The position numbers and the translations under genes are program-made. This document shows positions 1 through 26,158 of a stretch of 26,158 nt of DNA, piece after piece; positions within the stretch are counted from its first letter, which is position 1; each line of letters starts with the position of its first letter. Source of the stretch: a virus (lineage: Duplodnaviria; Caudoviricetes); IMG/VR virus record IMGVR_UViG_3300033489_000052, positions 1 through 26,158 of that record; one strand, 5' to 3'. The notes below the pieces were generated by a model. It was given only the letters and a program-made list of their open reading frames with translations. It was not told the origin of the DNA and made no database searches.

Positions 1-139
1 ATGCCGGACTTGATCCGGCATCCAGACGTTGTCCCGATCCCGTATCAAGTACGGGATGAACTCCAGTCGGGAACCATCTCAAAGACTGGATCCCGGTTTC
101 CACCGGGAACCCTGGATTCCGGCTTTTGCCGGAATGACG
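1..139. repeat. Cluster of short palindromic REP-like repeats (CTGGATTCCGGC...GCCGGAATGAC type)
   Basis: Hairpins atgccgga-cttga-tccggcat, atcccgta-tcaag-tacgggat and attccggc-tttt-gccggaat. A related copy lies at 23716-23743. Confidence 0.75.
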
Positions 140-153
140 ATTCTGGTTAGCGA

Positions 154-351
154 TTATTTTCTGCTTTTTTTCGATCCACCCTCACCCGCACCCTCTCCCA
201 TCAAAGGCGAGGGAGAAACAGGATCAAACCTATGAGCGTCCTCCGGCGGCACCTCATCGTAGGTCTTTCCGTGCCCGTATCGCCGGTACTCAAATTTCCC
301 TTCCCTTAAAACCTGAAACGCATTTTCAGTTTTTTTAAGTCGAAATGACAT
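154..351 (-). CDS. Small hypothetical protein of the neck/tail region
   Basis: ATG with GGAGG upstream, co-oriented with the late operon. The C-terminus runs through a palindromic repeat (PSPLMGEGAGEG). Confidence 0.6.
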   Translation of the reverse strand: MSFRLKKTENAFQVLREGKFEYRRYGHGKTYDEVPPEDAHRFDPVSPSPLMGEGAGEGGSKKSRK

Positions 352-376
352 GATCGCCTCCTATCGCCGTGACCTT

Positions 377-425
377 TAACCCCTCTTCATCCCCCCTTAA
401 TTTAAGGGGGGAATAGAGGGGGGTT
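377..425. repeat. Palindromic element CCCCCCTTAA-T-TTAAGGGGGG with flanking arms
   Basis: Inverted repeat seen directly. A related element lies at 17510-17557 (ctccccttag-c-ttaaggggag). Confidence 0.65.
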
Positions 426-846
426 ATCGTATGTATTCAAACCTGCACCCTTTTCTTTGCACGAATACGTCTTCTCCCTTGAACATCGTCTCCGAAGCCA
501 TGACCTCCGGGCAATAAAAATGCTTGACCACTCCGCCGAGCGTGCTCCAGTTGAGCGCAGTCCGAAGATCCTTGACCAACCGGAGAACTCCTTTTTTTGG
601 TCCCTCACCCATGATCGATGCCTCTTCCTTGAGGATCTGGACGTAGACATAGATCAGGACGGACCCGCTCTCATCTTCGGTACGGTCCATGCCTTCGGAA
701 AAATCGCTATCTCCATCCCTGAGTCCCACACAGGGAAATTGAACAGACTCCGGGAGATAATCCGGATCGGGAAGCACGTGAGCGGCTTTGATCTCGCGCA
801 TGGCCGCAGGAATCGCGGATTTGAGAGCCTTAAAAATGGTTTCCAT
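424..846 (-). CDS. Putative tail terminator/neck protein (Mu gp37-like position)
   Basis: 140 aa, directly after gp36-like gene. The 'FPCVGLRDGD' segment resembles tail-completion proteins. Confidence 0.6.
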   Translation of the reverse strand: METIFKALKSAIPAAMREIKAAHVLPDPDYLPESVQFPCVGLRDGDSDFSEGMDRTEDESGSVLIYVYVQILKEEASIMGEGPKKGVLRLVKDLRTALNWSTLGGVVKHFYCPEVMASETMFKGEDVFVQRKGCRFEYIR

Positions 847-897
847 TTTTTTTATTGCTTTCTGGTTACTGCTTACTGCTTTCTGCCTTCTGTTCTT

Positions 898-1569
898 TTA
901 GAATCCCTTCATCTTATCCCGGGTAAAGATCCGCTCTCCACTTGAGATCGTGCTTTCCTGGCCAACTGCCACCTCCGCCTCCGTCACCGGAGGAAGTGAT
1001 GCTTTGCCCGTGGAGATATCTTTCAGATGCGCGATCGCATCCTCATAGTCTTTACGAACAAGCTCGGGCGCCATCGATCGACGCGTATAAAGAAAATAGA
1101 TTGTCAGCGTGACCGAGTGTTGTTTGATGATCGGCGGGACAGTCGTAAAAGGAACCTCCGCCACCTGGCCGCAATACGAATCGATCCGGGCGTCCGCTTT
1201 GGCGATCGCCTCATCAACCTTACTCGTATCTACCGAATAGACGGTGTCTGTGGAATTACCAGCGACAGTCGCCACATTCGAATGGGATCCCACCGCGAGA
1301 TTTCCTGCCGCAAAGTCTCCGACCTGGTCCGAGAGATAGAGATCTCCGGCCGCATCGCCGCCCGCCCAGGTGCCGGTAGAGAGAACCACCTCTTCAACAA
1401 GCGCATGGGTCGCACCCTGGACGATCGTATCGCCCGCGAGGATCTCATACGTCCCGCCCGAGGTGTAAGCGATCTTCTTGGGCGGGCCGGCGCCCGCGTC
1501 GTTGGTCAGCTCGATGATCTTCTTTTCCGGAAGCTGTTTTTTAATGCCCTCAAGCGTGGAATAGGCCAT
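898..1569 (-). CDS. Mu gp36/DUF1320-like head-tail connector with an internal insertion
   Basis: N-terminal MAYST..IIELTND and C-terminal VDEAIAKADARIDSY...YEDAIAHLKDISTGK...RIFTRD motifs typical of gp36. Confidence 0.85.
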   Translation of the reverse strand: MAYSTLEGIKKQLPEKKIIELTNDAGAGPPKKIAYTSGGTYEILAGDTIVQGATHALVEEVVLSTGTWAGGDAAGDLYLSDQVGDFAAGNLAVGSHSNVATVAGNSTDTVYSVDTSKVDEAIAKADARIDSYCGQVAEVPFTTVPPIIKQHSVTLTIYFLYTRRSMAPELVRKDYEDAIAHLKDISTGKASLPPVTEAEVAVGQESTISSGERIFTRDKMKGF

Positions 1570-1584
1570 TTTAAACCTCTTGGC

Positions 1585-1646
1585 TCGGTAGGGCGGGCCA
1601 CTGCGCCCGCCAAAATGGCCGGCACGGTGGCCGCCTCTACGATTCT
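1585..1646. repeat. GTAG-type REP doublet (REPIN-like), copy 1
   Basis: GTAGGGCGGGC-cact-GcGCCCGCC followed by an inverted partner ending CTAC. Near-identical to 1856-1917 and 2831-2886. Confidence 0.85.
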
Positions 1647-1660
1647 ATACGGAATGCTGC

Positions 1661-1840
1661 CTACTTTTTTTCTTTATCCTTTGGCGGATCCGGAACCTCT
1701 TCAACAAAGAGCATCGGCTCGGCCTTGAGCACCTTGAGCTGCTCTTTTGTGAATTTGTCATCCGGATAATCTTTCGGGGCGCCGGAGTGTGCGATCCCGC
1801 AGCGCCGGAATCCTTCTTTTTTGGAACGGATTCTGATCAT
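1661..1840 (-). CDS. HI1506-like small protein (Mu gp35 position), 59 aa, not in the ORF track
   Basis: Manual translation MIRIRSKKEGFRRCGIAHSGAPKDYPDDKFTKEQLKVLKAEPMLFVEE..., containing the GFRRCGxxH...L.AEP.L motif. GGGAGG upstream; lies between gpT and gp36. Confidence 0.85.
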   Translation of the reverse strand: MIRIRSKKEGFRRCGIAHSGAPKDYPDDKFTKEQLKVLKAEPMLFVEEVPDPPKDKEKK

Positions 1841-1855
1841 GAGAACACCTCCCTT

Positions 1856-1917
1856 TCGGTAGGGCGGGCCACTGTGCCCGCCGGAATGGTCGGCGCGGTG
1901 GCCGACCCTATGATTCT
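1856..1917. repeat. GTAG-type REP doublet (REPIN-like), copy 2
   Basis: tcggtagggcgggccactgtgcccgcc...ggtcggcgcggtggccgacccta. Confidence 0.85.
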
Positions 1918-1927
1918 CTTTTGTGAT

Positions 1928-2815
1928 CTATGCTGCTCTCAACCACGGCACCACGACTAACTGGGCTGTGTGATACCAGATATTGCTCGCCCCGGTTGCA
2001 TCATGCTCCGCCTCGACAACCGTTCTTCCGGCGCTCTCATTGGTCGAGCCAACGATCAGATGAGTGGGTCTGGTATTGAGCGGGGTCACACCATCCTCTT
2101 TCGTTCTTCCGAGGATCGATGCTCTCGCCGTTAAATAATGTGCCGCCGTCAGTGTATCCTTGCTGCCATATGCCGTCTGCCAGAGACCAAAGCCGACGTT
2201 CTTCCGATCATCCACGCCATAACGGAATTTCTTCCGCATGAAGACGTTCTCGGCAGTCGGCTGATCCTGAGCCACAAATTCCGGCTCTTTCCGGATCTGC
2301 AAAATCACGGGCTTGATGGGCCGCGAGAGATCGGCCAGAATCCAGGGCTCTCCGGCGCCGCCTCCATCATTAGAAACCGACTGGCCATTGACCTGGTGGT
2401 CCTCATCGAAAAAATATTGACCGTCGGAGCACTCCGTGGTAAAGCCCGCTGCGAGCAGCTGGAAGACAAGAAGATCTCTGTGCTCTTGGGGCACTAATCC
2501 CATTTGCTGAAGACGCGGCGTATAAATCCCAATTTGGTCATCCTCGATGTCGTCGCGATCAACTTCGATCGTGTCCTCCCAGGATTTGTTGACGATTTCA
2601 TAATGGAATCCGGCAAGATCCTTAATAGTTCTATCGCCGACCCATTCTTTCATGCCGCCGAAATCCCCAAGCCATTTGTAATCCATGCTTCTTGCCCCCG
2701 AGGGCGCTCTCATGGCGACCAATGGCCATTGGCTCGGCGCCGCATCCAGGGCATTATTAAAAAGCGTGCTGAAACTCCTTCCGATGCCCACAAGGGCTGC
2801 CTGATTGACTATCAT
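1928..2815 (-). CDS. Mu-like major head subunit (gpT family)
   Basis: Motifs YKWLG..MKEWVGDR, IEVDRDDIEDDQIG, DGQYFFD.DH, YGVDDR.NVGFGLWQ. Start moved to ATG 2815 (AAGGAGG upstream); the longer ORF merely reads through a repeat. Confidence 0.93.
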   Translation of the reverse strand: MIVNQAALVGIGRSFSTLFNNALDAAPSQWPLVAMRAPSGARSMDYKWLGDFGGMKEWVGDRTIKDLAGFHYEIVNKSWEDTIEVDRDDIEDDQIGIYTPRLQQMGLVPQEHRDLLVFQLLAAGFTTECSDGQYFFDEDHQVNGQSVSNDGGGAGEPWILADLSRPIKPVILQIRKEPEFVAQDQPTAENVFMRKKFRYGVDDRKNVGFGLWQTAYGSKDTLTAAHYLTARASILGRTKEDGVTPLNTRPTHLIVGSTNESAGRTVVEAEHDATGASNIWYHTAQLVVVPWLRAA

Positions 2816-2830
2816 TGGTAATTCCTCCTT

Positions 2831-2886
2831 TCGGTAGGGCGGGCCACTGTGCCCGCCAGAATGGTCGGCACGGTGGCCGACCCTAC
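2831..2886. repeat. GTAG-type REP doublet (REPIN-like), copy 3
   Basis: tcggtagggcgggccactgtgcccgccagaatggtcggcacggtggccgaccctac, with GTAG/CTAC at the ends. Confidence 0.85.
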
Positions 2887-2960
2887 TGGCCCTGCACCGT
2901 GGAAGGTACAGGGCTGACGACGGATATGCGCCCCCAATCAATGAGGGCGCTACCGAACTC

Positions 2961-4160
2961 TTAGCTCGTCAGAATCTTTTTCTTGTACGCGATGAACGCG
3001 CCGAACATGATCAGGTCATCCGTCCCCAGGGTGCCTGCCTTCGGCTTGAGGGTTATTTCCATCAAGTTGGGGTAGGCTGCCAGGTTAGCCAGGGCCAGCG
3101 TACGGGTCACATGCTGGATGGTCTTGGTGCTGGCATTGATCATCGCATCGGTGTCGCCGCCGAAATCCGTATCGGCATCATAGAGTGCTCCGACCACGTT
3201 GTTGAATGCCTCGACGGTGAATTTCGGGAGATCCCCTGCCGTCGCCCCGATCTTGGCCGCTATGACATGCAAGGTCATGTCGGCGGTGATATCCGCATCG
3301 GGCGGGACCAGCACTTTAGCCGCGACCGGCAATGGTGCGGCGTGATTATTCCACCGGACACCCATGCCCTTGGCGGTTACGCAGAAACCGGGCACATCCG
3401 AATCCCCGTTCGAAAAGGCCGCCAGGGCAACGCCGGCGGCGCTAAAGTATGGCGTCGGGATGTCGATGATCCCCTGGGCGCTGAGAAGGCCTTGATAGAT
3501 TTCTTGCAGGGCCGCCTCGACCTGAGTCGTTTCCGTAAAAAGTCCGGCGTCGGCGATTGAGATCGCTGAGGCTGCGTGGGCTGCCGTCGGATCCGCGATA
3601 TGGGTGGCCACGTCGGCCTGGCGGATCGCAGGCTCGATATCGACCCAGGCGTGAGTGGTATCGATATACTTGGCGATGTTTCCGCAAAAAATATTGTAGG
3701 TCACGTTGCCCGTGACATCGACCGTGCCGTCCGATGCAAGAAAGACGTTGTCGCCCATATTTGCGATGCTGATCGCCGTCGCGAAGGTCATCTTAAATAG
3801 ACCCCGCCTTCTGACCAAAACTGTAATGGCGCCCGAAGCGCCCGCGGGATAATTGTTTGCGTTCTCCCTTGCGATTCCCATGAAGATATATCCGCTTGCA
3901 TCATCGCCCGGCACAGCGTAACCATCCGATCTGACGCAAACGAATGCGCCGGCATAAATGTTGACGTACTGGTAGACTAAGAGAGGAACCTCGACGCCCT
4001 CCGTGTATTCCGTCTTCTTGTCCGCCGACAATGTCAACGCCATGCCGATCAGGGGCAGGGTCATCATTAGGCTCAAAATGGAATTTTCCATCAGAGCAAA
4101 AACGGTGATGACGGCCATCATCAACATTCCCAGTATGATCCAATTTCTTCTTAACCTCAT
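2961..4160 (-). CDS. Putative capsid decoration/cement protein with N-terminal hydrophobic segment and long C-terminal extension
   Basis: Lies between protease and gpT. Core IYAGAFVC..GYAVPG..GIA...V.VRRRGLF...VFLASDGTV resembles the small head protein at this position in Mu-like phages. AAGGAG upstream. Confidence 0.7.
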   Translation of the reverse strand: MRLRRNWIILGMLMMAVITVFALMENSILSLMMTLPLIGMALTLSADKKTEYTEGVEVPLLVYQYVNIYAGAFVCVRSDGYAVPGDDASGYIFMGIARENANNYPAGASGAITVLVRRRGLFKMTFATAISIANMGDNVFLASDGTVDVTGNVTYNIFCGNIAKYIDTTHAWVDIEPAIRQADVATHIADPTAAHAASAISIADAGLFTETTQVEAALQEIYQGLLSAQGIIDIPTPYFSAAGVALAAFSNGDSDVPGFCVTAKGMGVRWNNHAAPLPVAAKVLVPPDADITADMTLHVIAAKIGATAGDLPKFTVEAFNNVVGALYDADTDFGGDTDAMINASTKTIQHVTRTLALANLAAYPNLMEITLKPKAGTLGTDDLIMFGAFIAYKKKILTS

Positions 4161-4222
4161 TTCCGTTTCCTCCTTTTCTCGAATATTACGAATGAAAAAC
4201 GAATGACACGCATTTCATTCGA

Positions 4223-5467
4223 TTAATTCGGTGTGTTGTATTTCTTCCAGACTTCGTCAGGGATGCCCATCATCTTATTGATGGACTTCTGGACTTCATC
4301 CATCCCGCCGTCTCTCGAGGGCGGCGCCGGGGGGATTCCGCCGATGGGGATCACGCTCCCTGCGGGCCTCGAAAGCACGATGATCTTGAACTGCTCCGGG
4401 CTTTTCAGCGCCAGGTCTCTTCCCCACTTGTCGAGTTCCTCCGGAGAAGTCTTCCCTTCCTTGAGAGCGAGCTGCACGAGATCGCCCTGCTTGATCTCCT
4501 GGAGCTGCTTTCTGAGATCGGCCACCTCGAGAGAGAGCGTCTTCGCCACATCGGCCGGCGCCTTGAATGACGCGACGATCTGAACGACCTCTTCCTTCGT
4601 CGCCTCCGGTTTTGCCCCGACTGCCTCGAGGACCTCTTTGCAGGCGACGATCATATCAAATGATTTAACTTTGTTGACGAGGAGCTGAACCGCCTCCTCC
4701 ACCTTTGCCTCGGTCCCGCCGTCGGCGGGACCAGTCAATCCCAAAAGTTCCATGAGCTTTTCAAACATAAGTTTTTCCTCCTTTCCTTTCTGTTGGCGAT
4801 CAATGTCAATATCCAAAAGCCTATCGGCTTCGAGCTTTGAAATGATCGGTCTAAGGTTATTGATCTTAGGAAAATTTGTGAGAGCCACATTCATCACCGC
4901 TACGATTCTTTTGTCCGATGGCCGGACGAGGATCACCGGGGAGAAGAACCGATATTCCCTGTTGGCGATATATTCGCTCGCCCGCTTCGTCCAATCGACT
5001 ACGACCCAAATTCCGTCCTTCCCCTTATTGATCATCTTTTTGATCCAACCTGCGGCCGGAGCTTCTCCGTCCCCGAGCGATTGATGTTCATAATCGATCA
5101 CCATGTCGTTTCCGCGGCGGGCCTGATACTGCAAAATCAATCTCGCGCTTTCCTCATCGATTAGGGCGGGCCCCTCACCCTCGATATCGATTTCGCCTTG
5201 AGGAAGAAGCTGAAATTCTCTTGGCGCATCGGAGGAGATTTCTTTCAAAATCAGAGCAGGATGCATTCTGTTTTTTGAAATCTCCACCCACTCATCGCCC
5301 TTCTTTTCGTATTTATTTTTTACCGCGGCCCAGGCCACTGCGAAGCATTTCTCCTCGTCGCCTTCATATTGCTCGAAGGCCGAGTTGAAAGCGGCCATGA
5401 AGATCTCCTGGCCGTGCTCTGGAAGGATTTTCACTGCATCGGGAAGTTCATTCAAATTCTTGTACAT
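4223..5467 (-). CDS. Mu gpI-like prohead protease/scaffold with N-terminal ChaB-like domain
   Basis: IDYEHQ, APAAGWI, WT..A..YI...EYRFFSPV and ALTN.P motifs. Residues 1-62 resemble ChaB. Confidence 0.92.
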   Translation of the reverse strand: MYKNLNELPDAVKILPEHGQEIFMAAFNSAFEQYEGDEEKCFAVAWAAVKNKYEKKGDEWVEISKNRMHPALILKEISSDAPREFQLLPQGEIDIEGEGPALIDEESARLILQYQARRGNDMVIDYEHQSLGDGEAPAAGWIKKMINKGKDGIWVVVDWTKRASEYIANREYRFFSPVILVRPSDKRIVAVMNVALTNFPKINNLRPIISKLEADRLLDIDIDRQQKGKEEKLMFEKLMELLGLTGPADGGTEAKVEEAVQLLVNKVKSFDMIVACKEVLEAVGAKPEATKEEVVQIVASFKAPADVAKTLSLEVADLRKQLQEIKQGDLVQLALKEGKTSPEELDKWGRDLALKSPEQFKIIVLSRPAGSVIPIGGIPPAPPSRDGGMDEVQKSINKMMGIPDEVWKKYNTPN

Positions 5468-5526
5468 GGTCTTTCTCCTGGATCGATTTTGATTGATAAT
5501 TGATAATTGCTAATTGACCTTGATCA

Positions 5527-5961
5527 TTATTTTTTTAATAAATAATCCGCCGCCGTCTCATTGATCTCCTTCCAGTCTTCGCCCTGGATCAGCATGTACG
5601 GCCTCGCCGGAATCGTAACCTTGCGTCCACGGCCTGCTTGGCCCCCGAAATGATGGATCGCCGCGTAGACGACATTGGTGCCGACAACGACCCTATCCGG
5701 GAAGGCCTGGACCTTGATCGATCTCTTCAATCTTCCCTTGTCGATCAACTTTATATCGCGTCCTTTTTTTGCCACGGTCGCCGGGCTGAGCCTGACCCAA
5801 CCCTGCGGTCTGCCGCCCGCCTCAAAATTTTTATTTATCGACGTGCGGATGGCCTGGCCGATGGTCTTCATCGCCGGCGTCATATTTTTCATCTTCGCCG
5901 AGAGCGCCGCCAGCGTCGCCTTCGCCATATCCGCATCAAGTCTCCAGATTAATTTGATCAT
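5527..5961 (-). CDS. Virion morphogenesis protein (Mu gpG-like)
   Basis: NF...GRP..W..LSP.T, VGTNVVYAAIHHFGG and IPARPY motifs. Start uncertain. Confidence 0.9.
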   Translation of the reverse strand: MIKLIWRLDADMAKATLAALSAKMKNMTPAMKTIGQAIRTSINKNFEAGGRPQGWVRLSPATVAKKGRDIKLIDKGRLKRSIKVQAFPDRVVVGTNVVYAAIHHFGGQAGRGRKVTIPARPYMLIQGEDWKEINETAADYLLKK

Positions 5962-6008
5962 TTATTTTTTTGCCTTTTATTGCTAATTGGTCATTGCCCA
6001 TTGATCTT

Positions 6009-6683
6009 TTATAACAGTCCTGCTGCCATTCCCAATTTCCCCGGGTTAAAATCCCATCCGGGATCGATCCCTTTTGGAACATCATGGACCTCGCCGGTCT
6101 CTTTATCAGTCCATTCATAAGTCTCTATTTTCGGAGAAGGCGATACGTTCAATCCCTCGCGCTCAACCTCTCTGCCAGAGAGGCTCACAACGCCTCACGT
6201 GCATCCCCAGCCATTCGGTGGGTAATGAGTATCCCACCACGGATCATCTGCAGGCAAAACCAGATTGTACCAAGGGATGTGTTCTTCTCTCGGCTCCCTG
6301 GCGTGAGATGGCACATATCTCCAGTACGGCCTTTCCTCCAGAACATCGGGATCGATCATCTGTTGGTAGTGCCCGGCGCTGTAAGCGACGCGGACATTCG
6401 TATCAAATATCAATTTGGATCTCGCCCCCTCGATTCCGTAGCCGAGAAGCGTATCGCCGATTATTTTCTTCCAATCCCCGAAGCTCATCCCTTCTTCGAT
6501 TGCTTTTGTAATCGATTTCTGAACGTCGGTAAGAGCATCTATGCCCGTCATGTTTGAAACCGAGAAGGCCCTGATGCGCGATTCCTTCGCCAGGTTCATA
6601 AACTCGTCCATCGTCATCGGGACCTTGTCTTTAAAAAAATCTATTGCTTCATCGAAGGGAAGCGGTCCCCATTCAACATCCAT
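6009..6683 (-). CDS. Mu gpF-like minor head protein with in-frame TGA (6195-6197), candidate selenocysteine
   Basis: PFDEAIDFF, IFDTNVR.AYSAG, RPYWRY and DDPWWDTHYPPNGWGC motifs. The frame continues after TGA for 61 codons, including GIDPGWDFNPGK, to TAA at 6009-6011. Start placed at ATG 6683 (GAGG upstream). Confidence 0.85.
6159..6193 (-). promoter_or_regulatory. Bacterial SECIS-like hairpin
   Basis: Directly 3' of the UGA: GCGUU-gug-AGCCUCUCU-GGC-AGAGAGGUU-g-AGCGC. The apical loop starts with G, 18 nt after the UGA. Confidence 0.65.
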
Positions 6684-6721
6684 AACAACCTCATCAATTC
6701 TCAATTTTCAATGGTCATTGG

Positions 6722-8311
6722 TCATTGCCCATTGATCTTTACTTCGATTCTCCCCAGAAGATTTGCAACAAAAAAGCTCCGCGCCATCATCTCTTTCATT
6801 TTTTCGAGATCGAGATCTTTAAACCGCTCAAGGATTTTCGCCTGGAGATCCTCAAGGCTTGTCGCCTCATCGATGATCGCCATCAACGAGTCGTGAAACT
6901 CCGAGATCCCGCCCTGCTCGAGGGAATTCTTAACAAGAGATTCGAGTTCGGAGTTCGGGGTCCGGAGTTCGGAGTTTTTGTTTTTGATTATTTTTTCTCC
7001 GTGTCTGATTTTCATTGCAAACGGATTCGCTGCCGGCGCCGGGGGCGCAAGCGCGGTCTCGCCTTTAGCCGGAAGAGGAATTTTGAATCTATCGGAAACA
7101 TGCTCCTGGCTTATGGGTTGCCCAAGGGCCGAAACATTCTTATAGACTTCGGAGAGGGTTTTTAAATCTTCGGATGGCTCATATTGGATTTTGAACCAGG
7201 GAAGGAGTTTGTCCCATCCGAAGTTCCATCCCACCAGAGGCCGAAACATCTGAAAGCGGATCGTCTTCGAAAGCGATTCCGAATCGCCCCGGGTCAAATC
7301 CTGTCGGACTTCGTTATGGACCTTGCCGAGCGCATAAGAGCCAGAATCGCCTTCCTGCGTCGTCAGGGTCTGGCCGAGAATCGCCTTGCTCATCTGCTTG
7401 TCGCAGAAATTGGCCAGCACATCGAAGACATTTTGAGTCCCGGTATTCTTCATTGTCTCGATGAATTCGATCTCCGTGTTCTTGGAGATGACGCCTGCCG
7501 CATCCGTTCCGAGCGATTGAATGGCTGCAATCAGGGACTCCTTATCTTCTTTGCTTGCCCCCGAATCATATTTCCCAAGGCGAAGAGGCATCCCAAAAAT
7601 TTCCGCGAAGGCGACCCAGTCCTTGATTGCGTAATTTTTGAAGAGATACATCCACGAGCAGACGCGCATGATGCCGGCTCTCGTGTCGTATCCCGAGCGG
7701 GCCTTATAGCGGTGATAGATGAGTTTAAACGGAGGCATAATCTCGCCGTTGATCTGCTCGGCTTCGGTGATGATCTTCGGCATCTCAAATGTTTTTTGCC
7801 AAATGCCTGCGGCGCCTCGATCGTAAAAGACCGCGCGCTTCTGGTGGATCCACGAAAGATCGGAGAGCACCACTTTGCCGCTCGCAAAATCATATATCGG
7901 CTCGATCATGGCAAAACCTTTTGGGATTGCGTCGAGAAGATCGAGCAGGGCGTCTTCGAATTTTGGAAGATTGTAGAGCACATCCTCCAGGAATTCGGCG
8001 ATCTTCTTATCCTCAGCGCTTTCGGAGTACGGCTGAATCTCATAATCAAACGAGAGCACCGCATTTTTTCTCTTCTGAAACTCGGCATTGAGATGTGTAT
8101 CCTTTTCCTCCATGTCTTCGAACAATTCAGATTGGCGGTAGACGTCCCCCTGGTCCGCCTCAACCAGGATCGAAGCGAGCTTTTCAGGGGTCAGGCCCTT
8201 CGAGGGATATTGCGACCAGCGGTCCCTGATTGCGGTGACGGCAATCTCCCTCATTTCGGGCTTCTTGCCCACCTGAATTTCACGCCCAAATTGATCAAAA
8301 AGAGTGTTCAT
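6722..8311 (-). CDS. Portal protein (DUF935 / Mu gp29 family)
   Basis: GLTPEKLASIL, LFEDMEEKD.H, EIFGMPLRLGKY, SKAILGQTLTT and GSYALGKVHNEVR motifs. Confidence 0.95.
   Translation of the reverse strand: MNTLFDQFGREIQVGKKPEMREIAVTAIRDRWSQYPSKGLTPEKLASILVEADQGDVYRQSELFEDMEEKDTHLNAEFQKRKNAVLSFDYEIQPYSESAEDKKIAEFLEDVLYNLPKFEDALLDLLDAIPKGFAMIEPIYDFASGKVVLSDLSWIHQKRAVFYDRGAAGIWQKTFEMPKIITEAEQINGEIMPPFKLIYHRYKARSGYDTRAGIMRVCSWMYLFKNYAIKDWVAFAEIFGMPLRLGKYDSGASKEDKESLIAAIQSLGTDAAGVISKNTEIEFIETMKNTGTQNVFDVLANFCDKQMSKAILGQTLTTQEGDSGSYALGKVHNEVRQDLTRGDSESLSKTIRFQMFRPLVGWNFGWDKLLPWFKIQYEPSEDLKTLSEVYKNVSALGQPISQEHVSDRFKIPLPAKGETALAPPAPAANPFAMKIRHGEKIIKNKNSELRTPNSELESLVKNSLEQGGISEFHDSLMAIIDEATSLEDLQAKILERFKDLDLEKMKEMMARSFFVANLLGRIEVKINGQ
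6944..6978. repeat. Heptamer tandem repeat (GAGTTCG)n inside the portal gene
   Basis: About five degenerate 7-mers encoding NSELRTPNSEL. Same family at 10035-10064 and 21254-21283. Confidence 0.8.
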
Positions 8312-8524
8312 GCTGCTATTGCCTCATCCCCCCATCAGGAATGCCCCTGTGAGCGCGGTTGACAGGGGGTTGACATAATTGTCAACCCTTTTAAGGGGTT
8401 GATACAGCCTCTTCCGGATTAATGCCCTTAAAACGCAAAATCTCGAATAATGGCATTTTTTCAAACTGAATTTGATTTTCATGTCTTTCACGAATGAACC
8501 GAATGATAGCGAATTACACGAATT

Positions 8525-10024
8525 TCAATACGCTCCTTTTTGTTCTCCAAATCTCCGCTTCTGGACGGTCTCGTATTGCACCGGACCTCCGGCAAAGGCC
8601 TCGGCCAACCTGACGGCCATCTCCAGAGCGTCCGGACCATCATCATTAACCGTGGTCGATGGGAAATAGATCAATTGCTCAACAAGCAGGTCCTGATCCG
8701 AGTGGCCCTTGCGAAATCGGATTACTCCGCGCTCGACAAAAGGAGAAAGCCTGGTGATCCGAATTTCTTTATTGACTGTGTTGTCGATCTCTTTGATCGG
8801 CAAATGGCGGCCCCTTATTTTAGCCTCGTTGTTAAAAAGGATGATGAGCACGGCCTGAAAGGAATTAGTCTCGACCCCGATCACGAGGGCAGGCTGCTCA
8901 TCCTGACGGATGTAGGCGGTCGTGACGAAGCTATCGACGGACCGTTTTTTGATATCCGCATGAAGAACGTAAATCGTTCCGTCCGGAGCGCGACCCACTT
9001 TGACAAAAGCCCTGTAATCAGCCGACTCATTTTTACCGACCGAAGCGTCGCCGGCGTCGTAGATCGCCAGGGATTTCCCTGCGATTTCTTCCGGCGCATA
9101 ATATTTGAACCATTCCTCCCGGAAAAGTCCCTCTTCATCCTTCGGGTCGTTCTGAAACTCCTTGTTGAAATTGAGCGTCCCGATCTGGCGTTTCTTTTTG
9201 AGCAGTCTCTCGATGGGCCACTTTGCAGGCCAGAGAGGAGAGCCGTCATCTTTGATCGCCTTGTACACGCGGGTGATGAAGAGAGGCTCGTCGTTTTCGT
9301 CCTTGGCGTTTAAGAACCAGGTGAGCACGGATTTTTTTGCAAGCACCGTGCCGATCATCATCAAAGAATATCCCTCGGCCAATGAGCCGAGCACAGCGGT
9401 AAGGATCCAATCCACGGCCTCTTTGATGAGCTTCGGGTTCTTTACGTTCTTGTCGTTTTCGAAATCATCGATGATGACGCGATCCGGTCTCCATTGGCGG
9501 TTTCGGATTCCACGGAGTCTCTGGCCACGGCCCCGGGCCTTTACGCGGATTCCGTTTCTGGTAGTGAAGTCTTTCGACTCCCACTTATAGCCCTTGAGAT
9601 TCCCAAAGTCGGCGAGGATCCTCTCGTTCTCCTGGAGCTCGAGCTGGATGAAGACGTTGAAGTCCGCGGCCAGGTCCTCGGTGTCGGAAACGATGATGAT
9701 GAAATGCTTTCTCTCGAGGCAGATGTCCGCAACAGGAACGGCAAAGGTGCAGAGCGTGGATTTTGCATGCTCGCGGGGCGCGGCGATAATAACCGGTTCA
9801 TCCCGGACTTTTGTAAGTTCGATCACCTCTTCGTGAAATTCCGCGGGCTCGGTGGTAAAGTAATGCGGGACATAAGTCTTAAAGAAAGAGAAGTCATCTT
9901 CCTTGGAACGGCGAAGCCGCTCAGCCCGGGCCTCCGGAGAGGTATCCTCGAAAGGCTTTGCCTCAGCGCGCATGCGCGATCTGACCCGATTAATTTGTTG
10001 TTGAATCTCTTTTTTGGAGCTCAT
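8525..10024 (-). CDS. Terminase large subunit (Mu gp28-like)
   Basis: APREHAKST (Walker A), RPDRVIIDDFE (Walker B), MIGT, EFQNDP, and nuclease-domain GDAS and DDGPDALEMA. Confidence 0.95.
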   Translation of the reverse strand: MSSKKEIQQQINRVRSRMRAEAKPFEDTSPEARAERLRRSKEDDFSFFKTYVPHYFTTEPAEFHEEVIELTKVRDEPVIIAAPREHAKSTLCTFAVPVADICLERKHFIIIVSDTEDLAADFNVFIQLELQENERILADFGNLKGYKWESKDFTTRNGIRVKARGRGQRLRGIRNRQWRPDRVIIDDFENDKNVKNPKLIKEAVDWILTAVLGSLAEGYSLMMIGTVLAKKSVLTWFLNAKDENDEPLFITRVYKAIKDDGSPLWPAKWPIERLLKKKRQIGTLNFNKEFQNDPKDEEGLFREEWFKYYAPEEIAGKSLAIYDAGDASVGKNESADYRAFVKVGRAPDGTIYVLHADIKKRSVDSFVTTAYIRQDEQPALVIGVETNSFQAVLIILFNNEAKIRGRHLPIKEIDNTVNKEIRITRLSPFVERGVIRFRKGHSDQDLLVEQLIYFPSTTVNDDGPDALEMAVRLAEAFAGGPVQYETVQKRRFGEQKGAY

Positions 10025-10064
10025 TCTTTTTTTTCTCCGAACTCCGAACTCCCAACTCCGAACT

Positions 10065-10577
10065 TTATTCCGGTTTCACCTCATCAAAGAATCGATCGAT
10101 CAAGGCGAAAACTGTTGCCTGGGAGGGCGTTTCCTTGACCACCTTCTTAACGAAGCGGACAAATTCATCCATGACAATCGGAGCCATCCGGTAAAGATCC
10201 GGCTTCTCGTCGATGGCCTTCTGGATATCACAGATCGTCTTGACCAGATTGTCATAAGCATATTGAGCCTGGTTATCGACCTGAGGGGCGATGCTGTCAA
10301 AGTACACATCATAACGCTCTTTCTGCTTCTTCAAATCCAGGAGGATCTTCTCGCGGTATTGCATCTTCGCATCGCTTGCCTCCTGGGCCACGGCGTCGGC
10401 GTTTTTCAAACGCTCCTTGAAATTGAATTTCTCCATCCATTCATAGAGCGTCGGCTTCGAGAGCTTGAGCCCCTCTTTCTCAAGCTCTCTCAGCGTCGCC
10501 TCGACATTGCCGCCGCATTTCTGGTAGCAACGGAAAGCCAATTCTCTTGATTCTGCAAATACGGATTTCCCTTTCAT
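10065..10577 (-). CDS. Putative terminase small subunit (gp27 position)
   Basis: N-terminal HTH-like segment (LSKPTLYEW) and helical body, directly upstream of TerL. Confidence 0.6.
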   Translation of the reverse strand: MKGKSVFAESRELAFRCYQKCGGNVEATLRELEKEGLKLSKPTLYEWMEKFNFKERLKNADAVAQEASDAKMQYREKILLDLKKQKERYDVYFDSIAPQVDNQAQYAYDNLVKTICDIQKAIDEKPDLYRMAPIVMDEFVRFVKKVVKETPSQATVFALIDRFFDEVKPE

Positions 10578-10876
10578 TCCCCTACGGCAACCCCGCTATC
10601 GGATTCATACCCGTCAATCAGTTTAAAACCCCGCGCCTTGATGACGACTTGTTTGGTCTTCATTTTTCCAAAAACTTTTTCCCGCAATTTGACGGTATCG
10701 ATCTCCTCGAGATAGGCGAGGTAACTGTTCAGCGTATCCCTGGGAACCGGATATCCGCATGTGTCCAGCACGCCCTGGAGAGTCACCACATCGATAAAAT
10801 TCGGATGATACTCTCTCAGGAGCTGAAGGATCTGGCCCCTTATTCTTCGATGAGTCTCAGTCCTAAGATCGACCAT
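10574..10876 (-). CDS. Mu gp26-like winged-helix protein
   Basis: RGQILQLL...LAYLEE...I.ARG..LIDG...GV pattern and gene position. Confidence 0.7.
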   Translation of the reverse strand: MVDLRTETHRRIRGQILQLLREYHPNFIDVVTLQGVLDTCGYPVPRDTLNSYLAYLEEIDTVKLREKVFGKMKTKQVVIKARGFKLIDGYESDSGVAVGE

Positions 10877-11270
10877 CTGGAATCTCCTTCAAACGGTTTT
10901 CTATTCTCTCGGATTGCGCCTTCATCGTCGTCAAATCGTTTCTCGTTTCCATTAGCTCCCGGCGAATTACTTTTTGCAAAATAATAATTTCCTGATGCTC
11001 GGTCGCATCCCGGCTCACATAATTATCGATGGACCGCGTCAGCCGGTCCATGCTGCCTGCCTGCTGATTGAGCGCCGCAGCGGGTTTCTCCATCGCCTCC
11101 ACGACCTTCGCCCCTACGTCTCTGCCGAGACGAAGCAACAGCTTGTATGCCCCGTAAAGCATGACCAGCGCGATCAGCAGTCCCGGACCCCATCTTAATG
11201 CGTTATTGCAAGCGTCGATAAATAGATTTCTGATGGCGAGTTCCATCATCTCTCCTCGCACTTGCTCCAC
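10863..11270 (-). CDS. Membrane protein with C-terminal coiled coil
   Basis: One hydrophobic helix (GPGLLIALVMLYGAY). The true start is probably near 11249. Confidence 0.65.
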   Translation of the reverse strand: MEQVRGEMMELAIRNLFIDACNNALRWGPGLLIALVMLYGAYKLLLRLGRDVGAKVVEAMEKPAAALNQQAGSMDRLTRSIDNYVSRDATEHQEIIILQKVIRRELMETRNDLTTMKAQSERIENRLKEIPDGRS

Positions 11271-11476
11271 TGGAGGCGGAAATATTCCATCGCCATGAGC
11301 ATCTCGGTCAGGCTTTTATCGGAGACATACCAGCCATCGACCGGCGCGATGTAAGCCTCGCCCGCTTTCATTTTTCCAGCCTGGATATCGCTATTCGCAA
11401 TCCGGATCTGATGCGCGCATCCCGCCAAGAGCGCCCCGATCAAACAAACAATGATGATATTCTTTATTGCTTTCAT
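11246..11476 (-). CDS. Small lipoprotein, possible o-spanin
   Basis: Signal peptide with lipobox LLAG-C, in the lysis cassette. Confidence 0.65.
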   Translation of the reverse strand: MKAIKNIIIVCLIGALLAGCAHQIRIANSDIQAGKMKAGEAYIAPVDGWYVSDKSLTEMLMAMEYFRLQWSKCEER

Positions 11477-11479
11477 TTT

Positions 11480-11926
11480 TTACCCCCCCGCAAAAACCCC
11501 GAGCGCAAAAAGCGCGACCCGGATGACCCACTCAAGGATTTCATCCCAAACCGATTTTTTCCCTATGGTCGCCAGCGCGATCGCCCGATCGGCTATCTCT
11601 TTCATATCCAGAAAGGCTTTATCTTTGGCCTCGATGATCATATCTTTGAGGGCAGTGATCCGGTCCTTCAGCTCGTTTTCGCGCTTGAGAAGCTCGTTCT
11701 CTTTCTCAAGATTCGCAATCCGCTGATCCTTGACCTGATCCATCTCTCGCAGGAGGTCATAATCCGTAAGACGACGGACCATTTCCTGGGCATCGGATAT
11801 GTCCTCACATATAGGATCATTTGCACCCGCGACGGGCTGTGCTGAAGCCAAGCCTGCGCAGCTCGTCAACGATGCGATCAGGATCGCCAGAAATAACAAT
11901 CGTCTCGCGCTGAGTCTGAAGTTCAA
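11480..11926 (-). CDS. Spanin-like protein with N-terminal signal/lipobox and C-terminal hydrophobic helix
   Basis: Probable TTG start at 11926 behind GGGAGG, LIASLTS-C, coiled coil and C-terminal ILEWVIRVALFALGVFAGG. Overlaps the upstream gene. Confidence 0.55.
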   Translation of the reverse strand: MNFRLSARRLLFLAILIASLTSCAGLASAQPVAGANDPICEDISDAQEMVRRLTDYDLLREMDQVKDQRIANLEKENELLKRENELKDRITALKDMIIEAKDKAFLDMKEIADRAIALATIGKKSVWDEILEWVIRVALFALGVFAGG

Positions 11927-12194
11927 GGAGCCTCCCTTTGAGCCGGTCATTTTCGGCTCTGACCTGGGCCTGCTGTATCCGGTTTATCTCGACCTTTTTT
12001 TCGAGGTCGCCAATTTCTATCTCGCGCTTTGTCACACTCTCTTCCAGTGTCTTGACGATATTGGACTGATCCACACGGATTTGATCGACGAGCATGCCAA
12101 AGTATTTTTTGGCGACCTGGTTCGGGTAGGCGATCATCACAAGGACGATCAAAACCCCGATGGCGACGGCGATAAGCTTCCAGGGAATTTTCAT
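11817..12194 (-). CDS. Putative i-spanin (Rz-like)
   Basis: N-terminal transmembrane helix followed by a coiled coil, downstream of the endolysin. Confidence 0.6.
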   Translation of the reverse strand: MKIPWKLIAVAIGVLIVLVMIAYPNQVAKKYFGMLVDQIRVDQSNIVKTLEESVTKREIEIGDLEKKVEINRIQQAQVRAENDRLKGRLLELQTQRETIVISGDPDRIVDELRRLGFSTARRGCK

Positions 12195-12292
12195 GCCTTA
12201 TGCCCTCTCTTTTCGACCCAGTACCATCGACCGATCCATCCAGCAACTAAACACACGACTGCAACCAATCCAATAGCTAATCCTGTACTCAT
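12191..12292 (-). CDS. 33-aa single-helix membrane peptide, not in the ORF track
   Basis: MSTGLAIGLVAVVCLVAGWIGRWYWVEKRGHKA. ATGA overlaps with both neighbours; GGAGG upstream. Confidence 0.7.
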   Translation of the reverse strand: MSTGLAIGLVAVVCLVAGWIGRWYWVEKRGHKA

Positions 12293-12519
12293 TTTGATTC
12301 ACCTCCTGTTGTTAAAGGTTTGACGATTTTATAGCCGAACCAGCTTCCGACGCTGAGCAAACAGAACGATGTGAATGAAGACCCCACTTTCGCCTCGATC
12401 TCTGGCAATCCCTGAATGAAGTAGTTTGCCACGTAAACCACCAATCGCAAAAATGTGATCAAAAACGCCACGAACCAACCCTGAATCGATCCATCATCGG
12501 CAATGATCTTTAGCTTCAT
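12289..12519 (-). CDS. Putative holin
   Basis: 76 aa, two hydrophobic segments, ATGA-coupled to the endolysin. Confidence 0.55.
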   Translation of the reverse strand: MKLKIIADDGSIQGWFVAFLITFLRLVVYVANYFIQGLPEIEAKVGSSFTSFCLLSVGSWFGYKIVKPLTTGGESK

Positions 12520-13025
12520 GCGATCCTCACCAGATCCCTTCTAAAGAGATCCATATCAAACAATTTCCCTGGGCACGTTTTCTGAGCGTAATCCCGATGC
12601 GGGACAACGCACGTTGCCGGAATCAACAAAATCCGGCACAGGCTTCTCACAAAAAGAACTCCGGCCGCCCATTGATCCGGCGGCACGTGGGCCTCGTCAA
12701 AATTTCCAACGAAGCAGATCCCGATGGCCCTGTCGTTCATCCCAATGCAATGCGCCCCGTCCTGGTCGAGTGGTCTGCCAACGAGGATCTCATGTTGATC
12801 ATTGATCTTCTCGCTTCCAAAATGATAAGAAATATCTCTCCAGGGCGGCTCGAATCTTTTACCATCCTTAATCGCCAACCTTCGATCATATTCCGCCTTC
12901 GTCACGCTTGTGCCATCGATCCGCCAGGACATTTGATATCGCCTCATTCCCTGCCAATCGAACGTGCGGCCGTCTGCGGTTGCCGAATGATGAATCATGA
13001 TATGCGTCCAGTGCGTAATGATCAT
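12516..13025 (-). CDS. Endolysin, N-acetylmuramoyl-L-alanine amidase (Amidase_2 / T7 lysozyme-like)
   Basis: IHHSAT, W.DISYHF, GAHC.G.N..AIGICFVGNF and HRD...KTCPG Zn-amidase motifs. Start moved to ATG 13025 (GGGAGG upstream). Confidence 0.93.
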   Translation of the reverse strand: MIITHWTHIMIHHSATADGRTFDWQGMRRYQMSWRIDGTSVTKAEYDRRLAIKDGKRFEPPWRDISYHFGSEKINDQHEILVGRPLDQDGAHCIGMNDRAIGICFVGNFDEAHVPPDQWAAGVLFVRSLCRILLIPATCVVPHRDYAQKTCPGKLFDMDLFRRDLVRIA

Positions 13026-13038
13026 TTTGCCTCCCGAA

Positions 13039-13092
13039 GCCCTGCACCCAACATCGCGCAGGGCGAAGCCCCGCACCCAACGTGGTGCGGGG
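13039..13092. repeat. Two copies of the dispersed 26-bp hairpin element
   Basis: gccctgcacccaacatcgcgcagggc and gccccgcacccaacgtggtgcgggg. Confidence 0.8.
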
Positions 13093-13097
13093 AGAAC

Positions 13098-13143
13098 AAA
13101 AAAGCCCCTGGACTACCAAGAATCAATCGGCAATCCAGGGGCT
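13098..13143 (-). terminator. Intrinsic terminator-like structure upstream of the lysis/late genes
   Basis: Minus strand AGCCCCTGGA-21 nt-TCCAGGGGCT followed by TTTTTGTT. The loop is unusually long. Confidence 0.5.
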
Positions 13144-13226
13144 CAGCGGCCCTCTCTATTTTTATCACCAGGAGTCCCCTCGGGACTCAAGCGCTCAACT
13201 GGCGCTCACTGGCTTGGGTTCATCGT

Positions 13227-13451
13227 TCATCGTTTAACGTTCATTATTTCCGCGTTCTCCTTCTCGTAAATCAGCATCCTGATGTACGCCGAGAGCGTCA
13301 GGCCGAGTTTTTCGGCTTGCCGCTGGGCCATCGCTCTCTCTTTCTTCCCGAGCCGGATCGTAACGATTCCATCTTTTTTTTCCACTTCCAGCCGTTGCTT
13401 AGGATGCATTATAAATTCCTTAAATTTCTTAAGATATTTATCATAAATCAT
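13227..13451 (-). CDS. Ribbon-helix-helix/CopG-like DNA-binding protein, paralog 2
   Basis: VTIRL...AE..GLTLSAYIRMLI strand-helix-helix pattern. Confidence 0.75.
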   Translation of the reverse strand: MIYDKYLKKFKEFIMHPKQRLEVEKKDGIVTIRLGKKERAMAQRQAEKLGLTLSAYIRMLIYEKENAEIMNVKR

Positions 13452-13457
13452 TTCGTT

Positions 13458-13607
13458 CTACTCCTCACGGAATCCATTCTCCTTTTCATAGATCAGCATC
13501 CTAATATACGCCGAGAGTGTGAGGCCGCGCCTTTCGGCCTGTCGCAGGGCCATCGCCTTTTCTTTTTTCCCCAGCCGGATGTGTGCATCGGCCTTCTTTT
13601 TTTCCAT
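13458..13607 (-). CDS. Ribbon-helix-helix/CopG-like protein, paralog 1 (49 aa, not in the ORF track)
   Basis: MEKKKADAHIRLGKKEKAMALRQAERRGLTLSAYIRMLIYEKENGFREE, near-identical core to 13227-13451. Confidence 0.75.
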   Translation of the reverse strand: MEKKKADAHIRLGKKEKAMALRQAERRGLTLSAYIRMLIYEKENGFREE

Positions 13608-13619
13608 AATGATTCATAC

Positions 13620-13832
13620 TTACCACGATGTGGACATACTGTCAAGGGATTTTCTTTGCATGGCTGCATTGTTTCTTCTTTCGCTATCCCGGTGCATTTT
13701 GGCGACGTACCGGATCCATGCCGGGATGGCTACCACATTATGCTCGTCCGATCTAAAATGCTCCCGACACGATTCTTCTGAATCAAATTCTTGATCACAG
13801 CAAGCGCAGCGACAAAATGGCTTCGTTTTCAT
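13620..13832 (-). CDS. Small C2H2-type zinc-finger-like protein
   Basis: CACCDQEFDSEESCREHFRSDEH. Start ATG 13832 with GGGAGG upstream. Confidence 0.65.
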   Translation of the reverse strand: MKTKPFCRCACCDQEFDSEESCREHFRSDEHNVVAIPAWIRYVAKMHRDSERRNNAAMQRKSLDSMSTSW

Positions 13833-14038
13833 TTTCCACCTCCCAATGCCCTGAACCCGACGTGGTTCAAGGGTTGCACCATGCATCCCACGTGGTGCAT
13901 GGCGTGGTTCAAGGGTTGCACCATGCATCCTACGTGGTGCATGGCCCAGACGATTTCGAGCCTCCTGATGGCCCTGAGAGCCTCCAGGGCCAAGCCAGCC
14001 AGTCCTTCAATCTTAATTATTTTTCTTGTCGCCTTCAT
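13829..14038 (-). CDS. Possible small ORF whose C-terminal half is repeat-derived
   Basis: TAAGGAGG before ATG 14038 (MKATRKIIKIEG...). The stop overlaps the next ATG. Confidence 0.4.
   Translation of the reverse strand: MKATRKIIKIEGLAGLALEALRAIRRLEIVWAMHHVGCMVQPLNHAMHHVGCMVQPLNHVGFRALGGGK
13848..13945. repeat. Compound cluster of the 26-bp hairpin element with a 42-bp tandem duplication
   Basis: 13861-13902 and 13903-13944 are identical except for one base. Confidence 0.85.
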
Positions 14039-14209
14039 TATGGCCTCCTTACCGCATTGTCTCCATTTTGTATCCATTTTGTGTTCACAATGTGGTATGT
14101 GCATCTACCGTGCCAAAAGGATTGGTAATAATATTCAATGATTTCGATGGATTAGTTTTCACAAATCCCCCAAGGGTGACAAATTATGTCTCCCAAATGA
14201 CAAAATGTT

Positions 14210-14434
14210 TCATCCCGCAGGGGCGGAATTATCGACGAGATTCGGCTCCCCGCAGTGCGGGCAATCGAGGAGGATCTTCTTGACTTCCCCCTGCAAGACG
14301 ATCTTCCGGCACCGGCGGCACCTAAGCGGCTTCAATTCCGCCCGCTCCTTCTGAAATCTTTTGAAATGTTTTACATTCCGCATTCCGCAATCCCACTCCG
14401 TGGCCCCAGTGATCTTGAGGGGCGCATTCCGCAA
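14210..14434 (-). CDS. Com-like zinc-ribbon protein
   Basis: LRCRRCRKIV...ILLDCPHCGEPN, CxxC...CxxC spacing as in the Mu Com family. Start uncertain because the N-terminus is heptamer-repeat derived. Confidence 0.6.
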   Translation of the reverse strand: MRNAPLKITGATEWDCGMRNVKHFKRFQKERAELKPLRCRRCRKIVLQGEVKKILLDCPHCGEPNLVDNSAPAG

Positions 14435-14686
14435 TTATCTGCTCGGTATCAAACTTTTCAAAAAGTCTTGCGAGCATTCCTTCGCCGTCCACACCCTGGG
14501 GTTGCCGGATCGATCAGCCTCTTTTTTGAGTTTTCCTTCGATCTGATAGAGAGCCTTCATGACCGAACCACCTTCATATTTCTTCCAATAACTACAATCC
14601 CTGCAATAGAGTTGATTGGGAGCCTTCTTCTCAAAAACTGCCCTGCATTCCTTGTTCTTGCAGATTCCCATCCTAACGAATGCCAT
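14435..14686 (-). CDS. Cys-rich hypothetical protein
   Basis: CKNKEC...F.KKAPNQLYCRDC motif. Probable ATG at 14686. Confidence 0.6.
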   Translation of the reverse strand: MAFVRMGICKNKECRAVFEKKAPNQLYCRDCSYWKKYEGGSVMKALYQIEGKLKKEADRSGNPRVWTAKECSQDFLKSLIPSR

Positions 14687-14699
14687 AATTGTTCTTCTC

Positions 14700-14867
14700 T
14701 CAAAGATTCGAATTCCCAACGGTGCATCTCGGACAGATTCTGTTGACCGTGCCTTTTGCCATAAACTTAGTTTCGCATTTCAAACAAAGACGCTCTATTT
14801 TTGGCAGCGGGATGATGAGATCTCTTTTTCCATATCTTCTCTGTGTTTTGAATGGATATCTCTTCAT
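14700..14867 (-). CDS. 55-aa zinc-ribbon protein, not in the ORF track
   Basis: ...ERLCLKCETKFMAKGTVNRICPRC.... ATGA overlap with the gemA-like stop. Confidence 0.7.
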   Translation of the reverse strand: MKRYPFKTQRRYGKRDLIIPLPKIERLCLKCETKFMAKGTVNRICPRCTVGNSNL

Positions 14868-15328
14868 CTCTTCATCTGTGCGTCAGCACACCTCTTCACA
14901 AACTCATCCTGCTGCCTTTTCTTCATCGCCTTGAGCGCTTCGATTACCTTCTGGCCCTCTCTCTCGGTTTTGATGTACGTGCGGCCGAGAAATTTCTTGA
15001 TCCATCGATGATAACCGTCGTGGACCCGCCACTGTACATCGTGCCGCAAATGCTCGATAATTCCGAGCTGCTGCCTCGTCGGCAAAAATACTACGTTCGA
15101 TGATTTTTTTATTTCCTGCCTTCCTGGCTTCCTTATTCGTCTGCTCCTAATCCGGAATCCTTTCTTCTTCAACTCATCGATCAACGCCGACGCCTGGGCA
15201 TACTGTAAATCCTTACAGGTATCGACCCCGTATTCTTTGAGCATCAATCGATAGGTTTCGTCATCGATCCCGAGATCCGCGATCCCGATGTGAATCAAAC
15301 TTTTTTGGAGATTGTTAATCTGGGGCAT
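14864..15328 (-). CDS. gemA: GemA / DUF1018 family protein (Mu gp16-like)
   Basis: IHIG...LGIDDETYR.ML...CKDL...LIDELKKKGF and VIEALKAM motifs. Confidence 0.85.
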   Translation of the reverse strand: MPQINNLQKSLIHIGIADLGIDDETYRLMLKEYGVDTCKDLQYAQASALIDELKKKGFRIRSRRIRKPGRQEIKKSSNVVFLPTRQQLGIIEHLRHDVQWRVHDGYHRWIKKFLGRTYIKTEREGQKVIEALKAMKKRQQDEFVKRCADAQMKR

Positions 15329-15567
15329 TAAATCCTTTCAATAGATCTCATCACGGGACAAACATTGAATTCTGAACCACAGGCCGGATTCGCGCATTTG
15401 ATGTTCATAGCCAACCCGCCGCGTGGTCCCCGCAGAAACTTTTCTCCCCCGCAATCAGGGCATTTGGGTTTTGGATAAAAGGCGTCTTTGAGTTTCTTCT
15501 CCTCCTCTTCGGGAAATAATTTTGAAGAAATAGCTTTCACATCTATCACGATATTTCCAGATGCCAT
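15328..15567 (-). CDS. Zinc-ribbon hypothetical protein
   Basis: CPDCG...GPRGG...NIKCANPACGSEFNV; GGAGG upstream. Confidence 0.7.
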   Translation of the reverse strand: MASGNIVIDVKAISSKLFPEEEEKKLKDAFYPKPKCPDCGGEKFLRGPRGGLAMNIKCANPACGSEFNVCPVMRSIERI

Positions 15568-15629
15568 TGCTTTGTCCTCCTTGAATTCCCCCGGCTACCG
15601 GATCACCGGGGGCATTCTTTTTTCAGGGT

Positions 15630-15926
15630 CTATGTGGCCCCGGGGCCTTTCGCGATCTCCGTCTTGGGCACCTTCCGCCGGCTCGTGAACGCCCGCCGCA
15701 ACGGAGTTAGGCGGGCTGCATCCCTATCCTCCAGGCCCTTCTCTCCGTGGGTTGGGATCTCTGTATTCAAACATCGGGAGTTACATTCTCGACGACGACA
15801 CTGCTTGCAGCATCTGTGTTTGCACGTGCCACCATAGATGTGGAAACAGATTCCTTTTTTTGTGCGATAGACTTTACATTTATCATCCCAGTAGGCTCCT
15901 TCCCACATCCGTTGCGCACTATTCAT
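15630..15926 (-). CDS. Cys-rich hypothetical protein
   Basis: Overlaps the upstream stop and contains a cysteine cluster. No family recognised. Confidence 0.5.
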   Translation of the reverse strand: MNSAQRMWEGAYWDDKCKVYRTKKGICFHIYGGTCKHRCCKQCRRRECNSRCLNTEIPTHGEKGLEDRDAARLTPLRRAFTSRRKVPKTEIAKGPGAT

Positions 15927-16128
15927 CGTCGGCCCTCGCTATTCCCCATGAAACCAAGAGTTGTTGAGTTTTTTGCTCATCATCCTTATAGGGATATGAA
16001 ATGTCTGTCCCCGTAGCCAGAATAATCTCTGACCTTAGTTTGATGTATCGATCTTCGTAGTAGTCTACGGTAAAAAAGACCCCGATAAAAATCCCAATAG
16101 CAATCCCGATCAGCACTTTGATCATCAC
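15919..16128 (-). CDS. Small membrane protein
   Basis: N-terminal hydrophobic helix, coupled to neighbours. Confidence 0.6.
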   Translation of the reverse strand: MMIKVLIGIAIGIFIGVFFTVDYYEDRYIKLRSEIILATGTDISYPYKDDEQKTQQLLVSWGIARADDE

Positions 16129-16367
16129 TTCACCTTGCCCTTCCTCCAGTCATCCATTAAATTGCGCACGAAATCGCAAATGTCCTTGAGACATTCCGGA
16201 TTCCAGACCGTCTCGGCTGCCGGAAAGAAAGCGTATTGCCGCCACCTACCGGACCATTTGATGTAACCTAAGAATGAGCCGTGGTTCTTGGAATGGACGT
16301 GCCAGACCTGAGTCTTCTTCCCTTGACCCGCCAGTGAAAATTCAATATATCTGCTTGTCGTCATCAT
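16125..16367 (-). CDS. Phage hypothetical protein
   Basis: KT.VW...LG.IKW.GRWRQYAFFP...CLKDI; GAGG upstream. Confidence 0.7.
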   Translation of the reverse strand: MMTTSRYIEFSLAGQGKKTQVWHVHSKNHGSFLGYIKWSGRWRQYAFFPAAETVWNPECLKDICDFVRNLMDDWRKGKVK

Positions 16368-16570
16368 TCCTCACATACGACTTGCCAGGCATAGTCACTT
16401 CCGCATCTCTCGATTGTGTACGCCATTTTGCCCATGACTTTTCCCGCCACTCTTTCTGCCGCTTGCTTCTGGCCCTGTGTGCAGCTCGCGGTCTTGCCCT
16501 GGAATCTGGCAATGTATGTGCCTCCGTAATAACGTACAAAAATAACTCCCTGCGACATCGGTATCGTCAT
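16364..16570 (-). CDS. Phage hypothetical protein
   Basis: AGGAGG upstream, ATGA overlaps, YIAR..GKTASCT motif. Confidence 0.7.
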   Translation of the reverse strand: MTIPMSQGVIFVRYYGGTYIARFQGKTASCTQGQKQAAERVAGKVMGKMAYTIERCGSDYAWQVVCEE

Positions 16571-16734
16571 GATTGCCTCCTTCCCATCCTCGGCCGGCCA
16601 ATTAAAATCCTGAGACAGAACCTCACCCTGGAGGTGAAGGGTAAATCTCGGACGGCCTCTGTGAATTTGTCAAAATCAGTTCTTAACCTCTTTCTTATTT
16701 CCCGCCTCACTTGTTTGGCGACGCGCTCACTCAT
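16567..16734 (-). CDS. 55-aa basic hypothetical protein, not in the ORF track
   Basis: MSERVAKQVRREIRKRLRTDFDKFTEAVRDL.... Fills the gap, with overlaps on both sides. Confidence 0.6.
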   Translation of the reverse strand: MSERVAKQVRREIRKRLRTDFDKFTEAVRDLPFTSRVRFCLRILIGRPRMGRRQS

Positions 16735-17254
16735 CTATGCCTTCTTCCTCGTTCTTTTTTTCATTCAGCAGTGCATCGACCAGCTTATCTACCTCGCTAT
16801 CCACGGGCTTGATCACCACGGCGTCGCCGGTCTCTGTGACTTGGATACTGAGCTTCTTGAGATCCGCGCTCGGAAGAGTGCCCAGGGTTTTCTTCATTGG
16901 ATCTTCTTTGACCTTGACGTAGGTCTCCCAGGAATCCGGAAACAGCTTCTTGATGAGTTTTATCACGATGTTCTTGTCTTCCCATTCCAGTTTGCCTTTT
17001 TGTTTCTCGATTCCGAAGCGGATTCCGAAGAGCGTCATGGTCCGGGGCTTGAGGAAGAGGACCGGGCTATCATTGATGCCGTCCGCAAACTTCGCCCGGA
17101 TCTCCTTCGCCCTCTCGACAGCGTTTCGGATCCCGGGAAGATATCGCTTTTTGAGTGCTCGCATCCCCTCCTCGAGTACCTCGACTCGATCGCGCAGGAC
17201 CGTCCGCGCATCAGAGAATTCCTTTGCCAACCGTTCTATTTCCGTTAGATTCAT
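16727..17254 (-). CDS. Gam-like host-nuclease inhibitor family protein
   Basis: Coiled-coil N-terminus, then LF.KPRT..LFGIRFG..KQKG...YVKVKE.P.K..L; typical position after MuB. Confidence 0.75.
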   Translation of the reverse strand: MNLTEIERLAKEFSDARTVLRDRVEVLEEGMRALKKRYLPGIRNAVERAKEIRAKFADGINDSPVLFLKPRTMTLFGIRFGIEKQKGKLEWEDKNIVIKLIKKLFPDSWETYVKVKEDPMKKTLGTLPSADLKKLSIQVTETGDAVVIKPVDSEVDKLVDALLNEKKNEEEGIDE

Positions 17255-17493
17255 GATTCCTCCCTATTTTTCAGTTCTGCTGTTCTGCCATCTATCTCAA
17301 ATTGGCCGATGAAGACTCTCGGTAATCTTCTTGCATATGGCATGGCATAGAGATGTTGATTCTCTTCCCACCATCGTTCGGTGTCCTCCCGCAGTTTCTT
17401 GACCGATGATTCAACATATCCGATCAATATTGCCATCCCGCAGCCACCAATAAAAAGCCCAACCCCAAATGCCAACCAGATTTTCAAATCCAT
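17251..17493 (-). CDS. Small membrane protein
   Basis: AAGGAGG before ATG (MDLKIWLAFGVGLFIGG...). Confidence 0.6.
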   Translation of the reverse strand: MDLKIWLAFGVGLFIGGCGMAILIGYVESSVKKLREDTERWWEENQHLYAMPYARRLPRVFIGQFEIDGRTAELKNREES

Positions 17494-17554
17494 ATTGACC
17501 TCCTTCCATAACCCCACCCAACCTCCCCTTAGCTTAAGGGGAGGGGTGGAGGGG

Positions 17555-17950
17555 TTAACCTCCGAATTTCAAGGATAATTGCCCCAGATACTCTCGCATT
17601 TCGATTTTCCTGAGTCTCGACGAAACGAAAAGCGAGCTCAAACCATAGCCATCGTAATATTTGCAAACGCCCTCGATCTCCTCGGCAGTGATCGCCATGA
17701 AATACCCGTTGTGACAGCTTCCGATGGCGAAGCCGTGCTGCGTGGTGAGATGTTTGATCGTCTCGCGGATTTTGCGTTCATGCCATTTCGGATTTCGGAT
17801 TCCGGAGTTCGGATCTAATTCCGCATTCCGCATTCCGCATTCCGTATTGAGTTGTTCGACGAGTCTCGCCCGCGAGATCGCAAATTCCTTCCCCTGGTGC
17901 GCCTCGAGGAATCGCAAAATGGTTGATTCGAGGTTAGTCAATGTGTCCAT
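17555..17950 (-). CDS. Winged-helix-like phage protein with repeat-derived insert
   Basis: G...AISR..L...RKIRETIKHL..GFAIGS..NGYF.A...EE. Heptamer repeats at 17785-17845 are in frame. Confidence 0.7.
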   Translation of the reverse strand: MDTLTNLESTILRFLEAHQGKEFAISRARLVEQLNTECGMRNAELDPNSGIRNPKWHERKIRETIKHLTTQHGFAIGSCHNGYFMAITAEEIEGVCKYYDGYGLSSLFVSSRLRKIEMREYLGQLSLKFGG

Positions 17951-17986
17951 ATAAACACGAATGTTTTTATAAAAACATGGATGGTT

Positions 17987-18166
17987 TTATTCGACCAATT
18001 CGTTATCATTCGTTTCATTCGTTCTTCTATCATGGCAACCCAGACAATGGAGTCTCCCATCGATTATGATGAATTTGCCGTCCGGGAGCAGCCCCTGGCA
18101 GATCGCACAATGAGTCTCGCGCCAGCTCTCCAAAAACAATTTGATTCTCTCCTCGACTCCCGTCAT
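17987..18166 (-). CDS. 59-aa CxxC...CxxC protein, not in the ORF track
   Basis: ...HCAICQGLLPDGKFIIIDGRLHCLGCH.... ATGA overlap with the upstream gene. Confidence 0.6.
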   Translation of the reverse strand: MTGVEERIKLFLESWRETHCAICQGLLPDGKFIIIDGRLHCLGCHDRRTNETNDNELVE

Positions 18167-18399
18167 TTCTTTTCTCTGTTTTGACGGCCTTCCAGAATCA
18201 CAACCCTTCCGTCATGATCGGCGAATTTCTGCTCGAGTTTTGTGATCCTTTCGCTGTGGCTGTCTTTCTGAAAATCGCGCAGGATCCATCCCGCCTCAAA
18301 CATTGCCAGAGCCAGCAAAATACAAAACGCAGCCCAGAAAATGCCCTGCCTGATCGGCCCCCATTCCTTTGGTTTTTCCTGATGGACTTTGATTTTCAT
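18163..18399 (-). CDS. Small membrane protein
   Basis: One transmembrane helix plus a short coiled coil. Confidence 0.6.
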   Translation of the reverse strand: MKIKVHQEKPKEWGPIRQGIFWAAFCILLALAMFEAGWILRDFQKDSHSERITKLEQKFADHDGRVVILEGRQNREKK

Positions 18400-18403
18400 T
18401 TGC

Positions 18404-18610
18404 TCATGCTCCGGCTTTCATCATTCTTCCCCTTGCATCTCTTTTGAGGGGATATTTTATCTTCATTCTTTCTACGATCTTTTTACCCGTTTCTATCTTT
18501 ATGGGTGAGAACCGTATCATCATTATGGGTCGCAGCCGTAATCCCAGGGCCATTTCCCTTAATGCTTTCCCAAGCATGATTGATATTTTGTGATCCTTAG
18601 ACTTTTTCAT
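18404..18610 (-). CDS. Small basic hypothetical protein
   Basis: GGGAGG upstream; C-terminal RDARGR. Confidence 0.55.
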   Translation of the reverse strand: MKKSKDHKISIMLGKALREMALGLRLRPIMMIRFSPIKIETGKKIVERMKIKYPLKRDARGRMMKAGA

Positions 18611-18624
18611 TATTCATCCTCCCA

Positions 18625-18720
18625 GCCATGCACCCTGCGTGGTTCATGGGCACGCCATGCACCCTACGTGGTGCATGGCGTGGTGCAGGGCAAGCCCTGA
18701 ACCCTGCGTGGTTCATGGGC
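18625..18720. repeat. Compound cluster (three full and one half copy) of the 26-bp hairpin element
   Basis: gccatgcaccctgcgtggttcatgggc / gccatgcaccctacgtggtgcatggc / gtggtgcagggc / gccctgaaccctgcgtggttcatgggc. Confidence 0.85.
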
Positions 18721-18880
18721 GCTTCCCTTTCTGTCCCGGAAAACCACAGGCAATGTTTATTGTTTGCCTTTTCTCTTCCACGATCGCGGCGACAAATGGA
18801 CAGTCAAGACATTGGCCGATAGAAATTCTTCTCGGCTTCTTGGGCATCGGGCATATAAAGGTCTTTTTATTTCCTGGCAT
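18713..18880 (-). CDS. 55-aa Cys-containing protein, not in the ORF track
   Basis: MPGNKKTFICPMPKKPRRISIGQCLDCPF...IACGF. The Cys pattern resembles the upstream ORF. Confidence 0.55.
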   Translation of the reverse strand: MPGNKKTFICPMPKKPRRISIGQCLDCPFVAAIVEEKRQTINIACGFPGQKGKRP

Positions 18881-19082
18881 TGGGATCTCCGTAACTGCAT
18901 CTCAGTTTTCCGCCATCGGAAGTGAGCCACAAGCATTTCTGTTTATGACAGACCGTCACCGCGATCCTGGGATGCCCCTTCCTCATCGGACATGCGAGGT
19001 AATACCTAAGGTCATCCGTGCCCTGCACCCCATGTGGTGCAGGGTGCTCATTGTCCCTGCTCGCAGGTGCCTTCTGGTTCAT
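18867..19082 (-). CDS. Cys-containing hypothetical protein
   Basis: AAGGAG before ATG 19082; CPM...RI...C...C...C pattern. Contains a 26-bp hairpin copy at 19020-19045. Confidence 0.6.
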   Translation of the reverse strand: MNQKAPASRDNEHPAPHGVQGTDDLRYYLACPMRKGHPRIAVTVCHKQKCLWLTSDGGKLRCSYGDPNARK

Positions 19083-19096
19083 CGACAATGCTCCTT

Positions 19097-19444
19097 TTAT
19101 TTCCAAAATTCCCTCCATGATGTCGGGCCAAAAACCACGACCCCGATAATGGTTGCAAGGGCCGAAATTACCAGCGTCCAGCAGAGCCATTCGGTGGCGA
19201 CGGTCCAGTTAATTCGATTAATCATCTTCCGGAGTTTCCACAGCATCTTCACCATCATTAATCTGCGCTCAATCTCAATTCGTTTGATTTCCCTGTCTAA
19301 AATGCTGTCCGTATTTATTTGCTTTCTTGCTTCCAAATTAAGCCACCTTTCCCGGTGCTCCCGGACAATCGCCTCCGGAGTCGTGCGAATCGTTCCGTAA
19401 TTTCCTTTTTGTGGTCTTGCGTTTTCCATATCAAAATTTTCCAT
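19097..19444 (-). CDS. Hypothetical protein with C-terminal transmembrane helix
   Basis: GAGGAGG upstream; hydrophobic C-terminus. Confidence 0.6.
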   Translation of the reverse strand: MENFDMENARPQKGNYGTIRTTPEAIVREHRERWLNLEARKQINTDSILDREIKRIEIERRLMMVKMLWKLRKMINRINWTVATEWLCWTLVISALATIIGVVVFGPTSWREFWK

Positions 19445-19463
19445 GAGTTCCTCCTCTCCTTTA

Positions 19464-19489
19464 GCCCTGAACTCTACGTAGTTCAGGGC
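19464..19489. repeat. 26-bp hairpin element
   Basis: gccctgaact-ctacgt-agttcagggc. Confidence 0.85.
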
Positions 19490-19495
19490 GTTTCG

Positions 19496-20746
19496 CTAAA
19501 TAGACATGACGACCTCTTCCGTCACCTTTGCTTCGCCCATATCTGTCGCCAGGTTCATCGCCTTAGCCGCATAGTTATTGACGAGGAGCGGGTAGGCGTG
19601 AGAGATGGTTTTATTCTGCCGGTCCTTCGATGTCAGCCGTTTTGCCAGGGCGCCCAGGGCGCCATTGTCAAAAATTTTGTCCATCTCTGAACCGACACGC
19701 TTAAACTTCAAATTCAAATATTCTTTAATATGACCATTCAGGCCGGAGATCTCGGCGATCTGGACCCGCCGGATAACCTCCCGCAGGTCCACGTGCTGTG
19801 CCTCGTTGAAGGCATATTTCAATTCTATCTGCCCCATCAAGATGATACCCAGGAGTTTCCGATACCCATCTTCCAGCTCGTAAAATCGTTTCAAATATTT
19901 GAGCACTTCAATCGGCAAATCATGCGCTTCTTCGATTATCAAGACGGATCGGTAATTCTGTTTCGAGCGCTCGAGCAGGAGCTTTTGCACCTGCCTGGCT
20001 TTTTGCTCCAGTTTTATTTTCGTTTTCTCTGAACTGATGTCCATGATGATGGCATCGCAGATCGATGCCGCGGTGACCTTTCTCTTGTCGATTATTTGAG
20101 GATAGATGACAAGCACATCGCCATCCTTCTGGAGTTGGATGACAACTTTTCTTCTTATGACGGATTTGCCCGATCCGACCTCTCCTATCACTGCCAGAAA
20201 TCCGCCATGCCGCGCACAGTCGAGCATGGCGGCCTCGATGTAGCGGTGCTCGTCGGACATATAGATATCGGAATCCTTTTCGATATCGTCGATAAATGGA
20301 TTTCTAAAAATCTTGAAATGCTTCATCGCCTCTGATGTGATCATTTCTACCTCCCAGTTGACGACGATCCGTAATGGATCGCCTTGAATAAATCCATGAT
20401 TTCTAAACCCGGCGGCAACTTTGGCCCCGAAGCCCGCCGGCATGACGTGTTTTTTCATCGGCGTACCCGTGGGCATCCAGACGTCGCTCGCCTCAAGGCC
20501 GCGCTCGATCAACCAGTGCATGGCCCTCTGGTTTTTGGAGATAAACTTTTCAATTCTCTTTTGAAAATCGTCTGACCTGGGCGGGATATATCCCCGGTTT
20601 AAAGTAAGACTGAATAATGGTCGGGAGACGTCCGCCACTTCTGATATCGCGGTCTGGTTGATGCCGCACTGCAAAATAAGTTCTTTTAAAACGATTGGAC
20701 TCTCAGGCATTTTGAATGCTTTTCGCCCCGCTACTCCGTTAGACAT
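19496..20746 (-). CDS. MuB-equivalent AAA+ ATPase (ExeA-like) with N-terminal HTH
   Basis: Walker A GEVGSGKS, Walker B LIIEEAH, ILMGQ.EL and EVIRR; follows the transposase. Confidence 0.9.
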   Translation of the reverse strand: MSNGVAGRKAFKMPESPIVLKELILQCGINQTAISEVADVSRPLFSLTLNRGYIPPRSDDFQKRIEKFISKNQRAMHWLIERGLEASDVWMPTGTPMKKHVMPAGFGAKVAAGFRNHGFIQGDPLRIVVNWEVEMITSEAMKHFKIFRNPFIDDIEKDSDIYMSDEHRYIEAAMLDCARHGGFLAVIGEVGSGKSVIRRKVVIQLQKDGDVLVIYPQIIDKRKVTAASICDAIIMDISSEKTKIKLEQKARQVQKLLLERSKQNYRSVLIIEEAHDLPIEVLKYLKRFYELEDGYRKLLGIILMGQIELKYAFNEAQHVDLREVIRRVQIAEISGLNGHIKEYLNLKFKRVGSEMDKIFDNGALGALAKRLTSKDRQNKTISHAYPLLVNNYAAKAMNLATDMGEAKVTEEVVMSI

Positions 20747-20766
20747 TCGGTTTCACCTCCCTCCTT

Positions 20767-20792
20767 GCCCTGAACCCTACGTGGTTCGGGGT
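20767..20792. repeat. 26-bp hairpin element
   Basis: gccctgaaccctacgtggttcggggt. Confidence 0.85.
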
Positions 20793-20815
20793 CGCCATTG
20801 ATCATTGCCCATTGC

Positions 20816-20929
20816 CTATTGCCTTTTTCTCTTCTTCCATTCTCTTCTCAACAGAATGACGAGACAAAGGATACCCATGATCCCCAAAGCGGTTCCGACA
20901 ATGATCATATAAGCCTGCGCAAACGTCAT
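20816..20929 (-). CDS. 37-aa membrane peptide, not in the ORF track
   Basis: MTFAQAYMIIVGTALGIMGILCLVILLRREWKKRKRQ, starting 3 nt after the transposase stop. Confidence 0.55.
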   Translation of the reverse strand: MTFAQAYMIIVGTALGIMGILCLVILLRREWKKRKRQ

Positions 20930-20932
20930 AAG

Positions 20933-22645
20933 TTATTTCTCACTGCCTACCGCCTTCTGCTCCTGCTCGCAGGTGCCTTCTGGCGTCGTTCCCGCCTCCA
21001 TCTCGCCGATCACCGCCTCCGCCTCACTTACACTCACACTCTCCCCATACCTCCCCCTCAGCTCCTGGTTCGTCTCCTTGGAAATCGGCCCCACGCGCTG
21101 GATTAGCCGCTTCAAAAATTCAGTGAAAGAGATCTGCGTCTCGGCGATCGCGTGATCGACTTCAATGGGAGTCCCGCGCTTCTCTATAAAGGATAGATTC
21201 CCCACCTTCTCGGCCTGGTGCCCAAAGACCTTGAGTCCCGCAAAAGGTATTTTCTCCGAACTCCGAACTCCTGACTCCGAACTGGCCTCCCCATAGGCCA
21301 TATTCTCGAATCGTTTGACGGCCTGCTGGGTGAGTGTTTCCGGCGGCGCCTTATATTCCTGGCCGATGATTGCCGAGTCCGCCCTGAAGCCCCCGAGCTC
21401 GCTCGGAAGCATCTCGGTAGGCGACGCTTCAAAGATCTGTTCGTTATAGGAAACATCGATCCTGGGCCACTTCCAGGGTTTGAGGATCGCCATCACTTTT
21501 GCCCCGCGAAAAAGTCCTTGTATATGTTTGAGTCGATACGGTCTGCCCCGATAGCTGATTTCGTAGAAGGCATCGACGGTGCGCTCCTCTTCCGGGTTCG
21601 CATAGAGGTCCTGGAGGATCTCTTTTTGGGGAAGTTCTCGCAGTTGATCTTCCTGGATCAGGAGCCAGCACTCCGTCCGGGTCATCTTGTGCCGGCGATG
21701 CCGTTTTGTGGCCTGAAAGTAGATCATAAAGTCACGCGCCCATTGGTTGAGATCTTCTACGTTGTGGGCGGGCTGGATCCGGAGCTTGCTCTCAAAGCGG
21801 GATTCGATGATATTATGGAGTACCTCGACCGCTCCCTGGCGCCGCGCGTTATAGGGAAGGCCGGGAGGGATCTCGATGCCGAGTCTCTCTAAAAAAGTAA
21901 CCGTGCGGCCGCTCGTATTGGCGGCGCCCGAGTCCATCAAAAGGGCGAACGGGACTCCCCTGAAGGGATATCGCTCGTCATTTTTATAGGCCCAGGCCCG
22001 GCTGACAAAATCATAGAGAAGGTCGGAGCTCTCGCCGCGGGCGTCATAGTAATAAAGGTAGAAAGCCCCGGAGAAGTGATCGCAGATCACATAACGAAGA
22101 ATCCGGGTTTTGATCTCCAGGTATTTATCGAGCTTGTTTTTGTAGAAGTCGCGCTCATCCATAATGCGCATGGATTTTCCGTCCTTGAGGTAATATTGCA
22201 CGCAGACTGAGACATCGAAGACGTGGACGTGGTTGGGATGGAGCGATCGCATGGCCGTGCACGGCTCCGGCGCCTTCAAGGCTTTCTTGCTGATCTGATG
22301 CTCCCTCAAAAGATCGGTCATCCTGGCCGTGGAGATTTGTCCCGGGTCGATGATCTCGTTATCGATGGCGATCTCAAGTGCGCATTCAACCGGCATGATG
22401 GGTCCTTTAACTTCGCGCCTCGTGGCATGGATGAGCGAGGCTACAAATTCAATTTGATTTTTGGTGAGGTCGCTCTTCCCTTTGTCGGTCCTGTTTCTGC
22501 GACCCGTTGAGAAACCATTCTCTCGCGCGATGCGGTAGAGGGCCTGCGGCGCGTAACCCGTCTTGCCGGAATAGGAGGCGAGCACGCTTTTTCTCTGTTC
22601 CGGCTCTACCTCTTTTAGTTTTTCCACCATTTCCAATCGCCACAT
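20933..22645 (-). CDS. DDE transposase (MuA-equivalent)
   Basis: HPNHVHVFD, DHFSG, GVP..LLMDSGAAN and NARRQGAVE give the D-D-E triad of the integrase core. Confidence 0.92.
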   Translation of the reverse strand: MWRLEMVEKLKEVEPEQRKSVLASYSGKTGYAPQALYRIARENGFSTGRRNRTDKGKSDLTKNQIEFVASLIHATRREVKGPIMPVECALEIAIDNEIIDPGQISTARMTDLLREHQISKKALKAPEPCTAMRSLHPNHVHVFDVSVCVQYYLKDGKSMRIMDERDFYKNKLDKYLEIKTRILRYVICDHFSGAFYLYYYDARGESSDLLYDFVSRAWAYKNDERYPFRGVPFALLMDSGAANTSGRTVTFLERLGIEIPPGLPYNARRQGAVEVLHNIIESRFESKLRIQPAHNVEDLNQWARDFMIYFQATKRHRRHKMTRTECWLLIQEDQLRELPQKEILQDLYANPEEERTVDAFYEISYRGRPYRLKHIQGLFRGAKVMAILKPWKWPRIDVSYNEQIFEASPTEMLPSELGGFRADSAIIGQEYKAPPETLTQQAVKRFENMAYGEASSESGVRSSEKIPFAGLKVFGHQAEKVGNLSFIEKRGTPIEVDHAIAETQISFTEFLKRLIQRVGPISKETNQELRGRYGESVSVSEAEAVIGEMEAGTTPEGTCEQEQKAVGSEK

Positions 22646-22658
22646 GGTTGCCCCCTTG

Positions 22659-22712
22659 GCCCTGAATCCTACTTGCCCCGCATCCTACGTGGTGCGGGGT
22701 GTGGTTCAGGGC
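22659..22712. repeat. Nested pair of 26-bp hairpin elements
   Basis: gccctgaatcctac [tt gccccgcatcctacgtggtgcggggt] gtggttcagggc. Confidence 0.85.
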
Positions 22713-22722
22713 TGTTTTTTAT

Positions 22723-23694
22723 CTACGCCTCCGCTTTATTGGATCGGTGTTTCGGATAGACGGGCGCGCGGGCATCCGGAGGGGGCTGCCATTCCTCCTC
22801 GGGCAGCATAGAAGGATCGGCATAGGACTCGATGGCCGCATCGTGCGCCGCCAGGATCTGCATCTTCATGTATTTGAGCGCTGCAATGTAAGATGAGACC
22901 ATTCGCGGGGTAGGTTTGCTTTTGGGAAGGAGCTCCTCGATTCTGTCGGGATCGAGACTGAGCATGTAGCCATCGAATCCTATGCGGAGATTTTCAACCT
23001 TTTTGATGAAGGCATCTTCCTCGAGGGTGAGGCCCTGCTTCGCAGCCTCTCTTTCAAATTTGGAGATTGTTTTCTCCTGGCGGTGGACCAGGTCGCCCTG
23101 AGATTGGATCAGTTTGTCTTTGGTCCGGATGACGGCGCTCTTCTCCTCGAGCTGAGCCTTATAGGACTCTTCGAGCTTCTCCAGGAGGGCCTGGATCTCG
23201 TCTTTATGCTCCGGCGTGAGGGGGATTTCCTCCCCCTGGTAGATGATGGTGTTACCCTTAATTTCCGCAATGTTTGCGGAAACTGCCTTAGCTAAGTATT
23301 TGATTTTATTGAAATCACATCCAGAAAAATCCGCAAACTTTGCGGAAAATGTTACCGTAAGTTGTTCTAAATCCTTGAGCCATTGATCCGCGGTTCTATC
23401 GCTAACGCCAACGCATTTGCAGAACGCTTCCCAGGTCATCCCGTATACTTCACGATAGTCTTTGGATTCTCTGGCCCTCTTTAGAAAAAGTATCTTGAAT
23501 AATTTGGCCTGTTCTTCAGAGAACATCATGCTCTTGATCTTGCCAACCGTCTCGAAAATCCACGGAGATAGAGATAACTTCTCCTGGAGTCGCGTTATCT
23601 CCTGGTCTTTTATCTCGGTGGCCATTCTTACGGCCCGGTCAACAATTGCGATACTCTCATCTGTTGGCTTCTGGCTCTTCGGTTTGTTTCCCAT
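22723..23694 (-). CDS. Early protein upstream of the transposase (DUF3102-like position), HTH plus coiled coil
   Basis: TWEAFCKCVGVSDRTADQW helix-turn-helix-like motif. Start moved to ATG 23694 (GAGGAGG upstream). Confidence 0.7.
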   Translation of the reverse strand: MGNKPKSQKPTDESIAIVDRAVRMATEIKDQEITRLQEKLSLSPWIFETVGKIKSMMFSEEQAKLFKILFLKRARESKDYREVYGMTWEAFCKCVGVSDRTADQWLKDLEQLTVTFSAKFADFSGCDFNKIKYLAKAVSANIAEIKGNTIIYQGEEIPLTPEHKDEIQALLEKLEESYKAQLEEKSAVIRTKDKLIQSQGDLVHRQEKTISKFEREAAKQGLTLEEDAFIKKVENLRIGFDGYMLSLDPDRIEELLPKSKPTPRMVSSYIAALKYMKMQILAAHDAAIESYADPSMLPEEEWQPPPDARAPVYPKHRSNKAEA

Positions 23695-23715
23695 CGTTTG
23701 CCCTCCTCTATGTCT

Positions 23716-23743
23716 GTCATTCCGGGCTTGACCCGGAATCCAG
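23716..23743. repeat. Palindromic REP-like element supplying the stop codon of the upstream gene
   Basis: gtcattccggg-cttga-cccggaatccag, same family as 1-139. Confidence 0.75.
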
Positions 23744-24028
23744 TTCTTTGATCTGACTTTCAATCAGCATCTTCTCGCCTTCGAGGTTTGACTTCACCCG
23801 CGCCCAGATCAGCGCGAGACCGGTCCCGATTCGCCAATGGTCTCCAATCCGCTGCACGAAGCCAAAATCGCTCAAGGTGCTCAAATGGCACATCGTAGTT
23901 CCAAGAGCCAGGCTCGTTGTGTTTGCAATGTCCTGCGCCGATGCCGGTTCCTTTGTGTTCCCCAAGAATTTTAAAATTGCACACGTCTTTTCAACCGCCG
24001 CAATTTTTTTGTAAGATTTCTCTTCCAT
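23717..24028 (-). CDS. IclR-type winged-helix DNA-binding protein
   Basis: IAAVEKTCAILKFL...DIA....L..GT...HL.TL...GFV....WRIG; AAGGAG upstream. Confidence 0.85.
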   Translation of the reverse strand: MEEKSYKKIAAVEKTCAILKFLGNTKEPASAQDIANTTSLALGTTMCHLSTLSDFGFVQRIGDHWRIGTGLALIWARVKSNLEGEKMLIESQIKELDSGSSPE

Positions 24029-24047
24029 CCGAATCTCTCCTTAAATT

Positions 24048-24191
24048 CGGGAGGCCAGAAGGCCTCCCGCCTCGCCAGACCGTGCCGCACCAGACCTAAC
24101 CCAACCATGCGACGCCGTACCCCGCCAAACCATACCCTGCCTTGCCAGACATAACCTTGCCTGACCAAGCCGCGCCTCACCATGCCTCGGC
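24048..24191 (-). ncRNA. Putative guide-like RNA: 24 tandem GGY-NN pentamers plus 3' hairpin
   Basis: Exact 5-nt period over 24067-24186; 22 of 24 units match GGYNN. Ends in a perfect 9-bp stem CGGGAGGCC-TTCT-GGCCTCCCG. The repeat is observed; RNA status is inferred. Confidence 0.7.
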
Positions 24192-24740
24192 TCATTGAAC
24201 ATCAAACCTCGAAACGTAAAACCTTCCGAAAGGTCCGCCCTTGGATGGTCTAAAATCTCCGATCCCGACACTGCGGCCTGCTACATCAAAAATTTCCTTC
24301 AAAACTTCCACGGGAAGCTCTTCTTCGTCCAAAAAAAGTTTAAATGATAATGCCCATTCTCTTAAACATGGCCGCTTACGGATTATTCTCCCTTTGGTTG
24401 CGGGAACAACAACTGGACGGCTGTCGATTTCCCATTTTTGAAAAACGTGAGGGATAGCGTCAGGTTCAATCACCACCGCTCCGCCGCTTACAATATTTTT
24501 ATATGTAGCTTTATTTCTTCCTTTGATCTGAAAACGTGCAGCAGCGGCCCTTATGGCTCCAAGGACATGGGTGGATGGTTGATAAATCGTCCCGTCGGGG
24601 AGCCTATATAATGATGTCTCCACTTCTTTGTCGTCTGATGTGGCGCTCTTCCTTCTGGTTTTTGTCCCCTGGCTCTCTTCTGGAAATCGATGTTGAAGTA
24701 ATGGGCTAACACTTTTAATCGAAATCTCAATTGTTTTCAT
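24192..24740 (-). CDS. Stand-alone RAMP/Cas7-like protein
   Basis: N-terminal strand IEISIKSVSPLLQH, YQPSTHVLGAIRAAA (RAMP 'iPgssiKGalR'-like) and C-terminal glycine-rich loop GIGDFRPSKGGPFGRF; AAGGAGG upstream. Confidence 0.7.
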   Translation of the reverse strand: MKTIEISIKSVSPLLQHRFPEESQGTKTRRKSATSDDKEVETSLYRLPDGTIYQPSTHVLGAIRAAAARFQIKGRNKATYKNIVSGGAVVIEPDAIPHVFQKWEIDSRPVVVPATKGRIIRKRPCLREWALSFKLFLDEEELPVEVLKEIFDVAGRSVGIGDFRPSKGGPFGRFYVSRFDVQ

Positions 24741-24755
24741 AAGTAGTCCTCCTTT

Positions 24756-25235
24756 TCATTTATCAATTTCCTTAAGAAAGATTTTCCTTTTCGACTTCTC
24801 CTCCTGGAGGGATTTAATTTGCTCATCCAGTCTGTGGATCTCTGCCCTTAGCGCATCCGGACCTGGCAGCGCAAAAAGTCCGGATCTCCTGGACAAGCAT
24901 TCAAACGCCCTTCGCCCGCCCGTAATTACGACAAAGGCCGGCAGAAATTTGCAGGGCATATTGTGTTTCTCGTGAGATTCGGCCGTCCAGTTATAGAGCA
25001 TCGATTCGGTGATCTCCTGGCCGGCAAGTTCGCTCATCTTCGCGGCGATCTGATAGCGCGAAAGGGGACAAACCTTGATATCGGCCGAGACCGCAGCGCG
25101 AAACTCGGTATCGATATCAAGGCTTCCCGGAGGAGGATTGGAAGATTGGCTGGAGAGGGCCTGGGCTTTCTTCACCCACTCAAAAAGTGGGCCAGGGTTG
25201 AGGGGCGAATTTATGATTTTTTTAGTCATTGACAC
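24756..25235 (-). CDS. Phage regulatory protein (CII-like HTH)
   Basis: LSRYQIAAKMSEL.G.EIT..MLYNWTAES.E.H..P..FLPAF; follows the Ner-like gene. Confidence 0.7.
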   Translation of the reverse strand: MSMTKKIINSPLNPGPLFEWVKKAQALSSQSSNPPPGSLDIDTEFRAAVSADIKVCPLSRYQIAAKMSELAGQEITESMLYNWTAESHEKHNMPCKFLPAFVVITGGRRAFECLSRRSGLFALPGPDALRAEIHRLDEQIKSLQEEKSKRKIFLKEIDK

Positions 25236-25381
25236 GCCAAAAAAAATTTAATATCGTTTCAGAATAGAAGAGGCCAGGAATCGAGAAATAGCCCTTTGCA
25301 AGACTTATCGATCCCCAGCCTCCCTCGGCGCCGAGGCGCCTCTTTATTCTTGGGTGGAATTGCTCTATGCGCCATTTGGGA

Positions 25382-25582
25382 TCACGCCACCTTTCTATTT
25401 TCGGGGATCAATTCCTCAACCCTGGAGCCAGTTCGTGTCGCAATGTACCGCAGCACCCGCATCGATTTCCCTTTTCGGTGCAGTACCAGCGAAACCCAGG
25501 TCTCTGTGACACCCAGGTCCTTTGCTGTCTGTTTTTGGGTCAGGCCGTGCTCCCGCATGATTCGCTGAATTTTTTTTGTCAT
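25382..25582 (-). CDS. Ner/Cro-like HTH regulator
   Basis: GLTQKQTAKDLGVTETWVSLVL HTH; first gene of the early operon, divergent from the repressor. Confidence 0.85.
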   Translation of the reverse strand: MTKKIQRIMREHGLTQKQTAKDLGVTETWVSLVLHRKGKSMRVLRYIATRTGSRVEELIPENRKVA

Positions 25583-25611
25583 AGGGTTTAAGTTAAATAT
25601 AGGATGGTGAG

Positions 25612-25640
25612 AATATAAACGAATCAGTCTACTTTGTCAA
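25612..25640 (-). promoter_or_regulatory. Sigma70-type early promoter
   Basis: TTGACA (25640-25635), 17 bp spacer, TATATT (25617-25612). Confidence 0.75.
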
Positions 25641-25660
25641 GAGAAAAATAACTAATTAGT
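25619..25660. promoter_or_regulatory. Candidate repressor operators
   Basis: Perfect palindrome ACTAATTAGT (25651-25660) and an 8/10 copy ACGAATCAGT (25619-25628) inside the promoter spacer. Confidence 0.45.
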
Positions 25661-25668
25661 CTTTTTCT

Positions 25669-26088
25669 ATGAAAGATAGCGATAATAAAGGGGAAATAGC
25701 AAAGAACATCCGCTGCAAAATTGGGAAAATTAAGCTCGATGATTTTGCTAAAATGGTTGGAGTGAATAAGGACCAGTTAAGCAGATATCGAACGGGGAAA
25801 TCTGTTCCACGGGCCGATATATATGAGAAGATAATGCGATTTCAAAAACCAGAGGAAAAACGAACCCCCGTGGCCGCCGAGGGTATGCCTCTGGTTAGGG
25901 AACCCCCTCCAGATCATTTTCCTGAAAGGCGAAATCCTGACAATAGATTGAGGAGAGAGTTTGTGGGCAAGGTGCTTAGAATCCTGGATAGCGGAAAAGA
26001 AAAACAAATCACGGCTCTGGAGTCAAACGTGGAGGCGTTCCTGGAGAACATAAAATTAAAGGAATCAGAAATGGAAGGGGGCGATTAA
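25669..26088 (+). CDS. Prophage repressor (XRE-type HTH)
   Basis: DDFAKMVGVNKDQLSRYRTGKSVP HTH, divergent from the early operon. No S24 peptidase domain visible. Confidence 0.8.
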   Translation: MKDSDNKGEIAKNIRCKIGKIKLDDFAKMVGVNKDQLSRYRTGKSVPRADIYEKIMRFQKPEEKRTPVAAEGMPLVREPPPDHFPERRNPDNRLRREFVGKVLRILDSGKEKQITALESNVEAFLENIKLKESEMEGGD

Positions 26089-26089
26089 G

Positions 26090-26158
26090 ATGAGAAAAGG
26101 GGTGATTATTCCGGTCCTTATAATAATACTGTGGGTTGCTGGCTGTTTTTCTGGTCAA
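26090..26158 (+). CDS. Lipoprotein, 5' fragment (runs off the window)
   Basis: GGGGG upstream; MRKGVIIPVLIIILWVAG-C signal peptide with lipobox. Confidence 0.6.
   Translation, partial: MRKGVIIPVLIIILWVAGCFSGQ

Follow-up and report, generated by a model that had tools for sequence, protein, structure and literature searches.

The window, by which we mean the whole stretch of DNA analyzed (26,158 bases), is an entire virus contig of a Mu-like phage and carries no host DNA. Its minus strand encodes integrase-type, AAA, GemA, amidase, terminase, portal, gpF, gpG, gpI protease, and gpT capsid proteins (Table 1), and no tRNA genes were found within it. Many of these genes, including those for the portal and terminase, are terminated by TGA at their expected lengths, which points to the standard genetic code. 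The named relatives of the portal are few and mixed (Syntrophales, Victivallales, and Pseudomonadota), so no host could be assigned from this protein.

The gpF gene is interrupted by a TGA codon. On the minus strand, its frame runs from an ATG at 6683 through PPNGWG-C-T to TGA (6197-6195), continues as GVVSLSGREV, and ends with TAA at 6011-6009. A first-pass annotation had described this in-frame UGA with 61 open codons behind it, and the minus-strand frame agrees. The same annotation had placed the codon in a C-x-C motif typical of the family; the UGA column is indeed an invariant Cys in 111 full-length homologs. Counted from the ATG, the putative selenocysteine (Sec) is residue 163, and the P0001 numbering used below for R133, H136, C162, and C164 is one higher.

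Table 1. Position of genes and sequence features at the gpF locus
Feature	Position	Strand	Remarks	Basis
Mu gpI-like protease/scaffold gene	4223..5467	-	N-terminal ChaB domain	PF10123, PF06150
gpG-like virion morphogenesis gene	5527..5961	-	directly downstream of gpF	PF05069, TIGR01635
gpF/MuF minor head protein gene	6009..6683	-	224 codons from ATG if UGA encodes Sec	PF04233, PHROG 220
Post-UGA part of gpF	6009..6194	-	61 codons plus TAA, including GIDPGWDFNPGK; second half of predicted C-terminal domain	
SECIS-type hairpin	6159..6193	-	5-bp lower and 9-bp upper stem; loop GGC (6176-6174), 18 nt after UGA	
In-frame UGA	6195..6197	-	second Cys of C-x-C; likely selenocysteine codon	
TGC, first Cys of C-x-C	6201..6203	-	TGA in 25 other lineages	
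R-x-x-H motif (R133, H136)	6279..6290	-	invariant, as are the two Cys/Sec positions; His a candidate third metal ligand	
GAGG, likely ribosome-binding site	6689..6692	-	5 nt before gpF ATG	sequence
Mu-type portal gene	6722..8311	-	directly upstream of gpF	PF06074, E 3e-108

The assignment to the MuF family is clear. gpF matches PF04233 with an E value of 1e-15 (58.8 bits against a cut-off of 29.6); when it is read through the UGA, its residues 4-218 match PHROG 220 ("minor head protein and DNA pilot") with an E value of 9e-72. Full-length Cys-containing relatives are 224 aa long and 71-73% identical. The architecture is that of a short MuF protein: no C-terminal toxin domain was found, and no further Pfam domain matches the window gpF, which ends 61 residues after the site. 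No NCBIfam 20.0 model matches gpF.

The TGA is not an assembly error, since it is also present in run X1 (a possible source run), in contig X4 of another study, where it lies only 9 letters from the contig end, and in X5, a low-depth (2.8) contig of a diverged strain from a third study, with 15 differences in 148 letters. The concern that the codon might be unique to this assembly is thereby removed.

Several repeats lie between the genes of the window. One of 35 nt occurs on both sides of gpF (5975-6009 and 6706-6740) and again at 5488-5522, 850-884, and 20793-20827; the copy near 6694-6737 is matched by many unrelated contigs, which diverge beyond the match. There are also two families of REP-like, GC-rich, partly palindromic intergenic repeats, one of about 10 copies (13039-13957, 18608-19501, 20750-20791, and 22675-22712) and one of about 3 (1581-1639, 1852-1910, and 2827-2885).

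Exchange of Cys and UGA across lineages

We scanned sequence collections for the gpF motif with TAA, TAG, TGA, or TGG allowed at the Cys position. In IMG/VR, all 15 matches at the second Cys (site 2) were gpF genes with TGA, and 29 of the 30 matches at the first Cys (site 1) were gpF genes, all with TGA, two of them at both sites. Among 54 site 2 matches in metagenomes, 20 were gpF (the window itself, 18 with TGA, and 1 with TGG) and the other 34 were chance matches; in GTDB, one of 25 was gpF, with TGA. Many of these matches are the same contigs present in two collections. Across the four scans (two of IMG/VR and one each of metagenomes and GTDB), neither TAA nor TAG was found at a Cys site of a gpF gene. 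The stops in matches from three genomes (G081, G334, and G381) were rejected as lying off the Cys columns or outside the aligned motif, and a loose 27-nt pattern run over 209 genomes gave 34 matches that we read as chance.

Filtering for an open frame and motif context, followed by de-replication at 95% over the core, reduced 260 genes to 156 lineages: 116 CxC, 15 CxU (including the window), 23 UxC, and 2 UxU. The resulting 40 UGA lineages out of 156 do not represent a frequency, because UGA forms were sought on purpose. Less biased searches found TGA in 2 of 80 loci, and in another such search 7 of 120 proteins, the window's own included, ended at the motif, with the stop codon known for 2 of the 7. 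In the aligned part of the 40 UGA lineages, all 42 TGA codons fall on one or other of the Cys columns, and TGG codons number 390; this result owes something to how the genes were selected. The recurrent pairing of Cys with TGA in homologs, anticipated by the first-pass annotation, thus extends over 40 de-replicated lineages, with TGA as the only stop codon involved.

Several variants were seen along the way. A long gut MuF protein (L296) has Trp (TGG) at the second Cys. L125, L133, and L290 have two UGA codons (U-K-U), lying 27 and 21 nt from one shared hairpin. Among the portal relatives listed, 12 of 120 (P0153, P0165, P0173, P0208, and others) are 707-732 aa long and end in PP[YF]HP[HN]C; these are apparently portal-MuF fusions that keep the first Cys only. 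INPHARED phages gave 410 matches, all under 60% identity.

The sequence behind the UGA has been conserved as protein. Between the window and L115, the post-UGA parts are 77% identical, with a dN of 0.22, a dS of 1.9, and a dN/dS of 0.11, similar to the part upstream of the UGA (dN, 0.26; dS, 2.6). Among 15 UGA-UGA pairs, downstream dN/dS was at most 0.34 in 13, saturated in one, and near 1 in one. Judged by these substitution rates, the post-UGA part of gpF is under purifying selection, the opposite of what a nonfunctional downstream region would show.

The state of the site changes often. On a quick tree built with IQ-TREE from the 156 lineages, the distribution of Cys and Sec requires 24 changes, 9 of them forced by well-supported branches; the direction of change is not readable from this tree, and within-gene recombination may inflate the count. 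Pairs at about 90% identity can differ in state, as do L150 (CxU) and L001 (CxC), which are 89-93% identical, and one Desulfovibrio cluster contains both Cys and UGA forms. Because UGA can stand at the first Cys, the second, or both and often flips to Cys, Sec is optional.

The window gpF itself looks mosaic (window 6198-6420). Over residues 123-164 it shares 74-83% identity with six proteins from a different clade and 57-62% with its own closest relatives, and the flanks show the reverse pattern. Given this pattern, recombination may have placed the Sec codon beside a hairpin of the other lineage.

SECIS-type hairpins downstream of the UGA

The hairpin behind the window UGA is exactly as first described, with the upper stem AGCCUCUCU/AGAGAGGUU (6185-6177 and 6173-6165) closing a GGC loop 18 nt downstream. 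We compared it, in our own implementation rather than with bSECISearch, to a bacterial SECIS model whose constraints are given in PMC13188914: a loop of 3-9 nt, a stem of 4-16 bp, a G in loop position 1 or 2, a spacing of 16-37 nt, and a folding energy of -7.5 kcal/mol or lower. The window hairpin, with its GGC loop, 9-bp stem, and 18-nt spacing, conforms to this model.

The predicted folding energy is -18.4 kcal/mol over 48 nt; the upper stem alone gives -11.1. Relative to dinucleotide shuffles, the z score is -2.21 for the 48 nt and -0.97 to -1.45 in longer windows. Of 3,000 synonymous recodings, 0.5% had a SECIS-type stem of at least 9 bp and 0.9% were as stably folded, and by an ensemble measure, 4 of 60 recodings scored as well. 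When 17 further TGA stops of the window were tested, 2 were likewise followed by a SECIS-type hairpin, but their frames close after 3 and 4 codons; none of these 17 TGA-ended genes was a second Sec candidate. No Rfam family matches the window. By itself, then, the window hairpin is modestly above chance and suggestive rather than decisive.

The comparison across lineages is more telling. The ensemble measure reached at least 0.3 at 25 of 37 UGA sites; the corresponding counts for Cys sites were 13 of 62 and 6 of 62. We also ran a local scan requiring at least 5 contiguous pairs, G followed by G or U at loop positions 1-2, and a loop 16-37 nt downstream. Such a hairpin follows the site in 39 of the 40 UGA genes, compared with 10 of the 116 Cys genes, and at -7.5 kcal/mol the counts are 29 of 40 and 1 of 116; the scan was designed after the loops and the ensemble results had been seen, and these counts ignore kinship. 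A tree-aware test, underpowered at 9 independent pairs, gave means of 6.8 concordant and 1.1 discordant pairs (median P of 0.07). The loops in UGA genes are mostly C-GUG-A, C-GGG-N, GGC, or GUC, and the hairpins fall in several registers, pointing to repeated gain or loss.

Codon usage provides a view of the hairpin that does not depend on folding. In one clade of 16 UGA genes, the majority codon at the five hairpin codons has frequencies of 1.0, 1.0, 0.88, 1.0, and 1.0, an average of 0.98. By comparison, 70 other 4- or 6-fold codons average 0.57, and the hairpin is the most conserved synonymous 5-codon window of the gene. Among Cys relatives with the same residues at the hairpin, 4 of 4 had changed at least one codon synonymously, and one of them keeps the pair by wobble.

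Carrier genomes and probable decoding of the UGA

Some gpF genes with UGA lie in genomes that possess genes for Sec incorporation. A genome (G254) of the same phylum as the Desulfobacteraceae bin discussed next carries a UxC gpF together with selA, selB, and tRNA-Sec. The Desulfobacteraceae bin itself (G001) carries the CxU form L150 on a contig that continues into apparent host genes; selA and a TGA-bearing selD are present, and selB and tRNA-Sec were not found in this incomplete bin. Its selB-like match was rejected as EF-Tu and its tRNA-Sec-like matches as tRNA-Trp and tRNA-Ser. A third genome (G042) has selA, selB, and tRNA-Sec and a broken UxC gpF remnant (L260). The remnant retains an intact hairpin, and the genes beside it resemble cas1/cas2. 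The name of the gene adjoining another gpF (L145) comes from a Nitrospirota bin. Cys forms, too, often occur in genomes that have selA and selB (G078, G140, and G182), and so Sec confers no indispensable advantage.

Desulfovibrio, a genus that uses Sec, provides a cultured carrier of a UGA form. The gpF of L120, cut at its UGA, is the 166-aa protein WP_062252141.1 of Desulfovibrio fairfieldensis; its cluster has 47 members, and 12 of the 15 listed end at the same residue. The provirus was rated 100% complete, and a scan of 11 core genes gave the expected Pfam family for 10. In the D. fairfieldensis prophage (L370:17115-18263), the post-UGA part holds a PBECR2 nuclease-like domain, which readthrough would gate. 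BSepDB supplementary Table S1 lists D. fairfieldensis as a genome only, and we did not take this as evidence of Sec use.

We conclude that the gpF UGA is most likely decoded as selenocysteine by the host, with a probability of roughly 0.88. This reading is supported by the TGA-only pairing over 40 lineages, the hairpin, the purifying selection downstream, and the Sec genes in prophage-carrying genomes. Host decoding of a C-x-U motif, as the first-pass annotation had it, is therefore supported by the comparative tests, with the amendment that Sec is optional and can stand at either Cys or at both. In the mechanism we propose, host SelB would bind the hairpin loop and deliver Sec-tRNA at the UGA, yielding the full-length 224-residue gpF.

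The motif, alternative readings, and known systems

Residues 113-219 of gpF are modeled as a compact domain (pLDDT of 91) with the UGA in its middle. Termination there would remove half of this domain, and a working short isoform is therefore unlikely; in light of the model, the terminated product is probably junk, and the earlier suggestion of short and long isoforms finds little room. An alignment of 112 proteins shows no variation at R133, H136, P157, N158, C162, or C164. Only three of the invariant residues (H136, C162, and C164) are candidate ligands; at position 154, 28 of 156 have W, F, Y, or N instead of His. Sequence searches of the PDB found no relative of gpF, the sole profile match being a designed repeat protein. 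A fold search with the whole model gave no Foldseek match with an E value of 0.001 or lower and a best VIA Z of 5.4, and nothing clear emerged for the C-terminal domain (best Z of 3.2). Head-morphogenesis and minor-capsid proteins were among the named top BFVD matches to the model, and the Atlas returned only MuF clusters.

The MuF/gp7 domain occurs in about a third of tailed phages, and to our knowledge its function has not been assigned. Natural substitution by Sec marks the C-x-C pair as a reactive or metal-binding center. Because R133, H136, C162, C164, and the other conserved residues are invariant and Sec can replace the first Cys, the second, or both, we favor a His/Cys/Sec metal site, probably for zinc, over a redox pair, and would give it about an even chance on the strength of the alignment. 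In the window protein, the Cys-Thr-Sec sequence and the conserved His would probably bind the metal ion together. The other possibility, that the motif forms a selenenyl-sulfide or diselenide pair or a reactive nucleophile in head maturation or DNA ejection, seems doubtful to us. The single invariant His beside the Cys pair would suit it, and most known prokaryotic selenoproteins are redox proteins according to the accessible part of PMC13188914; however, the fold searches matched neither a thioredoxin-like fold nor that of any other enzyme, and Sec is found at either position, whereas a catalytic nucleophile would presumably keep to one.

The accessible parts of PMC5576092 and PMC6316719 describe SPP1 gp7 as portal-bound, present at 1-2 copies per capsid, and dispensable for assembly, with only ~25% of gp7-less virions infectious. 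The words "cysteine" and "zinc" are absent from the accessible text of PMC5576092, which describes no role for a C-x-C motif. By analogy with gp7, gpF would be packed into the head via the portal in one or two copies and help DNA delivery. With so few copies needed, inefficient or slow Sec insertion would cost little, and repeated exchange of Cys and Sec would be possible in phages of Sec-rich anaerobes; such cheap insertion fits the frequent switching.

The same low copy number would also suit a different purpose, in which Sec is inserted but its chemistry is minor and the UGA serves to throttle gpF copy number or to tie gpF to selenium, with the truncated form as a by-product or isoform. The frequent flips of state on the tree agree with this idea, as do the 10 of 40 UGA lineages with more than 150 residues after the UGA, among them the D. 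fairfieldensis prophage whose PBECR2 domain the UGA would gate. A throttle could sit anywhere in the gene, yet the UGA falls on two Cys columns, on both at once in 2 lineages, and the isoform version meets the difficulty of the halved domain. We consider this account unlikely.

Far less probable is that the UGA and hairpin are read through with insertion of cysteine, either by Cys charging under selenium shortage or by a SECIS-dependent UGA-reading Cys tRNA, which exists in some deltaproteobacteria. The inserted residue cannot be distinguished from sequence data, and Cys fully substitutes in relatives as close as L001 is to L150. The UCA-anticodon motif was found in two genomes, and in both the match is an ordinary tRNA-Sec (RF01852, 77.5 and 73.6 bits) accompanied by selA and selB; moreover, a costly recoding signal for Cys alone would have no reason to last in 40 lineages.

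A nonsense mutation, whether in a dispensable gene or in a decaying prophage, is already largely refuted as the origin of the TGA, and so is a sequencing error. TGC or TGT becomes TGA by a single change, gp7 is dispensable for SPP1 assembly, and one UGA copy (L260) does lie in a clearly broken remnant. TGG is also one step from TGT and TGC, and a nonsense change could strike any part of the gene, yet it is TGA, with hairpins, that recurs on the Cys columns; the downstream purifying selection, the presence of the codon in other studies, and the shared end point and complete provirus of the D. fairfieldensis cluster likewise speak against decay or error. An in-frame TGA within a conserved gene might suggest an alternative code that reads UGA as Trp or Gly, but this is refuted by the standard use of TGA as a stop in the window, the 390 TGG codons for Trp in the UGA genes, and the confinement of TGA to Cys columns.

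With Sec decoding as the preferred reading, a broader picture can be sketched, which we hold tentatively and at somewhat less than even odds. Selenium would be built into the virions of Mu-like phages of sulfate-reducing and syntrophic anaerobes; gpF would be a widespread family of phage selenoproteins in which Sec has repeatedly taken the place of either Cys of an overlooked metal site, and infectivity and, in long forms, delivery of the C-terminal nuclease would depend on host selenium. If gpF does use Sec, a core virion gene would show phages adapting to the expanded genetic code of their hosts, a non-enzyme family would join the selenoprotein catalog together with a selenium-containing phage particle protein, and "truncated" gpF database entries such as WP_062252141.1 (166 aa) would be explained. 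A cultured lysogen exists, which makes the question directly testable.

In the literature, we found no published phage selenoprotein by a full-text search with slight coverage of subscription journals. PF04233/MuF is absent from the 119 prokaryotic selenoprotein families in Table 1 of PMC13188914 (2026), and the accessible text of that paper does not contain the word "phage." Term searches for a MuF or phage selenoprotein found none in the main text and four supplements of PMC12013277 or in the main text of PMC9312934, and there was none in the accessible part of PMC13326102. PMC5512222, PMC3482391, and PMC11445458, in the parts accessible, offer at most background on MuF.

Among known systems, the closest are the bacterial selenoprotein genes with a SECIS element inside the reading frame. 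Like gpF, they have a UGA aligned to Cys and a hairpin 16-37 nt downstream with a G early in a loop of 3-9 nt, and they have carriers in Sec-using Desulfobacterota. Unlike them, gpF is phage-encoded and is not a captured host enzyme, and its Sec can stand at either or both positions of C-x-C, with hairpins in several registers. With the MuF1, Mu gpF, and SPP1 gp7 proteins (PF04233, PHROG 220), the window gpF shares the domain match, the place directly after the portal gene, and the short-MuF form; it differs by the UGA at a conserved Cys. Reliance on host Sec machinery by a virus has precedents in the glutathione peroxidases of molluscum contagiosum virus (GPX1-like) and fowlpox virus (GPX4-like), which the accessible text of PMC6769590 gives as the only proven viral selenoproteins in 2019. 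According to the same text, canarypox virus is a Cys-reverted relative with a leftover SECIS. Here, L003-type genes are the counterpart. The poxvirus cases are glutathione peroxidases acquired from eukaryotic hosts, with eukaryotic SECIS elements, whereas gpF is a core virion-assembly gene of a phage and its SECIS is of the bacterial type. The mechanism would thus be the known bacterial SECIS route, and the protein family and its setting, as far as could be seen, are apparently new.
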